Assembly (NCBI GenBank): GCA_035309865.1
Contig: DATGER010000126.1
Coordinates: 284-64,283, forward strand
Source: Chloroflexota bacterium
Lineage (GTDB): Bacteria; Chloroflexota; UBA6077; CF-72
Length of the DNA stretch: 64,000 nt
Direction of reading: 5' to 3'
Positions within the stretch are counted from its first letter, which is position 1. Each line of letters begins with the position of its first letter. A model generated the notes under the pieces. The model made no database searches, had not been told where the DNA came from, and worked only from the letters and a program-made list of their open reading frames with translations. Made by a program: the position numbers and the translations under genes. Below are positions 1 through 64,000 of the stretch, one piece after another.

Positions 1-76
1 TGGCCGACGTTGAGTCGGCGTCGCGTTCCCGAGCGCCCCGCTGCATGGCAGTACCTGGCTCAACGCCCATGGCTGC

Positions 77-454
77 CTAATATACGACTGCCTGGCGGCT
101 GATTCGCTCCGCCGTGTTGTACGCGTCGACCATGCCCCAGATCCACAGCAGCGGCGTCGTCAGCAGACCAATCGCTACAAAGATCAGGCAAAACGACACG
201 AAGTACAGCAGCCCGAAGATCAGACCCTTGCCAATCTCCCCGTTGTAAATCTGGCCAAGGCCACACCACAAAAACGACAACACCGCCGCCAGTCCGGCGC
301 TCTTCTCGGATCGGATGACGATCACGTGTGGACCGGGCGAAGAGATCGTCACTGGCGGCGGTCCGCTGAAGGCACTTCCGCGGGTCGAGCTACCGCACGT
401 GCTGCAGAACTGAGCCGACGCTTCGAGAGTGTTCGCGCATCTTGAGCAGAACAT
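77..454 (-). CDS. Small membrane protein, N-terminal zinc ribbon plus TM2-like domain
   Basis: Internal ATG of track ORF 77..769 (cat at 452-454) with AAGGAG 8 nt upstream. Product starts MFCSRCANTLEASAQFCSTCG (CxxC-x10-CxxC), followed by hydrophobic GLAAVLSFLWCGLGQIYNG...WGMVDAYNTA, typical of TM2 domains. The upstream 105 codons are Arg/Thr-rich and overlap the divergent promoter region. Confidence 0.7.
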   Translation of the reverse strand: MFCSRCANTLEASAQFCSTCGSSTRGSAFSGPPPVTISSPGPHVIVIRSEKSAGLAAVLSFLWCGLGQIYNGEIGKGLIFGLLYFVSFCLIFVAIGLLTTPLLWIWGMVDAYNTAERISRQAVVY

Positions 455-593
455 GGTTGCTTCTCCTTGAGCCGCGAGCGGTAGAGCCGGGTTCACTTCA
501 ACGAGCCTACGTCTCCGCGAACGGGCCGCGGCCACCAACTTCCCACCAAGCGTCGGAGAATCGCCTACCAGCAGGTATGCTCCTAGCTGTCCC

Positions 594-1793
594 ATGCAGG
601 CCGGGGTGCGCGCGCTCGTATTCGTCATGCCGGTTGTTGTGTGCGTCGCCATGCTGGCGCCAGTGGCAGCCGGGACGGCGGCGCAGGGCAACAATCTGGT
701 GCCGGATCCCGACGTGTGGTTGCAGGGCCTGTCGACGAGCGACCGGGTCGCCCAGTTGTTCATGGTCACGTTTTCGGGCTCGACCGCCGCCGATGCTCAA
801 ACGGCGATCGGCGACCTGCACGTTGGCGCCATCGTGCTGCTCGCCAACGCCGTGGATGCACCGGACGTGACACGACTCACGCAGGCGTTGCAGGACCTGG
901 CTCAGGTAGACGGCGTGTTGCCGCTACTGATTGCCAACAACCATGAAGGGGGCAGCGTCCAACCGATTCGGGGGCAGGTGAGCTCGCTGGGCTCCAACTG
1001 GGAGGTTGGTCAAATTCAGCCCCTCTCAGATGCAGTCGCCGCGGCGTGCGTGCGCGGCGCGACACACGGGCGAGAGTTGGCCGCAATGGGGATCAATACG
1101 GACCTCGCGCCGGTTCTGGATGTCCTCGACAATCCGAACAACACCGTCATTGGAGATCGGGCGTACAGCAGTGATCCGCAGGTCGTCGCGAGCCTCGGGT
1201 CGGCGTATATCGAAGCCATGCAGGCCCAGGGCGTGCTGGCGGTGGGCAAGCACTTCCCGGGCCACGGCAGTACCAGCGAAGACTCGCACCTGACGCTTCC
1301 GTTTGACACGCACTCGCGGAGCGTGATCGAAGCCCGCGAGTTGTTGCCATTTCGGGCCGCACTCCAGGCGAATGTGACGGGCATCCTCGTCGCGCACGTC
1401 AACTACCCGGCGCTGGACCTCTTCCCGTCGCGGCCGGCCAGCCTGTCGCCGGCGATCGTCACCGACCTACTCAGAGGTGAACTTGGGTTCGATGGTCTGG
1501 TGATGACGGATGACCTGGGGCTCATGCGAGCGATCACCGATCGGTTCGAGACCGGGGACGCCGCCGTACAGGCGGTGTTGGCTGGAGCGGACATGCTTAT
1601 CGTGGTGGGTTCCGCGGGCAGCCAGCGGCGGGCGGTCCAGGCGGTCGCCGATGCGGTCGACCAGGGAACGATCAGCGCTGACCGGCTCCGGTCGGCCGCG
1701 CGGCACGTGCTGATGGCCAAGCAGCGGGCTGGCCTGTTGGGCAGTCCACGTCGCGGCATGGCCACCGCCACCCCAGTCTGCTCGGCCGGTTGA
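594..1793 (+). CDS. Secreted glycoside hydrolase family 3 (beta-N-acetylhexosaminidase, NagZ-like)
   Basis: Signal-peptide-like N-terminus. GH3 N-domain motifs KHFPGHG and GFDGLVMTDDL. Confidence 0.85.
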   Translation: MQAGVRALVFVMPVVVCVAMLAPVAAGTAAQGNNLVPDPDVWLQGLSTSDRVAQLFMVTFSGSTAADAQTAIGDLHVGAIVLLANAVDAPDVTRLTQALQDLAQVDGVLPLLIANNHEGGSVQPIRGQVSSLGSNWEVGQIQPLSDAVAAACVRGATHGRELAAMGINTDLAPVLDVLDNPNNTVIGDRAYSSDPQVVASLGSAYIEAMQAQGVLAVGKHFPGHGSTSEDSHLTLPFDTHSRSVIEARELLPFRAALQANVTGILVAHVNYPALDLFPSRPASLSPAIVTDLLRGELGFDGLVMTDDLGLMRAITDRFETGDAAVQAVLAGADMLIVVGSAGSQRRAVQAVADAVDQGTISADRLRSAARHVLMAKQRAGLLGSPRRGMATATPVCSAG

Positions 1794-1795
1794 GT

Positions 1796-3781
1796 CTACT
1801 GGATCTGCTTGATGTTGGATCGGTCAACCCGCCAGGTCCCACCGACCAGGACGAGGTCCCAGGTCCCCTGGTAGGCCTGATCGACGCCGCTGTCGGCTGA
1901 CGTCACGGTGAAACTCACCGTGGCGGAGGATCCGGAGCTGGCGATAGTTTGGGCGGTCGGCACCTGGACGTTGCTGGTGCCTGCGTATCCATCGGCCCAG
2001 CGCTGAAAGTTCAGCGAGCCCTGCAGGCGGGGGCTCATCAGTGCCCAGGCGGCGTTAAAGTCATGCCGGTCGAGGGCCGCGTAATAGTCTCGCACGGCGG
2101 TCTGCGGATCCGACTGCGCCGCCGGAGCCGGGGCTGGTGGAGCGGGGCGCGGTGTGGGCACGACTGGCGCGGGGCTCACGACGCGCAGAACGTCGAGCTC
2201 CTGTTTAAGGTCGAAGTTTTCGCCGCTCGGACTGAAGATTCCCCAGGCCACGTCATACGCACCGTCAGCCAGACCCACCGGCACGCGGAAAACGCGGGTA
2301 AAGATTCCGCGACCGGGCAGCACTCGCACCGTCACGTCGTCGGCGGGGTCGTCCATCCACCGCGAATCTCCACTGCGGCGAATCGATGCCCCGAGCACGG
2401 TTGTCACCGGGGAACTACCGGAGTTGCCCAGGTCGAACGACAGCGTGATCTGATTGCCTGGCTGGACCTGTTGCGGCGAAACGGTGTACCCGAAGACCGC
2501 TGGGATCGCTGGTATCGGTGTTGCGCTCGCCTGCGCGGTCGCCGTCGGCTGCACGGGAGTGCGCACCGCAGTGGCCGGCACCACTGTGGGCGGCGCGACC
2601 ACGGGCGCAGGGACCTGAGTGGGAATCAGCGTGGGCACCGCCGTGGCTGGCTCACCAGGTGCTCCCACCTGAGGGGTGGGTTGAGCCGTCACCTGCACGC
2701 CACTGACGAGCTCCGGGCCGGATCTGTGGCTGAATGCAAACGCCGCGGCGGCCACAACCGCCACCACCACGGCCAGGCCCATCAATGCGCCGATCAATAG
2801 TGCTGGCCGAGACAACCTCTCCGCCACCGGGATGTTGGCCGTTGATGGCTGGGTCGGCAGCTCGTGCAGCACGGTGGGCGCACTGCTCGGCTGAGTCGAT
2901 CCTGAACCTGGCCCGATTTGACTGCCGTTCGACCAGCTGCCGAGGGCTTTGACGAACGCGCCGGCCGAGTCAAATCGATCCGCGGGATCCTTGGCCAGCA
3001 TGATCTGGAGTGCGTCGTCGACGCCGTCCGGCAAATCCGCGCGAAGCGACCTGATGGAGGGAGGCGGCTCGTAGATCTGCTGGTGCAGAATCGCCACGTC
3101 TGTCGTGGCGCTGAACGGGACTCGGCCGGCGAGGAGCTCGAAGGCCACCACGCCCAGGGCGTAGAGGTCGGTGCGATAGTCGACCGTTTGATTTGGCTGC
3201 GCCTGTTCTGGAGACATGTACGCTGCCGAACCGGCGACGACGCCGATGCGCGTCAGGCGGGTCGCCACGTCGTTGGCCTGGGCGATGCCAAAGTCGGCCA
3301 GACTGACCCGGTCATTGGGGTCCAGCAGGACATTGGCCGGCTTCAGGTCGCGATGGACGACCCCTTGCGCGTGCGCATAGTCAAGCGCGTCCGCGATCTG
3401 TCCGAGGAGGAGCGTCGCCCGCCGCATCGACATCGGCCCGCTCCGATGCATCAACTCCAACAGGGTCCCGTCAGGTACGTAGCGCATCGCGATGTAGTAC
3501 GTGCCCTCGGCCTGGCCAACCTCATAGATCGGCACGACGTACGGGTGCGACAGGCGCGCCTGGTAGCGGGCCTCATTCTGGAATCGCTGGACGAAGGCAG
3601 GGTCGGCGGCCAGGTCGGCGCGGAGGACCTTGATCGCCACCCAGCGATCCAGACTGGGCTGCCAGGCGCGGAACACGCTGGCCATGCCGCCCCGGCCGAG
3701 CAACTCGACCAGCTCGTATTGCCCCAGCCGCTGCCCCTGGGTGCCCGTCTCGCCGCCAGTCGTCCGCGTGTGACTATCCAT
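1796..3781 (-). CDS. Transmembrane Ser/Thr protein kinase with Pro-rich linkers and extracellular Ig-like plus NTF2-like C-terminal region
   Basis: Hanks kinase motifs LGRGGMASVF, VAIK, HRDLKPANVLL, DFGIA, SPEQ. One TM segment (LLIGALMGLAVVVAVVAAAAFAF). Start set at the ATG at 3781 (MDSHTRT); the upstream extension of the track ORF looks noncoding. Confidence 0.9.
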   Translation of the reverse strand: MDSHTRTTGGETGTQGQRLGQYELVELLGRGGMASVFRAWQPSLDRWVAIKVLRADLAADPAFVQRFQNEARYQARLSHPYVVPIYEVGQAEGTYYIAMRYVPDGTLLELMHRSGPMSMRRATLLLGQIADALDYAHAQGVVHRDLKPANVLLDPNDRVSLADFGIAQANDVATRLTRIGVVAGSAAYMSPEQAQPNQTVDYRTDLYALGVVAFELLAGRVPFSATTDVAILHQQIYEPPPSIRSLRADLPDGVDDALQIMLAKDPADRFDSAGAFVKALGSWSNGSQIGPGSGSTQPSSAPTVLHELPTQPSTANIPVAERLSRPALLIGALMGLAVVVAVVAAAAFAFSHRSGPELVSGVQVTAQPTPQVGAPGEPATAVPTLIPTQVPAPVVAPPTVVPATAVRTPVQPTATAQASATPIPAIPAVFGYTVSPQQVQPGNQITLSFDLGNSGSSPVTTVLGASIRRSGDSRWMDDPADDVTVRVLPGRGIFTRVFRVPVGLADGAYDVAWGIFSPSGENFDLKQELDVLRVVSPAPVVPTPRPAPPAPAPAAQSDPQTAVRDYYAALDRHDFNAAWALMSPRLQGSLNFQRWADGYAGTSNVQVPTAQTIASSGSSATVSFTVTSADSGVDQAYQGTWDLVLVGGTWRVDRSNIKQIQ

Positions 3782-4014
3782 CGCAGGCCGGGCCGCCTCC
3801 TCAGTTGACCCGCAGGGTACATCTTCACCCGCCGATGGACGATGCCAGCGAAGCGCAGGCTGGTTGTAAGTCCGTTGCACAACTGGATGGCGGGCTTTAC
3901 AAACGGCGACGGTTGGATGTGTGTGCAATCCATTGCCACGCGATAGCCGACACGTGGGATAGCTGCGCCCGGCCGGTCATACGCTCCTCCCATTCAGCTC
4001 ATTGGGAGGGCGTC

Positions 4015-4569
4015 ATGTCTCAGGTGCTCACGTCGCAGGTGTGCTCGCGTTGCCTGGTCTCGAATGGTCCAGAGGCCGCGTTTTGCTTGAATTGCGGTGC
4101 GGGGTTAGGAGACCGCCGCGCCGTTGACGCTCGCTCCCACGCCCAGACCGTTGTGGTCCTCCAGCAAGACTCTGGCCCGGGCTTTGTGGTGCGGGCGCTG
4201 TGGTTCGTCTTCTTCGGCTGGTGGCTGGCTTTCTGGTGGATCGGCCTGGCCTGGCTCCTCAACCTGACACTGATCGGACTGCCGCTCGGACTGATGATGA
4301 TCAACCGCGTGCCGCAAGTGCTCACGCTGCATACGTCCAGGAGGCACGTTACCGTCACCAACCGCGGGGGTGTCACGGTTGTCTCAAACAGCGACGCGCC
4401 GCAGTTGCCACTCTGGATGCGCGGACTCTACTTCCTCCTGATCGGTTTCTGGGTGTCGGGTCTGTACGCGATCCTGGCCTGGTTGCTCTGCGTGGCGATC
4501 ATCACGCTGCCGCTGGGGCTGCTCATGTTCAACTTTCTGCCATTTATCACCACGTTGCGGCGCAACTGA
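4015..4569 (+). CDS. Membrane protein, N-terminal zinc ribbon plus two YccF-like inner-membrane-component repeats
   Basis: ATG at 4015 with GGGAGG 5 nt upstream. CSRCLVSNGPEAAFCLNCG motif, then two repeats of the WW..GLPLGL type (FFGWWLAFWWIGLAWLLNLTLIGLPLGL and IGFWVSGLYAILAWLLCVAIITLPLGL). Confidence 0.7.
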   Translation: MSQVLTSQVCSRCLVSNGPEAAFCLNCGAGLGDRRAVDARSHAQTVVVLQQDSGPGFVVRALWFVFFGWWLAFWWIGLAWLLNLTLIGLPLGLMMINRVPQVLTLHTSRRHVTVTNRGGVTVVSNSDAPQLPLWMRGLYFLLIGFWVSGLYAILAWLLCVAIITLPLGLLMFNFLPFITTLRRN

Positions 4570-4649
4570 GTTGCGCAGCGCGCGGCGACGGGCCCCGCGG
4601 CCCGGCGTGGCGCGTGTCTTGCGGCCTCGCCTGGCTGAGCAGCCAGTTG

Positions 4650-6158
4650 ATGATTCTGCAGACGCGCGCATCCGTGGCCGGGGACCGGTTGGGCACGCTC
4701 GTGCTCGGCGTGCTGTTGGCCGCGGCGGCGCTGAATATCGGGCTGGCCCTGGTCGTCATCAACCGACCCGACGAGGTGCGCTATGGGGAGGCGATCCTGT
4801 ACGAGCACGCCGGCCGCTTGCTGCGCGGCGAGGCGCTGTACCAGCCGCTCAATACCCCGCCCTATACCGTGGCGGCCTACACTCCGCTGTACTACGGCCT
4901 GGTCGCGGGGTTGCGGGCGGTGCTGGGGCCGGGATTCTGGCCGGGACGCCTGCTGTCGTTCGGCGCCGGCCTGGTCGCCACCGCGCTGGTCTGCCAGCTG
5001 ACCTGGCGCCGCACACATCATCGACGGCCCACGCTCGGTGCCGGGCTGTTGTTCCTCGGGCTAGGCCTGGTCGGCCCGATCCCATGGACGGCGGCGTATA
5101 AAGAAGACGTCCTGGGCGTTGCCCTCGCCCTGGGGGCCGTCGCCGTGCTGGACGGCGGCGTGAGTCGCGGTCGAGTCGTGACCTCGGCCCTCCTTGCGGC
5201 GCTGGCCATTCTCACCAAGCAAACGCTGCTTGGTCCGGCGGTCATCGGCACGCTCTGGCTGGGGTTCCGGCAGCCGCGATTGGCGGCGCTGTATGCCGCC
5301 GTCGCGTTCGGTCCGGTGCTCGGTGTCGCGGTCATACTGGAGTTGACCACGCACGCCTTCATCGCGAACACCGTGCTGGCCAATGTCAACCCCTTCGGGC
5401 TGGACGTGCTGCGCTACAACCTGGTCGTCTTCGCGCTGTTCCAGACCGGCCCGCTCCTGGTGCTGGTGTCGTACCTGCTGCCCCGCCTACGGCCACGCAG
5501 TATCGTGAATGACCTCCTGATCGGGGCCTGGGTTGTGTCGCTGGTGCCCATGCTTGGACTGGCCAAAGAGGGCGCCGACGACAACTACTGGCAGTTGTTC
5601 GCAGCGTTCAGCGCCGTGTTGGTGATGCTGGCGCTTTGGGAGCGCCGCGGGCGCCTCAGCGGCGCGCTCTCGAGCTTTGCCGTGGGCCTCAACGTGGCGC
5701 TGGCGCTGATGCTCCTGAGCTCGGTCGCGGTCAACGAACCCGGCCAGGTCCACCCCAGCCCGGCGGCCGACGGAGCTTTCGAACATCTTGTCGCGCTTGC
5801 CCGCGCAGCCCCGGGTGCCGTGCTCGCGGACCCGCTGGACATGCCGGTGCTCGCGGACCGGCCAATTGTGCTCGAGCCAGTGATCTACAAGCTGCTGTAC
5901 CAGGTCGGCCTGTGGGACGCTGCACCGCTCGTGCAGCGCGTGTGCAACGGAGAAGTCGCCTTGCTGGTCCTGCGGTACCCGCTCGGCTCGGGCACAGGGT
6001 TGGACGTCGCGGCCGACGCGGACCACCAGTGGCCGGGGCCGGTGCTCGATGCGTTGCGCCGCACCTTCGTGCTGCAAGAAGTCGTCGCCGCCGGTGGTGG
6101 CCAGCGCTTCGTCTACGTGCCGGATGCAACCCGCGCCGCCTGCAGTGACCGCGCGTGA
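4650..6158 (+). CDS. Polytopic membrane protein, GT-C fold glycosyltransferase-like (ArnT/PMT_2-like)
   Basis: ATG at 4650 follows the stop of the preceding gene. About 12 predicted hydrophobic helices, with a first-loop acidic/aromatic region (RPDEVRYGEAILYEHAGRLL). The 5' part of track ORF 4200..6158 overlaps the YccF-like gene in another frame and was trimmed. Confidence 0.55.
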   Translation: MILQTRASVAGDRLGTLVLGVLLAAAALNIGLALVVINRPDEVRYGEAILYEHAGRLLRGEALYQPLNTPPYTVAAYTPLYYGLVAGLRAVLGPGFWPGRLLSFGAGLVATALVCQLTWRRTHHRRPTLGAGLLFLGLGLVGPIPWTAAYKEDVLGVALALGAVAVLDGGVSRGRVVTSALLAALAILTKQTLLGPAVIGTLWLGFRQPRLAALYAAVAFGPVLGVAVILELTTHAFIANTVLANVNPFGLDVLRYNLVVFALFQTGPLLVLVSYLLPRLRPRSIVNDLLIGAWVVSLVPMLGLAKEGADDNYWQLFAAFSAVLVMLALWERRGRLSGALSSFAVGLNVALALMLLSSVAVNEPGQVHPSPAADGAFEHLVALARAAPGAVLADPLDMPVLADRPIVLEPVIYKLLYQVGLWDAAPLVQRVCNGEVALLVLRYPLGSGTGLDVAADADHQWPGPVLDALRRTFVLQEVVAAGGGQRFVYVPDATRAACSDRA

Positions 6159-7417
6159 TCGGCTTCGTCCGCCGGTTGCCGGTCGCACGCGGGGCGCTGC
6201 TGCTCACGTGGATGCTGATGCTGCCCATTGGCGGCTTCGGCGTTGCCCAGATCGTCAGCACTACGGTCCGACAACTCAGCGGTCCAGCCGAAATGGTCGA
6301 CTTCGTGGCCTTCTACACCGCCGGCCGGCTGCTCGTGGACGACCCGCGGCACCTCTACGACACCACCACCGAGACGGACCTGCAGACGGTCCTGCACGCC
6401 GAACCCAAACTTGTGCTGCAGTTCTGGAACCCGCCGCACACCGCGCTGCTCCTGCTGCCGCTGGCCTTCCTGCCGTTCGGGGCGGCCTACCTCCTGATGC
6501 TGATCGCCAACCTCACGTGTCTGGTGGGAGCGTGTGTGCTGCTGGCGCCGCGGCCAGGTCGCGCCTGGCACTGGCTGCTCTGGGTGCTGGTGGTGCCGAT
6601 GTTCCTGCCGGTGCAGCTCGGCGTGATCATGGGCCAGCTGTCGTGTGTGCTGCTGTTTGGCTTCGCCGTGTTCGTCCGGCTGTGGACGCGGGGCGGTGCG
6701 CTCCGGTCGGCGATGGCGCTGCTGGCCTGGACCACCAAGCCGCAGCTCGTGCCGGTGCTGCTGCTGTCGCTGGGCTGCGCCCGCCGGTGGCGCACCCTCG
6801 TGCTCGTGTGCGCGCTGCCGGTGCTGTTGACGCTGCCCGTCGTGCTGGTCGGCGGCCCGTCCGTGGTGCTGGACTACATCGACCTTGGCCACGGTGCGAG
6901 TTCGGCCATCCTGACCGGCGAAGGGCTCCATCTCGACTCGGGCCACAGCTTGCTGGGCCTGACCCAGTGGCTGTTCGGGCCGGGCTGGCCTTCGAGCGGC
7001 CTGACCGCGTTCGGCACCCTCGGCGTGTTCGTGCTACTCGGCAGCATGTGGCGCGGCGGCCTCCACACCGACGCACGGCGACACCTCCAGCTCGCCCTGT
7101 TGCCGCTGGCCGCGGTGCTCTGCTCGCCGCATGTGCTGGCGTACGATGCGGCGACCTGGTTGGCCAGCGCGTGGCTGCTGCTGACCTTCGCGCGTGAGGT
7201 GCCCTCAGCGCGCCGAGGCGTGCTGGTGCTGCTGCTGGTTGGATGGTGGGGTGGCAACCTGGCCGCCTTTCCCAACGTGAACGCCGTCGCGCCATGGGGA
7301 GCATTTACCGCCATCTTCGGCCTGGCGGGGATGGGCTGGCTGTACCGCCGAGCCGCGCCTCGAGCGGCGATCACGGCGATCGACCGACGCGAGCGAGCCT
7401 ATCCCCGCGTTGCGTAA
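6155..7417 (+). CDS. DUF2029 / GT87-like membrane glycosyltransferase
   Basis: GTG start overlaps the upstream TGA (GTGA at 6155-6158). Family-typical N-terminal motif MVDFVAFYTAGRLLVDDPRHLYD. Polytopic. Confidence 0.65.
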   Translation: MIGFVRRLPVARGALLLTWMLMLPIGGFGVAQIVSTTVRQLSGPAEMVDFVAFYTAGRLLVDDPRHLYDTTTETDLQTVLHAEPKLVLQFWNPPHTALLLLPLAFLPFGAAYLLMLIANLTCLVGACVLLAPRPGRAWHWLLWVLVVPMFLPVQLGVIMGQLSCVLLFGFAVFVRLWTRGGALRSAMALLAWTTKPQLVPVLLLSLGCARRWRTLVLVCALPVLLTLPVVLVGGPSVVLDYIDLGHGASSAILTGEGLHLDSGHSLLGLTQWLFGPGWPSSGLTAFGTLGVFVLLGSMWRGGLHTDARRHLQLALLPLAAVLCSPHVLAYDAATWLASAWLLLTFAREVPSARRGVLVLLLVGWWGGNLAAFPNVNAVAPWGAFTAIFGLAGMGWLYRRAAPRAAITAIDRRERAYPRVA

Positions 7418-7452
7418 CCTATCCCCGCCTGAGAGGGGTAGAACAACAACGC

Positions 7453-8829
7453 ATGGATAAAGTGTTTCCGTCCCCAGAGGCGGCGCTGGCCGACCTGCAG
7501 GACGGCGCGTCGATCGCGGTCTCGGGATTCGGAACGAGCTATGGCTTCGCGTGCAGCCTCCTGGTCGCGGCCCGAGACAAGGGCGTCAAGAATTTGACCC
7601 TGGTCAGCAATGGACTGGGCGCCGTCGGCCAGCTCCGGGGCATGCTGCTGGTGGCCAGTGGCCAGTGCAAACGGTTGATCGTGTCGTTCTCGTCGCGACC
7701 GGGTATGCGCACTCCGGCAGACGACCTGATCGAGTCCGGCGACATTGAGGTCGAGCTGGTGCCGCAAGGCACGCTGGTCGAGCGCATGCGCGCGGCAGGC
7801 GCGGGCATTCCAGCCTTCTACACGCCCACCGGGGTGGGGACATCGATTGCCGAAGGCAAAGAGGTGCGCATCTTCAACGGCCGGCCGCATATTCTCGAAC
7901 AGGCCCTGCCGGTCGACTACGCGCTGCTGCGTGGGTATCGGGCCGATCCGCTGGGGAACGTCGAGCTGCGGGGCAGCAGCCGCAACTTCGTGCCGGCGTT
8001 TGCGAAGGCCGCCCGGGTCGCCATCGTGGAGGTGGACGAGATCGTCGGCGTAGGCGAGATACCCGCCGAACGGGTCGGCCTGCCCGGCATTCTGGTGACG
8101 CGGGTGGTCAAGAAGACCGTCGAACCTGACCAGGCTCGGCTCGCGCCGCGCCGGGCCGCCGACCGCCCGCGCGAGTACAACGGCAAAGCCGGCTGGTCGC
8201 GCAGCGAGATGGGCCGCCGTACCGCGGCATTGCTGGCCGAGGGTAGCTACGTCAACCTCGGGACCGGGATCCCGACCCTGGTGTCCAACTACATCGAAGG
8301 TCGGGACATTACGCTGCACGGCGAAAACGGCATCCTGGGCTACGGCGGCATGGTCGAGGGCGACCAGATCGACCACGACGTGTTCAATGCGTCCGGGCAG
8401 TTCGTGTCGGCGTTGCCCGGGGCGTCGTTCTTCGACAGCGTCGCCTCATTCGAAATGGCCCGCAGCGGCAAGCTCCAGGCCGTTGTGCTGGGCGCCTATC
8501 AAGTGGATCAGGCAGGCAACCTGGCCAACTACAGTCTGGGCGATCCACGGCTCGGGGGGATCGGCGGCGCCATGGACCTGGTCGCCGGCAAGCAGACGCT
8601 CATCGTCATGATGGAGCACCGCGACAGCCAGGATCGACCGAAGCTCGTGCAGCGGACCTCGTACCCGATCACCGGCGTGGCCTGCGTGGACGTGGTCGTG
8701 ACCGACCTGGCGATCCTGCGTCGGGTGGATGGTGATTTTGTCATCGAGGAGGTCGCCGACGGTTTTTCGGCCGAGGAGATCCAGGGCCTCACAGACATGC
8801 CGGTGAAGATTGCCGCGGGGGTGAAATGA
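7453..8829 (+). CDS. 3-oxoacid/acyl CoA-transferase, fused A and B subunits
   Basis: ATG at 7453 (MDKVFPSPEAALADLQDGASIAVSGFG). The subunit-B half carries the catalytic-Glu motif GENGILGYG. Length of 458 aa equals A plus B. Confidence 0.85.
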   Translation: MDKVFPSPEAALADLQDGASIAVSGFGTSYGFACSLLVAARDKGVKNLTLVSNGLGAVGQLRGMLLVASGQCKRLIVSFSSRPGMRTPADDLIESGDIEVELVPQGTLVERMRAAGAGIPAFYTPTGVGTSIAEGKEVRIFNGRPHILEQALPVDYALLRGYRADPLGNVELRGSSRNFVPAFAKAARVAIVEVDEIVGVGEIPAERVGLPGILVTRVVKKTVEPDQARLAPRRAADRPREYNGKAGWSRSEMGRRTAALLAEGSYVNLGTGIPTLVSNYIEGRDITLHGENGILGYGGMVEGDQIDHDVFNASGQFVSALPGASFFDSVASFEMARSGKLQAVVLGAYQVDQAGNLANYSLGDPRLGGIGGAMDLVAGKQTLIVMMEHRDSQDRPKLVQRTSYPITGVACVDVVVTDLAILRRVDGDFVIEEVADGFSAEEIQGLTDMPVKIAAGVK

Positions 8830-9980
8830 GTATCAAGGGCAAAGCATTTATCGTCGGTGCGTACGAGCACCCGGATCGTGTCATCCCGGATCGGTCGACG
8901 GCCCAGGTACACGCGGAGATTACGTCCGGGGCGCTCGCCGACGCGGGGCTGAAGCTGGACGACATCGACGGCTTCTTCTGCACCGGTGGCGTCGGCATGG
9001 TGCCGGTGGCGATGGCCGAGTATCTCGGCCTCAACAAGCTGGCGTATCTCGACGGGACGATGGTCGGCGGCTCCTCGCCGGTGTATCAGATCGGCCACGC
9101 GGCGGCGGCCATCGCGACTGGCAAGTGCACGGTCGCCCTGGTGACGCTGGCGAACCGTCCGCGTAGTGAGCAGCAGGCCCGATCGGTCAACACCAGCCCC
9201 GAGTCGTCGTTTGAGCTGGTCTATGGCAGCAGCACGCTCGGGATGTACGCCCTCGCCGCGCAGCGCCACATGTACGAGTACGGCACCACCAGCGAACAAC
9301 TGGCGTGGGTCAAAGTGGCGTTCTCGGAGCATGCCCAGTACAACCCGCATGCGCTGCTGCGCAAGCCGGTCACCGTCGAGGACGTGTTGAACTCACCGAT
9401 GCTCAGCGATCCGCTGCATCGCCTCGACAGCTGCGTGGTGACCGATGGCGGTGGCGCGGTCATCGTCGCGAGTCCAGAAGTCGCCCGCCAGAGTCCCCGC
9501 CCAAGGGTCAAGATCATGGGCCAGGGCGAAGCGCCCAAGCACACCAACAATGGCCACATCGACCTGACGTATACCGGCGCCCGGTGGTCCGGTCCGCGGG
9601 CCTTCGCGGAGGCGGGCGTCACACCTGGTGACATCGACTACGCGTCGATTTACGACTCGTTCACCATCACCGTCGTCGAGACCCTCGAGGATCTGGGTTT
9701 TTGCGAGAAGGGGAAGGGTGGTCAATTTGTGCAGGACGGTGGGCTGCGCGCCCGCGGTGGTAAGTTGCCCGTCAATACCGACGGGGGCGGCTTGTGCAAC
9801 AACCATCCTGGCATGGGCGGGATGATGAAAATCCTCGAAGGCGTGCGACAGGTCCGCGGCGAGGCCCAGCCGGAGGTCCAGGTGCCCGACTGCAACCTGG
9901 TGCTGGTGCACGGCACGGGTGGGTCGCTGGGCACGCGGATGGCGAGTGCCACGCTGATTCTGGGAACGGAGGACGCTTAG
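8826..9980 (+). CDS. Thiolase-like protein (SCP2/nsLTP-type thiolase)
   Basis: ATGA overlap with the CoA-transferase stop. C-terminal VNTDGGGLCNNHPGMGG motif. Immediately followed by a DUF35 gene, the usual partner. Confidence 0.85.
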   Translation: MSIKGKAFIVGAYEHPDRVIPDRSTAQVHAEITSGALADAGLKLDDIDGFFCTGGVGMVPVAMAEYLGLNKLAYLDGTMVGGSSPVYQIGHAAAAIATGKCTVALVTLANRPRSEQQARSVNTSPESSFELVYGSSTLGMYALAAQRHMYEYGTTSEQLAWVKVAFSEHAQYNPHALLRKPVTVEDVLNSPMLSDPLHRLDSCVVTDGGGAVIVASPEVARQSPRPRVKIMGQGEAPKHTNNGHIDLTYTGARWSGPRAFAEAGVTPGDIDYASIYDSFTITVVETLEDLGFCEKGKGGQFVQDGGLRARGGKLPVNTDGGGLCNNHPGMGGMMKILEGVRQVRGEAQPEVQVPDCNLVLVHGTGGSLGTRMASATLILGTEDA

Positions 9981-9982
9981 AA

Positions 9983-10408
9983 ATGATCAGCGAACGTGTA
10001 CTTCCAGCGCCGGCGCCGGTCGTGCTGCCCGAGGTGAAAAACTTCTGGGACGCGACGGCGGAGGGTCGCCTGCTGCTACCGCGGTGCGAGGATTGCCAGA
10101 CGGTCATCTGGTACCCGCGGCCGTACTGCCCGACGTGCGCCTCGCTGAAAGTCAGCTGGTTCGCGGCGTCCGGCCGCGGCACGATCTATAGCTTCACGGT
10201 CAACCGTCGCGGTCAGGCAGACCTGTCCGCGTATCGCGAGGCCGGCACCTACGTGCTGGCGTATGTCGAGCTCGAGGAGGGTCCACGGATGATGACCAAC
10301 ATCGTGGACTGCGATCCCGAAAGCGTGAAGATTGGCCAGCGCGTGGAAGTGGTGTTCCACGACACTGGCCAGGGCACGGCGCTGCCCCGATTCAGGCCCA
10401 CTGCCTAG
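9983..10408 (+). CDS. DUF35 OB-fold / rubredoxin-like zinc-ribbon acyl-CoA-associated protein
   Basis: ATG at 9983, 3 nt after the thiolase stop. CEDCQTVIWYPRPYCPTC zinc ribbon, followed by an OB-fold-like region (GTIYSFTV...). Confidence 0.85.
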   Translation: MISERVLPAPAPVVLPEVKNFWDATAEGRLLLPRCEDCQTVIWYPRPYCPTCASLKVSWFAASGRGTIYSFTVNRRGQADLSAYREAGTYVLAYVELEEGPRMMTNIVDCDPESVKIGQRVEVVFHDTGQGTALPRFRPTA

Positions 10409-10626
10409 CGGAGCGGCTGAAGCGTTGCAGGCCGAACCTGTTCACGGCCGTTCTCCGAGAGGCAGAGTCGGCACGTGCATCGGTTCAGCCGCTACGTTCC
10501 AGCGAAAGTCTGCGAAGTAGTGGTTGGAGCGCCGGATTGCAGCTGCTCACTTCCGAAGGGTTTTCCCACGGCTGGGAGGGCGGGAAGGGAGCGACGAAGC
10601 GCCGATCCGCTGAAGTCGCCGACGGC

Positions 10627-11826
10627 TTAATCGACGATCGCCTGGTAGGCCAGATTGCGGAAGATCTGCTGCACCGGGTACTGCTCCAGCGGCATGTGTT
10701 GCGTCATCATCAGCCCGATGAAGTCTTCGGCGGGGTCGACCCAGAAGTACGTCTGGGCGGCCCCCGCCCAGCCGAACTCGCCGACTGAGGTCAGCGCCCG
10801 GGCCTTACCGAGGTCCGTCGCCACGCGAAAGCCCAGGCCGAAGCCGTGGTCCAACTCGTTCGCGCCGATCACCAGTGGCAGCAGTGCATTGGGGATGTGG
10901 TTGGCGGTCATCCAGGCGAGGGTTTTGCGGCTGACGAGCGGCGTGCCTTTGTCCAGCAGACAGTTGCAGAATTTGAGATAGTCGGCCAGCGTGGACGTGA
11001 GCCCGCCGCCACTGGACGGGCAGCGCGTTGGCAGGGTCACGTCGCCGATCAACGGAACGCTGTCCGCTGGAATCGGATACGGGTCGTACAGGGTTTTGGA
11101 AGCGTAGATCTGGGCGAGGCGAGGGACTTTGTCAGCCGCAACCTGGAAACTCGTATCAAGCATGCCCAGCGGCTTGAGAATGCGTTGGTCGAGGAAGTCC
11201 GCCAGCGGCATCTGGGCGACCACCTCCACGAGATACCCGAGGACGTCGGTGGCGTAGCTGTAGCGCCACTTTGTCCCGGGTTGGAACAGGAGTGGGATGG
11301 CCGCGATTCGCTCGATCACGTCCTTCAAGGGCCGCTCGCGGAGGAACAACTCGGGGATGGCCTGGCGGTACAGGTCTTCGACGGGCGAATCAGTGAACCA
11401 GCCGTAACTCAAGCCTGACGTATGCGTCAGCAGATGATGCACCGTCATGACGGGTTGCTGATCGACGAGTTGCGAGCCGAGGGCGCCGGACCCAGCGTAG
11501 ACCTTCGTTTTCGCGAACGCCGGGATGAAGTTGGCAACTGGCTCGTTGAGCCTGAAGCGGCCTTCTTCCACCAGGATCATCGCCGCGACGCTGACGATCG
11601 GTTTGGTCATCGAATAAATGCGAAAGATGTTGTTTTCCTGGATCGGCTGGCTGGCTTCGATATTGACCATGCCGGACGTGCCGAAATGCACGATCTTGCC
11701 GTGGCGCTGGAGCAACGTCATGATGCCCGGCAGGCGATTGTCTTTGACGCAGGCGTCGATCGCCGGGCCGAGGCGTTGTAGACGTTGGGAAGACATGCCG
11801 GCATCTTCGGCACGAGTTGTGTGCAT
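10627..11826 (-). CDS. Serine hydrolase, beta-lactamase/esterase (class C-like) family
   Basis: SxxK motif SMTKP, and later a YSY motif. ATG at 11826 (MHTTRAEDAGMSSQRLQRL) with an AAAGGA-type RBS. Confidence 0.85.
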   Translation of the reverse strand: MHTTRAEDAGMSSQRLQRLGPAIDACVKDNRLPGIMTLLQRHGKIVHFGTSGMVNIEASQPIQENNIFRIYSMTKPIVSVAAMILVEEGRFRLNEPVANFIPAFAKTKVYAGSGALGSQLVDQQPVMTVHHLLTHTSGLSYGWFTDSPVEDLYRQAIPELFLRERPLKDVIERIAAIPLLFQPGTKWRYSYATDVLGYLVEVVAQMPLADFLDQRILKPLGMLDTSFQVAADKVPRLAQIYASKTLYDPYPIPADSVPLIGDVTLPTRCPSSGGGLTSTLADYLKFCNCLLDKGTPLVSRKTLAWMTANHIPNALLPLVIGANELDHGFGLGFRVATDLGKARALTSVGEFGWAGAAQTYFWVDPAEDFIGLMMTQHMPLEQYPVQQIFRNLAYQAIVD

Positions 11827-12115
11827 AGCGTTTCGATCCTTTAGCTGGTCCAACAGGCGCGGAGGCCGCACAGGGTGCAGCGCAACTCATCGCTTTGCTC
11901 GCTTTGATCGCTGCGCTCGGGGTTCGACGCAGCGCGTAGTTCGGGAGCGGGCGGACGCGGCGTTGCCGCGCCGACCTCCGACGCCGGTTGGCACGATGAG
12001 GGACCTGGCGTCGCTGCTCCCAGAGCGGTCGTGCGCGAGTGATCAGCGGTCACGGGAGTGTGGAAAAATCAACCTGGACGTCTGGGGTCGCAACTGCGAC
12101 CGTGCCGTAGAGCGG

Positions 12116-12496
12116 TCACCTGCGTTTGAAGCGCGCCACCAGGTCGGCGCCCTGCTCGGGGGTGACGCCGCCGAGCTCCAGATGGATGCGCACCGTGTTG
12201 AACAGATTGACGTCCTGGCGCACGGGCGCACTCGGATCCGAGGTCGCCTCGATGGCCGCGTGGACCGACCGCAACGGCACCTCGAGTTGTTTGGCCAGCA
12301 CCTGAATCAGCTCGACGCCGCACGCCGCCACGCCTGACAGGAACAACTCAGCCGGGCCGATCGCCTCACCGGGGCAGCCGTTGGAGGCCGGGCCGTCGGC
12401 GATCAGGTGCTGATCGCGGGCGCTGACCAGCACGCGGCCAAAGGTCTCAGTCGAGCTCGCGTTCGTCTGGTAGCGGCGCACGGGTGTTTGGGTCAT
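12116..12496 (-). CDS. OsmC/Ohr family peroxiredoxin-like protein
   Basis: ATG at 12496. OsmC fold signature with conserved Cys (NGCPGE...LSGVAACGVE). 126 aa. Confidence 0.8.
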   Translation of the reverse strand: MTQTPVRRYQTNASSTETFGRVLVSARDQHLIADGPASNGCPGEAIGPAELFLSGVAACGVELIQVLAKQLEVPLRSVHAAIEATSDPSAPVRQDVNLFNTVRIHLELGGVTPEQGADLVARFKRR

Positions 12497-12661
12497 GCGG
12501 GCTATTGTGGCTGTTTTGAGTCCGCGCCGTCGTCCCTGGACCTCACGATCTCCCCCGCGGTGGCCAGCGCCTCCGTCAGGGCCCGGTGCCCACCAGCCTT
12601 CCAACTGGTCGGCCAGCTGCTCGCGCAACCTGGCGGCGGCACCAGAGCACTGGCACGCCGA

Positions 12662-12687
12662 AACCGCGTGGGTTGAACCGCGTGGGT
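12662..12687. repeat. Tandem direct repeat, 2 x AACCGCGTGGGT with 14-bp period
   Basis: Exact 12-mers at 12662-12673 and 12676-12687. They lie in the 200-bp spacer between the SDR stop (12698) and the OsmC start (12496). Confidence 0.7.
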
Positions 12688-12697
12688 CTGCGGCGGT

Positions 12698-13693
12698 CTA
12701 GGAGTCGACCTCGTAGGGCGAGTGCCAGAAGCGGTAGCCGCCTTCGCCGTCGACCCACTCCCCGGCGGGGCGGTCGTCCAGCGTGGTGCCGAAGCCGCCG
12801 GCGGGCGGGACTTTCAAGTTGGCCCCCAGCGTGGTGGGAAACACGCGTGCCAACTCTTCGGGGTCCCAGCGCTGCTGGGCGCGGATCGACCGGACCGCGT
12901 GTGGCTGCTCCAGCAAGGTGAGTCCGAACCCGTAGACGTGGAACACCTGACCGTTGACGTTGGCCGCCGCGTCGCTGGCCAGATACACCACCAGCGGCGC
13001 CACGTTGTCCGGATCGCGCTCGGTGCCCTTGGCCAGTTCGCTCGGCCACTTGCCGGTCTCTTCGAAGACCTTCCGCCCGCGCGGCGTCGAGTCGATCATG
13101 CGCGTCGCGCCGCTCGGCATGATCGCATTGACCGTGACACCGTATTTGCCCAGCGCGTTGGCGGTCGACCAGGTGAGGCCCATGATGCCCGCCTTGGCGG
13201 CGGCGTAGTTCGGCTGCCCGGGCGAGCCCAGCGCCGAAACGGACGACATGCTGACGACGCGGCCGCCCTGCTGCTCGCGCATCCGAATGGACGCCGCGCG
13301 CGTGCAGTTGAACGTGCCCTTCAGATGCACGGCGATGACGGCGTCCCATTCGGCCTCGGTCATGTTAAAGATCATTCGGTCGCGCAGGATGCCCGCGACG
13401 TTGACCAGGATGTCGATGCCGCCAAACGAGCGAACGACCTGTTCGACCATGTCGGTCGCATCGTCGAACGACGCCACGTTGCCACGATTGACCTCGGCCG
13501 TCCCGCCATTGGTGAGGATCTCGTCGACCACCTGGTCGGCCGGCAGGGCTTCGGTGCCCTCACCCGACAGGCTCGTGCCCAGGTCGTTGACCACGACCCG
13601 TGCCCCGGCCTGCGCCAGCGCCAGCGCAATGCCGCGCCCGATGCCCCGCCCCGCGCCAGTAACCAGCGCCGCCTTGCCGTCCAGCATGCCCAT
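12698..13693 (-). CDS. SDR family oxidoreductase with about 80-aa C-terminal extension
   Basis: TGAGRGIG cofactor motif and YAAAK catalytic motif. GGTGGA RBS upstream of the ATG at 13693. Confidence 0.9.
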   Translation of the reverse strand: MGMLDGKAALVTGAGRGIGRGIALALAQAGARVVVNDLGTSLSGEGTEALPADQVVDEILTNGGTAEVNRGNVASFDDATDMVEQVVRSFGGIDILVNVAGILRDRMIFNMTEAEWDAVIAVHLKGTFNCTRAASIRMREQQGGRVVSMSSVSALGSPGQPNYAAAKAGIMGLTWSTANALGKYGVTVNAIMPSGATRMIDSTPRGRKVFEETGKWPSELAKGTERDPDNVAPLVVYLASDAAANVNGQVFHVYGFGLTLLEQPHAVRSIRAQQRWDPEELARVFPTTLGANLKVPPAGGFGTTLDDRPAGEWVDGEGGYRFWHSPYEVDS

Positions 13694-13751
13694 AAGCGTT
13701 CCACCCCGCCCCGCGATCCGAAGTGTTGCCTAGTATAGAGAGGCTTTCCGA

Positions 13752-15890
13752 ATGACCTCATCGGCCGCTGGCACCAACCTGAGCGCACTGTTCGAGCCGC
13801 GGTCGGTGGCGTTGATTGGCGCCTCGGCGGACCCGCAGTCGATCAGCGCTCGGCCGTTGCGGCTAATGCTGCAGCACGGCTTCGCGGGCCGGCTGTACCC
13901 GGTGAATCCGAAGTACACGGCGCTGCAGGGGCTACGCGTGTACCCGTCGATCGGCGCGGTACCCCAGCCGGTTGACCTGGCGCTCGTGGTGGTGCCGGCG
14001 CCGGGCGTGCCGGGGGTGCTCGAGGAGTGTGCCGCGGCGGGCGTGCGCTGCGCAGTCGTCATCACGTCGGGTTTTGCCGAGAGCGGGCCGGCCGGGCGGG
14101 AACTGCAGCAGCGAGTTGCCGACGTGGTGACCCGGACTGGCTTGCGGGTGTGCGGCCCGAACTCGGAAGGTCTGTTCAATCCAGTCGCCGGGGTGTGCGC
14201 GACGTTCAGCCCGGCGGTCGATCCGGAGCATGGCTTTGTTCCTTTCCCGGATCCGGCGGGACCGATCGCAATCGTCTCCCAGAGCGGCGGACTCGCCTTC
14301 GCGTTGCTGAACCACGCGCAGGACCGCGGGCTGGGGGTTGGCGCGGTGGTCAGCACCGGCAACGAAGTGGACCTGGGTTGGGCCGACTACGTCGAGTACC
14401 TGCTCGACCAGCCGGGCACGCGGGTCGTGCTCGGCTTCGTGGAGGCCTTGCGTCAGTCCGGGCGCCTGGTCGAGCTTGCCCGCAAGGCCGCGCGACTGCG
14501 CAAGCCGATCCTGGTCGCCAAGATCGGCCGGTCAGACGCCGGGCGGCGGGCGGCCGCCTCGCACACCGCGAGCCTGGTGGGTACGGACGCCGCGTACTCG
14601 GGCGCCTTTCGCCAGCTGGGCATCGTGCGCGTCGACGACGTCGACGAGATGCTCGATCTGGCGGCGTATTTCAGCCTCGGGCGCTTGCCGGCAGGTCGGC
14701 GCGTGGCGGTCCTGACCGCGTCCGGCGGCGCGGGCGCCTGGCTCGCGGATCTGTGCGCGACGCGCGGTCTGACGCTCCCGGAGCCGGGCGCGACCGAGCA
14801 GGCGGAAATCCGCGCGTTCATCCCGGCGTATGGCAGCGTCCGCAATCCGGTGGACATCACGGCCCAGGCGGTCCTCGGCGGTGGCTTCGAGCGAGCGCTC
14901 GGTCTGCTGGCCCACTCGGCGGCTTTCGACACGGTGGTGGCGGTGGGCACGCTCGTCCGCGAGGAGCGCTTTTTCCAGACCTTTGCGGAGTTGCAGCAAA
15001 CGCTCGAGGGGGCGACGGCGGCCGTCGTGTACTACTCCTATACGCGCGCCAGTCCAGCGGTCATCAGCGCGCTCGCGGGACTCGGCATTCCGTGCTTTTC
15101 CACGCCCGGCCGCACCGCGCGCGCGCTCAGCGCGGCGGCCGAGTACGCCGAGTTCTTACAGCGTGCGGATCAGGTGACCTGCTTCGGGACGGGCATTCAT
15201 GCATGGCCCGAGCCGGCGGCGGCGCTGTCGGAAGCTGGCGCGCGGGCGTACGTGGCGGCGCTCGGGATACCTTCGCCGCAGGATTGCCTGGCCGGGTCGG
15301 CGGACGACGCCGTGGCGTGTTTCGGGGCGCTCGGGGGTGGGCCGGTGGCGCTCAAGGTGCAATCGCCGGACCTGGCGCACAAGTCGGACGTCGGGGGCGT
15401 TCGGCTCGACCTGCGGGCCGCGGACGCGGTGCGCGCGGCGTTCGTCGAGATCGTGGCCGCCACCCGCGCCGCGCGGCCTGACGCGGCCATCGAAGGCGTG
15501 CTCGTCCAGCGCATGGCGCCCCCGGGGATCGAGGCGTTTGTCGCGGCGCGGCGCGAGCCGGTGCTCGGCGTGCTGGTGGTGGTGGGAATGGGCGGCCTGG
15601 ACGTGGAGGCACTGGGCGACGTCGCGATGCGGCTGGCGCCGGTGTCATTGGCCGAAGCACACGCCATGCTGGACGAACTGCGCGGATCGGCGGTGCTGCA
15701 CGGCACCCGCGGCCGCTCGCCGGCCGACGTCGAGGCGCTCGCCGAGGCGGTGGTGCGCATCTCCGACATGGCCGCCGCGCTGCCCCCGAACATCGCCGGC
15801 GTCGAGATCAACCCGCTGCTGGTGTTGCCCGCGGGCCAGGGTGTGCTGATGCTGGACGTGGCAATCGAACTGAAGGGAACGGCGACATGA
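13752..15890 (+). CDS. ADP-forming acyl-CoA synthetase (acetate--CoA ligase family, fused alpha/beta)
   Basis: N-terminal CoA-binding region (RSVALIGAS...YPVNP), a ligase-CoA domain, and a C-terminal ATP-grasp (PVALKVQSPDLAHKSDVGGV). Confidence 0.85.
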   Translation: MTSSAAGTNLSALFEPRSVALIGASADPQSISARPLRLMLQHGFAGRLYPVNPKYTALQGLRVYPSIGAVPQPVDLALVVVPAPGVPGVLEECAAAGVRCAVVITSGFAESGPAGRELQQRVADVVTRTGLRVCGPNSEGLFNPVAGVCATFSPAVDPEHGFVPFPDPAGPIAIVSQSGGLAFALLNHAQDRGLGVGAVVSTGNEVDLGWADYVEYLLDQPGTRVVLGFVEALRQSGRLVELARKAARLRKPILVAKIGRSDAGRRAAASHTASLVGTDAAYSGAFRQLGIVRVDDVDEMLDLAAYFSLGRLPAGRRVAVLTASGGAGAWLADLCATRGLTLPEPGATEQAEIRAFIPAYGSVRNPVDITAQAVLGGGFERALGLLAHSAAFDTVVAVGTLVREERFFQTFAELQQTLEGATAAVVYYSYTRASPAVISALAGLGIPCFSTPGRTARALSAAAEYAEFLQRADQVTCFGTGIHAWPEPAAALSEAGARAYVAALGIPSPQDCLAGSADDAVACFGALGGGPVALKVQSPDLAHKSDVGGVRLDLRAADAVRAAFVEIVAATRAARPDAAIEGVLVQRMAPPGIEAFVAARREPVLGVLVVVGMGGLDVEALGDVAMRLAPVSLAEAHAMLDELRGSAVLHGTRGRSPADVEALAEAVVRISDMAAALPPNIAGVEINPLLVLPAGQGVLMLDVAIELKGTAT

Positions 15891-17053
15891 AGTTGACCGA
15901 TGAGCAGGTGGCCATCAAGCGCATGGTCGCCGACTTCGCCAGGAACGAACTTGCCGACAACGCGTTCAAACCTGAGACTGAAGAGCAGTACCGCGGCCGC
16001 CTGAAGAAGCTCGCCGCGCAGGGTTTGCTGGGCATGACCGCGCCGGTCGAATACGGCGGCGGCGGGCTCTCGTACTTCGACGCCCTGCTGGCCGTCGAGG
16101 AGATGGCTAGATACGATCCGCGCAGCGCCGGCGAGATGCACACCAACGGCACGGGCACCGCCAGCCACCTCTGGGTGCTCGGGACGCCTGAGCAGCAGGA
16201 GCGCTGGCTGCGACCCATCTGCGAGGGTCGCATGCGGTGCGCCATCGCCATGACCGAGCCCGAAGCCGGCTCCGCGGCCACCGAGATGACGACCACCGCG
16301 ACGCTGTCGCCCGACGGGCGGGAGTATTGCCTCAGCGGTGGCAAGATCTTCATCAGCGGCGGCAAGCGCGCCGACGTGTTCATTACGTATGCCCGATTTC
16401 CGACTGAGGGCGGCGATGCTGACAAGGGCGGCCGAAATATCGGCGCGCTCGTGGTCGAAAAGGACACGCCCGGTTTTTCGATCCTGCGCAACGACCACAA
16501 CATGGCCGACGAGGATCAGGCGCAGCTGGCGTTCGACGACTGTCGCGTGCCGAAGGAGAATGTCCTGGTCACCGGCAACGCGTTTGGTCGGCTGATCCGC
16601 ATTTACAACCGCAATCGGCTGTCTGGCGTCGCCCAGGCGCTGGGGATGGCGACCGCGTCATACGAGGACGCGCTGCGGCATCTCCAGGTACGGCGCCAGT
16701 TCGGCCGTGAGCTCGCTGACTTTCAGGGATTGCAATGGATGCTGGCCGACATGGCGATCCAGCTCAATGCCTGCCGCGCGACGCTGTACCAGGCGGCCAC
16801 CGCCGAGCAGGACGGCGAGCTGGATCCGCTCCAGGTGTCGATGGCCAAGGTGTTCATCGCCGAGACCTGCGTGCGCGTGTGCGACATGGCGATCCAGTTG
16901 TTTGGCGGCTACGGGTACATGGCGGAGGCGCCGGTGAACCAGCGCTATCGCCGCGTGCGCGGCACCGCGATCTACGGCGGGACGATGCAGATTCACCGCA
17001 ACATGATCGCCGCCCGAGTCCTGGGTCGGCGCAACGATCAGCGCCGAGCGTGA
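15887..17053 (+). CDS. Acyl-CoA dehydrogenase
   Basis: ATGA overlap with the upstream stop. ACAD motifs AMTEPEAGS and QLFGGYGY. 388 aa. Confidence 0.9.
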   Translation: MKLTDEQVAIKRMVADFARNELADNAFKPETEEQYRGRLKKLAAQGLLGMTAPVEYGGGGLSYFDALLAVEEMARYDPRSAGEMHTNGTGTASHLWVLGTPEQQERWLRPICEGRMRCAIAMTEPEAGSAATEMTTTATLSPDGREYCLSGGKIFISGGKRADVFITYARFPTEGGDADKGGRNIGALVVEKDTPGFSILRNDHNMADEDQAQLAFDDCRVPKENVLVTGNAFGRLIRIYNRNRLSGVAQALGMATASYEDALRHLQVRRQFGRELADFQGLQWMLADMAIQLNACRATLYQAATAEQDGELDPLQVSMAKVFIAETCVRVCDMAIQLFGGYGYMAEAPVNQRYRRVRGTAIYGGTMQIHRNMIAARVLGRRNDQRRA

Positions 17054-17451
17054 TCGCGGTGGTCGTGGCCAGCGCGCCAGGCGGTAGCGGATCGTGCACG
17101 GCGAAGCACGCCGCGATCCGGGCGCGCGCCCGAAAAGTAAGAAGCCGGGTGTTAGCAGCGGCCGAACTGCGTTCAGTGCATGGCCGAGCGGGCCGGCAAG
17201 TGGTGTTGCTGCGGACTTTTCGGCCGCCCCTCTAGTGCAGGCGCGTCCAGGCCGCGTGGGCCTCGGGCGCGCACGCGCGTTTGATGGCCAGATCAATGCG
17301 TTCGTCCGCCGGTTGCAGTTCGGCGCGGCTGGGGCGGGGAATATGGATGTGGCTCGGTTCGGGGCGCTCGGGGCTTCGCAGTTCCATACCACACCACAAC
17401 CCGCGCGCCCGCCGGATAATTCCCGACCTGGGATCGAGAGTATTCCAACTT

Positions 17452-18522
17452 TCAGTCGGGGAGGTAGCCGCTCGCGCGCGCCTCTTTCAGCTTCGTGTAG
17501 GCCAGCGTGGGGAGCAGGCTGAACCAGTAGCGCTCGCTGGTGTTCGGCACGCTACCCCCCGTGGCGTAGTCGAGATTGAAGACCGTCGCGCCGATCAGCC
17601 ACGGGTACTGGGTGTTGGCCATGTGCAACGCCTCGACCAGGTAGCTGGCCCGGACGTCGGCGGGCAGCTCCATCCAGGCGTACTGGCCCAGGTCGATGGG
17701 GGTCTGCTCCAGGACGCCGAACTCCGTGATGACCCCGGGCTTGGCGTCGTCCCCGTGCTGCAGCATCACGTCGCGGTACAGCTCCACATCGCGGAAGCAC
17801 ATCGGGGTGCACGCCGGATCGGTGGCCGGATCGAAGTTGCCCAGGTAGGCGTGGACGCCCAGCGCATCGAACGCCGCGGCTCCGCCAGCGTCGTACAGGC
17901 CATTCAACCAATCGACGTCCTCCATCGTCCCGCCGCGACCACCGGTGCGCTGAGATGGAGCGGCGCTCACGACCGTCACGTTGGGGTCGGCGCGTTTCGC
18001 GCCGCGGTAGGCGCCGGCGAGAATGCGGGCATACGCCGCGGGATCGACCGGAGTGGCGCCCCATTCGAGCGGCAGGTTCATTTCATTGAACACTTCGACG
18101 TACGCGATGCTCCCGCCCGCGAAGCGCAGGACATGGTAAACGTAGTCCTCGACGTCAGCCGGATCGAGCCGGTACACCGCTCCACCGGCCCACGCGGGCG
18201 GCTGGTCGAGGCGCAGGCCGACCTTGAGTCCGTTGGCGCGGGCCGCATCGAGCACATTTGAGAGGTCGTTGGCCGCCGTGCGGCCCCACTGATCGTGCTG
18301 CTCGAACACGAACTGGCCGCGGCTGGGCTCGACGGCGGCCCAGGCGACGTAGGCGCTCATGAGCGTGAAGCCGCCGGCGCGGGCGCGGGGCGCATTGTCG
18401 AGCGCGGTCAGAATCACCCCGTAAGCGAAGCCGGGATGGCCCGACGCGCCCGCGGCGGCCGCCGGCCCGGAGGTGGCGGCCAGCAGCAGGACGAAGCAGG
18501 TCAAAGAGGACTTCCAGGGCAT
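17452..18522 (-). CDS. Secreted TIM-barrel glycoside hydrolase-like protein (clan GH-A type)
   Basis: ATG at 18522 gives the signal peptide MPWKSSLTCFVLLLAATSGPAAAA. VEVFNEMN resembles the acid/base NE motif of GH-A enzymes. Family not assignable by eye. Confidence 0.55.
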   Translation of the reverse strand: MPWKSSLTCFVLLLAATSGPAAAAGASGHPGFAYGVILTALDNAPRARAGGFTLMSAYVAWAAVEPSRGQFVFEQHDQWGRTAANDLSNVLDAARANGLKVGLRLDQPPAWAGGAVYRLDPADVEDYVYHVLRFAGGSIAYVEVFNEMNLPLEWGATPVDPAAYARILAGAYRGAKRADPNVTVVSAAPSQRTGGRGGTMEDVDWLNGLYDAGGAAAFDALGVHAYLGNFDPATDPACTPMCFRDVELYRDVMLQHGDDAKPGVITEFGVLEQTPIDLGQYAWMELPADVRASYLVEALHMANTQYPWLIGATVFNLDYATGGSVPNTSERYWFSLLPTLAYTKLKEARASGYLPD

Positions 18523-18567
18523 GGGTCGGCGGGCCGATTCTATGCACGGGGCGCGCGAATCCAAAGC

Positions 18568-18616
18568 AATTGCACGTCAGTAACTATCCTGTTACCTTTA
18601 GGCGGCGCATGCAATT
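18568..18616. promoter_or_regulatory. Candidate operator: nested inverted repeats in the divergent ArsR/GH promoter region
   Basis: AATTGCAC (18568-18575) and ATGCAATT (18609-18616) match 7/8 as an inverted repeat. They enclose GTAAC-N6-GTTAC (18580-18595). The patch is locally AT-rich. Confidence 0.3.
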
Positions 18617-18651
18617 CTTCGAGGCGGCCTGTCAAGCGCTGAGCACGAGGT

Positions 18652-19062
18652 TTGCCACGGCGACTACGCTCACGCAAGGCCGTGTTGGGAAGCCGCCATG
18701 ACTCTGCCGGGTCGACGCGTTCGCGAAGCGGTGTGACTCTGCAAAGTCGAGCCGGCGACCCGTTCGATGCCCTGGGTGACCCGCATCGGCGAGCGATTGT
18801 CGAATTGCTCGGGGCGGGTGGGCGCTCGGTGCGCGAAATTGCCGACACCCTGCCGATCAGCCGCCCGGCGGTCTCGCGCCACCTGCGGCTGCTCAAGGAC
18901 GCTGGCCTGGTGATCGAAGAGCCGCGTGGCACCCGGCGGATCTATCGGCTGCACGCCGAGGGCGTCGACGCCGTGCAGCGGTATCTGGTCCAGGTGTGGG
19001 GCGACGCGGCGGCGCGGTTTCGGCTGGTCGCGGAAAATACCCGGCCCGAGGCGCGCGATTGA
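18652..19062 (+). CDS. ArsR/SmtB family transcriptional regulator
   Basis: wHTH region DPHRRAIVELLGAGGRSVREIADTLPISRPAVSRHLRLLKDAGLV. Only non-ATG starts are in frame (TTG 18652, GTG 18733). The true start is probably the later one. Confidence 0.8.
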   Translation: MPRRLRSRKAVLGSRHDSAGSTRSRSGVTLQSRAGDPFDALGDPHRRAIVELLGAGGRSVREIADTLPISRPAVSRHLRLLKDAGLVIEEPRGTRRIYRLHAEGVDAVQRYLVQVWGDAAARFRLVAENTRPEARD

Positions 19063-19502
19063 TCGAGCCGTTGCGGATGTCGTTCGAAGTCGGCTGTCCG
19101 GCAGCGCACGCGTTCGACGTGTGGACGACCAGGATTTCGCGGTGGTGGCCGGCGGATCACAGCGTCAGTGGCGAGGACCGGCTGCTGGTGGTGCTCGAAG
19201 GGCGCGCGGGCGGACGAATCTTCGAGCGGACCTCGATGGGTGTCGAGTTCGACTGGGGCCAGGTCACGGTGTGGGAGCCACCCAGACGCCTGGCCTACAC
19301 CTGGCATCTGCGCCAGGACCGCGCTGACGCGACCGAAGTCGAAATCACGTTTGTCGATCAGGGCGATTCGACCACGCGGGTCGAGATCGAACACCGTGGC
19401 TGGGAGCGCCTCGGCGCGCGCGGCCAGAGGTTGCGCGACGCGAACCTGGCGGGCTGGACCACCCTGGTGCCGCACTACCTCGCGGACGTCGCCGGGCAGT
19501 AG
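19059..19502 (+). CDS. SRPBCC / AHSA1-like (activator of Hsp90 ATPase homologue) domain protein
   Basis: TTG at 19059 overlaps the ArsR TGA (TTGA); alternative ATG at 19077. Typical WTTRISRWWP...GGRI...WEPPRRLAYTW pattern. ArsR plus SRPBCC is a common pair. Confidence 0.8.
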   Translation: MIEPLRMSFEVGCPAAHAFDVWTTRISRWWPADHSVSGEDRLLVVLEGRAGGRIFERTSMGVEFDWGQVTVWEPPRRLAYTWHLRQDRADATEVEITFVDQGDSTTRVEIEHRGWERLGARGQRLRDANLAGWTTLVPHYLADVAGQ

Positions 19503-19560
19503 CGCCTCACAGGTTATTCCAAGGTTGGCGGCCCATAGTGGACCACAAGAGTCGAGGCGT

Positions 19561-20250
19561 ATGGTTGTAACTGCTGGAACAATGGATGTTTTGCTGGTGG
19601 AGGACGATCCGCGGATTGCCCGAGTCGTCGAGCGAGCACTGACCGACGTTGGCCACCGCGTCGAGGTGGCTCGCGACGGGCTGGAGGGGCTGACGAGCGC
19701 CGAACGTGGCGGCCACGATCTGGTCGTGCTGGACGTGATGTTGCCCGAAATGGATGGCATGGAGGTCGCGCGCGAGATGCGACGGCAGCACCTGCGGACC
19801 CCCATCCTGATGCTGACGGCCCGCGACGCGGTGCCCGATCGAGTGCGCGGCCTGGACGCTGGCGCAGACGACTACCTGACCAAGCCGTTCGCGCTCGAAG
19901 AGCTCCTGGCGCGGGTACGCGCGCTTGGCCGCCGCGCCGGCGACGGCGCCGAAGAGCAGCTCGTGGTCGGCGAGCTCGTCCTGGATCTGGCCCGCCACGA
20001 AGCGCGGCGCGACGAGCAGTCGATCGAGCTGACCGCGAAGGAGTTCGATTTGCTCGCCTACCTGATGCGCAACACCGGCCGGGTCCTCAGCAAGGATCAG
20101 ATCACCGAACACGTCTGGGGGTATGACAGCCAGGCCACCTCAAATGTGGTCGAAATCTATATCCACTATTTGCGCGACAAGATCGACCGCGGCTTTCCCA
20201 GGCCACTTATCAGGACCGTGCGGGGCGTGGGCTACACGATAAAGGCATAG
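19561..20250 (+). CDS. OmpR-family response regulator
   Basis: Receiver motifs (LLVEDD, LVVLDVMLPEMDG, YLTKPF) and winged-helix output (RTVRGVGY). ATG at 19561, or at 19582. Confidence 0.9.
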   Translation: MVVTAGTMDVLLVEDDPRIARVVERALTDVGHRVEVARDGLEGLTSAERGGHDLVVLDVMLPEMDGMEVAREMRRQHLRTPILMLTARDAVPDRVRGLDAGADDYLTKPFALEELLARVRALGRRAGDGAEEQLVVGELVLDLARHEARRDEQSIELTAKEFDLLAYLMRNTGRVLSKDQITEHVWGYDSQATSNVVEIYIHYLRDKIDRGFPRPLIRTVRGVGYTIKA

Positions 20251-20315
20251 CCAGCCGGGCTGGGGCGATGTTCACTACAGGGTAAAAAAAAACAGGCAGG
20301 GTCGAGAAGGGGAAC

Positions 20316-21638
20316 GTGCAGGTACTGTTCGCGCGCATTCGGTGGCGTCTGGTTCGCTGGAACTTGCTGATCCTGGGGCTGATCCTGGCCCTGCTCGGCA
20401 CCAGCGTTTACGCGGCGCTGGGGCGCAGTCTGCTCGACGAGGTCGACCGCAATCTGTTCAGTCGCAGCGAGCAGGTGATCCCGATCCTTTTTGGACCGCC
20501 GCGCCGCGCTGGTGAGCCCGGTCCGCCGCCTCGCGGCCCGCAGGGCTATAGCGGCGGCGTGTTTTTCCTGGCGCTCCGGCCGGACGGTTCAGTCTTGGCC
20601 GACCCGCAGCAGGTCACCATCAGCGATCTACCGTGGCCGCAGACGCGGGAGCCCACCTTTGCCACCATTCAGCTCGGCGATGGGGACCAGGCACGGGTGG
20701 TGCTGCGCCGCACGCCAGATGGCGGGATGCTGGTGGTTGGCCAGAGCCTTGCCCCCGAGGAGACGGCGCTGCGGACGCTCGTGCTGGTGCTGGTGGGCGG
20801 CGGAGGCCTGGGCCTGTTGCTGTCGCTCGGCGCGGCGTGGTTCCTCAGTGGTCGGGCGCTGGTGCCGATTCAACAGGCATTTCAGCGACAGCAGGAGTTC
20901 GTCGCCGACGCGTCGCACGAGCTGCGCACGCCGCTGACGGTGCTCCGATCGGCGACCGATCTGCTCGACCAGCACCGCGACGAGCCACTCGAGCACAACG
21001 GCGAGCTGTTCGACGACGTGCGGGGCGAGATCGCGCGCATGGAGCGGCTGGCGCAAGACCTGTTGACGCTGGCGCGCTCGGACACCGGTGGCCTCGAGTT
21101 GATGACCGCGCCGCTGGACGTCGCCGACATCGCCAGCGAGGTGGTGCGTCGGACGACGCCCCTGGCCCAGAGTAAAGGCGTCCAGCTCACGCTGCGCGCC
21201 GAGCCACAGGCATCGACTGTCGAGGCCGATCCAGACCGCCTGCAGCAGGTGTTTCTGATCTTGATCGACAACGCCATCAAACACACGCCACCAGGTGGCG
21301 ACGTCTCGGTCCAGGTGCAGCGCCACGGGCAGAGCTCTCAGGTGGTCGTGGCCGACACGGGCACCGGGATTGCCCCGGAGCACTTGCCGCGCATCTTCGA
21401 TCGCTTCTACCGCGCCGATCGAGCCCGGTCGCGCGACGGGGGCGGCACCGGTCTGGGGCTGGCGATCGCCAAGATGCTGATCGAGGCCCACGGCGGCCAG
21501 CTCCAGCTCGCGAGCACGCTGCACGTCGGCACGCAGGTCACGGTGTCGCTGCCGCTGGTCAATCGCGCCGCCAAGCTCGGCGGCCGCCTGGGTGAGCTCG
21601 CGGCGCATCTGCCGCGCACCGCCTCCACGCGGCAGTAA
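20316..21638 (+). CDS. Sensor histidine kinase (2 TM, HAMP, HisKA, HATPase_c)
   Basis: GTG start with a GAAGGGGA RBS. H-box ASHELRTPLT, N-box DNAIKHT, G-boxes DTGTGI and GGTGLGLAI. Confidence 0.9.
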   Translation: MQVLFARIRWRLVRWNLLILGLILALLGTSVYAALGRSLLDEVDRNLFSRSEQVIPILFGPPRRAGEPGPPPRGPQGYSGGVFFLALRPDGSVLADPQQVTISDLPWPQTREPTFATIQLGDGDQARVVLRRTPDGGMLVVGQSLAPEETALRTLVLVLVGGGGLGLLLSLGAAWFLSGRALVPIQQAFQRQQEFVADASHELRTPLTVLRSATDLLDQHRDEPLEHNGELFDDVRGEIARMERLAQDLLTLARSDTGGLELMTAPLDVADIASEVVRRTTPLAQSKGVQLTLRAEPQASTVEADPDRLQQVFLILIDNAIKHTPPGGDVSVQVQRHGQSSQVVVADTGTGIAPEHLPRIFDRFYRADRARSRDGGGTGLGLAIAKMLIEAHGGQLQLASTLHVGTQVTVSLPLVNRAAKLGGRLGELAAHLPRTASTRQ

Positions 21639-21648
21639 GCTTCGCGGC

Positions 21649-23379
21649 GTGACACCTGGCACGCGGCTGTTGACTGACCTCGAGATCGCGCGGTCTATTC
21701 CACTGCAGCCCATTCAGACGATCGCCGACGGTATCGGGGTGCTCGACGCGGAGTTCGAGCCCTATGGCAAGTACATCGCCAAGATCGACGCGCCAGCGAT
21801 CCTGGAACGCCTGAAGGACAAGCCCAACGGCCGCTACATCGACGTCACCGGCATTACCCCGACGCCGCTCGGCGAAGGGAAGTCGCTGACCACCGTCGGC
21901 CTGTCGATCGCCCTCAATCGCGTCGGCAAGTCGACGATCGGCACCATCCGCCAGCCGTCGATGGGTCCGGTGTTCGGCATCAAGGGCGGCGCGGCCGGGG
22001 GCGGCTATAGCCAGGTGATTCCGATGGAGAGCTTCAATCTCCATCTCACCGGCGACACCCACGCCGTGTCGCAAGCCCACAACCTGCTCGCGGCAGTGAT
22101 CGACAGCGAGATCGCGCACGGCAACAAATTCGAGATCGACCCCGTATCAGTGACCTGGCCGCGCGTCATCGACCTGAACGACCGCGCCCTGCGGGACGTG
22201 GTGATCGGCCTCGGCGGCGCCATCAATGGCCAACCGCGCGAGACGCGCTTTGACATTGCCGCGGCGTCCGAAGTGATGGCCGTGCTGGCGCTGGCGCGCG
22301 ATCTGACGGACTTGCGGGCGCGGTTGTCGGCCATCACGATCGGCTACGACCGCCACAAAAAGCCTGTCCGCGCCGGCGATCTGGGCGTCGCGGGCGCGAT
22401 GACGGTGCTGCTCAAAGATGCCCTGCGGCCGAATCTGCTGCAGACGACGGAGCACACGCCGATGCTGGTGCACACCGGCCCATTCGGCAACATCGCGCAT
22501 GGTAACTCCAGTGTGCTGGCCGACCTGGCGGGTCTGAAACTGGCCGACTACGTGGTCACCGAAAGCGGCTTCGGCGCCGACATGGGTTTTGAAAAATTCA
22601 TGGACATCAAGTGCCGCGCCGCCGAGGTCCTGCCGGATGCTGCAGTCGTGGTGTGCACCGTGCGAGCGTTAAAAATGCACTCGGGGCGATTCCGCATCGT
22701 GGCCGGGCGCCCGCTCGATCCGGGGCTGGCCAAAGAGGACCTGGAGTCGATCGAGCTCGGGGCGGTCAATCTCCAGAAGCACCTCGAAAACGTTCGGAGT
22801 CTCGGTGTGCCGGCGGTGGTGGCGGTGAATCGCTTCGGCACTGACACCCAGGCGGAACTGGACCTCGTGCGCAAACTGGCGCTGGAAGCCGGCGCGGTCG
22901 ACGCCAAAGTCAGCGAGGTGTGGGAATTCGGCGGCCAGGGCGGCGCGGAGTTAGCGCACGCCGTAGTCGCCGCGGCCGAGTCGAGCGAACGCGTCAATGG
23001 CACCGGTCCGCGCATGTTGTATCCGCCGGAGATGCCCATCAAAGATAAGATCGCCGCGATCGCGACGACGATGTACGGCGCTGACGGAGTCGACTACCTG
23101 CCCGAGGCGAATCGGCAGCTCAAGCTGTACACGGAGCTGGGGCTGGACAAGCTGCCGGTGTGTGTCGCCAAGACGCAGTATTCGCTGTCCGACAACGCCG
23201 CCCTGAAGGGTCGTCCAAGCGGATTCACGGTGATGGTGCGTGAGGTCCGGGCGTACACGGGGGCGGGGTTTCTGTGTCCAATCGCCGGCGAGATCATGAC
23301 CATGCCGGGCCTCCCGAGCAACGCCGCCTACCATCACATCGATCTGGACGCCAACGGCGAGATCGTCGGACTCTTCTAG
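21649..23379 (+). CDS. fhs: Formate--tetrahydrofolate ligase
   Basis: LTDLEIARS N-terminus, P-loop-like TPTPLGEGKS, full-length family match. GTG at 21649 chosen because the track start 21592 overlaps the kinase gene. Confidence 0.9.
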   Translation: MTPGTRLLTDLEIARSIPLQPIQTIADGIGVLDAEFEPYGKYIAKIDAPAILERLKDKPNGRYIDVTGITPTPLGEGKSLTTVGLSIALNRVGKSTIGTIRQPSMGPVFGIKGGAAGGGYSQVIPMESFNLHLTGDTHAVSQAHNLLAAVIDSEIAHGNKFEIDPVSVTWPRVIDLNDRALRDVVIGLGGAINGQPRETRFDIAAASEVMAVLALARDLTDLRARLSAITIGYDRHKKPVRAGDLGVAGAMTVLLKDALRPNLLQTTEHTPMLVHTGPFGNIAHGNSSVLADLAGLKLADYVVTESGFGADMGFEKFMDIKCRAAEVLPDAAVVVCTVRALKMHSGRFRIVAGRPLDPGLAKEDLESIELGAVNLQKHLENVRSLGVPAVVAVNRFGTDTQAELDLVRKLALEAGAVDAKVSEVWEFGGQGGAELAHAVVAAAESSERVNGTGPRMLYPPEMPIKDKIAAIATTMYGADGVDYLPEANRQLKLYTELGLDKLPVCVAKTQYSLSDNAALKGRPSGFTVMVREVRAYTGAGFLCPIAGEIMTMPGLPSNAAYHHIDLDANGEIVGLF

Positions 23380-23472
23380 GGCTGGCTGTGAAGCGCCACC
23401 CACTTCAGGTGTGAAGCAGCCGACACCCGCGCGGCACGCGTCGAGGAATTGACTGCCGGGCACCTACCCCTC

Positions 23473-23491
23473 CGTGTGCACCCTGCACACG
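23473..23491. terminator. Candidate bidirectional stem-loop between convergent fhs and CMD genes (no U-tract)
   Basis: CGTGTGCA-CCC-TGCACACG, a perfect 8-bp stem. No flanking T or A run, so intrinsic-terminator function is uncertain. Confidence 0.3.
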
Positions 23492-23539
23492 CAGAACATG
23501 CACGGCACCGTCGTGGTCACCGGCGCCTGAGGCGCGCCG

Positions 23540-24112
23540 CTACGTCAGCTCCGGGCGGTACCCGGTCGTGGACTCGGCCACCACGTCGCCGTGACGCAGG
23601 TCGAGGGTGTGGATCCAGCGCTGGCCACCACACAGCACGCCCACCAGGAACCCGAGCTCGACGAGCTCCGGCTCTGAGAAGTGCCGCTTCAGTTCGGCCC
23701 ACAGCGCGTCGTCGGCCTGCGTGGGATCCCAGGTGATTGCGTCCGCGTAGCGCAACGCGACTTTCTCGCGCTCGGTAAAAAGCGGCGAGGTCGCATACTC
23801 ACTGATGCGTGCTACTTTGTCCTCGCCGACTGCCTGCTGTCCGGACCGGACAGAGCGTTGGACCGCTCAATACTGACAGTCGAGCGAGGTTGCCACGCGG
23901 AGTCGCAGCAACTCCTTCAGGTCGTGGTCGACGATGCCATGCTTGAAGACCGACTGCCACGTGTACACGAAGCTGCGGATCACGGCCGGCACGTGTGCGC
24001 GGATCAGCTGAATCTCCGGTCGCGGCGTGCCAACTCGCACGGCTTCTTCAATGAAGGCCTGGATGTCCGGGTCGTCGATGGTGTTGGGATCGACGTACGA
24101 GATACGCGCCAT
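23540..24112 (-). CDS. Carboxymuconolactone decarboxylase (CMD)/AhpD-like protein with in-frame TGA at the CxxC position: candidate selenoprotein, or nonsense pseudogene
   Basis: Track ORFs 23867..24202 and 23540..23755 share one frame (327 nt = 109 codons apart), separated only by TGA (plus-strand tca at 23867-23869). ATG at 24112 with AGGAGG 7 nt upstream. Joined 190-codon product: MARISYVDP...LRVATSLDCQY[TGA]AVQRS...TEREKVALRYADAITWDP... Confidence 0.6.
23837..23853 (-). other. Candidate bacterial SECIS-like hairpin downstream of the in-frame UGA
   Basis: mRNA sense CUGUCCG-GUC-CGGACAG: 7-bp perfect stem, or 6 bp with a GGUCC loop. It starts 14 nt after the UGA. The apical loop is about 20 nt from the UGA and begins with G. 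Confidence 0.4.
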
Positions 24113-24137
24113 CAAACCGCCTCCTGCCGCCAGAGAT

Positions 24138-24800
24138 TCATGCCGCCCGCCGGCGGCCAGCCGCCATCTCGAAGCCGCAACGCGGGCGTGCGGCGCGATC
24201 ACAGCACTCGGTGACGGGCGCGCCGACCACCTCGGCGAGCAATGACTCGATCAGTCGGCACACTTCCGGATGCGGTTTCACCGCCGAGGCCAGCGGGCAG
24301 CTGTAGCCGCGCAACCGGACCTTGCCGCTCTGCGCGCCGTCGTCTTCGACCTCGACGATGCTGCCCAGTCCTTCGAGCACTGCGACCGCCCGTTGGAGCC
24401 GATCGCCCGGGCCACGGTCGCGGCGGGCGGGTGCGCCGGCCTCGGCCGCCAGACGTCTGCCCACTTCGCGCAGGAGCGTCTCGATCGCATCCGCGGGCAT
24501 GCGCTCGGCCAGGACATCCAGCACCTGCCCGAGGACCGGCCCGTACGCTTTCGGGAACAGCTGCTCCGCGGCCGGCGTCACGTCGAACACGAACGCGGGC
24601 TTGCCTCCGGAGCGCCGCACGCCGTCCTGTCGCACGAGACCGTCCCGTTCGAGCGAGCTGAGGTGGGTCCGGACCGCGTTGTCGGTGACCCCCAGCGCGG
24701 CGGCCAGTTCCTCGACGGTCCGCGGGGCGCGCCACAGTAAGGCCACCACCTGACCGCGGGTGGTCGCCAGAAATCGCTGATCCCAACCGCCGTTCGCCAT
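24138..24800 (-). CDS. Winged-helix (ArsR-like) transcriptional regulator with Cys-rich C-terminal domain
   Basis: GAGGAGG RBS 4 nt upstream of the ATG at 24800. wHTH region RTVEELAAALGVTDNAVRTHLSSLERDGLV. C-terminal region has 5 Cys (YSCPLA...EVCRLI...TECCDRAARPRCG). Ends 25 nt upstream of the CMD start. Confidence 0.75.
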   Translation of the reverse strand: MANGGWDQRFLATTRGQVVALLWRAPRTVEELAAALGVTDNAVRTHLSSLERDGLVRQDGVRRSGGKPAFVFDVTPAAEQLFPKAYGPVLGQVLDVLAERMPADAIETLLREVGRRLAAEAGAPARRDRGPGDRLQRAVAVLEGLGSIVEVEDDGAQSGKVRLRGYSCPLASAVKPHPEVCRLIESLLAEVVGAPVTECCDRAARPRCGFEMAAGRRRAA

Positions 24801-24920
24801 GGGGCCTCCTCAAGTGCTTGTCGGGCGTCGCGCTGGAGCCGTTTGCGGACCGGCTGCATCGTACACGCCGGCGCCCGACGCGCCGCCGGCCAGCACTCTA
24901 GCAAATTGCACACGATTTAG

Positions 24921-24948
24921 TTGACTTTATTGATTAAATGGGTACGGT
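24921..24948 (+). promoter_or_regulatory. Candidate sigma-70-like promoter in an AT-rich island (TTGACT-N16-TACGGT)
   Basis: This is one of only a few strongly AT-rich stretches I noticed in the window (24898-24940). It lies in the divergent spacer between the regulator start (24800) and the cytochrome c start (24986). Confidence 0.3.
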
Positions 24949-24985
24949 TGAGGACGGGCACACGTCGCCACGAGGGAGCCATCCA

Positions 24986-26365
24986 ATGCGCACACACCGT
25001 TTTTCCTTCGCCGCGTTGGCGTTGACCGGTCTCGGCCTGGTCGCGCTCGGCCTCGTCAGCGCCTCGGCCGCCGCTGACGGAGGCTTTCTGGACGCCCCGC
25101 GCGATCAGGCGCACCCGTTCGACGCGCAGATCCGCGACAATACGCGGCGCCTGATGTCGGAGGGACGGACGACCTTCCGGTCCGACACATTGGGCAGCGA
25201 GAACTTCTTTGGCAACACCATCGGCTTGCACCGGGCCATCGAGGGTGCCGCCTTTGGTGGGGTCGGCGGCGGCGTCAGCCCCCGCACCGCGCTGGCCGTT
25301 GGACTGAAAGTCGACGCCGACGCGCTGCCCAACGAGGTCGTCGCGGCCATCAAAGCCGGTCGGGTCAACCTCGACGATCCTGCCGTGACCCTGACCTTGC
25401 TCAAGCTGGGTGCGGTCGTTGGCGTGACGGGCATCTTCAACAATCCCGAACAGCCGACGCAGGGGCTCAAGGCGGTTGGCATTCAGTGCGCGCTGTGCCA
25501 CTCCACGGTGGACGACTCGTTCGCGCCCGGGATCGGCAAACGCCTCGACGGCTGGCCCAATCAGGACCTCAACGTCGGCGCGATCATCAACCTGGCGCCC
25601 GATCTGTCGGCAGTCGACCACCTCCTGGGCGTCGACGACGCGACCACGCGCAAGGTGCTGCAGAGCTGGGGGCCGGGCAAGTTCGATGCTGAGCTGTTCA
25701 TGGATGGCAAGGCCTTTCGACCTGACGGCGGCGACGCCGCGACGTTGATCCCACCGGCGTTCGGCCTGGCTGGGGTGAACCTGCACACCTACACCGGCTG
25801 GGGCTCGGTGACGTACTGGAATGCGTTCGTCGGCAATCTGGAGATGCACGGCCAGCCAGGCACGTTCTACGACCCTCGCCTCGACAACGCCGATCGCTTC
25901 CCGGTGGCGGCGAAGAACGGGTTCGGGCACCTCAGCTCGCCGCCGGGTGAAGATCGCATCTCACCCAAGCTGCCTGCCCTGCACTTCTACCAGCTCTCGC
26001 TGCCCGCGCCCACGCCGCCACCTGGCACGTTCGATCCGGTCGCCGCGGCGCGCGGCCAGATTGTCTTCGACGGTCAGGGCCAGTGCGCCACCTGCCACGT
26101 GCCGCCGACCTTCACCGAGCCCGGTTGGGACCTGCATACGGCTCAGGAGATGGGCATCGACGACTTCCAGGCGAGCCGCTCGCCGGACGACCGGTATCGC
26201 ACGACCCCGCTCGCGGGCCGGCTGTTTAACCGCACCCGCGGGTTCTATCATGATGGCCGTTTCGCGACGTTGTTCGACGTCGTGAACCACTACGACAGCC
26301 AGCGCAAGTTGGGGCTGAGCGAGCCGCAGAAGCAGGATCTGGTGGAGTATCTGAAGTCGCTCTGA
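24986..26365 (+). CDS. Secreted di-heme cytochrome c, cytochrome-c-peroxidase/MauG-like C-terminal half
   Basis: ATG at 24986 with a GAGGGAG RBS and a signal peptide. Two CxxCH motifs (CALCHS, CATCHV). C-terminal TTPLAGR...YHDGRFATLFDVVNHY resembles the CCP family. Confidence 0.75.
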   Translation: MRTHRFSFAALALTGLGLVALGLVSASAAADGGFLDAPRDQAHPFDAQIRDNTRRLMSEGRTTFRSDTLGSENFFGNTIGLHRAIEGAAFGGVGGGVSPRTALAVGLKVDADALPNEVVAAIKAGRVNLDDPAVTLTLLKLGAVVGVTGIFNNPEQPTQGLKAVGIQCALCHSTVDDSFAPGIGKRLDGWPNQDLNVGAIINLAPDLSAVDHLLGVDDATTRKVLQSWGPGKFDAELFMDGKAFRPDGGDAATLIPPAFGLAGVNLHTYTGWGSVTYWNAFVGNLEMHGQPGTFYDPRLDNADRFPVAAKNGFGHLSSPPGEDRISPKLPALHFYQLSLPAPTPPPGTFDPVAAARGQIVFDGQGQCATCHVPPTFTEPGWDLHTAQEMGIDDFQASRSPDDRYRTTPLAGRLFNRTRGFYHDGRFATLFDVVNHYDSQRKLGLSEPQKQDLVEYLKSL

Positions 26366-26396
26366 CGGCCCGCGTCGCCAACTGCCATCGATGCTG

Positions 26397-26918
26397 CTAC
26401 GCGCGGTTGGCCAACGCATGGCGGGTCCGCTGGCCAACCCAGGCGACCAGCGCCAGCATCCCGCCGAGCGCAATCACGTCCGCCGGGCTGTGATTGCGGA
26501 CCAGGCCAATGCTGCCGATGACCGTGGCCAGGACCAGGAGCACCAGCGCCAGCGTGCGATACAGGCGCGTGATCTCCGAGCGTGGCCACTCGTCGAGCGT
26601 GCGCTCCAACTCGCGGCCGGTGTCCGAGTCAGTGCACTCGGGTTTTTTCGGGCACCGGTTGCAGGCAGCCGCCCGGGCGCGGTAGCGGGCTGTCTGGTGG
26701 CCGTCATTGGCCACTCCGACCAGCAGCAGGTGCTCCCCCGTGGGACACTCCCAGGCATCGAGCGCCGCATGGTATCGGAAGCCGGCCGTCTCGAAGCGTT
26801 GCGAGCGGCCGTGGGCGATGCGGGCCAGTTGCTCCAGACCTAACGCGACCACCACCAGGATGACGATGTACCCGGCTCCGAGTACGGCCTCCAGGTGGAC
26901 GTCTTCCAGCCGCGGCAC
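26397..26918 (-). CDS. Small 3-TM membrane protein with a 4-Cys module, translationally coupled to qNOR
   Basis: GTG at 26918 shares one nucleotide with the norB TAG (TAGTG). Hydrophobic segments AVLGAGYIVILVVVALGL, LALVLLVLATVIGSIGLV and VIALGGMLALVAWV. Cys module WECPTGEHL...CNRCPKKPECT. High GC3. Start uncertain. Confidence 0.45.
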   Translation of the reverse strand: MPRLEDVHLEAVLGAGYIVILVVVALGLEQLARIAHGRSQRFETAGFRYHAALDAWECPTGEHLLLVGVANDGHQTARYRARAAACNRCPKKPECTDSDTGRELERTLDEWPRSEITRLYRTLALVLLVLATVIGSIGLVRNHSPADVIALGGMLALVAWVGQRTRHALANRA

Positions 26919-29212
26919 TAGTGGGCACCAGCCGGCTCGGTGACTTCCGTAAACAGGGGGTGCTCCGGTTCTTCGAGCGTGACCGGTCCAGTCCGATAGC
27001 GGACGCCGAGCCAGCAAATATACAGCAGCGGCAGCACGCCACCCACAATCATCAGCACGTCACCTGGAAAGCGCAGCCACTCGATCAATGCGTTCGTCGA
27101 GTTGGTGAGATAGTGGAGCGACCGGGCTTCGAAATACCCGTGACTGACCGACTCATACAACTGCAGGATGCCGAGCGGGAAGAGTGTCGCGAAACACATC
27201 CAGGCCAGTCCAACGTTGAGTGACCAGAAGCTGATCGCCGCCAGTCGGTCGGACCAGCGCTCCTGGGGAATCAGGTAGCGCACGCAAAACAGCGCCAGGC
27301 CAGCCGCGAGCATGCCGTACACGCCCATCATCGCCGCGTGGGCGTGATTGGCGGTCAGTGCCGTTCCGATCTCGTAATACGACACGATGGGCAGGTTGAC
27401 CAGGAAGCCGAAAATGCCGGCGCCCAGGAAGTTCCAGAACCCGACCGATGCCAGAAACATCACCGCCCAGCGGTGCGGGAATGGCGTGCCCAACTTGTCG
27501 GTTTGCGCCGCCCCGAGCTGGAGGAAGCTCCACGCCTCGACAGTCAGAAAGGTCAACGGAATGACTTCGCCGGCCGAAAAGAACGCGCCGAGCGCCATGT
27601 GCTGGGCGGGCGTGCCCGAGAAATACAGGTGATGCATCGTCCCGATCACGCCGCCGGCCGAGTAGAGCACGATGTCCAGGTAGACCACCGTCAGGGCCAC
27701 CCGCTCGGCCACGACGCCGAGCAGGACGAAGATGTACGCCACCATGATGGTGGTAAACAACTCGAGGAAGTCCTCGACCCACAGGTGAACCACCCAGAAA
27801 CGCCAGAAGTCCGTCGTCGTGAAGTTGTCCTGGGGTTGGGCCAGCAAGCCGACCGCGTAGAACGCGGGCAGGGCGAGCGCGGCGAAAAAGAACAGCCAGG
27901 GTAGGTTGCCCAGGTGCTCGCGCCGCAGCCGCCCGCGAATGCCGCGGTAGATCATGCCCACCCACACGAACAGTCCCAGAGTTAGCAACACCTGCCAGAA
28001 GCGCCCCAGGTCCAGATATTCAAAGCCTTGATCGCCGAACCAGGCCCAGAGTGGTGTATCCCAGCCAAAGATGCCGGCCCACTCGCCGAGCATGCTGCCG
28101 ACGACCACAAGTACCAGGGCGCCGAGCAGCCCGGACGCCAGCCAGTGTTGGCGGGGCGGCTCACGACCCGCGATCATGGGCGCCAGGAAGATGCCCGCCG
28201 CCAGGAAGGCGGTCGCCACCCAGAAGATCGACAACTGTACGTGCCAGGTGCGCGTCAAGTTGTACGGGAACCAGCGTGCCAGGTCGATGCCAAAAAAACC
28301 GGACAGATCGGCTCGATAGTGCTGGGATGCAGCGCCGAGCAGCGTCTGGACCAGGAAGAGGGCGGCCATGACCAGGAAGAAGAACCCCGTCGTGCGCTGG
28401 GCCGGCGTCAGCGCGACCTCGCCGGGCGGGATGAACCTCAATCGCTGTCGCTCGCGGCCGCGCCAGCCGAGCACGTCCCAGCGCCCGAACGCGCCGAACA
28501 GCAGGCCGATGCCGCCCAGCAACGCGATCAGCGACAACACGCTCCAGACGAGACTGTCGGCCGTTGGCGCGTTGCCGACCAGGGGTTCGGGGGGCCAGTT
28601 GTTGGTATACGAGTACGACTCGCCCGGCCGCTGGGCCGCCGACGCCCACGCCGACCAGGTGAAGAACGAGGTGAGTTGTCGCACCTGCTCCGGGTCGGCG
28701 ATGGCCGCCGGCCGCAGGCCATTTTCGGTCGTGGGGTTAGCGAAGAAGTCCTGGTACTGGGTGCGCAAGACCTGAAAAGCGTGCACCTGCCCGGCCGAGA
28801 ACGCGAGCGTGCGGGTGGGCGCGGCGTAGCGGTTGGTCTTGAAGTCCGCGAGCGTACGGGCGCGCGCCTGGTCGGATGCTGGTCCGCCGTACTGCTCCAG
28901 CACGTCGAGAGCGGCGCGCCGCAGCGCGTCGGCGGTGTAGTCAGGCCCAAGATAGGCGCCGTGGCCGAAGATCGAGCCGTACTCCATGAGCCCGTTGCGC
29001 AGGAAAATCTCCTGGCCGCCGACAATGTCGGCGCCAGTGAAGAGCGTGGCTCCGCTGGGATCGACGACTCGGTCCGGGACAGGTGGTGCCCCATCGTTCG
29101 CGCCATACGCGAGCATGCCCATAACGGCGAAACCAAAGAGCATGACCAGCAGCGAGGCCTGGATCCAGGTCCGCGAGACAATCAGCGCGCGCCTGGTCGA
29201 TCCACTCACCAT
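26918..29212 (-). CDS. norB: Quinol-dependent nitric oxide reductase (qNOR), large single-subunit type
   Basis: About 764 aa with an N-terminal NorC-like extension plus a 12-TM heme-copper oxidase core (GTMHHLYFSG, ANHAHAAMMGVYG). ATG at 29212 with AGGAGG (29221-29226) 8 nt upstream. Confidence 0.9.
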   Translation of the reverse strand: MVSGSTRRALIVSRTWIQASLLVMLFGFAVMGMLAYGANDGAPPVPDRVVDPSGATLFTGADIVGGQEIFLRNGLMEYGSIFGHGAYLGPDYTADALRRAALDVLEQYGGPASDQARARTLADFKTNRYAAPTRTLAFSAGQVHAFQVLRTQYQDFFANPTTENGLRPAAIADPEQVRQLTSFFTWSAWASAAQRPGESYSYTNNWPPEPLVGNAPTADSLVWSVLSLIALLGGIGLLFGAFGRWDVLGWRGRERQRLRFIPPGEVALTPAQRTTGFFFLVMAALFLVQTLLGAASQHYRADLSGFFGIDLARWFPYNLTRTWHVQLSIFWVATAFLAAGIFLAPMIAGREPPRQHWLASGLLGALVLVVVGSMLGEWAGIFGWDTPLWAWFGDQGFEYLDLGRFWQVLLTLGLFVWVGMIYRGIRGRLRREHLGNLPWLFFFAALALPAFYAVGLLAQPQDNFTTTDFWRFWVVHLWVEDFLELFTTIMVAYIFVLLGVVAERVALTVVYLDIVLYSAGGVIGTMHHLYFSGTPAQHMALGAFFSAGEVIPLTFLTVEAWSFLQLGAAQTDKLGTPFPHRWAVMFLASVGFWNFLGAGIFGFLVNLPIVSYYEIGTALTANHAHAAMMGVYGMLAAGLALFCVRYLIPQERWSDRLAAISFWSLNVGLAWMCFATLFPLGILQLYESVSHGYFEARSLHYLTNSTNALIEWLRFPGDVLMIVGGVLPLLYICWLGVRYRTGPVTLEEPEHPLFTEVTEPAGAH

Positions 29213-29224
29213 GCGTTCCACCTC

Positions 29225-30931
29225 CTACTGAACTGAGCGTGCCAGGGCGTGCGCCCGGAGGGCGGCTTGCGTTCGGCTGGTCACCCCGAGCTTCGACAGC
29301 ACATGCTTGACATGGAGTCGCACCGTGCCGACGCTCAGTTGCAGGTCACGGGCGATGTCCAGGTTGGTTTTGCCTTCGCCCAGCAACCCGAGCACTTCGC
29401 GTTCACGCGGCGTCAGCGCGTCGATCTGTCCGTCGCCCGCGGTCGACCCGCGGGGGTCATGCGGCCGCAGCAGGTGCGCGATCAAGTCCTCGAGCCGTCG
29501 TTCGCGTTCGGCCAGCGCACCGTGGAGATAGTGATTCTGGCGCACGGTCGAAGCGAGGTCGCCGGCCAGGCGGCGTTCCCGCGTCACGTCGGTGACAACG
29601 ACCACCGCTCCGGCGATCGCGTCGGCGGGATCGCGCAGCGGCACCGCCGATGCTTGTAACCAGTACAGACTGGCGGAGCCCGCGGGTCGGAACGTCGCCT
29701 CGTACGCGTGGATTTCTTCACCGGCCAGGACGCGCCTCAGGAGGCTGCCGATGGGCACGCGCCGCTCTCCGCCGGCTTCGCGTAAGTCCAGGTCGGTCGC
29801 CTGCTCGGCGATGGGGCGCGAGCGCTCCAGTTGACGCCCCAGAATCCGCCGGCAGGCGCTGTTGACCAGCAGTGGATGTCCCTTCGGATCCAGCACCAGG
29901 ACACCGCTGGGCAGTTGTTCGACCACCGCCGCCAGGCGTTGCTCCTCTTGATCCAACTCCCAGGCCTCGCGAGCACTGGTCACGCCAATTGCCATGCCGC
30001 TGGCCAGTCCGCTCAACAGTTGCTCCTCCTCGAGGTCGAACCGGCGATCCCTTTCACCCAACACCTCGAGCACACCCAGCGAAACTCCGTTTCGTCGGAT
30101 CGGGGCGGCGAGGTAGGCAAACCGCACCTGACGCTCGGCCTGGCTGAGCCGGGCGACCGGTTCCATCGAGGCATCCGGCAGGTTGACCAGCTCGACGGAC
30201 GCGACGTGCACCAGACGATCGTTCACCGGAGCGACCCGCCCATCAGGCAGGCGGCGATAGCCGACCCCCGCGGCGTAGCGTACCGACTCGTCAGCTTTGA
30301 GCAGCCAGACCGCCGCGCTCTGGGCGCGCAGTGCGCGCATCGCCAGTTTGACGGCCAGATCCTCGACGCCCTCCTCGTCATGCGCGGCGCGCACATCGCG
30401 GCACAAGAACTCCGACATGGCCGCCATCAAGCGCGACTGACGCTCGACCTGGCGCGCCAACTCCAGCACCTCCAGGGCAGCCCCGAACGGAGTACCGATC
30501 AGTGCGACCAGCTCCAGCAGCCGCGCGGTATCGGCATGCGCGCGCGCCCACCCGACGCAGACCGTCGCCACGACGCGATCGCCGACCCAGAGCGGCACCG
30601 CCCCGGCGCTTTGCACGCCGTCCGCATCAGAGCCAGTGGCTTGACCGATCGATTGTCCGCGCCGCCACGCCAGCTCGCACAGGCGGAGCGCAGATGGCAA
30701 TCCTGGTCGCGGCTCCCAGGCGTCCGCCCGAGCCGCATACACGACCCGCATGCCGAAGTCCGTCGCTGGTACGCACACCACGACAGCCGCGGCGCCAAGC
30801 AGCGCGATGAGCTGTTCGGCGACGATTCGGGCGCCAGTCTCAGCGTCGCGCGCACTCGCGACCAGCGCGTTCGTCTCAGGCAACGCCCGAAGGAGTCGCT
30901 CAGCGCCGGGCAGCGTCCAGGCGTCGCGCAC
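29225..30931 (-). CDS. GAF-GAF-PAS-LuxR(HTH) transcriptional regulator
   Basis: GTG start. C-terminal LTPREREVLGLLGEGKTNLDIARDLQLSVGTVRLHVKHVLSKLG. N-terminal GAF-like and PAS-like regions (LPSGVLVLDPKGHPLLVNSA). Its stop (29225-29227) overlaps the norB Shine-Dalgarno. Confidence 0.85.
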   Translation of the reverse strand: MRDAWTLPGAERLLRALPETNALVASARDAETGARIVAEQLIALLGAAAVVVCVPATDFGMRVVYAARADAWEPRPGLPSALRLCELAWRRGQSIGQATGSDADGVQSAGAVPLWVGDRVVATVCVGWARAHADTARLLELVALIGTPFGAALEVLELARQVERQSRLMAAMSEFLCRDVRAAHDEEGVEDLAVKLAMRALRAQSAAVWLLKADESVRYAAGVGYRRLPDGRVAPVNDRLVHVASVELVNLPDASMEPVARLSQAERQVRFAYLAAPIRRNGVSLGVLEVLGERDRRFDLEEEQLLSGLASGMAIGVTSAREAWELDQEEQRLAAVVEQLPSGVLVLDPKGHPLLVNSACRRILGRQLERSRPIAEQATDLDLREAGGERRVPIGSLLRRVLAGEEIHAYEATFRPAGSASLYWLQASAVPLRDPADAIAGAVVVVTDVTRERRLAGDLASTVRQNHYLHGALAERERRLEDLIAHLLRPHDPRGSTAGDGQIDALTPREREVLGLLGEGKTNLDIARDLQLSVGTVRLHVKHVLSKLGVTSRTQAALRAHALARSVQ

Positions 30932-31060
30932 GACTGCGACTCAAGGATACTCCGTCTGAGGTAGGAAGATATCCCAGGCGGGGGAGGAGCCCGACGCAAC
31001 ACTGCCCTACGCTGGGCTCAGGAAGGGTTCCAACGCGGACGCGGTAGGTGAGGTGCAGCA

Positions 31061-31381
31061 ATGAAAGACCAGTACATCGGTCGACTGACGTCACAGATGG
31101 AGGTCTGCGACGTGCTGGGGTACAGAATTGGCACCATTGCACGGGTGCATCGCGACGAATACGCACTGGTGGAGGCGCACGTCGGGCCGAGCGAAGAGCG
31201 CCCGCAAACGGACGGCGTCATGGAAGTGAAGACTGGCCCGCTCGGTCTGGGGCCGCGTTTGTATGTCCCGGTGACTGAAATCCGCGAAGTGATCGACGAG
31301 AGCGTCTTTCTGGACAAGAACAAGAACGAGGTCGCCCGGGACTGGCGCACCAAGCCGGGCTTCCTGGCCGACCTCTACTAG
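31061..31381 (+). CDS. Hypothetical protein (possibly PRC-barrel/DUF2171-like)
   Basis: ATG with a GGTGAGGTG RBS, high GC3, 106 aa. Weak resemblance only (GTIARVHRDE...YVPVTEIREVIDESVFLD). Confidence 0.5.
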   Translation: MKDQYIGRLTSQMEVCDVLGYRIGTIARVHRDEYALVEAHVGPSEERPQTDGVMEVKTGPLGLGPRLYVPVTEIREVIDESVFLDKNKNEVARDWRTKPGFLADLY

Positions 31382-31443
31382 CGCCACCGCGCACACGTTG
31401 CGCGGCCAATTACGTGAAAACGTGTTAACAAAATGAGGCTCGC

Positions 31444-32664
31444 TTGGCCAACCAGCGTCAGAACCGGCTAACGAGCCGCGAGGCTTGCCTGCGCGAGATC
31501 GTGGCGGCGCTGGCTGGCTCACTCGACGAGACAGCGACCCTGGAGATCGCCGTGCGTTCGGCCGCGCGGCTGCTCGATGCCCCGTTTGCCCGAATCTGGT
31601 TGCTGGACGAGAACGGTGACCTGAGAACCTCCACGTCCTACGTCGGCGCAGCCTTCACGCCCGGTCGCACGACGCACCTGTCGATCGACAGCGTCGCGGG
31701 TCTGGCACTTCGGTCCGGGCGCGGCGTGATGCTGGCCGACGCCTCGAGGCACACGCTGTGGCGCGATGTCGATTTCACCGCCCACAGTGGACTGCGCGCC
31801 TATCTCGGCGCGCCGGTTCGCCGCGCGGGGGCGAAGTTGGGGGTTCTGGAAGTCATGCGACCACTGAGCGTCGGCTTTGCGTCGGCCGACCGGTCGCTCC
31901 TGCTCGACCTCGCCAATGTGGTGGCGGTGGCCGTCGATCAGGCGCGGACGCTCGCTGCGCTGCGGCAGCGCGAGCGCGAGTTCGCCACCCTGGTCGAGTG
32001 CGCGCCCGAGGTGATCGCCCGTATCGACCGCCAGGCGCGGTTCGTGTACGTGAACCCGGCCGCTGAGCGGGTCGCCGGCCTGGCGGCTGAGCGAGTGCTC
32101 GGCAAGACGCTGGCGGAACTGGGGGCCGCGCCGCACGCCGCGACGGCCTGGGCGATCTGCGTGCGGCAGGTCTTCGAGACCGGGCGCGAGGTCACCGCGG
32201 ACTTTCCGATTCCGATGGCCAGCGAGGAGCGCAGTTTGCAGGCCCGCATCGCGCCTGAGCTCGCAGCTGACAGCTCGATCGAGCATGTGCTGTGCATCGC
32301 ACGCGACGCACCCGACCGCGGGCGTGTCGAAGGCGCGCACGAGGACCTGGTTCGGGAGTTGCTCGACCAGCAGCGGCGGCTCGAGCGGTTGACCGAGCGG
32401 GTGCTACTCCTCCGCGGCGAGAGCGCCGCACGCGTGCCCGCGCGGATCCTGCCCGCGTTGACAGGGCGCGAGCTGGAAGTGCTGCAGTTGCTCGTGCGTG
32501 GGATGTCCAACCCTGAAATCGGGCGCGAGCTCAACCTCAGCACGGCGACGATCAAGAGCCACATGAGCACGTTGTTGGCGAAACTTCAGGCCGGCGATCG
32601 CACCCAGGCCGCGGTGCGCGCGGTTTCCCTGGGATTGGCGAGCGCGGTTCCTTACACCATCTGA
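31444..32664 (+). CDS. GAF-PAS-LuxR(HTH) transcriptional regulator (shorter paralogue-like)
   Basis: TTG start with GAGG 5 nt upstream. C-terminal LTGRELEVLQLLVRGMSNPEIGRELNLSTATIKSHMSTLLAKL. Confidence 0.85.
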   Translation: MANQRQNRLTSREACLREIVAALAGSLDETATLEIAVRSAARLLDAPFARIWLLDENGDLRTSTSYVGAAFTPGRTTHLSIDSVAGLALRSGRGVMLADASRHTLWRDVDFTAHSGLRAYLGAPVRRAGAKLGVLEVMRPLSVGFASADRSLLLDLANVVAVAVDQARTLAALRQREREFATLVECAPEVIARIDRQARFVYVNPAAERVAGLAAERVLGKTLAELGAAPHAATAWAICVRQVFETGREVTADFPIPMASEERSLQARIAPELAADSSIEHVLCIARDAPDRGRVEGAHEDLVRELLDQQRRLERLTERVLLLRGESAARVPARILPALTGRELEVLQLLVRGMSNPEIGRELNLSTATIKSHMSTLLAKLQAGDRTQAAVRAVSLGLASAVPYTI

Positions 32665-32743
32665 ACCAACATCTGGCCACCTGGGGGAACCAACTCCGAC
32701 TACTGGCTGAGTCGGGTGCCGGCTGCACACTCAATACTCAAAG

Positions 32744-35161
32744 GTGTCATCTCTGCTGTCCGCGGCATTGGGTCCGTCCACCTTGCTGATGGGCCGGCTC
32801 AAATACGTCCACAAGTTCGTGTTGATCAGCGTGCTGTTCGCCGCGCCACTGGCAACAGTGATGTACCTCTACATCTCGGACGCGAACACCCAGATCGACT
32901 TCACCACGTCGGAGCTCGACGGGACGCAATATCTGCGACCTGTCAATGCCTTGCTGGGGGACACGCTGCAGGCACGCTACGCGTCGGCAGCGGGTGACAG
33001 TGCGGATCGACCAGCGCAGCAGCAGGCAATCGCCACCGACCTGAAGGCCCTGGCCGCCGTCGACGCGCGGCTCGGATCGAGTCTGAAGACGGCCGACCTG
33101 TATGCGACCCTACGGCAGGACACCCCGAGCCTGAGCGCGGTGGGCGCCGGCGACGGCGCGTATGCCAGCGTCGTGTCTGATCTCCAGTCGATCATCGCTC
33201 AGGTTGGAGACGCCTCGAACCTCATTCTCGACCCACAGCTTGACTCTTTTTATGTGATGGACACGGTGATGGTCGAGCTGCCGAGTTCCGAGGACACAAC
33301 GGGACAGCTGCGCGGCCTGGCCCTCGGAGTTGCTGCTCGTGGCACGATCACCGCGGACGAACGCGCCCAGATGCGGGTGTTGTCGAGCACGACGCACGAT
33401 CACCTGGAGGCCATCAAACGCGGCGTAAAGGTCGCTATCGCCAGCACCCAGAGCGGCAGCCTCAAAAGCACGCTCGACGCCCCGACGGCCAACGCCATCG
33501 CGCGCACCGAAGATTTTCTCGGGTCCGTCGACAAGCACGCGATTTCGGCCGCGGCACTTGATATCGCGAACTTGAAGGCCGACACCACGACCAACGCTGG
33601 CGCCGCCCAGATCGCGCTCCAGGGGCAGGCAATCGGTGCGCTGGACGCGCTCCTGAGTACGCGAGTGGACGACTTCGCCAGCCGAACCCAGCGCGTCGAG
33701 ATTCTAGCCGGAGTGGCGCTGCTGGTCGTGCTGTACCTGTTGGTGGGCTTCTATCTGTCGGTCAGCTCGGCCGCCGAGAAGTTGACGGTCATCGCCAGCC
33801 GGCTCGCCGACGAGGACCTCGCCGGCCTGGTCCAGGCGATGCGCGCGATTGCCGATGGCGATCTGACTGTGGAGGTGCGCATCGCGACGGCGGCGCTAGA
33901 CCTCAGCAGCAACGACGAGCAACTCGGCGGCGTCCCCTCGAGCTTCAATCAGATTGTGCGTCGGCTGTCTGAGGTCAGCGCCGCATTCGCCGCGATGCGC
34001 GATGGACTGCGCGGCCTCGCCACTGATATGCAGCGGGTGGCGGACGACGTTGCAAGCAATAGCCGACAACTGGGCACGGTCAGCGGACAGACCGGTCTGG
34101 CGGTCCAGCAGGTCACCGTGGCCGTGCACGGCGTCGCCGTCGGCGCCACTGAAACCAGTCGGGGTGCGCAGCAAACCTTTGCCGCGGTCGCCAAGCTCGA
34201 GCGGGCGATTGACAGTCTCAGCCGTGGCGCGGCCGAGCAGGCCAGGCAGGTTCAGGCTGCCGGCGCGACGGCGGGCCGCATGGCTACGGGTGTCGAGCAG
34301 GTCGCCGACAGCGCGACCCGGGTGGCCACCTCGAGCGCCCAAACCAGAGCCGCGGCCGAGCACGGCAGTCGAGCGGTGCAGGAAACGGTCGCCGGCATGG
34401 CCGAAATTCACGCGGTGGTCGGGCGCGCCTCGCAATGCGTCCGCGAGCTCGGCGGGCTCGGCGAGAAGATCGGCGCAGTCGTCGAGACGATCGACGACAT
34501 CGCCGAGCAAACGAATCTGCTGGCGCTCAATGCGGCGATCGAGGCGGCGCGCGCGGGTGAGCACGGCAAGGGTTTCGCGGTCGTCGCCGACGAAGTTCGA
34601 AAACTCGCTGAACGCAGCGGGCGTGAGACCAAACAGATCGCCGACCTGATTCGCGAGGTCCAAACCGGCACCCGCGAAGCCGTCAGCGCCATGAAAATCG
34701 GCACCTCCTACGTCGACGATGGGACCATCAAGGCCGATCAGGCCGGGGCTGCGCTGCTCGAGATCCTGGCGGCCGTCGACGAGACGGTTGGTCAGGTAAA
34801 CGACATCGCCGGATCGGCCCGCGAGATGGCGGCCGGCGCTCGAGGCGTAACCGAAGCAATGGCGGCCATGACCGCCGTGGTCATGGAGTCGTCAGCCTCG
34901 ACCGACGAGATGGCCCGTCAGGCGAGCCAGGTCTCGACAGCGATTCAGTCGATTGCGGCGGTGTCGCAGGAGCAGAGCGCGAGCACGGAGCAGGTCAGTG
35001 CTTCGGCCGAGGAGATGAGCGCCCAGATCGAACAGATGAGCGCTCAGGCACTGGAGCTCGCGTCGACCGCCGAACAACTCCGGCAGTTCGTCGCGCGCTT
35101 CCGGCTCGGCGTGGTAGATACCGCGCCGGTCGTGCTGGTTCGCGGACGTCGCGCCGCCTGA
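32744..35161 (+). CDS. Methyl-accepting chemotaxis protein (large helical sensor, HAMP, MA domain)
   Basis: Highly conserved signalling hairpin [34 protein letters not shown]. Start is either GTG 32744 or ATG 32789. No che genes in the window. Confidence 0.9.
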
Positions 35162-35173
35162 ACGCGAGCACGC

Positions 35174-36373
35174 TCACACTGCGCGGACGACCGCGGACTG
35201 GGCCAGGCCGCAGAGGCGCGGCCCGAGCAGGGTGACGACCGCCGTGCTCGCGAGCACCGGGAGAAACGCGCTGGCCGCCAGGTGCGTTGCGTCCCACAGT
35301 GCCCCCGCCACCAACGTCACCAGAAACGCCAGCGTGTAGCTGATGGCAAACATGCCCGCCGACAAACGCGGCACGTCCGCCGCCCCAACCAGCAGGGCCG
35401 GCAGCGCGAAGCTCAGCACGAGAATATACGCAGCGCAGAAGCCGAAGACGCCTGCCGCGACCACGGTCGGGGTGCCCGGCAGCCCGATCACGGCAGCGAG
35501 CGCCACGACGATCGCCACGCCAACCGCGATCGAGGTGGAGCGCCGCGCCAGCACTCGCAGCGGGACCAGAGCGATCACCGCTGACGCGGGTACCTGGCCG
35601 CCGTTCAAGGCGGCGAGCGCTGGCCCGACCAGACCGGCCTGGTTGGTGGCGTGCAAATAGTCCGGGATGAAAGTATTCGCGCCAAAGTAGATCAAGCTGG
35701 CGGACGACTGTAAAACGCCGAGCTGCCACAAGCGACCTTCGCGCCAGTTGGGAAGTCCACCCCGGCGCCAGGTCAGCGCCTCACTCGCCAGATGAGGGGT
35801 TCCCACCGCCAGCAGCACGGCACTGAGCAGGACCGGCGCCGACCAGAAGGCGAAGGTGACCTCCCAGCTGCCCACCAGCGGGAGCACCAGCGGTAGCGTC
35901 AGCGAAGCACTGAGAAGCTCACCGACCAGGAGTCCATTCGACCAGCAGCCGGTGGCCCTGGCCACCGAGTGCGGGAACCACTGACCCACCAGCGCCGAGA
36001 ACGTGGGCTGGCTGATGGCGATGCCAATGCCCATGCAGAACGTCATCGCGAAGAGGACGACGCTTGACGAGCCGACGCCGCGGAGCGCCGACGACACGCC
36101 GATCAGGACGATGCCCGCGAGCAGGGCACGGCGAGCGCCGATACGCGCGATAAGGAGCGCACCGGGAATGGCCATCAGGCCGAACAGCAGCACCGGCAGA
36201 CCCGAGAGGGCAGCCACGCCTTTCTCCTCCAGCTGCAGTTCCTGATGAATGATGGGCAACACGGGTGGCACGGCAAGCAGGGTCAGACGCATGTCCATCC
36301 CCGCCAGCCACAGCAGCCCCAGCCGCGCAATACTCGTTCGACGGATCGGCGCCGTAGACGGGGCGTGCGGCAT
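35174..36373 (-). CDS. MFS transporter (CynX-like)
   Basis: 12 hydrophobic segments. N-terminus MPHAPST...LGLLWLAGMDMRLTLLAVPPVLPII is typical of the CynX/NimT subgroup. ATG at 36373. Confidence 0.8.
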   Translation of the reverse strand: MPHAPSTAPIRRTSIARLGLLWLAGMDMRLTLLAVPPVLPIIHQELQLEEKGVAALSGLPVLLFGLMAIPGALLIARIGARRALLAGIVLIGVSSALRGVGSSSVVLFAMTFCMGIGIAISQPTFSALVGQWFPHSVARATGCWSNGLLVGELLSASLTLPLVLPLVGSWEVTFAFWSAPVLLSAVLLAVGTPHLASEALTWRRGGLPNWREGRLWQLGVLQSSASLIYFGANTFIPDYLHATNQAGLVGPALAALNGGQVPASAVIALVPLRVLARRSTSIAVGVAIVVALAAVIGLPGTPTVVAAGVFGFCAAYILVLSFALPALLVGAADVPRLSAGMFAISYTLAFLVTLVAGALWDATHLAASAFLPVLASTAVVTLLGPRLCGLAQSAVVRAV

Positions 36374-36473
36374 GTGCCTCCGAGCGTAGCGAACTTGCAC
36401 CCAACGTCGGCTCTCGTCCAGCAGTCGCCGCGACTGAAGTCAGGTCATACGATGGGGGCATTCCGGCCAGTAG

Positions 36474-37034
36474 ATGTCATCCGACGACGCACTCGTAACA
36501 CGTTCGGTCCGCGAGTTCATCGCGAGCGTGGCGTCCACGGCGGAGCCGGTACCGGCGGGAGGGAGCGTGGCGGCTCTGACGGGGGCGGCGAGTGCGGCCT
36601 TGCTGGCGCTGGTAGCTGAGCTGCTGGACCGCAAGCGTGTGGCCGGCGCTTCGGAACTACTGGCTCGAGCGCGGACGGTGCAGGACCGGCTGGTCGGGCT
36701 CATCGACGCGGATGCCGCCGCCTATCGCGCGTATCTCGCGGCCAGGCGATCACCTCGGGCGGAGCTGCAGGCCGCGCTGGATCGGACGACTCAGACGCCG
36801 CTGGATATCGCGACGGCGTGCCGCGAGGTGGTCACTTTGAGCCGCGACGTGGAGCGCCGCACCACGGGGCAGCTGCTTGGCGACGTACGCACCGCGCGCG
36901 GTCTGGCGCGGGCGGCCGTAATGGCGGCCGTGGACATCGCCGAGCAGAACGTGGTCCTCCAGACCGACCCGGCCGCCCAGGCGCGACTCCAGGCCGAGAT
37001 CGCGCGCCTCACGGCTCAGTCATCCGCTGGCTGA
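36474..37034 (+). CDS. Cyclodeaminase/cyclohydrolase family protein (FTCD C-terminal-like)
   Basis: REFIASVASTAEPVPAGGSVAALTGAASAALLALVA is the family-typical N-terminal helix pair. All-helical, 186 aa. Confidence 0.8.
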   Translation: MSSDDALVTRSVREFIASVASTAEPVPAGGSVAALTGAASAALLALVAELLDRKRVAGASELLARARTVQDRLVGLIDADAAAYRAYLAARRSPRAELQAALDRTTQTPLDIATACREVVTLSRDVERRTTGQLLGDVRTARGLARAAVMAAVDIAEQNVVLQTDPAAQARLQAEIARLTAQSSAG

Positions 37035-37240
37035 CGCAGCTCAGCGACAGCCGCCTCCACGGTCATCCCGCGGCCGTCAGCCCACGCCGCGTCGAAGCGC
37101 GCTTGACTGTTGGTGGACGTGCGACCCGCGGACAACTGGCAGCTGGTGTATGCCTGGACGACCGGCCGCCTGCCCCGCGAGCGACTGCCCGGCGGCGCGT
37201 TGAGCGCGGCGTCTGGCCTGTACACTTGCGGCGATCCAGC

Positions 37241-37534
37241 ATGTGTCGAAGCATCAAGACCCTGGCGAACTTTGAGCCGTCCGCGACTGACGACGAGATT
37301 CGCGCCGCGGCCACCCAGTTTGTCCGCAAACTGAGTGGCGCGAGCCGTCCATCGCGCGCCAACGAGCTCGTCTTCGACCGCGCCGTCGATGAAGTCACGG
37401 CCGCGGCCACGCGCTTGATTCGCGAGCTCAACAGCAGTGCGCCGCCGCGCGATCGCGAAGTCGAAGCGAGAAAAGCGCGGGAGCGCGCCCGCGAGCGCTA
37501 CGCGCGACCGGTGCTCGCCGCGCCAGCCAACTAG
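37241..37534 (+). CDS. DUF2277 domain protein
   Basis: MCRSIKTLANFEPSATDDEIRAAATQFVRKLSG is the characteristic DUF2277 N-terminus. The track ORF 36818..37534 was trimmed to the ATG at 37241. Confidence 0.7.
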   Translation: MCRSIKTLANFEPSATDDEIRAAATQFVRKLSGASRPSRANELVFDRAVDEVTAAATRLIRELNSSAPPRDREVEARKARERARERYARPVLAAPAN

Positions 37535-37644
37535 CCACTTCTCGCGCCACTGCGACGCGGCGGGGTGTCGAATTCGTCGGCCTGCGTTCGACATATCCAG
37601 TGAAGGACATGAGAGTCCAGTCGAACGCAGGAAGGACGGTAACC

Positions 37645-37830
37645 ATGAACAGCCACATCCAGCGCATCATCTGTCTGCCCAGCCTCGATGCCGAGTATCG
37701 GTTCGGCCGTCCCAAGACCTATCTGGCGCCGCACGAGCTGGCGCGGCTCACGATCGTGCGGTCTCGCCTGGGTGAGACCCAGGCCGAGCGGGCCGCCGAG
37801 CACGTTGCGGGCGACGCGCCGTCGACGTAA
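37645..37830 (+). CDS. Hypothetical small protein (61 aa)
   Basis: ATG at 37645 with a GGAAGGA RBS 8 nt upstream. High GC3. No recognisable domain. Confidence 0.35.
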   Translation: MNSHIQRIICLPSLDAEYRFGRPKTYLAPHELARLTIVRSRLGETQAERAAEHVAGDAPST

Positions 37831-37886
37831 GAGAAGCGGCCGCCACACGCGGCAGTGATACGCTCGCCAGACGAGGGGGAGCGGCT

Positions 37887-39623
37887 GTGCAGACGAGCGG
37901 GTGGCGGCAGGTAGCGGGCGGAGAAGGACGCGTTTTGAGCCGGCGGCAGGCCTTGCGGCTGGTTGGGGGCGCGCTCACCGTGTCGCTCGCGGCGGCATGC
38001 GCCCCGACGGCGCCAGCCGCGGCGCCCACCCGGCCCGCGGCGACGGTCAGTGGCGGGAGCGCGGTCTATCCCGCGTACGTCCCGGTGTCCAGCGGACCGA
38101 AGCCCGACGTTCCCGCCAGCGGGCCAGGATACGACGACGGGTTCAATACGTTCCCCACCAATCCCGTCAAGGCGATGCCGGGCGATCCGCCTGGCGCCGG
38201 CGGCACGGTCCGGGCCATGTCCATCGCGCTGTTCCCGCCGCCGACGCCGCTGGCGCAGAACCCGGCGTGGCAGGCCGTCAACAAGGCACTGAACGCGACC
38301 GTCGAATTCGACGTCGTGACGCAGGCGGACTACCCCGTCAAGCTGGGGACGGTGATGGCTGGCGGCGACATACCGGACCTGCTCTACATCTACGCGCCGG
38401 CGGGTTCATCGACCACCCTGGCCGCCGCCACCAACATGCCCCAGTTCCTGCAGTCAAAGGCTGCCGACCTGACCCCGTATCTCGGCGGCGATGCCGCCCG
38501 GGACTACCCAAACCTCGCCGCGATCCCCACCCCGGCCTGGAAGAACGCGGGCTGCGCGTATCAGGGTCACCTGTACCTGGTCCCGATTCATCGGTATCTG
38601 CCGGGCCAGATGTTCGTGAAGAACGTCAGGGCCTGGGATGCAGAGCTCGGTCAGAACTATGTCCCCAAGAATGCCGACGATTTCAAACGCGCCTTGTTGG
38701 CGCTCACCAAACCCCAGCAAGGCTTTTACGGCATCGTCGCGGCGCAAGACTCGGTGATGCACCTGGCCACTTTCGCCTCGATCTTCGGGGCGCCCAACGG
38801 CTGGCGGCTGGACCCGGGTGGCAAGCTGGTCAAGGACGTCGAAACGCCCGAGTTCAAGGAAGCCGTGGCGTACGCCCGCGACCTGTTTGCATCGGGCGTA
38901 TTTCATCCCGACTCGCTCAACATGGCCAGCAATGTCATCGCGCGCACCCAGTTCTACGCTGGCAAGTTCGCTGTCCATCGCGACCCGATCAATGGTTGGC
39001 AGGATGCCTGGCGGCACGCGCTGCAGGCCGCGGCGCCATTCGACGTGCGGCCTGTGCCGCTGTTTCCCGCGCACGACGGCGGCAAACTGCAGCACTTCGT
39101 CACGGGCGGCCATCTCTGGGCGACCGCGCTCAAGAAGGGCACGCCCGAACGCACCAGGGAACTGCTGCGGATCATGAACTGGCTCGCCGCGCCGTTTGGC
39201 AGCGCCGAGGACCAGCTGCTGACATTTGGCCTGAAAGACGTGGACTACACCCTGGACGATAAGGGCAACCCGACGCTGACACCGCAGGGCAACAACGACG
39301 CCAACTACGTACCGTGGAAGTACACCGCGCAGCACCCGCTCGTGTTCTTCTCGCCCGACCTGCCCGACTACGCCAGGGTGATGGCCGAGACCGAGAAGCT
39401 GCTGATGCCGTGGGCGGTCTCCGACCCGACATTTGGCCAGATCTCCGCGACGAGCTTTACGAAAGGCTTCACGTTGACGCAGTCGCTCAACGACGGGCTG
39501 GTCGACATCGTCGTCGGGCGTCGGCAGTTGACCGAGTTCGACCAGCTGGTCAAAGACTGGCAGACCAATGGCGGCGAGCAGATCCGCAAGGAGTACGCGG
39601 AGTCAATTGCCACGTCCACCTAG
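37887..39623 (+). CDS. ABC transporter extracellular solute-binding lipoprotein (family 1, carbohydrate-type)
   Basis: Tat-like SRRQALRLVGG plus lipobox LAAAC. Large size (578 aa) is typical of sugar/oligosaccharide-binding proteins. No cognate permease or ATPase adjacent. Confidence 0.8.
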   Translation: MQTSGWRQVAGGEGRVLSRRQALRLVGGALTVSLAAACAPTAPAAAPTRPAATVSGGSAVYPAYVPVSSGPKPDVPASGPGYDDGFNTFPTNPVKAMPGDPPGAGGTVRAMSIALFPPPTPLAQNPAWQAVNKALNATVEFDVVTQADYPVKLGTVMAGGDIPDLLYIYAPAGSSTTLAAATNMPQFLQSKAADLTPYLGGDAARDYPNLAAIPTPAWKNAGCAYQGHLYLVPIHRYLPGQMFVKNVRAWDAELGQNYVPKNADDFKRALLALTKPQQGFYGIVAAQDSVMHLATFASIFGAPNGWRLDPGGKLVKDVETPEFKEAVAYARDLFASGVFHPDSLNMASNVIARTQFYAGKFAVHRDPINGWQDAWRHALQAAAPFDVRPVPLFPAHDGGKLQHFVTGGHLWATALKKGTPERTRELLRIMNWLAAPFGSAEDQLLTFGLKDVDYTLDDKGNPTLTPQGNNDANYVPWKYTAQHPLVFFSPDLPDYARVMAETEKLLMPWAVSDPTFGQISATSFTKGFTLTQSLNDGLVDIVVGRRQLTEFDQLVKDWQTNGGEQIRKEYAESIATST

Positions 39624-39658
39624 GGCCCGGTGTTACAACGCCTCCACAGGAGTACGCC

Positions 39659-39934
39659 ATGACTCAGCATGAACCGAACGAGGACACCAGCGTCGAGCCC
39701 GAGAAGCTGCCCCTGGGCGAGTTGCGTCCCGACGACCGCGGACAGGACGAAGTGCGTGAAGCGCTCGAGGAAAGCACCGGGCTCGGCCTGGCGCGGCCCC
39801 TCACGCGAGACGAGCGCGAGGCCGCCGAGCGTGACCCCGGCGTGGTCGAAACCGTGTACGCGCCGGCGTCCGAACGGGTTGCCAAACCGCCGCTGCCGGC
39901 CGACGAAAAATTGATAAACAAGCACAACCAGTAA
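39659..39934 (+). CDS. Hypothetical acidic, low-complexity small protein (91 aa)
   Basis: ATG with an AGGAG RBS. Composition is dominated by E/D/P/R with no hydrophobic core. Ends ...EKLINKHNQ. Stops 11 nt upstream of the zf-UBP gene. Confidence 0.45.
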   Translation: MTQHEPNEDTSVEPEKLPLGELRPDDRGQDEVREALEESTGLGLARPLTRDEREAAERDPGVVETVYAPASERVAKPPLPADEKLINKHNQ

Positions 39935-39945
39935 GGACGACGCTG

Positions 39946-40239
39946 ATGGCGAAAAAGGGTTGCACGCACGTGAAGGACGTGCGCGAGGTCAGCGCACGCA
40001 CGCCCGAAGGCTGCGAGGAGTGTCTGCGGATCGGCAGCGGGTGGGTGCACCTGCGGCTGTGCTTGAGTTGTGGGCACGTGGGCTGCTGCGACAACTCGCC
40101 GAACAAGCATGCGACGCAGCACTACCACGACACGCACGACCCACTGATCCAGTCATTCGAACCGCGCGAAGACTGGGGCTGGTGCTACGTCGATGAGTTG
40201 TTCCTGGAACCGGCGCCGCTGCAACAAGCACGACGTTGA
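39946..40239 (+). CDS. UBP-type zinc-finger domain protein
   Basis: CEECLRIGSGWVHLRLCLSCGHVGCCDNSPNKHATQHYHDTHDPL matches the zf-UBP Cys/His pattern. Confidence 0.85.
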   Translation: MAKKGCTHVKDVREVSARTPEGCEECLRIGSGWVHLRLCLSCGHVGCCDNSPNKHATQHYHDTHDPLIQSFEPREDWGWCYVDELFLEPAPLQQARR

Positions 40240-41171
40240 TGTCCAGTCCGCGACGTGACGACGATGAGGTGTGGCCGGCACTGCCGTATGCGGACTGGAA
40301 GCCAACCTACACCACGCTCCACATGTGGACGCAGATCGTCGGTAAAGTCAAGCTCGGCCTGACGCCGTTCCTCAACGAGTGGTGGAATGTCGCTTTTGCG
40401 GTCACCGCGCGCGGGCTGACTACCGCCACGATCCCGTTCGACCAGCACGTGTTCCAGGTGGACTTTGACTTCATCCAGCATCGGCTGACGGTCAACGTCA
40501 GCGACGGACGCTCCAGGAGCATGCCGCTGGTCGCGCGCTCGGTGGCCGATTTCTATGTCGAGTTCCTGCACGTCGTGGAGTCGCTCGGCATCCAGGTGAA
40601 CATCAACACCCAGCCGGTCGAGGTCGACGACGGCATCCCGTTCGAGGCGGACCGGGTCCACGCGGACTACGACCCGGTGTACGTGAGCCGCTGGCACCGC
40701 ATTCTGGTGGGGGTGAGTCGGCTGCTCGAGCGGTACCGCACGCCGTTCGTCGGCAAGAGCAGTCCGGTCCAGTTCTGGTGGGGCTCGTTTGACCTGGCGA
40801 CGACGCGGTTCTCAGGCCGGTCGGCGCCACCTCGCCAGTGGCCGACACGGTGGATGGCGCGTGGCGCGGACCAGGAGCAGGCTCTGGCCGGCTTCTGGCC
40901 TGGCAACGACAAGGTGCCGGAGCCCGCGTTCGTCGCGTACACCTACCCCGAGCCCCCCGGCTGCCGTACGGCAACCATTCAGCCCGATGCGGCGTTCTTC
41001 CATCCCGAGCTGTCGGAGTTCATTCTGCCGTACGCAAACGTCCGCCTGGCCGACGATCCGGACCAGTTGATCCTGGACTTTTACCGCAGCACGTACGAAC
41101 TTGGTGCGACGCTGGCCGGTTGGGATCGGGCCGTTCTCGAACGCGGCGTTCACCCCGTCGGCGCTGCCTGA
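40239..41171 (+). CDS. DUF5996 family protein
   Basis: ATG overlaps the zf-UBP stop (TGATG). WPALPYADWKPTYTTLHMWTQIVGKVKL is the family-typical N-terminus. Confidence 0.75.
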   Translation: MSSPRRDDDEVWPALPYADWKPTYTTLHMWTQIVGKVKLGLTPFLNEWWNVAFAVTARGLTTATIPFDQHVFQVDFDFIQHRLTVNVSDGRSRSMPLVARSVADFYVEFLHVVESLGIQVNINTQPVEVDDGIPFEADRVHADYDPVYVSRWHRILVGVSRLLERYRTPFVGKSSPVQFWWGSFDLATTRFSGRSAPPRQWPTRWMARGADQEQALAGFWPGNDKVPEPAFVAYTYPEPPGCRTATIQPDAAFFHPELSEFILPYANVRLADDPDQLILDFYRSTYELGATLAGWDRAVLERGVHPVGAA

Positions 41172-41734
41172 GCGACGCTTCGCCCCAGCAATGCGACGAG
41201 GCGGTCGATCGCCGGGGCGTCAGCGGCTACGGGCTGGGGCGGCGCGAAGGGCGAGCGGCCGGGCGGGAGATCGCCCAGCTTCGCGCGGCTGAAGGCGAGC
41301 TCTTGTTCGGCGAGGTCATCGGGAAAGGGCGCCGGGTGGCCGATGGCGCGCGCCACGTCCCAGCCGTGGACGAGCGCCTCCGTGACGCGCAGGTGCAGGG
41401 CGACGATGCCGGGCACCGCACCGATCGGCACGGTGACGACCTGCTGCAGCACGCCGGGTTCGCGGAATGCACCGAGCAGTGCCGCCCCCGACGCGCGATA
41501 GGCACTCACGAACTCGGGCCCGGAGGCCGGAGGCAGGCTGGCGGGTGCCGGTGGATCGCCGCGCAGGATGCGCGCAAACGCGTTGTTGCCGGCCACCAGA
41601 TGGTTGACCACGTCATGGACCTTCCAGTCCGTACACGGACTCGGCGCGTCCCACTGATCGTCGCGCACCGCGAGAATGACACGCTCGGTGGCGTCCAGGG
41701 CCACAGCCAGCTGATCGACAGGCTCGGCGGTCAT
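41150..41734 (-). CDS. DinB-superfamily / TIGR03086-like (mycothiol maleylpyruvate isomerase N-terminal-like) protein
   Basis: DQWDAPSPCTDWKVHDVVNHLVAGN motif. ATGA overlap with the upstream EutA-like stop. 3' end overlaps the convergent DUF5996 gene by 22 bp. Confidence 0.8.
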   Translation of the reverse strand: MTAEPVDQLAVALDATERVILAVRDDQWDAPSPCTDWKVHDVVNHLVAGNNAFARILRGDPPAPASLPPASGPEFVSAYRASGAALLGAFREPGVLQQVVTVPIGAVPGIVALHLRVTEALVHGWDVARAIGHPAPFPDDLAEQELAFSRAKLGDLPPGRSPFAPPQPVAADAPAIDRLVALLGRSVAQAAPTG

Positions 41735-43521
41735 GGGTTCCTCCTTGTCTTAAGGCGTTTCTCGACGGCGACGAAGGCATGGGCCTCCTTGGCCAGTTGG
41801 AGCCACGGCGCCTCCGCGCGCTCCGCGCGCGTGGCAGGCAGGACTACCCATTCCTTCATCGGCGTGCCCTTGCCAGCGTCGAAGGGGATGCCGTCGCCAC
41901 TGGCGACGAGCTCCGCCACGCGCTTGCTCGGCAGTTTGAGAACGAGGCCGCCGTGTCGCTGCATGGCGAAAATCCGACCATCGGCACACAGGGCGTCGGC
42001 CCCGAAGCCGCGTCGGCCGGCGCCCAGGGTGACACCGTCCAGAGTGGACAGCGCCTCCACGAGCGCGCCGAACCGCTGCTCGAGGGCCGTTGCGCTGTCG
42101 GCAGCGGGGAAGACCAGTGACTTGATGACGACCGGGGCGGCGCCCGATGTCGGGATCAGCTCCCCGATGTCGATGTAGTCGAACTCGCGCAGATCTACCC
42201 CGTCGATTGAAATGACTGGCAAGGTGAGGCGCATGGCGTCGCGAAAATGCAAGCCGAGCAGGCCGCCGATGTCGCTGTCGAACACCATGATCAGCGGGTA
42301 GCCGCGGGCCGCGTGGACGGCCATCGCTGTGACGACCCCGGCGCAGAATGCCTGGATCCGGCGAAAAGTGGCCGAGCCTTCCCATCGGACGGCCAGCGCG
42401 ACCGGCGAGGCCGCCTCGAGGAGATCGAATCTGCGCAGCGCGTCGCAAATGACGCTGGCGATGGAGTCCGCATCGAAGTCGGCCATGTGCCACGGGAAGC
42501 GCGGCATCACCACTGGAATATTGCGCACCGGGACCACGTCCAGTGGCGATAGATAGATCGTGCTGCCCGAGACCTGGATGGTGTACTGGGAAGCGCCGAT
42601 GACCGTGGCGCGAATCCCGCCGGGGGTTTCCAGAACCGGCGCGTTCAGGTCTCGAAGACGTGCCTCGAGTTGCTGCGCGAGCAGCGGACCGAGGTCGCCA
42701 AAGGTGCGCGTGGCGCGGCCGTGGATGAACTCGGCGACGCCGCCTGAAAACGTGATCGCGGCGATGTTCGAACGGTCCTGCAGCGGCCGTGTGCGCAGCA
42801 GATGTGAAGCGCTGGTCGAGCCGTTTACGGTCACCTCGCCAAGGAGATGGTCCACCATGTAGGTGGCAATCTGGCGCAGGTGGACTGGCTCAGCAATGCT
42901 GCCAGGCTGGAGGTCCAGTCCGAGCCGCTGGGCGATGTCGCGGCCGGCCGGCTCCAGGCGCGTGATGACCCCGCGGTGGTCGGTGGCGATCAGCCGGGCG
43001 CCGATGTCCATGGCCATGAGCTCGGCGGTGTGGCCGTCGCGGCAGATCACGACCTTGGTGGTGCCACCGCCGATGTCGATGTTCATGACGGCGCCTCTGG
43101 CGGCGGACAGGGCGACGGCGCCGGAACCGTGGGCGGCCATCGTGGCCTCGAGGTTGTCGCCGGCGCTGACCGCCACGAACCGGCCGGCTTCGCCGGCGAA
43201 CAGGTCGGCGATCGCGCGGGCATTGTCTCTGAGGAGAGCTACGCCAGTGAGGATGAGAGCGCCGGTGTCGACGTCGCCGCGTTCCAGTCTGGCGGTGTGG
43301 TACTGGCGATCGATGAACGCGCCCAGGGCGGCGCCGTCGATGGTCGCGGCGCCGGTGTACGGGGTGAGGAGGATCTCGGACTGATACAGGACCTCGCGGT
43401 TGACGGTGACGTAGCGGCCGTCCTGGCGCTCCAGTTCCAGGCGTGAAAACAACAGGTGGGACGTGGAAGATCCGATGTCGACACCGACGCTGGTGAGGAC
43501 AATCCGGTCCTCGGCGGCCAT
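41731..43521 (-). CDS. EutA-like (ethanolamine ammonia-lyase reactivase family, actin-fold ATPase) fused to a C-terminal TfoX_N-like domain
   Basis: ATG at 43521. SVGVDIGSSTSHLLFSRLELE and NIDIGGGTTK phosphate motifs are colinear with EutA. The last ~110 aa (FGADALCADGRIFAMQRHGGLVLKLP...KEWVVLP) resemble the TfoX N-terminal domain. Confidence 0.7.
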   Translation of the reverse strand: MAAEDRIVLTSVGVDIGSSTSHLLFSRLELERQDGRYVTVNREVLYQSEILLTPYTGAATIDGAALGAFIDRQYHTARLERGDVDTGALILTGVALLRDNARAIADLFAGEAGRFVAVSAGDNLEATMAAHGSGAVALSAARGAVMNIDIGGGTTKVVICRDGHTAELMAMDIGARLIATDHRGVITRLEPAGRDIAQRLGLDLQPGSIAEPVHLRQIATYMVDHLLGEVTVNGSTSASHLLRTRPLQDRSNIAAITFSGGVAEFIHGRATRTFGDLGPLLAQQLEARLRDLNAPVLETPGGIRATVIGASQYTIQVSGSTIYLSPLDVVPVRNIPVVMPRFPWHMADFDADSIASVICDALRRFDLLEAASPVALAVRWEGSATFRRIQAFCAGVVTAMAVHAARGYPLIMVFDSDIGGLLGLHFRDAMRLTLPVISIDGVDLREFDYIDIGELIPTSGAAPVVIKSLVFPAADSATALEQRFGALVEALSTLDGVTLGAGRRGFGADALCADGRIFAMQRHGGLVLKLPSKRVAELVASGDGIPFDAGKGTPMKEWVVLPATRAERAEAPWLQLAKEAHAFVAVEKRLKTRRNP

Positions 43522-43567
43522 GTCCCGGCCGGGGGCGGTGAACGTTAGCGCCGCTGAATATCGCACC

Positions 43568-44791
43568 TCACCCCCGGTGCGCGGCACCTGGCTCGAAGGC
43601 GGAGTCGGGCATCGTGAACTCAACGCCGGCGAGGCTGAGCTGGCGGCGGAACTCCTGGCGGATGAAGGGGTCCTCTTCGTGGTAAAGGATGGTGCGCCCG
43701 CCTTCGTGGATGCCGAACAGGTTGCCCGCTTTGACGTCCTCGTCCTTTTCGTCGGTGATCCCCCAGCGCGCGTGCGGGCCGCCCCAGTAGTTGATCACCC
43801 GCAGCGGATCGGCGCCGACGCCGAAGTGCTGGTGGAACCAGTTGCCGCCACCTGGCGCCGCGGCCACCAGACCGCCGGGCACATACTCGAGCACCCGGAC
43901 CTGGTCGCCCTTGCCGTTGAGCCAGGGCGTCGGACCAGCTTCGACCGGCCAGTTGTACGTATAGCCCTTGCCCCGCAGACACACCAGCACCGCACCTGAC
44001 GCGTGGAAGTGGGCCTTCGAATACCGGCCGCTGGGATACTGAGAGATGAAGCCGCCGGTGCCCGCGTCCTGGATGAACCCGCTGAAGGTGGGCTGGATGC
44101 GCCGGTAGCCGGGGGCGCGCTGATTGTCGAGCGGTAGCTCGGCGTTGACGATGTCTGGAAAGACATTAGAGCGGATCGCCGCGCGGCCACGCACGGGTTC
44201 CATCTCGAGATCCGACCGGGGCTTGAAAAAGTCATCGGACATGTCGAAGCGCTCGTGGAAGTCCCAGTCGTTGTCGAAGATGAAGCGATGGCTCTGGAAG
44301 ATGTTGAACACGCCGGGGGCGTTGTTGGCGGCCACCAGCAGGGCCGGGCTGCCGGTCGCATTCACGAGCCGGTACGAGGCGTTCACCGGAATCATGAAGA
44401 GCGTCCCGGCTTGCCATTCGAAGACGTGCCGCTTGCCGTCACCGCGCCAGACTTCCGTCGTCCCGCGACCCTCGATCACCAGGAAGAACTCGTCGTAGAC
44501 GTGCTTTTCAGGGTTCGTCTCGCCCCCGGACGGCACCTCGAGCACGTACATGCCTTTGACGCCTTCGAGCCCATCCAGGTACAGGAACGCACCGCGCGCA
44601 TTGCGCCGCCGCCAGTTGCCGAGGGTGACCTCCCGGGTATCCCGCACGCCGATCCCGCGCACGATCGGGATCTCCTCCTCTTCCATCCAGCGCTCGTACG
44701 GGCTGTGTGAGCGCCGGTACACGTAGTAGCCTGCCGGTTTGTCGCCGCTGGGTTCGACCCAGGTGCCGAAGCTGTCGTGATGGTCTGTCAA
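43568..44791 (-). CDS. Bicupin protein (double cupin, dioxygenase-like), paralogue 1
   Basis: TTG at 44791 with a GGGGAG RBS 7 nt upstream, 14 nt after the permease stop. Cupin blocks FLVIEGRGTTEVW...FEWQAGTLFMIP and YSKAHFHASGAVLVCLRG...GNWFHQHFGVG. Confidence 0.7.
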   Translation of the reverse strand: MTDHHDSFGTWVEPSGDKPAGYYVYRRSHSPYERWMEEEEIPIVRGIGVRDTREVTLGNWRRRNARGAFLYLDGLEGVKGMYVLEVPSGGETNPEKHVYDEFFLVIEGRGTTEVWRGDGKRHVFEWQAGTLFMIPVNASYRLVNATGSPALLVAANNAPGVFNIFQSHRFIFDNDWDFHERFDMSDDFFKPRSDLEMEPVRGRAAIRSNVFPDIVNAELPLDNQRAPGYRRIQPTFSGFIQDAGTGGFISQYPSGRYSKAHFHASGAVLVCLRGKGYTYNWPVEAGPTPWLNGKGDQVRVLEYVPGGLVAAAPGGGNWFHQHFGVGADPLRVINYWGGPHARWGITDEKDEDVKAGNLFGIHEGGRTILYHEEDPFIRQEFRRQLSLAGVEFTMPDSAFEPGAAHRG

Positions 44792-44805
44792 GGTGGTTCT
44801 CCCCT

Positions 44806-46596
44806 TCAGGAAGCGGTGATTCGTCGCGCCCGGCGCTGGTCGACATAGCGACCCGCCAGAATGATCAGCCCGGTGACAAGCATCAGGACGACGCCCGTCG
44901 CGGTGGCCTTGTTGACATCGCCGCTCTGCCACGTGTCCCACATCAGCAGCGAGATCACCCGGCTGCTGGGCGAGTACAGCATGAGCGCCATGGTCGTTTC
45001 GCGGACCGCGTGCAGCGCCACGAAGACCCACCCCGAGACGATCGACGGGAACAGCAGCGGCAGGACGATGTAGCGCATCGCGTTGCCCCACGAGACGCCG
45101 CCAACCTGCGCCGCCTCTTCAAGATCGTGGTGGAGTTGTAGCACTGCCCCGTGCATGGTGCGGCTGCCAAACGCCAGGTAGCGCGTGACGACGGCCAGGG
45201 TGATGATCCAGACCGTCCCGTAGATCGGAACGAGGCGCCACGGCACGGTGAGGAACAGGTACACGAGGGCCAAAGCGATCATGATGCTCGGGATGCTGTT
45301 CGGCAGAAATGCCAGCACGTCGAGCAGGCGTTTGCCACGCATCTGCGAACGCACCACGTACCAGGCCACCAGCGTGCACAGCAGCATCGTGATCGTCGGC
45401 GCGCCCAGCGCCAGCAGGAGCGTGTTGATCAGGGCAGTTGCGGCACTGGGCTGGGTGAAGACGAAGGCGTACGCATCGAAGGTGATACGCCCCAGCGCCG
45501 ACAGACTCGGCACGGCATAGTACGGCTGAATACTGGCCCACAGCATGACCAGGAACGGCGCCAGCACGACGACCGCCAGGTACAGCCAGACCAGCGCGGC
45601 GGCGACGTACTTGAACGTACCGATGCGCATCACCCGCGGTCGATAGGCCTTACCGGTGACGGTGCTGTACCGCTCGATGCGGCGGGTGAGCCGGCTGTAG
45701 ATCGTAACGAAGCCCACGGCGAGCAGAATGAAGACGACGCCGATCGAGCTGGCGATCGCCCCGTCGTCGGTCTTGTTGAGCAGGTAGATTTTGGTCGACA
45801 GCAGGTAGATGTTGCCGGGTAGGCCCATGATCGCGGGGACCTCGAAGGTCTCGAGGCTGGCCGTGAGCGAGTAGACGAAGGCGGCCAGAATGCCGGGCAG
45901 CATCAGCCGCAGGGTGATGCGCCGGGCGACCGTGCTGGCCGAAGCGCCCGAGACCATGGCCGCTTCTTCCAGCGACGGGTCCATGTTGCGGAAGATGCCG
46001 ACGGTCATCAAGAAGACGACGCCGACGCCCCGGATCGCGTCGACGAAGATCATCCCGACCATGCTGTAGGCCTGGATTGGCGCCTCGGCAAAGCCGACGT
46101 GCGCCCAGCTGGTCAGGAGTCCGCCGTCCCGGCCGAACAGGCCGAGCAAGGCAAGGTTGAAGAGTCCGATCCGCGGGCTGAGCAGCAACACCCAGGCGAT
46201 GCCGTACAGCAGCCCAGGCATGGCGATGGTCAGCGGCACCACGGCGTAGGCGAAGCCCTTCATCGGCATGTCGGTGCGTTCGACCATGAAGGCGAAGAAG
46301 ACGCCGATGGTCATCGCCAGCAGCGTCGAGCCGATGGCGAAGATGGCGGTGTTGCCCAGGACGCTCCAGGTACCGGGGCTGGCCCAGGCTTGCGTGAAGA
46401 AGTCGAGGCTGAGCCCGGGCGCGGTGGCGGTCGGGCCCAGATTGAGCGCCGTAAGGGCCACCATCGCCAGCGGCGCGAGCACCAGGTTGGCGATCAGGAC
46501 CAGCAGCAGGACGTAGACGACGAGCTGCGGAGACGCGTGCAGCGCTGGCCAGCGCCAGCTGTGTTGGGCCCTGCGTTCGAGGCGAACGGCCACCAT
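44806..46596 (-). CDS. ABC importer permease, duplicated (two BPD_transp_1 halves, Fe3+/thiamine/polyamine-type)
   Basis: ATG at 46596. About 12 TM segments. Two EAA-like loops (LEEAAMVSGAS and LEEAAQVGGVS). Confidence 0.85.
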   Translation of the reverse strand: MVAVRLERRAQHSWRWPALHASPQLVVYVLLLVLIANLVLAPLAMVALTALNLGPTATAPGLSLDFFTQAWASPGTWSVLGNTAIFAIGSTLLAMTIGVFFAFMVERTDMPMKGFAYAVVPLTIAMPGLLYGIAWVLLLSPRIGLFNLALLGLFGRDGGLLTSWAHVGFAEAPIQAYSMVGMIFVDAIRGVGVVFLMTVGIFRNMDPSLEEAAMVSGASASTVARRITLRLMLPGILAAFVYSLTASLETFEVPAIMGLPGNIYLLSTKIYLLNKTDDGAIASSIGVVFILLAVGFVTIYSRLTRRIERYSTVTGKAYRPRVMRIGTFKYVAAALVWLYLAVVVLAPFLVMLWASIQPYYAVPSLSALGRITFDAYAFVFTQPSAATALINTLLLALGAPTITMLLCTLVAWYVVRSQMRGKRLLDVLAFLPNSIPSIMIALALVYLFLTVPWRLVPIYGTVWIITLAVVTRYLAFGSRTMHGAVLQLHHDLEEAAQVGGVSWGNAMRYIVLPLLFPSIVSGWVFVALHAVRETTMALMLYSPSSRVISLLMWDTWQSGDVNKATATGVVLMLVTGLIILAGRYVDQRRARRITAS

Positions 46597-46697
46597 GAGA
46601 GAGCTAGCGTAGCCGACTTTCGGGCACAGGCTCGGCGGGCCAATGACAGCCGACTGGAGCGGTACACTACGCCCCGGTACGGGGAGAGTTACCAACG

Positions 46698-47975
46698 GTG
46701 CCGGAACCAACTTCGCGTCGGCGATTTCTGCTGCTCGCCGCGGTAGCTTCGGGAGGTGGAGTGCTTGCCGCGTGTGCGCAGGCGGCGCCCGCGGTTGCGC
46801 CAACGGCAGCGCCCGCGGCGACCAGGCCCACCAGCGCCCCGGCCGCGGCCGCCACTCCGCCACCCACCGCTGCGCCGACCGCACCGGCCGCCGCGACTTC
46901 GGCCCCCGCGGCGCCAACGGCGCCGGTCGCCGCGACGACGGCACCCGCCCTGGTCGCTGCGACGTCGCCGCCCCTGACGGCGGCCATGCCCGGCAAGGCC
47001 GTGGCCAAGGACCACCCGACGATCGTCGCGCTGTACGAGGCGGCGAAGAAGGAGGGCAAAGTCTCCTGGTGGGACCAGCGCGACCCGACCGTTGCCCAGA
47101 AGTTCATCGACGCCTTTCAAAAGCAGTTCCCGGGCGTGACGGTCGAGTACTTCGAGGGTACCCAGGACGTCATCAAGGCGCGCACCATCCAGGAAGCCCG
47201 CGCTGGCCGAATCTCGTACGACTTCATCGACACGGCCCAGAACTGGCCCGATTTCCAGGCCAACAAGATCGTCGATGCCACGACCGACTTCACCGACCTG
47301 CTCACCCTCGCCGGCATCGACAAGGCGTTCATGGTGGATGGCACCTACTCGCCCGAATTCACGGTCTATGGCTCCGCCTACAACACCGATCTCGTCAAAG
47401 TGGCGGACCTGCCAGATACCCTGGACGGCTTCAGCGACCCCAAATGGAAAGGCCAGCTGGGGATCGAAGCCCGCCTGCGGCCGTACGTCTATGGCACGCC
47501 ATTCCTCGGCGGCGAAGACAACGTCGTCGACATGCTCACCCGGCTGAAAAACAATCAGCCGCAGCCGACCGACGGCGACACCAAGAGTCAGGCGCTCCTG
47601 GTGGCCGGTGAATTTCCGGTCTTGATCGGCGCGTACTTGCAGCGCCTGATCATGATGCAGGACAAGCCGTGGGGCTTCGTACCGTTCAAGGAGGTCTGGT
47701 CCAACGTGCCGCGGCAGGGCCACATCGTGCCGAATGGCGCACCACACCCCAACGCGGGCAGGTTGTACCTGTGGTGGTTCCTGGGCCCGGAGGGGCAGGC
47801 ACTGACCGACGCGGAACGCTTCAAGGGCAACCCGGCGCCAGGGACCGGCACCGGGCCGTCGAAGTACCTCGAGGATCACCACATGGCGATCCGGTTTGCG
47901 CCGATCGAGTTCGACCTGAACTACGACAGGTACGCGCGCAAATACCAGGCCGCGCTCGGTCTGCCCGTCACCTGA
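46698..47975 (+). CDS. ABC importer solute-binding lipoprotein (Fe3+-like family 1) with long Ala/Pro/Thr tether
   Basis: GTG start with a GGGGAGAG RBS. Tat motif SRRRFLLL plus lipobox LAAC. Mature domain has EGKVSWWD and related motifs. Divergent from the permease gene. Confidence 0.8.
   Translation: MPEPTSRRRFLLLAAVASGGGVLAACAQAAPAVAPTAAPAATRPTSAPAAAATPPPTAAPTAPAAATSAPAAPTAPVAATTAPALVAATSPPLTAAMPGKAVAKDHPTIVALYEAAKKEGKVSWWDQRDPTVAQKFIDAFQKQFPGVTVEYFEGTQDVIKARTIQEARAGRISYDFIDTAQNWPDFQANKIVDATTDFTDLLTLAGIDKAFMVDGTYSPEFTVYGSAYNTDLVKVADLPDTLDGFSDPKWKGQLGIEARLRPYVYGTPFLGGEDNVVDMLTRLKNNQPQPTDGDTKSQALLVAGEFPVLIGAYLQRLIMMQDKPWGFVPFKEVWSNVPRQGHIVPNGAPHPNAGRLYLWWFLGPEGQALTDAERFKGNPAPGTGTGPSKYLEDHHMAIRFAPIEFDLNYDRYARKYQAALGLPVT
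46776..46989 (+). repeat. Low-complexity GC-rich coding repeat (Ala/Pro/Thr linker, about 70 aa)
   Basis: Residues 27-97 of the binding protein: AQAAPAVAPTAAPAATRPTSAPAAAATPPPTAAPTAPAAATSAPAAPTAPVAATTAPALVAATSPPLTAA. Confidence 0.7.
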
Positions 47976-48021
47976 GGTTCCGCGGCGCCTACCATGGCGC
48001 GCCGAATGCATCCTCCCAAGC

Positions 48022-49014
48022 GTGCACAAGTGGCTGCTCGTGTGTCTGCTGATTGCCGAGGCGGGGTGCACGTCGCCCATCGAGAGCACCCGCCCTGTCC
48101 CGACTGGTGTCGCCGCCGGGCAAGTGCTCGCCCACGAACCGATCAGCCCCATTCCCGTCGCGGTTGACCTCGACGCGGCGAAGGTCGCGCTGGGGTCGTC
48201 CCTGTTTGAAGATCCCCGTCTGTCCCACGACAATAGCGTCGCTTGCTCGACCTGTCACCACCTGGACACGGGCGGTGTGGATCGGCTGCGCTTCTCGATT
48301 GGCATCTACGGCCAGATTGGCGGCCGAAATGCGCCAACGGTCTTCAACAGTGGCTTCAACTTCCGCCAGTTCTGGGATGGCCGCGCGGCGACGCTCGAAG
48401 ACCAGATCGATGGACCAACTGCCAATCCCCTTGAAATGGGCTCGAACTGGCCAGAAATCACTCGGAAGCTGAATGCCTCGGCAGACTATTCGACGACGTT
48501 TGCCCGGCTCTACGGCGGACCGGCCACGGCGCTTTCCGTGAAGGACGCCGTAGCCACCTTCGAGCGGTCGCTGAGCACTCCCAACTCGCGTTTCGACAAG
48601 TTTCTGAGAGGCGACACAACCGCGCTCACGGCCGTGGAGGTCGAAGGGTACGACAACTTCAAGTCATTCGGGTGCGTCAGTTGTCACCAGGGCACAAATG
48701 TCGGCGGCAACATGTATCAGCGCCTCGGTGTGGTGGAGGCGCCCCCGCCAACGAGCCAGCTCATGGACGACATTGGTCGGTTTGGCGTGACCGGCGACGT
48801 CCTTGACCGGCACGTCTACAAGGTGCCGAGCCTCCGCAACGTGGCGGTAACCGCGCCATACTTTCACGACGGCTCGGTTTCAACCCTCGAGGGTGCAGTG
48901 ACGCTCATGGGTCGCTACCAGTTGGGCCGCCAGCTCACCTCCGCTGAGATCGAGCGGCTGGTCGCGTTCTTGAAGACGTTGACGGGCGAGTACGCGGGCA
49001 CCGTTCTCAAGTGA
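48022..49014 (+). CDS. Di-heme cytochrome c peroxidase (CCP/MauG family), lipoprotein
   Basis: Lipobox LIAEAGC. Heme motifs CSTCHH and CVSCHQ. Family motifs GRNAPTVFN, PSLRNVAVTAPYFHDGS. Confidence 0.9.
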   Translation: MHKWLLVCLLIAEAGCTSPIESTRPVPTGVAAGQVLAHEPISPIPVAVDLDAAKVALGSSLFEDPRLSHDNSVACSTCHHLDTGGVDRLRFSIGIYGQIGGRNAPTVFNSGFNFRQFWDGRAATLEDQIDGPTANPLEMGSNWPEITRKLNASADYSTTFARLYGGPATALSVKDAVATFERSLSTPNSRFDKFLRGDTTALTAVEVEGYDNFKSFGCVSCHQGTNVGGNMYQRLGVVEAPPPTSQLMDDIGRFGVTGDVLDRHVYKVPSLRNVAVTAPYFHDGSVSTLEGAVTLMGRYQLGRQLTSAEIERLVAFLKTLTGEYAGTVLK

Positions 49015-51212
49015 CGCGCTCGGGCATCGCGGCGCTGGCCGTGACGCTCTGCGGCTTGCTGCTGCTGTCTTTGGTAGCAGTCAAGATGCAGTCGCTGGAC
49101 TTTCAGGAGCACAGTCGGTACGAAGCCGGGTTAGTCCACCTGAGGGAGCTGGATGCGCGCCAGAATGCCGACGTGCTCGAGTCACGCTTCGAGCTCGCGA
49201 CTTCGTACGACGCGCTGGTTGCGGATCTTGGGACGTTAGAGCTCACCGAAGGAGAGTTGCTCACAGCACCGGCCTTTGTGGACAGTGACGCGCGAGCGGA
49301 GCTCTCGCGGTTGCTGGCGAGTCACGACGCGGCGGTCGATGAAAAGGCAGCCCTCATCGAGCGATTCAAGTCCGAGAACGCGATCCTCAGGAACTCACTC
49401 CACTACCTTCCCGTGCTGTACGGCGATCTCGCGCCGGCGGATGCGGCTGACCGCACCCCACTCGGCGTGAGCGACATCATCCGCGACACGCTCCTGTACA
49501 ACCTCAACGGCGATCCGGCAATCGCGAGCGCCGTCAGAGCGCGACTCGAACTGATGGCGAGTTCAAGCCCCGGAGTTGCGCCCCCGGCCGCCTACCAGCT
49601 ACAGACTCTGGCTGCGCATGCGGGGATCATTCTGGCGTCCAAACCCGTGCTGGATAGGCTGGTCGAAGAGATTGTGGCGGTGCCGACACTCAGCCGGGCT
49701 GAAGCGCTGGAAGCGGCGTACACGGCCGAGTACAGGCGTGCGCTGGCCTGGGCGAATCTGTATCGCTTGATCCTGCTGGCGCTGGCGGTCATCCTGCTGA
49801 GCGGGAGCGGGTTCATTCTGGCCAGACTCCGGCGGGCAACCATCGAGCGCAACACCGCGAGTGCAGCGCTCGTCGCGAGGCAACTCGCGCTCCAGTATCA
49901 GGCGTACCACGACGGGCTCACCGATCTGCCGAACCGGACCCTATTGGATGAGCGACTCGAGGCTGCCGTCGCTGGCGCGCAGCAATCGGGACAGCCGCTG
50001 GCGCTGCTGATCATGGACCTTGACCGCTTCAAGGAGGTCAACGACACACTCGGGCATCATGCCGGTGACGGGTTGTTGCGTCAGGTGGCCGCGCGATTGC
50101 AAGCGGCTCGACGAGCCAGAGACACCGTCGCCCGACTGGGGGGTGATGAGTTCGCGATGCTTGTCCCAGACGCCAGCGCGGATGGGGCGCGCACGCGCGC
50201 AAGCGAGCTTCTGGAGGCTCTGGGACAACCGTTCAGCGTGGAAGAACGCGTGCTCGAGATCGGAGCAAGCATCGGCATCGCACTCTACCCCGAGCACGGG
50301 TCCGACGCCGAGACCCTGCTGCGGCACGCGGATGTCGCGCTGTACGTTGCGAAGCGCGAAAACGGCGGCGCGGTCGTCTATGGCCCGGAGCAGGATCTTC
50401 ACAGCGCGACCCGTCTCGGACTCGTGGGCGCACTGCGGAGGGCCATCGAAAATGGCGAGCTCGTGCTGCACTATCAGCCCATCGTCGACCGCCGCACTCG
50501 ACGCGTGAGTGGGGTGGAGGCACTCGTGCGATGGCAGCATCCACTCCAGGGGTTGCTGCTCCCGGATCAGTTCATTCCGCTGGCCGAGGAAACCGGACTG
50601 ATCAATCTCCTCAGCCGCTGGGTGCTCGAAGCGGCGCTGCAGCAATGCCGCACCTGGCAACGCGCTGGCCTGGCCTTACCAGTGTCGGTGAACCTGTCGA
50701 TGCGCAATCTTCAGGATCGAGGGCTGCCGGACACGATTGCGCCGTTGCTCGAGATCTACAACGTGCCCCCGGGCTGGCTCACGCTCGAGATCACTGAAAG
50801 CGCCGTCATGGCCGATCCGGATCGGGCCCTCGAGGTGCTGGGCAAGTTGCGTGGGCTCGGGGTCCGCATGGCGATCGACGATTTTGGGACCGGATATGCG
50901 TCGCTGGCGTACTTGAAGCGACTGCCGGTTGATCAACTCAAGATCGACCGAGCCTTCACTTTGAACGTCTGCGTCGACCGCAGCGATCTCGCCATCGTGA
51001 GGTCGGTGATCGAACTGGGCCACCACCTTGGCCTGCAAATGGTGGCCGAAGGGGTCGAAGATGCCGCCAGCTGGAAACAGTTGATCGACCTCGGCTGTGA
51101 CCAGGCACAAGGGTACTTCTTTAGTCGCCCGTTGCCGGCCCACGCGCTGGAGCACTGGTTGCGCGAGTCAACATGGGGGCCACTGGGCGGCCTGCGTGCG
51201 ACCGCGGCGTGA
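49011..51212 (+). CDS. Membrane GGDEF-EAL (diguanylate cyclase/phosphodiesterase) protein with N-terminal periplasmic helical sensor (DAHL-like)
   Basis: GTG at 49011 overlaps the CCP TGA (GTGA). Two TM segments flank a ~230-aa sensor. RLGGDEFAML, EALVRW, DDFGTGYASL and QGYFFSRP motifs are intact. Confidence 0.9.
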   Translation: MTRSGIAALAVTLCGLLLLSLVAVKMQSLDFQEHSRYEAGLVHLRELDARQNADVLESRFELATSYDALVADLGTLELTEGELLTAPAFVDSDARAELSRLLASHDAAVDEKAALIERFKSENAILRNSLHYLPVLYGDLAPADAADRTPLGVSDIIRDTLLYNLNGDPAIASAVRARLELMASSSPGVAPPAAYQLQTLAAHAGIILASKPVLDRLVEEIVAVPTLSRAEALEAAYTAEYRRALAWANLYRLILLALAVILLSGSGFILARLRRATIERNTASAALVARQLALQYQAYHDGLTDLPNRTLLDERLEAAVAGAQQSGQPLALLIMDLDRFKEVNDTLGHHAGDGLLRQVAARLQAARRARDTVARLGGDEFAMLVPDASADGARTRASELLEALGQPFSVEERVLEIGASIGIALYPEHGSDAETLLRHADVALYVAKRENGGAVVYGPEQDLHSATRLGLVGALRRAIENGELVLHYQPIVDRRTRRVSGVEALVRWQHPLQGLLLPDQFIPLAEETGLINLLSRWVLEAALQQCRTWQRAGLALPVSVNLSMRNLQDRGLPDTIAPLLEIYNVPPGWLTLEITESAVMADPDRALEVLGKLRGLGVRMAIDDFGTGYASLAYLKRLPVDQLKIDRAFTLNVCVDRSDLAIVRSVIELGHHLGLQMVAEGVEDAASWKQLIDLGCDQAQGYFFSRPLPAHALEHWLRESTWGPLGGLRATAA

Positions 51213-51283
51213 GCGTGCACCGTAGTCGAAAGCTTTAATAGTTAATTCACACGTTGGCAACGAACGACTGCCAGCGTAGACGC

Positions 51284-52018
51284 ATGTTCTCTGTTTCTTT
51301 CGCCACGTTGCCACGTCTTCTAGCCTCCGCCGCCGCGGCCGGCGCACTCAGCCTGCAACCGATCTCCAGCTTTGCCCAAACCGCCCCAACCAGCTGCACC
51401 GTGCCGGTGCTGGACCTCGCGAACCCGGGCCCAGGGGCTATGGTGCTGCCGGGCGCGTACACCATCCAGGGGGCGGCCTTTGATCCAGAGGCCGCCCAGG
51501 GCAGCGGTATTGACCAGGTGTCGTTCTTCCTCGGCGACCGCAACGCGGGTGGGATGGCGCTCGGCGTGGCGCAGCCCGACAAGGGCCCGCGGCTGGATGA
51601 TTTCAGCGTGACGGTGACCCTGCCGAGCACGAGCCTGGGGGAACATGAGTTTGTCGCGTATGCGCGTTCGGCGCTAACGGGCAATGAAACCCAGGTGAGC
51701 TTTCCGATCGTGCTGGGCGAAGATCCCAGCAAGACCCCGCTGAACGCGCTCGGCCCGGCCGCCGAAACGGTGTCCACCACGAGCGCCTGCGGCGCGACAG
51801 CCAGCAGTGCTGCGCCAGCGGCGGCGCCGGCCCCGGCGATCGTTGTGCCCGAGCCCGCGGTAGCCACCGCGCCCTCGGGGATTGCGGCGGCAGAGGCGTA
51901 CGCAGCGGAAGTTCAGCTGCAGGTGCCGGATGAAACGACGGCCAGCAGTGGTGAGGCCGCCAACGGCGAGGCCGCCACTGGCGACGCCGCCACTCCAGTG
52001 GATACCACTCAGCCGTAG
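51284..52018 (+). CDS. Secreted hypothetical protein (Ig-like fold plausible) with acidic low-complexity tail
   Basis: ATG at 51284 gives the signal peptide MFSVSFATLPRLLASAAAAGALSL. Preceded by an AT-rich patch (51225-51260). No recognisable domain. Confidence 0.5.
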   Translation: MFSVSFATLPRLLASAAAAGALSLQPISSFAQTAPTSCTVPVLDLANPGPGAMVLPGAYTIQGAAFDPEAAQGSGIDQVSFFLGDRNAGGMALGVAQPDKGPRLDDFSVTVTLPSTSLGEHEFVAYARSALTGNETQVSFPIVLGEDPSKTPLNALGPAAETVSTTSACGATASSAAPAAAPAPAIVVPEPAVATAPSGIAAAEAYAAEVQLQVPDETTASSGEAANGEAATGDAATPVDTTQP

Positions 52019-52022
52019 ATAT

Positions 52023-53105
52023 TCAGAGTACGTAGCAGCGTTCGGACGGGACGTGCACGCGCACGTCCCGTCCTTCTTCGAGCACGACGAACGGCGCTCC
52101 CTTGGCGCGCACCGTCCGGCCGCCCAGGTCGATGACGTACTCGACGGCGTCCCCGACGAAGCTCGCGGCCGCGATCTGGCCGCGCAGGCCGTTGTCGGTG
52201 TTCGCCGCGTCCACGGCGAGGACGACGCTTTCGGGGCGGAAGCCCACGGTGATCGCGTCGCCAGGCGCCATCGCGGGCGGCAGTCCACACGTCAGCACCC
52301 CCCAGGGCGTTTGCACCGTGCCCCCGGCGACGTCCAGAACGCGGCCCTCCAGCAAGTTCGTCCGGCCCAGGAAGTTGGCGGCAAACGCGTCGGCCGGCCG
52401 CAAATACACGTCGCGCGGCGCACCCTCCTGGACGATGGCGCCGTTGTTGATGAGCGCGACGCGGTCCGACATCGACAGCGCCTCCAGCTGATCATGCGTG
52501 ACGTAGAGGGTCGTGGTGTCGAGGCGTCGCACCAGGGATTTGATCTCGTGGCGCATGTCTTCGCGCAGCCGGGCGTCGAGGTTGCTCAGGGGTTCGTCCA
52601 GCAGCAGGACGGCCGGTTCTGAGGCAATGGCGCGGGCCAGCGCGACGCGCTGCTGCTGCCCGCCCGAGAGCATCGGGGCTGGTCGGCTCGCCAGGGCGTC
52701 GAGTTGGACCAGCGCCAGGGCGCGCATGACCTTCTCCTCGATGATCTTGCGGGGTTGTTTGCGCGCTGCCATCCCGTGTGCCAGCGGGAAGGCGACATTG
52801 TCGAACACCGTCATGTGCGGCCAGATCGCGTAGCTCTGGAAGACCATGCCGATGTTGCGCTTGTGCGGCGGAACCAGCGTGTGGCTGGCACTGGCGTACA
52901 CGACGGTCGAGTCGATCTCGATCGAACCGCTGGTCGGCGACTCCAGGCCAGCGATGCAGCGCAACGTGCTGGTCTTGCCACACCCCGAAGGACCCAGCAG
53001 CGTATAAAACTGGCCGCGTTCCACGGTGAGGCTGAGCCCCCGGATGGCGTCCACGTCCCCGTCGACGGTGCGATAGCTCAGGCGCAGATCCTGGACTTTC
53101 AGCAT
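52023..53105 (-). CDS. ABC importer ATP-binding protein (PotA/FbpC/MalK-type with TOBE-like C-terminus)
   Basis: Walker A GPSGCGKTS, signature LSGGQQQR, Walker B LLLDEPLS. Confidence 0.9.
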   Translation of the reverse strand: MLKVQDLRLSYRTVDGDVDAIRGLSLTVERGQFYTLLGPSGCGKTSTLRCIAGLESPTSGSIEIDSTVVYASASHTLVPPHKRNIGMVFQSYAIWPHMTVFDNVAFPLAHGMAARKQPRKIIEEKVMRALALVQLDALASRPAPMLSGGQQQRVALARAIASEPAVLLLDEPLSNLDARLREDMRHEIKSLVRRLDTTTLYVTHDQLEALSMSDRVALINNGAIVQEGAPRDVYLRPADAFAANFLGRTNLLEGRVLDVAGGTVQTPWGVLTCGLPPAMAPGDAITVGFRPESVVLAVDAANTDNGLRGQIAAASFVGDAVEYVIDLGGRTVRAKGAPFVVLEEGRDVRVHVPSERCYVL

Positions 53106-53137
53106 CGGCTTCGCGAAGTTCGCTCCTCACCCCCCCG

Positions 53138-53165
53138 GCCCCCCTCTCCGCCCGAGGAGAGGGGG
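53138..53165 (-). other. Strong intercistronic hairpin (11-bp C/G-rich stem, 6-nt loop)
   Basis: CCCCCCTCTCC-GCCCGA-GGAGAGGGGGG is perfectly complementary. It lies between the bicupin-2 stop (53195) and the ATPase start (53105). No U-tract. Confidence 0.6.
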
Positions 53166-53194
53166 GAGATAAATCCCATCTCGTAGCCTGGCGT

Positions 53195-54292
53195 CTAGAC
53201 GCTCACGGGGGTGAACTCGTAGTCGCGCGACGCGTAGGCGTCAGGCGGCACGAGCGACGTCAGGCCGCGGGTGGCGAGCTCCGCTTCGAAGCGGTCGCGG
53301 ACCTCGGGCGCTTCGTCGACGTACTCGATCTGGTCGCGCGCGCGATCCTCGATCCGTTCGGCGTGGCCGTCAAACTGCATCGGGGGATGGAATGCCAGAT
53401 AGCGCGCGGGCGACTGGCCGACGTTGAAGTGCTGGTGGAACCACCGATTGGGGGGCGTGATCAGGCTGCCCGGCTTCCACGGCGCGATGACCCGGTCCTT
53501 GCCCTCTTCCCACATGACCGAGTAGCCCTCGCCCGCGGGAATGACGATGGCGCGGCCCGGACCGTGTCGGTGGGCCTTCTTGTACGTCCGCGCGGGGAAC
53601 ATCGACATGTGACAGCTGATCTCAGAGCCTGGAAACTCCATGGCCACGCTCCGGCCGCCAGCGCCACGCCGCGCGTTCACCTCGAGTCTGTCCCAGGCGC
53701 TCATATCGGGGAAGAAACTACCGACCCAGACCTGCCGGCGGCGCTTCCAGATCACGTCCGCGGGGTTGGTCGTCCGCAGCGACGGCGGCGCGTACAGCGC
53801 CTCCAGGTCGACGCGCTGGACCGGCGCAGCGTCGTCAGGCGCCTCGGTCGTGATGAACGCATCCGCGTCCGGACTGGCCGACAGCAGCAGCGGGAAATAG
53901 TTGTAGTGGAGGAGCCGCGCCGCTCGCGAGCCGTGCGTGTTGCTGAACTGGTGGAAGTGGTGGCGGGGCAGCAAGAACATGCTGTTCGGCTGCCACTCGA
54001 AGCTCTTGCGCGCGCCGCCGGCGGCCCACACCGACGTGGCGCCCCGACCCTGGACCACGTAGACGACCTCATCGAATGCCAGCCGCACCGGCGGCAGGAC
54101 CCCCCGCGGGGGGACTTCGCTGACGCGTGTCTCGGTGATGCCCTGCTGGCCCTCGAGCTGGATGAATGCCGCGTCGCAGCCGCGCGCCGGCCAGTGTCCC
54201 AGCCGCACCGCGCCCAGGTCTTCGATGAAGTAGCCGCTGTGGATGGGCAGACCAAGGGACGCCATCCAGTGGTCGTGGGTGTACTTGAGCAC
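53195..54292 (-). CDS. Bicupin protein (double cupin, dioxygenase-like), paralogue 2
   Basis: GTG start 10 nt after the PhyH stop. Blocks VYVVQGRGATSVW...FEWQPNSMFLLP and YKKAHRHGPGRAIVIPAG...NRWFHQHFNVG align with paralogue 1. Confidence 0.7.
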   Translation of the reverse strand: MLKYTHDHWMASLGLPIHSGYFIEDLGAVRLGHWPARGCDAAFIQLEGQQGITETRVSEVPPRGVLPPVRLAFDEVVYVVQGRGATSVWAAGGARKSFEWQPNSMFLLPRHHFHQFSNTHGSRAARLLHYNYFPLLLSASPDADAFITTEAPDDAAPVQRVDLEALYAPPSLRTTNPADVIWKRRRQVWVGSFFPDMSAWDRLEVNARRGAGGRSVAMEFPGSEISCHMSMFPARTYKKAHRHGPGRAIVIPAGEGYSVMWEEGKDRVIAPWKPGSLITPPNRWFHQHFNVGQSPARYLAFHPPMQFDGHAERIEDRARDQIEYVDEAPEVRDRFEAELATRGLTSLVPPDAYASRDYEFTPVSV

Positions 54293-54302
54293 GTCCGTCT
54301 CG

Positions 54303-55079
54303 CTAGATCTCGAGCGCGTTCGGGTTGATGCCGCGCAGCATCGTGCCCTGGCCGGGCGAGCGGTGCTGATCGGTCGTCGGGCGATCGTCGGGGGAGCGCA
54401 TCTGGATCAGCAGAATGCGGCGCGGGCGGGTGCTGGTGTTGACGTATGAGCCGTGCACCGTGAAGTAGCTGAAGAGCAGGACATCGCCCGCCCGAGCTTC
54501 AACCGGCCGTGCGCGTGCCAGCGGCCACTCGTCCGTGTCGAGATAGAAGCTGTTGTCGCGACGGTGCTCGAGCGGGCCGAGGGTGTGGCTGCCGGCGACG
54601 GCACAGATGCAGCCGTTGTCGACGGTGGCGTCGTCGAGGTGGATGATCGCGGCGATCATGGTGTGCTGGGTGTGCGGGAAATACGGATAGTCCTGGTGCA
54701 TCGGGAACGGCGAGCCGACCGCCGGCGGCTTGTTATGCAGCTTGGTGTGGTGCAGCTGCACGTTCGGCCCGATCAGCTCGGCCGCCAGGTCCGTCAAGCG
54801 CGGATCGACCAGGGCTCGAGTAAAGACCGCCGAGTGGTTCTGGACGTTGTGGATGCTGTCGACGCGGGTGGCTGGCGGGGCGTCGGCGACCCCCACCCCG
54901 GCCGATTCACGCCAGGCGCCCTTCCAGGTCGCTTCGGTGGCCCGACCGCCGCGGCTGGCCCGCTCGAGCAACGCATCTGTCTCCTGTTGCAAGTCGCTGA
55001 GCGTCGCGGCATCAAAGACATGGCGAACGAGAGCGAAGCCATTGGTGTGATACGCGTCGAGATCGATCTGGGTCCCCAT
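54303..55079 (-). CDS. Phytanoyl-CoA dioxygenase (PhyH) family Fe(II)/2-oxoglutarate oxygenase
   Basis: PhyH-type N-terminus (YHTNGFALVRHVFD). HxD motif in PMHQDYPYF, distal His in FTVHGS, Arg downstream. Confidence 0.85.
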   Translation of the reverse strand: MGTQIDLDAYHTNGFALVRHVFDAATLSDLQQETDALLERASRGGRATEATWKGAWRESAGVGVADAPPATRVDSIHNVQNHSAVFTRALVDPRLTDLAAELIGPNVQLHHTKLHNKPPAVGSPFPMHQDYPYFPHTQHTMIAAIIHLDDATVDNGCICAVAGSHTLGPLEHRRDNSFYLDTDEWPLARARPVEARAGDVLLFSYFTVHGSYVNTSTRPRRILLIQMRSPDDRPTTDQHRSPGQGTMLRGINPNALEI

Positions 55080-55095
55080 CTGGGCAGAATAGCAC

Positions 55096-55734
55096 TCAGG
55101 TCGCGCTGAGGCCGTTCAGGAAAATAGCCGTGACCTCCTGCCCGTAGAGTTCGGCACGTGGAAACCCGGCGCCGATGACCGCGAAGACTTCGCGGCCCAG
55201 GAGGTAGACCACGAGCATGCCCATGAAGGCCCGCGCGGCCGCGCGCGGATCGTGCGGGCGGAGCCGGCCAAGCTCGACCTGGCGGGCGAGGTAGCGCTCG
55301 AGGAAATTCACGACGACCAGCGGCCCGCGTTTGGCGAAGAACTCGGCGACGGACGGATGTCGGGCGGCCTCGGAGAGCAGGATGCGCACGAAGCGACCGA
55401 TCACGGGCTGCTGGACGGTGCGCAGGAAGCCGTCGACGATGCGTGGCAAGACCTGCTCGGGCGGCTGGTCGAGGAGGTTCTCGGCATCGGCGACCACCGC
55501 GAGAAAGGGCGCCATCTCGTCGAGCATGGCTTCGAACAAAGCCTGCTTGTCCTTGAAGTACCAGTAGATCAACGCGGGCGACTTGAGGCCGGCGCGCTCG
55601 GCGATGCGCTTGATGCTCGCGCCGCGGAAGCCGCGCTCGGCCATGACGTGGACGGCCGCATCGAGGATCTGGGCGCGGCGGCCGCCCTCGTCCGCGCCGG
55701 CGGATCCGTTCGCAGGGGCCGCTTGATTGATCAT
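55096..55734 (-). CDS. TetR/AcrR family transcriptional regulator
   Basis: HTH region ERGFRGASIKRIAERAGLKSPALIYWYFKDKQALF. Confidence 0.9.
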   Translation of the reverse strand: MINQAAPANGSAGADEGGRRAQILDAAVHVMAERGFRGASIKRIAERAGLKSPALIYWYFKDKQALFEAMLDEMAPFLAVVADAENLLDQPPEQVLPRIVDGFLRTVQQPVIGRFVRILLSEAARHPSVAEFFAKRGPLVVVNFLERYLARQVELGRLRPHDPRAAARAFMGMLVVYLLGREVFAVIGAGFPRAELYGQEVTAIFLNGLSAT

Positions 55735-55740
55735 TCAATC
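55725..55740. promoter_or_regulatory. Candidate TetR operator palindrome GATTGA-TCAT-TCAATC
   Basis: Perfect 6-bp arms, AT-rich. It overlaps the TetR start codon (55732-55734) and sits in the spacer (8-41 bp, depending on the start chosen for the efflux gene) to the divergent efflux operon. Confidence 0.4.
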
Positions 55741-55775
55741 CAGTGTACGATCGAAGCACCGGTGTCGCAAGTCCG

Positions 55776-56531
55776 ATGACCCAGACGTTGCCCAGGCCCG
55801 AGCAGCCCGTCGCCACCAACGGCCACCTCGCCACCCCACGCCGCGGGCCGCATCGGCCGCCGCGGCGCGTCCTGGTGCCAGTTGGGCTGGTGGTCGTCGT
55901 TGCGGCTGCCGCGGCGTTCCTCCTGCGGCCCGCGGCGTCCGAAGGCAGCCTGACCGCCTCCGGCACCGTCGAAGTCGACGAGGTCATCCTGGCCGCCCAG
56001 GCGCCCGGCCAGATCTCAGAACTGCTGGTCGACGAGGGCGGTCGGGTGGTCGAAGGCCAGGTGGTCGGACGGATCACCGACCCGGTGCTGGACGTGCAGC
56101 TCAAGCAAACGACGGTTGACCCGGCCCAGCAACAGCTGATTCAGGCGCAGGTCTCCAGGCTCGAGCTCCGCGCGCCGCTGAGCGGTGTGGTCCAGAAGCG
56201 ATTGGTGCATAAGGGCGAAGTGGTCGCGGCTGGCACGCCGATCCTGACGGTTGCCGATCCGACCGACCTGAAGCTGACGCTGTATGTCCTGGAGGCGGAG
56301 ATGGGGCGCGTCTTCGTCGGCCAGACCGTCGGCGTGCACGCGGACGCGTTCCCCGATCGGACCTTTGCCGGCCGGGTGCAGACGCTGGCGACCCGGGCCG
56401 AATTCACGCCGCGCAACGTGCAGACCCAGAAGGATCGCCAGAATCTGGTCTTCGCGGTGACGGTGCGGGTGCCCAATCCGGACGGCGCCTTGAAGGCAGG
56501 CCTGCCGGTTGACGCGACGTTTAACCCGTGA
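55776..56531 (+). CDS. HlyD-family periplasmic adaptor (membrane fusion protein)
   Basis: N-terminal TM segment (VLVPVGLVVVVAAAAAFLL). Lipoyl-like and beta-barrel segments (GTVEVDEV...GRITDP...VADPTDLKLTLYV). ATG at 55776, or GTG at 55743. Confidence 0.8.
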   Translation: MTQTLPRPEQPVATNGHLATPRRGPHRPPRRVLVPVGLVVVVAAAAAFLLRPAASEGSLTASGTVEVDEVILAAQAPGQISELLVDEGGRVVEGQVVGRITDPVLDVQLKQTTVDPAQQQLIQAQVSRLELRAPLSGVVQKRLVHKGEVVAAGTPILTVADPTDLKLTLYVLEAEMGRVFVGQTVGVHADAFPDRTFAGRVQTLATRAEFTPRNVQTQKDRQNLVFAVTVRVPNPDGALKAGLPVDATFNP

Positions 56532-57604
56532 TCGAGCGCGTCTGGTCGATCATCTTCAAGGAGTTCATTCAGATCCGCCGCGACCGGTTGACGCTGGCGA
56601 TCGCGCTGGCCATGCCGCTGATGCAGTTGATCCTCTTCGGCTACGCGATCAACACCACCGTCGACCACATCGCGACCGTCGTGCTCGACCAGGCGCGCGA
56701 TGCCCAGAGCCGCACGTTCATCAACACCTTCTTCAACACCGGCTACTTCGATCTGATCGATCAGGTCGGCAGTCTCGAGCAGGTGCGCCAGGCGATCGAT
56801 ACCGGCAGCGCGCGGGTGGGCATCGTGGTGCCGCCGGACTTTTCGCATGACCTGGTTGCCGGGCGAGCACCGCAAGCCCAACTGGTCATCGACGGCTCCG
56901 ATCCGAATACGGCCACCACCGCGCTGCTGGTCGGCGGGACGCTGGGCCAGCGCGCCGGGCTGGCCATCGACATCCGGCCGGTGGTCCTCTACAACCCGAG
57001 CCTGCAAAGCATCAACTTCATGATCCCGGGGCTGCTCGGCCTGATCCTGCAGTTCCAGACCCTGCTGCTCACCGCGTTCGCGGTGGTCCGCGAACGCGAG
57101 CGGGGCACGCTCGAACAACTGGTGGTGACGCCGGTCAAGCCCTGGGAGCTGATGCTCGGCAAGATCCTGCCGTATGTCGGGATAGGTTTCGCCAACGTCT
57201 TCCTGGCCAGCGCGATCGGGCGATTCTGGTTCGGGGTCGAGTTCGCCGGTAGTTTTGTGCTGTTGCTGGCGCTGGCGGCCATGTTCCTGCTCAGCTCGCT
57301 CGGCCTGGGCCTGCTGGTGTCGACCGTGGCGCGGTCGCAAACGCAGGCCATGCAGATGGCGCTGTTCATCATGCTGCCGTCGATTATCCTGTCGGGCTTC
57401 GTGTTTCCGCGCGAGGGCATGCCGCATCCGATTCGCGAGCTGGGGCTACTGATTCCGCTGACGTACTTCCTGCAGATCTTGCGCGGGATCATTCTCAAAG
57501 GCGTCGGACTCGACGTGCTCTGGCCGCCCGTGCTGGCGTTGGGCGCGTTTGGGCTGATCGTCTTCGGCTTGAGCGCCAACCGGTTCCGCAAGACGATGGA
57601 CTGA
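56528..57604 (+). CDS. ABC-2 type transporter permease
   Basis: GTGA overlap with the adaptor stop. Six TM segments with a large first loop. IFKEFIQIRRDRLTL N-terminus is typical of ABC-2 / YhhJ-like permeases. Confidence 0.85.
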   Translation: MIERVWSIIFKEFIQIRRDRLTLAIALAMPLMQLILFGYAINTTVDHIATVVLDQARDAQSRTFINTFFNTGYFDLIDQVGSLEQVRQAIDTGSARVGIVVPPDFSHDLVAGRAPQAQLVIDGSDPNTATTALLVGGTLGQRAGLAIDIRPVVLYNPSLQSINFMIPGLLGLILQFQTLLLTAFAVVRERERGTLEQLVVTPVKPWELMLGKILPYVGIGFANVFLASAIGRFWFGVEFAGSFVLLLALAAMFLLSSLGLGLLVSTVARSQTQAMQMALFIMLPSIILSGFVFPREGMPHPIRELGLLIPLTYFLQILRGIILKGVGLDVLWPPVLALGAFGLIVFGLSANRFRKTMD

Positions 57605-57607
57605 GGC

Positions 57608-58543
57608 ATGCCGGTGGCTGTCGAAGCGCGCGAACTGTCAAAGACGTATGGGCATCTGATTGCCGTCGACAAGCTGTCGCTCGAGATCAACGCGGGCGAA
57701 GTCTTTGCGTTTCTGGGGCCGAACGGTTCGGGCAAGACGACGACGATCCGCATGCTGTGCGGCATCATCACCCCCAGTAGCGGCGCGGGCAGTGTGCTCG
57801 GGTTCGATATCGCGACCCAGAGCGAGTCGATCAAGGCGCGCATTGGCTACATGTCGCAGCGATTTTCGCTGTACGAAGACCTCACGGTGTACGAGAACCT
57901 GGAGTTCTATGCGGGTATCTACCGGGTAGGCGGCGGGCGGCGTGCCGAGCGCGTGAGCGAGCTGATCGCGATGGCTGGGCTGACCGGGCGCGAACGACAG
58001 CTCGCGGGCCAGCTTTCGGGTGGCTGGAAGCAGCGTCTGGCGCTTGGGTGCGCGATCGTTCACCAGCCGCCGCTGCTGTTCCTGGACGAGCCAACCGCCG
58101 GCGTCGATCCGGTGTCACGGCGGAGTTTCTGGACGTTGATCTACGGTCTGGCCCGCGGCGGAGTGACGATTTTCCTGACCACGCACTACATCGACGAAGC
58201 GGAGCACGCCGACCGGGTGGCGCTGATGGTCAACGGGCGCATGGTGGCGCTCGCTCCGCCCCGGGAGCTGCGCGAGACGGGCCTCGACGGCACGCTGTGG
58301 GAAGTCGACTGTGAGCCCGCCGTCGAGGCGCTCGAGCTGTTGCCGGGCGTTCCAGGGGTGCGCGAAACGACGCTGTACGGGACGCTGCTGCACGTGCTGG
58401 TGGGGGACGATCTGTCGCCGGAGCGTCTGGCTGGCGTGCTGCGCGAGCGGGGCATCCAGGTCACCGCCGTGCGCGAGATCAAGCCGACTCTCGAGGACGT
58501 CTTCGTTTCCCGTATCCGCGCTGGCGATGCTGGTTCGCGCTAA
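57608..58543 (+). CDS. ABC transporter ATP-binding protein (ABC-2 / DrrA-like)
   Basis: Walker A GPNGSGKTT, signature LSGGWKQR, Walker B LFLDEPTAG. Confidence 0.9.
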   Translation: MPVAVEARELSKTYGHLIAVDKLSLEINAGEVFAFLGPNGSGKTTTIRMLCGIITPSSGAGSVLGFDIATQSESIKARIGYMSQRFSLYEDLTVYENLEFYAGIYRVGGGRRAERVSELIAMAGLTGRERQLAGQLSGGWKQRLALGCAIVHQPPLLFLDEPTAGVDPVSRRSFWTLIYGLARGGVTIFLTTHYIDEAEHADRVALMVNGRMVALAPPRELRETGLDGTLWEVDCEPAVEALELLPGVPGVRETTLYGTLLHVLVGDDLSPERLAGVLRERGIQVTAVREIKPTLEDVFVSRIRAGDAGSR

Positions 58544-58640
58544 CCCGGGGCCGTCCTGACCAGGGGGACGTCCATGCACAGCCGTCCAGCGCGGACCGCC
58601 AGAGCGGCGTTCGAGATCACCCAGGGCATGGCGACCGGGC

Positions 58641-58955
58641 ATGCCCATCGGCGTGCAGGTCGTCTACGTGTTCGATGGCAACATCGGGCTGGATCTGCCG
58701 AACCATCTGGCGATGATCGTGCTGTTCGAGGCGACGACCAGCGCCACCTGCTGCGTGATGGACGGGACGTACCTCACCGGCATTCGCACGGCAGCTCCGT
58801 CAGCGCGCATGCTCAGCCGTAGGGATGCCCGCGTCGCCACCGTCATTGGCGCTGGCGTGTAGGGCCGCGAGCACCTGCGACTGCTGCCGCGCGCACGCGC
58901 TCTGGAGCGGATCAACGTGTGCTCGCTGCATGCCGACGAGGCGCCTACTCGGTGA
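58641..58955 (+). pseudogene. Ornithine cyclodeaminase/mu-crystallin family remnant (truncated at both ends, internal TAG)
   Basis: GVQVVYVFDGN...MDGTYLTGIRTAAPSA...VATVIGAGV[TAG]GREHLRLL...INVCSLHADEA matches only the central third of the family, including the GxGxQ Rossmann motif with Gln replaced by a stop. No N- or C-terminal parts follow in any frame. Confidence 0.6.
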
Positions 58956-59243
58956 CGCGGCGACGGAACGGGATTACGTTCGCGGGTAACGGCGTGGGGG
59001 ACGCTGGCGTGGGCCACTCCGCGGCCAGCAAGCGCAAGGTTAGCGCGAGCTGGTCATGGAGTGACAGGCACCGCACGGCGCGCGCCACCGCCGGCTCGTC
59101 GGCGACGACCGCTTGCATCCAGAACAACCGTTGCCATGTCGCGTCTGGCGAAAGCACCCGCCACTCCGTTTCGTCGCGTCGGCCGAACGCCCGTTCTGGA
59201 CTATATTCGGCCTGTCGCTGGCTGCACTACCCTGTCACACGCT

Positions 59244-60437
59244 ATGCGCATTTCGCGGGTGCAGACATTCTTGTGCGACGCCGGGTGGCGACCGTGGACC
59301 TTTGTGAAGGTCGAGACGGACGATGGGTTGGTCGGTTGGGGCGAGTGCAGCGACACCCGTAATCCGCACGGCGTCGCGGGCTGTGTGCGTGATTTCGAGG
59401 GTCTACTCGTCGGCGAGGACCCGCGGGTCGTCGAGCGGCTGTACTGGGACATGCTGCGCGCTTCGCGTCAGAATCTGGGCGGGGTCTCGCACAAGGCCAT
59501 CGCCGGTGTGGAGCTGGCACTCTGGGACATCAAGGCCAAGGCGCTCGGCGTGCCGGTGTACGAGTTGTTTGGTGGACCGCTCCGCGACCGCATGCAGTTG
59601 TATTGGTCGCACTGCGGGACCACTCGCGCGAGGTACGGCGAGGTGCTGGGACTCCCGCCGCTGCGCACCTACGACGACGTCGTAGCGCTGGGGCGAGAGG
59701 TCGTCGCGCGGGGGTTCAGGGCGCTCAAGACGAACATCGTGATTCCTGGCGATCCCGCGTCGACCTATTTCCCGGGCTTTGCGCGAGGTGCGAGTACCAC
59801 CGACGGCGTGGTGAGCGTGGAGGTCCTGAACCAGATCGAGCAGCTCATCGCCGCGTTCAGCACGGGCGTCGGACCTGGCATGCAGATCGCCCTCGACCTG
59901 AATTACAACTTCCGCCCCGAGGGTGTGATCAAGATCGGACGACTGCTCGAACGCTTCCCGCTGCAGTGGATCGAATACGACACCTGGGATCCGCACGCCC
60001 TGCTCCAGGTCAAGGAAGCCATCCCGCACAGCCTGGCGTCGTGCGAGAGCCTCGTCAGCACGCGACAGTATCGCCCGTTCCTCGAACTGCAGGCGATGGA
60101 TACCGCGATCATCGACGTCCCGTGGAACGGGTTCGGGCAGGCGTACATCATTGGCCAGATGGCCGACGCCTACGAGTTGACGGTCGCGCCCCACAACTAC
60201 TACAGCCACCTGGCCGACCTGCACGCGATCCACCTCTGCGCCGTGCTGCCGAACGTGCGAATCATGGAGATCGACATCGACGACGTTCCCTGGAAACGCG
60301 ATCTGGTGACGATCCCGCCGACGATCACGGACGGGTGCATTCTGGTGCCGACGGGGCCAGGCTGGGGCGCGGATATCGACGAGGAAGTCCTACGGGCGCA
60401 TCCATGGGAGCCCGGGCCGCGACGGGTTGGGTACTGA
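59244..60437 (+). CDS. Enolase-superfamily enzyme (mandelate racemase / sugar-acid dehydratase-like)
   Basis: ATG at 59244 (MRISRVQTFLCDAGWRPWTFVKVETDDGLVGWGE). AIAGVELALWDIKAK, and metal-ligand regions IEYD and ESLV. Confidence 0.85.
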   Translation: MRISRVQTFLCDAGWRPWTFVKVETDDGLVGWGECSDTRNPHGVAGCVRDFEGLLVGEDPRVVERLYWDMLRASRQNLGGVSHKAIAGVELALWDIKAKALGVPVYELFGGPLRDRMQLYWSHCGTTRARYGEVLGLPPLRTYDDVVALGREVVARGFRALKTNIVIPGDPASTYFPGFARGASTTDGVVSVEVLNQIEQLIAAFSTGVGPGMQIALDLNYNFRPEGVIKIGRLLERFPLQWIEYDTWDPHALLQVKEAIPHSLASCESLVSTRQYRPFLELQAMDTAIIDVPWNGFGQAYIIGQMADAYELTVAPHNYYSHLADLHAIHLCAVLPNVRIMEIDIDDVPWKRDLVTIPPTITDGCILVPTGPGWGADIDEEVLRAHPWEPGPRRVGY

Positions 60438-60446
60438 CTCAGCTGG

Positions 60447-61394
60447 TTACTGCGGGTGGGTGCGGACCCAGTCGACGTACTCGGCCAGACCGCGCTCGAC
60501 ACCGAACTCGGGCTGGTAGCCAAGCTCGGTCGAGATGCGGCTGAGGTCCATGTAGCGGTTGTCGGCGTCACCGCCGGGTAACAACTCGGCGTGGAACTCG
60601 GGGACGACCTCGCGAATCGCGCTGACGAGGTCTGCGTTGCGTGTCGCTTGGCCGCTGCCGACGTTGTAGATGCGGTGGCGCAGCGTCGGCGCGGCATGCA
60701 CGAGCTGGATGCCGAGCGCGCTGTCCTTGACGTAACACACGTCGCCACCGTCACCTGCCTTCGGTGGGCCGGCGCGCATGCCACTGAAGTCGGGCGGCCT
60801 GGCGTGTGCGGCCGCGTGGACGAGGCGGCTGGGGAGATTGGACATCGAGTGGTACAGCGGGCCGAAGATCCCGGCGATGCGCAGCATCACGACGTCGAGA
60901 CCGGTGCGCCGGCCGAAGTACAGCCCGAGCACTTCGAGGGCCTTTTTGTAGGCCTCGGTCGGATTGGTCGACACCGTCGACACGGCGGCGTCTTCATGCC
61001 AGGGTCGCTCGGCGACGTTGGAGTAAATCGCGACGGAACTGGTGACCGTGAGCCGGCGTACGCCCGTGGCGCGGCTGGCCTCGAGGACGTTCAGATAGCC
61101 CTGCGTATTGGTCTGGAATTCGTCGGCGGGCGAAACGCCCTGCAGCGAGGGCACCACCAGATACACCACGCCCTCCACGCCGTGGCGCTGAATGACGTCG
61201 GTCACCCTGGCGCTGTCGAGGACGTCGAGTTGTTCGACCTGGGCCCGCGCGCCGACGTCGGCCGCGAGAAAATCGGGTTCGCGTCGGTGCTGGTGGTAGG
61301 TCAGTACGACGTCCTGGCCAGCATCGAGGAAGCGTCGGGCGGTGTGCAGGCCGATGAAGCCCATGCCACCGATCAGCAGTGTTGGTCCAGCCAT
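60447..61394 (-). CDS. NAD-dependent epimerase/dehydratase (extended SDR)
   Basis: Rossmann motif IGGMGFIGLH, and YKKALE (YxxxK). Confidence 0.85.
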   Translation of the reverse strand: MAGPTLLIGGMGFIGLHTARRFLDAGQDVVLTYHQHRREPDFLAADVGARAQVEQLDVLDSARVTDVIQRHGVEGVVYLVVPSLQGVSPADEFQTNTQGYLNVLEASRATGVRRLTVTSSVAIYSNVAERPWHEDAAVSTVSTNPTEAYKKALEVLGLYFGRRTGLDVVMLRIAGIFGPLYHSMSNLPSRLVHAAAHARPPDFSGMRAGPPKAGDGGDVCYVKDSALGIQLVHAAPTLRHRIYNVGSGQATRNADLVSAIREVVPEFHAELLPGGDADNRYMDLSRISTELGYQPEFGVERGLAEYVDWVRTHPQ

Positions 61395-61409
61395 TGGCGA
61401 ACAGCTCTC

Positions 61410-62405
61410 CTACAGATCGAGCGTGCTGGGGGCGAAGATCTCGTCCATCGGCATGACGCGCGGTGTCAGGCCCTGCTCGTGAGAGTACTGGGCCACGGTT
61501 TCCAGGACCTTCTGGTTGGACTTGACGCCGTAGGGGTAGGGATCGGCCGCGAGGGCCGTGCGCGCGTCCGGCCCGAGCAGGCCCAGCTCGACGTGGGTCG
61601 AGACCAGCTCTTGCATGCGCGCCGCGGCTCGCTCCTTGGCTTTCCGAAACGCGTTGAACAGGTTGAGCGGCACCCAGGGGTGTTTTTCGAAGATCGACCG
61701 TCGGATGACCATGCCGTGGTTGATCGGGAAAATCCCGGTCTTGGCGAAGTAGCGCTGCCCCTCGGCGACGGGGTTGGGAAACAGCAGGCGGAAGGCCGGG
61801 TTGCCTTCGAGGGTGATGCGGCTGCGATCGACCAGATTGTTGTCTGTGATATACAGCAGCGTCGCGTCGAGCTTGCCGTCCGTGAGCAGTGAGCCGATGC
61901 TCTGATCACCGGGTATGCGATTGAAGCGGATGCCGGCTGGCGGTTTGAAGCCCGTCGCACCGCCGTGGCTGCGCTCTTCGGTGCGTTCCATCCACCAGTC
62001 GAGGTCTTCGGCCTCGACCCCGAATTCGTGCTTCAGGACGCCGCGCGACCAGAGGGCGGCGGTCTGCTGGTACTCGGGCACCCCGACCCGCTTGCCCTTG
62101 AGGTCCTGTGGACGCTCGATGCCGCTGGCGGCGCGCACCCAGATGCCTGTGTGATAGAAGCGCCGTGAAGTGAAGATAGGCAGGCCAATCCAGTCGCGAT
62201 TGCCGTTCGCCATTATCATGAGCAGCGACGACAACGACATCTCCGAGACGTCGAACTCTTGAAAGTGCAGTTGACGCCAGAAAATCTCAGACGGGTGGGC
62301 GACCGTTCCTGTGAGCTCGATGCCGTCGGGCTGCACGGTGCCTTCGAGGACGGGGCGCGATCGATCGTTGGCCCCCATAATAAGACTGAGCTGTAACGCG
62401 GCCAT
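61410..62405 (-). CDS. NMT1/THI5-like periplasmic-binding-fold protein (family often annotated 4,5-dihydroxyphthalate decarboxylase)
   Basis: ATG at 62405 (MAALQLSLIMGANDRSRPVLEGTVQPDGIEL...FQEFDVSEMSLSS). No signal peptide. The upstream 104 codons of the track ORF look noncoding. Confidence 0.65.
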   Translation of the reverse strand: MAALQLSLIMGANDRSRPVLEGTVQPDGIELTGTVAHPSEIFWRQLHFQEFDVSEMSLSSLLMIMANGNRDWIGLPIFTSRRFYHTGIWVRAASGIERPQDLKGKRVGVPEYQQTAALWSRGVLKHEFGVEAEDLDWWMERTEERSHGGATGFKPPAGIRFNRIPGDQSIGSLLTDGKLDATLLYITDNNLVDRSRITLEGNPAFRLLFPNPVAEGQRYFAKTGIFPINHGMVIRRSIFEKHPWVPLNLFNAFRKAKERAAARMQELVSTHVELGLLGPDARTALAADPYPYGVKSNQKVLETVAQYSHEQGLTPRVMPMDEIFAPSTLDL

Positions 62406-62445
62406 TGGCCCAGAATAGTCTAGATAGGAATGCGAGGGATTCGAC

Positions 62446-62754
62446 GTGTCGCCTGAGGAATACCTGGCCATCCCGTACGTCCTGGTTGTCGAGTCCGTCG
62501 AAGGCCCGGACGGGCAGTGGTTCAGACGTGCGATGTACCCGGAGCTCGGCATTTCGGGCGAGGCGCTGTCGCCTCTGGACGCGATCGCCAAGCTGGAAGA
62601 GGCTCGCGTGTCCACGATTCTCGGCAAGCTCGAACGTGGCGAGCCCGTCCCGGTGCCACGGCCGCCGCTGCGTGAAGAGATCGGTGGTCTCGATGCGCAA
62701 AAGCTCGGCTTCGCCAAATGGCTGGTCGACCAGAAGCGCGTGGGAGATCAGTAA
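62446..62754 (+). CDS. HicB-like (UPF0150) antitoxin-fold protein, no HicA partner
   Basis: GTG start. YVLVVESVEGPDGQWFRRAMYPELGISGEALSPLDAIAKLEEA...GEPVPVPRP follows the HicB N-domain pattern. Confidence 0.5.
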   Translation: MSPEEYLAIPYVLVVESVEGPDGQWFRRAMYPELGISGEALSPLDAIAKLEEARVSTILGKLERGEPVPVPRPPLREEIGGLDAQKLGFAKWLVDQKRVGDQ

Positions 62755-62802
62755 GCCCGAAATTCTCTTCAGCAGGTCCGGCCGCGGGCCGATGATGAAC
62801 GT

Positions 62803-64000
62803 GTGCGGTCACGGCCTGACTCGAATTTAGCAACGCTCGAGGCCGTCTACGATCTGAGCGTCGCGGTCGGCTCGATTGCCGACCCGCACGAGGCGACCGC
62901 CTGGCTGGCGGAACGGGCCGCCGGTGTGGTCCGGGCCGACGCCGCGGCGCTCTACGTGTGGCACGCGCCGACCGGTCGGTTGCGCCTGCGGCAGAGAAGC
63001 GGCGCACTGCTGTTCTGGCTGCCGGCATCTGTCGCACCCGGCGATACGCTCGCGGGCGAGACGTTCGCGCGCGCCCGGCCAGTTGTGGTCGAACTTTCTC
63101 CGGGTCTGAGTCCGAGTCCGGGCGCGGTGGACCAGGATCTCGGGCCGGACTGCCTGCCACCCGGCGCGCAGGCGGCGATTGCCGTGCCGCTGCGGTCGGG
63201 CGCGTATGTCGCGGGCGTCCTGATCGTCTTCTACGCCGACCAGCGAAGGGTCCCCTCGGCAGCCCTGTACGCCGTGAGCCTGCTGGCGGTGCTGCTGGGG
63301 GCTGGCCTACAGGCTGTCGCGACGCACGAGACCGAGCTCCAGGAAGCGACCACCCGAGCCTTTCGAACCAGCACGAGTCGCGTGCTCGCCAATGCGCTGG
63401 ACCTCGAGACGACGCTGGAACGCGTCGGGCAGTTGGCGGTGCCGCAACTCGCCGACTGGTGCACCCTCGACCTGGTGGCGCCAGATGGAACGATCCACTG
63501 GCTGGCGTTGGTGCACGGCGATGTGACCAAAGTGGCGCGCGAGCGCGAGTTGTTGCGCCACACCCCGCCCAATCTGGCCATGGCGACCGGCGACGCGGTG
63601 GTTGCGTTCCGGCGTGACGCGGTTCAGAGTGCGGCCGGACTCGGATCGCACTCGCTACTGGTCATGCCGCTGCGTGCCAACGGGAAGTTCCTGGGCGTAC
63701 TCTCGCTCAAGCGCATCGGCGCCGATCGGCCATACTGCGAGAGCGAGCGCACCGAGCTGGCCGAGCACCTGGCCACGCGGTGTTCGCAGGCCCTGGGCAA
63801 CGCGCATGTCTATCATGCGGCGCAAGAAGAGATCGCCGAGCGCCGCCGCTCTGAGCTCGCCTTGCGCGAAAGCCAGGGCCGCACCGCGGCAATCCTCGAA
63901 GCCGCCCTCGACAGCATCATCACCTTCGATCTCAGTGGCCAGATCACCGAGTTCAACTCCGCGGCCGAGCGCGCGTTTGGCCTGAGCCGAGATGCGGTCC
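62803..64000 (+). CDS. GAF-GAF-PAS sensor protein, 5' partial (runs off the window); not in the supplied ORF track
   Basis: Open frame from 62755 to the window end with no stop. First in-frame start is GTG 62803. My translation gives ...LEAVYDLSVAVGSIADPHEA...AAIAVPLRSGAYVAGVLIVFYAD... (GAF), ...LMPLRANGKFLGVLSLKR... (GAF), then ESQGRTAAILEAALDSIITFDLSGQITEFNSAAERAFG (PAS). High GC3. Confidence 0.75.
   Translation, partial: MRSRPDSNLATLEAVYDLSVAVGSIADPHEATAWLAERAAGVVRADAAALYVWHAPTGRLRLRQRSGALLFWLPASVAPGDTLAGETFARARPVVVELSPGLSPSPGAVDQDLGPDCLPPGAQAAIAVPLRSGAYVAGVLIVFYADQRRVPSAALYAVSLLAVLLGAGLQAVATHETELQEATTRAFRTSTSRVLANALDLETTLERVGQLAVPQLADWCTLDLVAPDGTIHWLALVHGDVTKVARERELLRHTPPNLAMATGDAVVAFRRDAVQSAAGLGSHSLLVMPLRANGKFLGVLSLKRIGADRPYCESERTELAEHLATRCSQALGNAHVYHAAQEEIAERRRSELALRESQGRTAAILEAALDSIITFDLSGQITEFNSAAERAFGLSRDAV

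Follow-up and report, generated by a model that had tools for sequence, protein, structure and literature searches.

A predicted selenocysteine-containing AhpD-like redox gene recorded as two open reading frames in a Chloroflexota bacterium

The split gene and its surroundings

The window, i.e., the whole 64-kb stretch of Chloroflexota DNA that was analyzed, contains two minus-strand open reading frames, 23867..24202 and 23540..23755, that lie in one frame and are separated by a single TGA. Read through from the ATG at 24112, from which the TGA is counted as codon 82, the joined product reads ...LRLRVATSLDCQY[TGA]AVQRSVRSGQQ... (Table 1). The orthologs are colinear with this 190-codon gene along its full length, and because all full-length orthologs begin with MARISYVD, the ATG at 24112 is the correct start. 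The two ORFs are one intact gene in which the TGA is the only interruption. An earlier note on this DNA, made from the sequence alone, had described the same layout, namely two ORFs in one frame, a start at this ATG with AGGAGG 7 nt upstream, no further disruption of the frame and a codon bias that stays high on both sides of the TGA, and each of these points was borne out: the start is the one that the orthologs share, the TGA is the sole interruption of the 190 codons, and GC3 amounts to 0.80 before the TGA and 0.75 after it. The gene calls recorded for the ENA assembly of the same DNA (ERZ27279678, contig k141_781027) give an 81-aa and a 71-aa ORF instead of one gene.

Table 1 Features of the AhpD-like locus, in window coordinates
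Feature	Position	Strand	Remark
AhpD-like/CMD-family thiol-selenol oxidoreductase gene (C79-Q-Y-U82), predicted	23540..24112	-	190 codons, TAG stop 23540-23542
In-frame UGA, codon 82, predicted to be read as selenocysteine	23867..23869	-	Column of the second Cys in CxxC
Putative SECIS-type stem-loop CUGUCCG-GUC-CGGACAG	23837..23853	-	RNAalifold helix; pairing and compensatory changes
Shine-Dalgarno AGGAGG	24120..24125	-	Direct sequence reading; 7-nt spacer to ATG 24112-24110
ArsR-family (HTH_5) regulator, Cys-rich C-terminal half	24138..24800	-	Pfam HTH_5, E 2e-8

Immediately upstream lies the gene for an ArsR-family regulator, whose end is 25 nt from the AhpD-like ATG, and the two genes may be co-transcribed. 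The FTHFS gene, whose product is 100% identical to HLZ28656.1 from a Chloroflexota MAG (on a contig of 64,641 bp), is convergent with the AhpD-like gene. Farther away are genes for a heme-motif protein without a Pfam match, an MCP, two GAF-PAS-LuxR regulators and a nitric-oxide reductase of the qNOR type. Only one other locus (L016) repeats the ArsR adjacency, and among the fetched loci there is no neighbor common to the whole clade; the context therefore says little about function, and any functional link between the ArsR and AhpD-like genes is weak. The remainder of the window carries ordinary metabolic, transport and signaling genes, and Pfam scans of its 30 larger ORFs detected neither other selenoprotein families nor selenium-related genes.

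TGA is the ordinary stop codon of the neighboring ArsR, LuxR-type and MCP genes, and there are no internal TGAs in seven Pfam-validated genes. A genome-wide reassignment of TGA is ruled out, since TGA terminates these three validated neighbors. A GC3 screen for other in-frame TGAs in the window proved too unspecific at 67% GC, its candidates being mostly adjacent same-frame genes or antisense frames, and was discarded.

Comparative evidence on the TGA and the downstream hairpin

A protein search for relatives returned full-length Cys homologs and many fragments of ~105-115 aa starting just past the TGA column, together with an N-terminal fragment whose last residues are ...LDCAY and two proteins from JGI that show W in the TGA column. 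The corresponding DNA was examined at five loci from GTDB genomes, all MAGs (labeled Chloroflexota, Alphaproteobacteria [a 3.9-kb contig], Bacillota, Gaiellaceae and Nitriliruptoraceae), and at 25 loci from metagenomes, soil metagenomes included. Of the distinct related sequences extending over the motif, 25 of 25 have TGA in the second-Cys column (TGC or TGT in 0 of 25), and these relatives span 49-92% protein identity. Both JGI "W" proteins (L036, L037) have TGA in the DNA, as does a further ortholog (L039), and the more distant homologs L033, L034 and L035 have TGC at the same column. To the question left by the earlier note, whether orthologs would carry TGA with a hairpin or Cys codons, the answer is TGA with a hairpin in the 25 distinct sequences and in the two W proteins.

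Compared with 12 orthologs, dN/dS is 0.04-0.30 upstream of the TGA and 0.06-0.35 downstream (pS 0.33-0.70). From the downstream values it follows that this half is translated in frame and under selection; both halves of the gene are under purifying selection. In one relative, L002, a further TGA replaces Cys79, and the gene looks freshly damaged. We considered its resulting U-x-x-U as a functional variant and rejected it, as L002 differs from L015 by 5 nt, of which four are non-synonymous and one weakens the hairpin.

The stem of the hairpin (23853-23837) starts 13 nt past the UGA and its first loop base lies 20 nt from the UGA, in agreement with the perfect hairpin, with its loop about 20 nt from the UGA, that the earlier note had drawn. 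Folding of the 63-nt segment that follows the UGA, taken by itself, gave a structure that is not significant (z = -0.70, with 53 of 200 shuffles equally stable). The hairpin by itself is unremarkable because the sequence is 67% GC and shuffles fold as well, and its significance comes from the comparative data only. On an alignment of 23 distinct sequences, RNAalifold predicted a single helix, which is this hairpin. Its paired cells amount to 91.9%, compared with 19-50% in controls in which the partners were slid by 1-3 columns, and changes on both sides occur in three of the seven pairs; the observed pairing was matched by none of 500 shuffles and the covariation score by one of 500. Compensatory changes are seen, e.g., in the stems CUGUUCG/CGAACAG of L003 and CUGCUCG/CGAGCAG of L005, and the closing G-C pair becomes A-U in L008, L009, L012 and L020 through an Arg-to-Gln replacement combined with a synonymous Ser change. 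In L025, an unrelated stem (UCGACC...GGUCGA) occupies the same place. The common core is a 6-bp stem with an optional seventh, closing pair and a loop in which the G and the U are nearly invariant. Because the hairpin lies inside the conserved coding sequence S-V-R-S-G-Q-Q, protein constraint could explain part of its conservation, and the covariation events are modest in number. A lower stem (alignment columns 22-25 with 45-48) was also considered and dismissed, with 69.6% pairing, zero compensatory changes and shuffles that score as well.

The published bSECIS model describes a loop of 3-9 nt, a stem of 4-16 bp, a G in the first two loop positions, a spacing of 16-37 nt and an energy of at most -7.5 kcal/mol (PMC13188914). 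The window hairpin agrees with this model on every count (loop GUC, 7-bp stem, 20-nt spacing, -12.8 kcal/mol), and the comparison with bacterial SECIS elements for which the earlier note had called came out in its favor. In each of the 25 distinct TGA sequences the loop measures 3-7 nt, its first or second base is G, and the spacing is 18-20 nt; the hairpin energies range from -7.0 to -15.7 kcal/mol, L022 (-7.0 kcal/mol) being the only sequence that falls short of the energy threshold. An equivalent stem is absent from the three TGC homologs examined (L033-L035). Like the bSECIS of the E. coli fdhF type, the hairpin is a stem-loop within the gene, a short distance 3' of the UGA, with a G followed by a U in its small apical loop; it differs in having an unrelated stem sequence and no conserved bulge or lower stem, and its binding by SelB is putative.

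Family, fold and catalytic motif

The joined 190-aa product matches the Pfam CMD domain PF02627 over residues 43-124 with 29.8 bits (gathering score 23), which upholds its earlier description as a CMD/AhpD-like protein. The best NCBIfam match is NF053654 ("GroundWater_YciW, YciW-related (seleno)protein"; E 1.4e-26), in which residues 1-157 align with model positions 1-156 of 179 at 93.4 bits versus an equivalog cutoff of 310. NF053654 is likewise a YciW/AhpD-like family that includes selenoproteins and has a C-x-x-U motif, but by score it is a sister family. The match to TIGR01926 is below threshold (30.2 bits versus a cutoff of 81.8). JGI labels the relatives "alkylhydroperoxidase family enzyme". 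Sequence matches in the PDB are AhpD-like proteins (2gmy, PA0269) and the CMD-family debrominase Bmp8, whose C-x-x-C aligns with C-Q-Y-[TGA].

The alignment places the TGA column at the second Cys of the CxxC motif, both in the Cys homologs and in the structures 2gmy and 6ohi, as the earlier note had expected. E67, C79, Y81 and C82 are invariant in 44 full-length Cys homologs, and the spacing E67-X11-C79-X-Y81-U82, with codon 82 written as predicted selenocysteine, is identical to that of Glu36/Cys48/Tyr50/Cys51 in PA0269. The proton relay of AhpD-like proteins is Glu-X11-Cys-X-Tyr/His-Cys-X3-His, and its His (His55 in PA0269, His137 in MtAhpD) has been termed invariant and essential (PMC3141380). 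At this position, four residues after the second Cys, the window protein has Arg86 instead of His; Q85 hardly varies across the Sec and Cys forms of the clade, and the consensus at the relay position is R86. The earlier note had taken CxxC followed by ..QRS as the motif of the whole family, which holds for this clade but not for canonical AhpD-like proteins, where the motif is CxxC-X3-His (PMC3141380). The Arg-for-His change argues against assuming the textbook AhpC-recycling role. In a Pfam scan of the 30 larger ORFs of the window, no AhpC/peroxiredoxin domain was found.

The closest full-length Cys homolog, P0001, is 62% identical and has a predicted structure with a pLDDT of 92.1. As a proxy for the window protein, this model matches 2prr, 2oyo, 6k40, 3c1l and 2gmy with TM scores of 0.59-0.73 (fold-match probability 1.00), which points to an AhpD-like fold spanning the gene product. 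Judged from the P0001 model, the all-helical AhpD-like fold would be shared with M. tuberculosis AhpD, PA0269 (2o4d/2ijc), Atu0492 (2gmy), 2prr, 2oyo and 6k40 (TM scores of 0.57-0.73 for this wider set). MtAhpD and PA0269 differ in having Cys133 and Cys51, respectively, at the site of the predicted Sec, and the relay His where the window protein has Arg86. The tetrabromopyrrole debrominase Bmp8 (6ohi/6ohj) is the second-best PDB sequence match (E 2e-9), with a TM score of 0.67 to the P0001 model and a C-x-Y-C motif that aligns with C-Q-Y-U; identity is only 17-18%, however, and the locus has no halogenation context. The likeness to Bmp8 is no more than a hint that members of the family carry out chemistry other than AhpC recycling.

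Selenoproteins of this general kind are well documented. AhpD-like (COG2128/YciW, TIGR01926) and "CMD-like" or "AhpD-like 2" (PF02627) CxxU selenoproteins have been described from the Sargasso Sea, from GOS and in reviews (PMC1088965, PMC2398784, PMC9312934, PMC13188914). The Sargasso Sea data yielded 27 AhpD-like (COG2128, CxxU) sequences in a report of 2005, and in GOS the AhpD-like 1 (299 sequences) and AhpD-like 2/PF02627 (70 sequences) groups are among the most abundant selenoprotein families; AhpD-like selenoproteins are also listed in BSepDB and in current reviews. The statement in the earlier note that AhpD-like/CMD proteins are among the families with Sec/Cys pairs was thus correct (PMC1088965, PMC2398784, PMC13188914). 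With these known families the window gene shares the superfamily, the predicted Sec in second position of C-x-x-U, a downstream hairpin with a G in the loop, and widespread Cys homologs. It differs in the origin of its clade, soil Chloroflexota and Actinomycetota as opposed to marine plankton, and in having Gln-Arg at the relay His.

Reading of codon 82 and its significance

Taken together, the comparative data indicate that UGA-82 is very probably decoded as selenocysteine in one intact AhpD-like (CMD superfamily, COG2128/YciW-type) redox gene. By the established bacterial mechanism, a ribosome arriving at the UGA of codon 82 would meet the stem-loop that starts 13 nt downstream, which, with the G-U in its small apical loop, would act as a bacterial SECIS and recruit SelB·GTP·Sec-tRNA(Sec), so that selenocysteine would be inserted and termination avoided. 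The catalytic pair would then consist of Cys79 and selenocysteine 82 (C-Q-Y-U). Judging from the family, the protein may cycle between a selenol/thiol and a selenenylsulfide form, thereby reducing a peroxide, a sulfenate or a partner protein. In M. tuberculosis AhpD, it is the second Cys (Cys133) that attacks the partner. With Sec at the equivalent site the attacking nucleophile would gain in reactivity, and resolution of the selenenylsulfide would fall to Cys79.

Searches for the Sec machinery covered the window and the fetched loci. tRNA-Sec was found neither in the 64-kb window (ARAGORN and Rfam) nor in L001-L005 (ARAGORN), and tblastn with E. coli SelA, SelB and SelD found no selA, selB or selD in the window or in any fetched locus, a result that says little about the whole genome. 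On the same 272-kb contig as the ortholog P0116, and 7 kb from it, lies a PrdB-family gene split by an in-frame TGA (...TPG-U-PMC...), to which TIGR04483 matches across the TGA with 206 bits. A second selenoprotein, of a classical kind, is therefore encoded by at least one host of the AhpD-like gene. Chloroflexi are known to decode Sec and to possess tRNA-Sec, and tRNA-Sec of the 8/4 type is recorded for Chloroflexi and Actinobacteria (PMC1794560, PMC5389517). Dehalococcoidia are listed among the selenoprotein-richest bacteria. On the Sec reading of codon 82, selABCD would be present in the source genome.

The alternative raised in the earlier note was a recent nonsense mutation, leaving a pseudogene whose hairpin arose by chance in GC-rich DNA. 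The non-significant fold of the single sequence (z = -0.70) speaks for it, the recorded gene calls do treat the locus as two small ORFs, and the relative L002, with its extra TGA at Cys79 and four of its five differences from L015 non-synonymous, does have the appearance of a freshly damaged gene. A recent mutation, however, does not account for a TGA whose codon is shared by all 25 distinct relatives, down to 49% identity and in several phyla, for the low dN/dS downstream of the TGA at synonymous sites near saturation, or for the compensatory changes in the stem; these observations exclude the alternative for practical purposes. Just as little credence can be given to the UGA as a true stop, with the locus encoding two small proteins, an N-terminal one of 81 aa and one of ~106 aa restarted at a GTG two codons on. 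A GTG or ATG does often stand two codons past the TGA and is used by gene callers (P0004, P0063, P0080, P0093), but the restart codon is not conserved (the called starts are VQRS, MQRS, VGED, MAED, VVAE and MDED), it has no ribosome-binding site, and the intervening stretch is the sequence flanking the putative SECIS. A stop at codon 82 would also leave E67...C79-x-Y81-U82 without its second catalytic residue, whereas the modeled Cys homolog P0001 is a single domain across the break and the full-length Cys homologs are single chains.

Recoding of the UGA as something other than Sec has a small probability, slightly above that of the two preceding explanations. The residue could be Cys, delivered by a selC* tRNA-Cys together with a SelB paralog, or Trp or Cys, inserted by near-cognate read-through helped by the hairpin. 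A selC* tRNA-Cys(UCA) with a dedicated SelB* does exist in nature (PMC5389517), the searches of the window and the fetched loci found no Sec machinery, and the tree of the family mixes Sec with Cys forms. Yet the reports of selC* come from Firmicutes, Thermodesulfobacteria, Nitrospirae and Proteobacteria, with none from Chloroflexi, and a full Sec system accompanies it in every case (PMC5389517). If Cys were the residue inserted, TGC would be the simpler solution, and a TGA with a hairpin would not be expected under selection in every recovered sequence of the Sec group; moreover, the classical PrdB-like (UxxC) selenoprotein gene is found in a genome that has an ortholog. Selenocysteine is therefore the reading that we retain for codon 82.

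A rough neighbor-joining tree without bootstraps groups most Sec forms in one clade, with the Cys form P0001 nested within it and the Sec forms L005 and L036 placed among Cys clades. This suggests repeated switching between Sec and Cys, a behavior already described for bacterial selenoproteins (PMC1794560). Of the recovered forms of the soil branch, all except one keep Sec. The locus is a mis-called addition to a selenoprotein family known since 2005, and its subfamily is distinct: it scores below the TIGR01926 and NF053654 cutoffs, comes from soil Chloroflexota and Actinomycetota, and has an Arg in the relay. Because AhpD-like CxxU selenoproteins are an established and abundant family, the locus is new in instance, not in kind. 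A bolder proposal, which we regard as speculative and on balance doubtful, is that the Sec forms constitute a separate AhpD-like subfamily without a curated model, in which nearly all members retain Sec and Arg replaces the relay His (signature C-x-Y-U-x-x-Q-R). Its gene and SECIS may have been transferred as a unit among soil-dwelling Chloroflexota, Actinomycetota and Bacillota, the hairpin changing hardly at all. If it were true, the SECIS would be readable by the SelB of different phyla, and the chemistry would be unlike AhpC recycling, e.g., a Bmp8-like reductive reaction or, given the nearby qNOR, a defense against nitrosative stress.

Our understanding of Sec decoding or of AhpD-like enzymes is left unchanged by this locus, and a specialist would find the result correct but unsurprising. 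Its importance lies mainly in annotation. The gene is recorded as two "hypothetical" fragments, and the database entries of many relatives are C-terminal halves or have a W at the Sec site. Recognition of the clade would correct dozens of entries from soil metagenomes and mark the hosts of the clade, this Chloroflexota MAG included, as selenium users. A selenoprotein family known chiefly from the sea would also gain a soil branch whose catalytic relay contains an unusual Arg.

Neighbourhood of the selenoprotein gene

Directly upstream of the selenoprotein gene, the ArsR-family regulator carries a Cys-rich C-terminal extension of ~150 aa (CPL...C...CC...C) and might control that gene by sensing redox state or metal(loid)s, but the pairing was found elsewhere in only one of the fetched loci (L016). 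The 475-aa protein contains the haem-binding motifs CALCH and CATCH, gave no match in Pfam, and adjoins a qNOR-type nitric-oxide reductase in which a NorB cytochrome-c-like domain is fused to COX1; together with the two GAF-PAS-LuxR regulators, these genes look like a nitric-oxide response cluster. On the opposite strand, the 177-aa ORF is "conserved" across several loci, and we rejected it as a gene, regarding it as the shadow of the true selenoprotein gene in GC-rich DNA. In other loci (L002, L015, L017, L018), a cupin ORF lies 3' of the gene, and in one database entry (P0119, 228 aa) an orthologue's C-terminal half runs on into a downstream cupin domain (PF07883). The cupin may be a sub-clade-specific partner or, alternatively, a gene-call fusion.

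Features in the window and in the fetched loci
Feature	Location	Strand	Remark
ArsR-family regulator	window 24138-24800	minus	directly upstream of selenoprotein gene
Antisense ORF, 177 aa	window 23681-24214	plus	opposite selenoprotein gene
475-aa protein, two CxxCH haem-binding motifs	window 24938-26365	plus	
qNOR-type nitric-oxide reductase	window 26918-29221	minus	
GAF-PAS-LuxR regulators, two paralogues	window 29225-30931 and 31444-32664		
TGA at codons 79 and 82	L002 709-720		MAG contig; D-TGA-T-Y-TGA
Cys (TGC) form	L033 82-672		protein P0001
Sec column given as W in JGI record	L036 887-1438		protein P0005
Sec column given as W in JGI record	L037 263-862		protein P0002
PrdB/GrdB-family gene, TGA-split	L039 2164-3324; also L040 958-2115	minus (L039)	TIGR04483 PrdB match

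Departures from the Cys-Sec pair

In L002, both Cys columns are TGA, a pattern that, taken at face value, would specify a U-x-x-U enzyme. The locus differs from L015 at only 5 of 591 nt. Four of the five changes are non-synonymous, and one of these four, R89W, makes the hairpin weaker; recent inactivation of this copy or errors in the consensus are the more likely explanation. Of the Cys forms, P0001 alone falls within the group of Sec forms in the NJ tree, and its former hairpin region, CUGUGCAGGAGGGCGAGCAG, keeps the stem only in part. This remnant is perhaps a relic SECIS that has outlasted a change from Sec to Cys.

Probable selenoprotein genes obscured by gene calls

The PrdB/GrdB-family gene of L039 has an orthologue of the window's selenoprotein gene 7 kb away and is itself interrupted by an in-frame TGA (...VVLTPG-TGA-PMCHQ, motif U-x-x-C) that the TIGR04483 PrdB profile spans with 206 bits; a candidate hairpin, CAGUCC-GUG-GGACUG, is located 12 nt 3' of the TGA. 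This looks like a second selenoprotein, which gene calls enter as two genes. In the JGI protein records P0005 and P0002, W stands at the Sec column where the underlying DNA has TGA; on these contigs, the gene caller apparently took TGA as a sense codon. Here the selenoprotein is masked by W at its Sec column, a route other than gene splitting.
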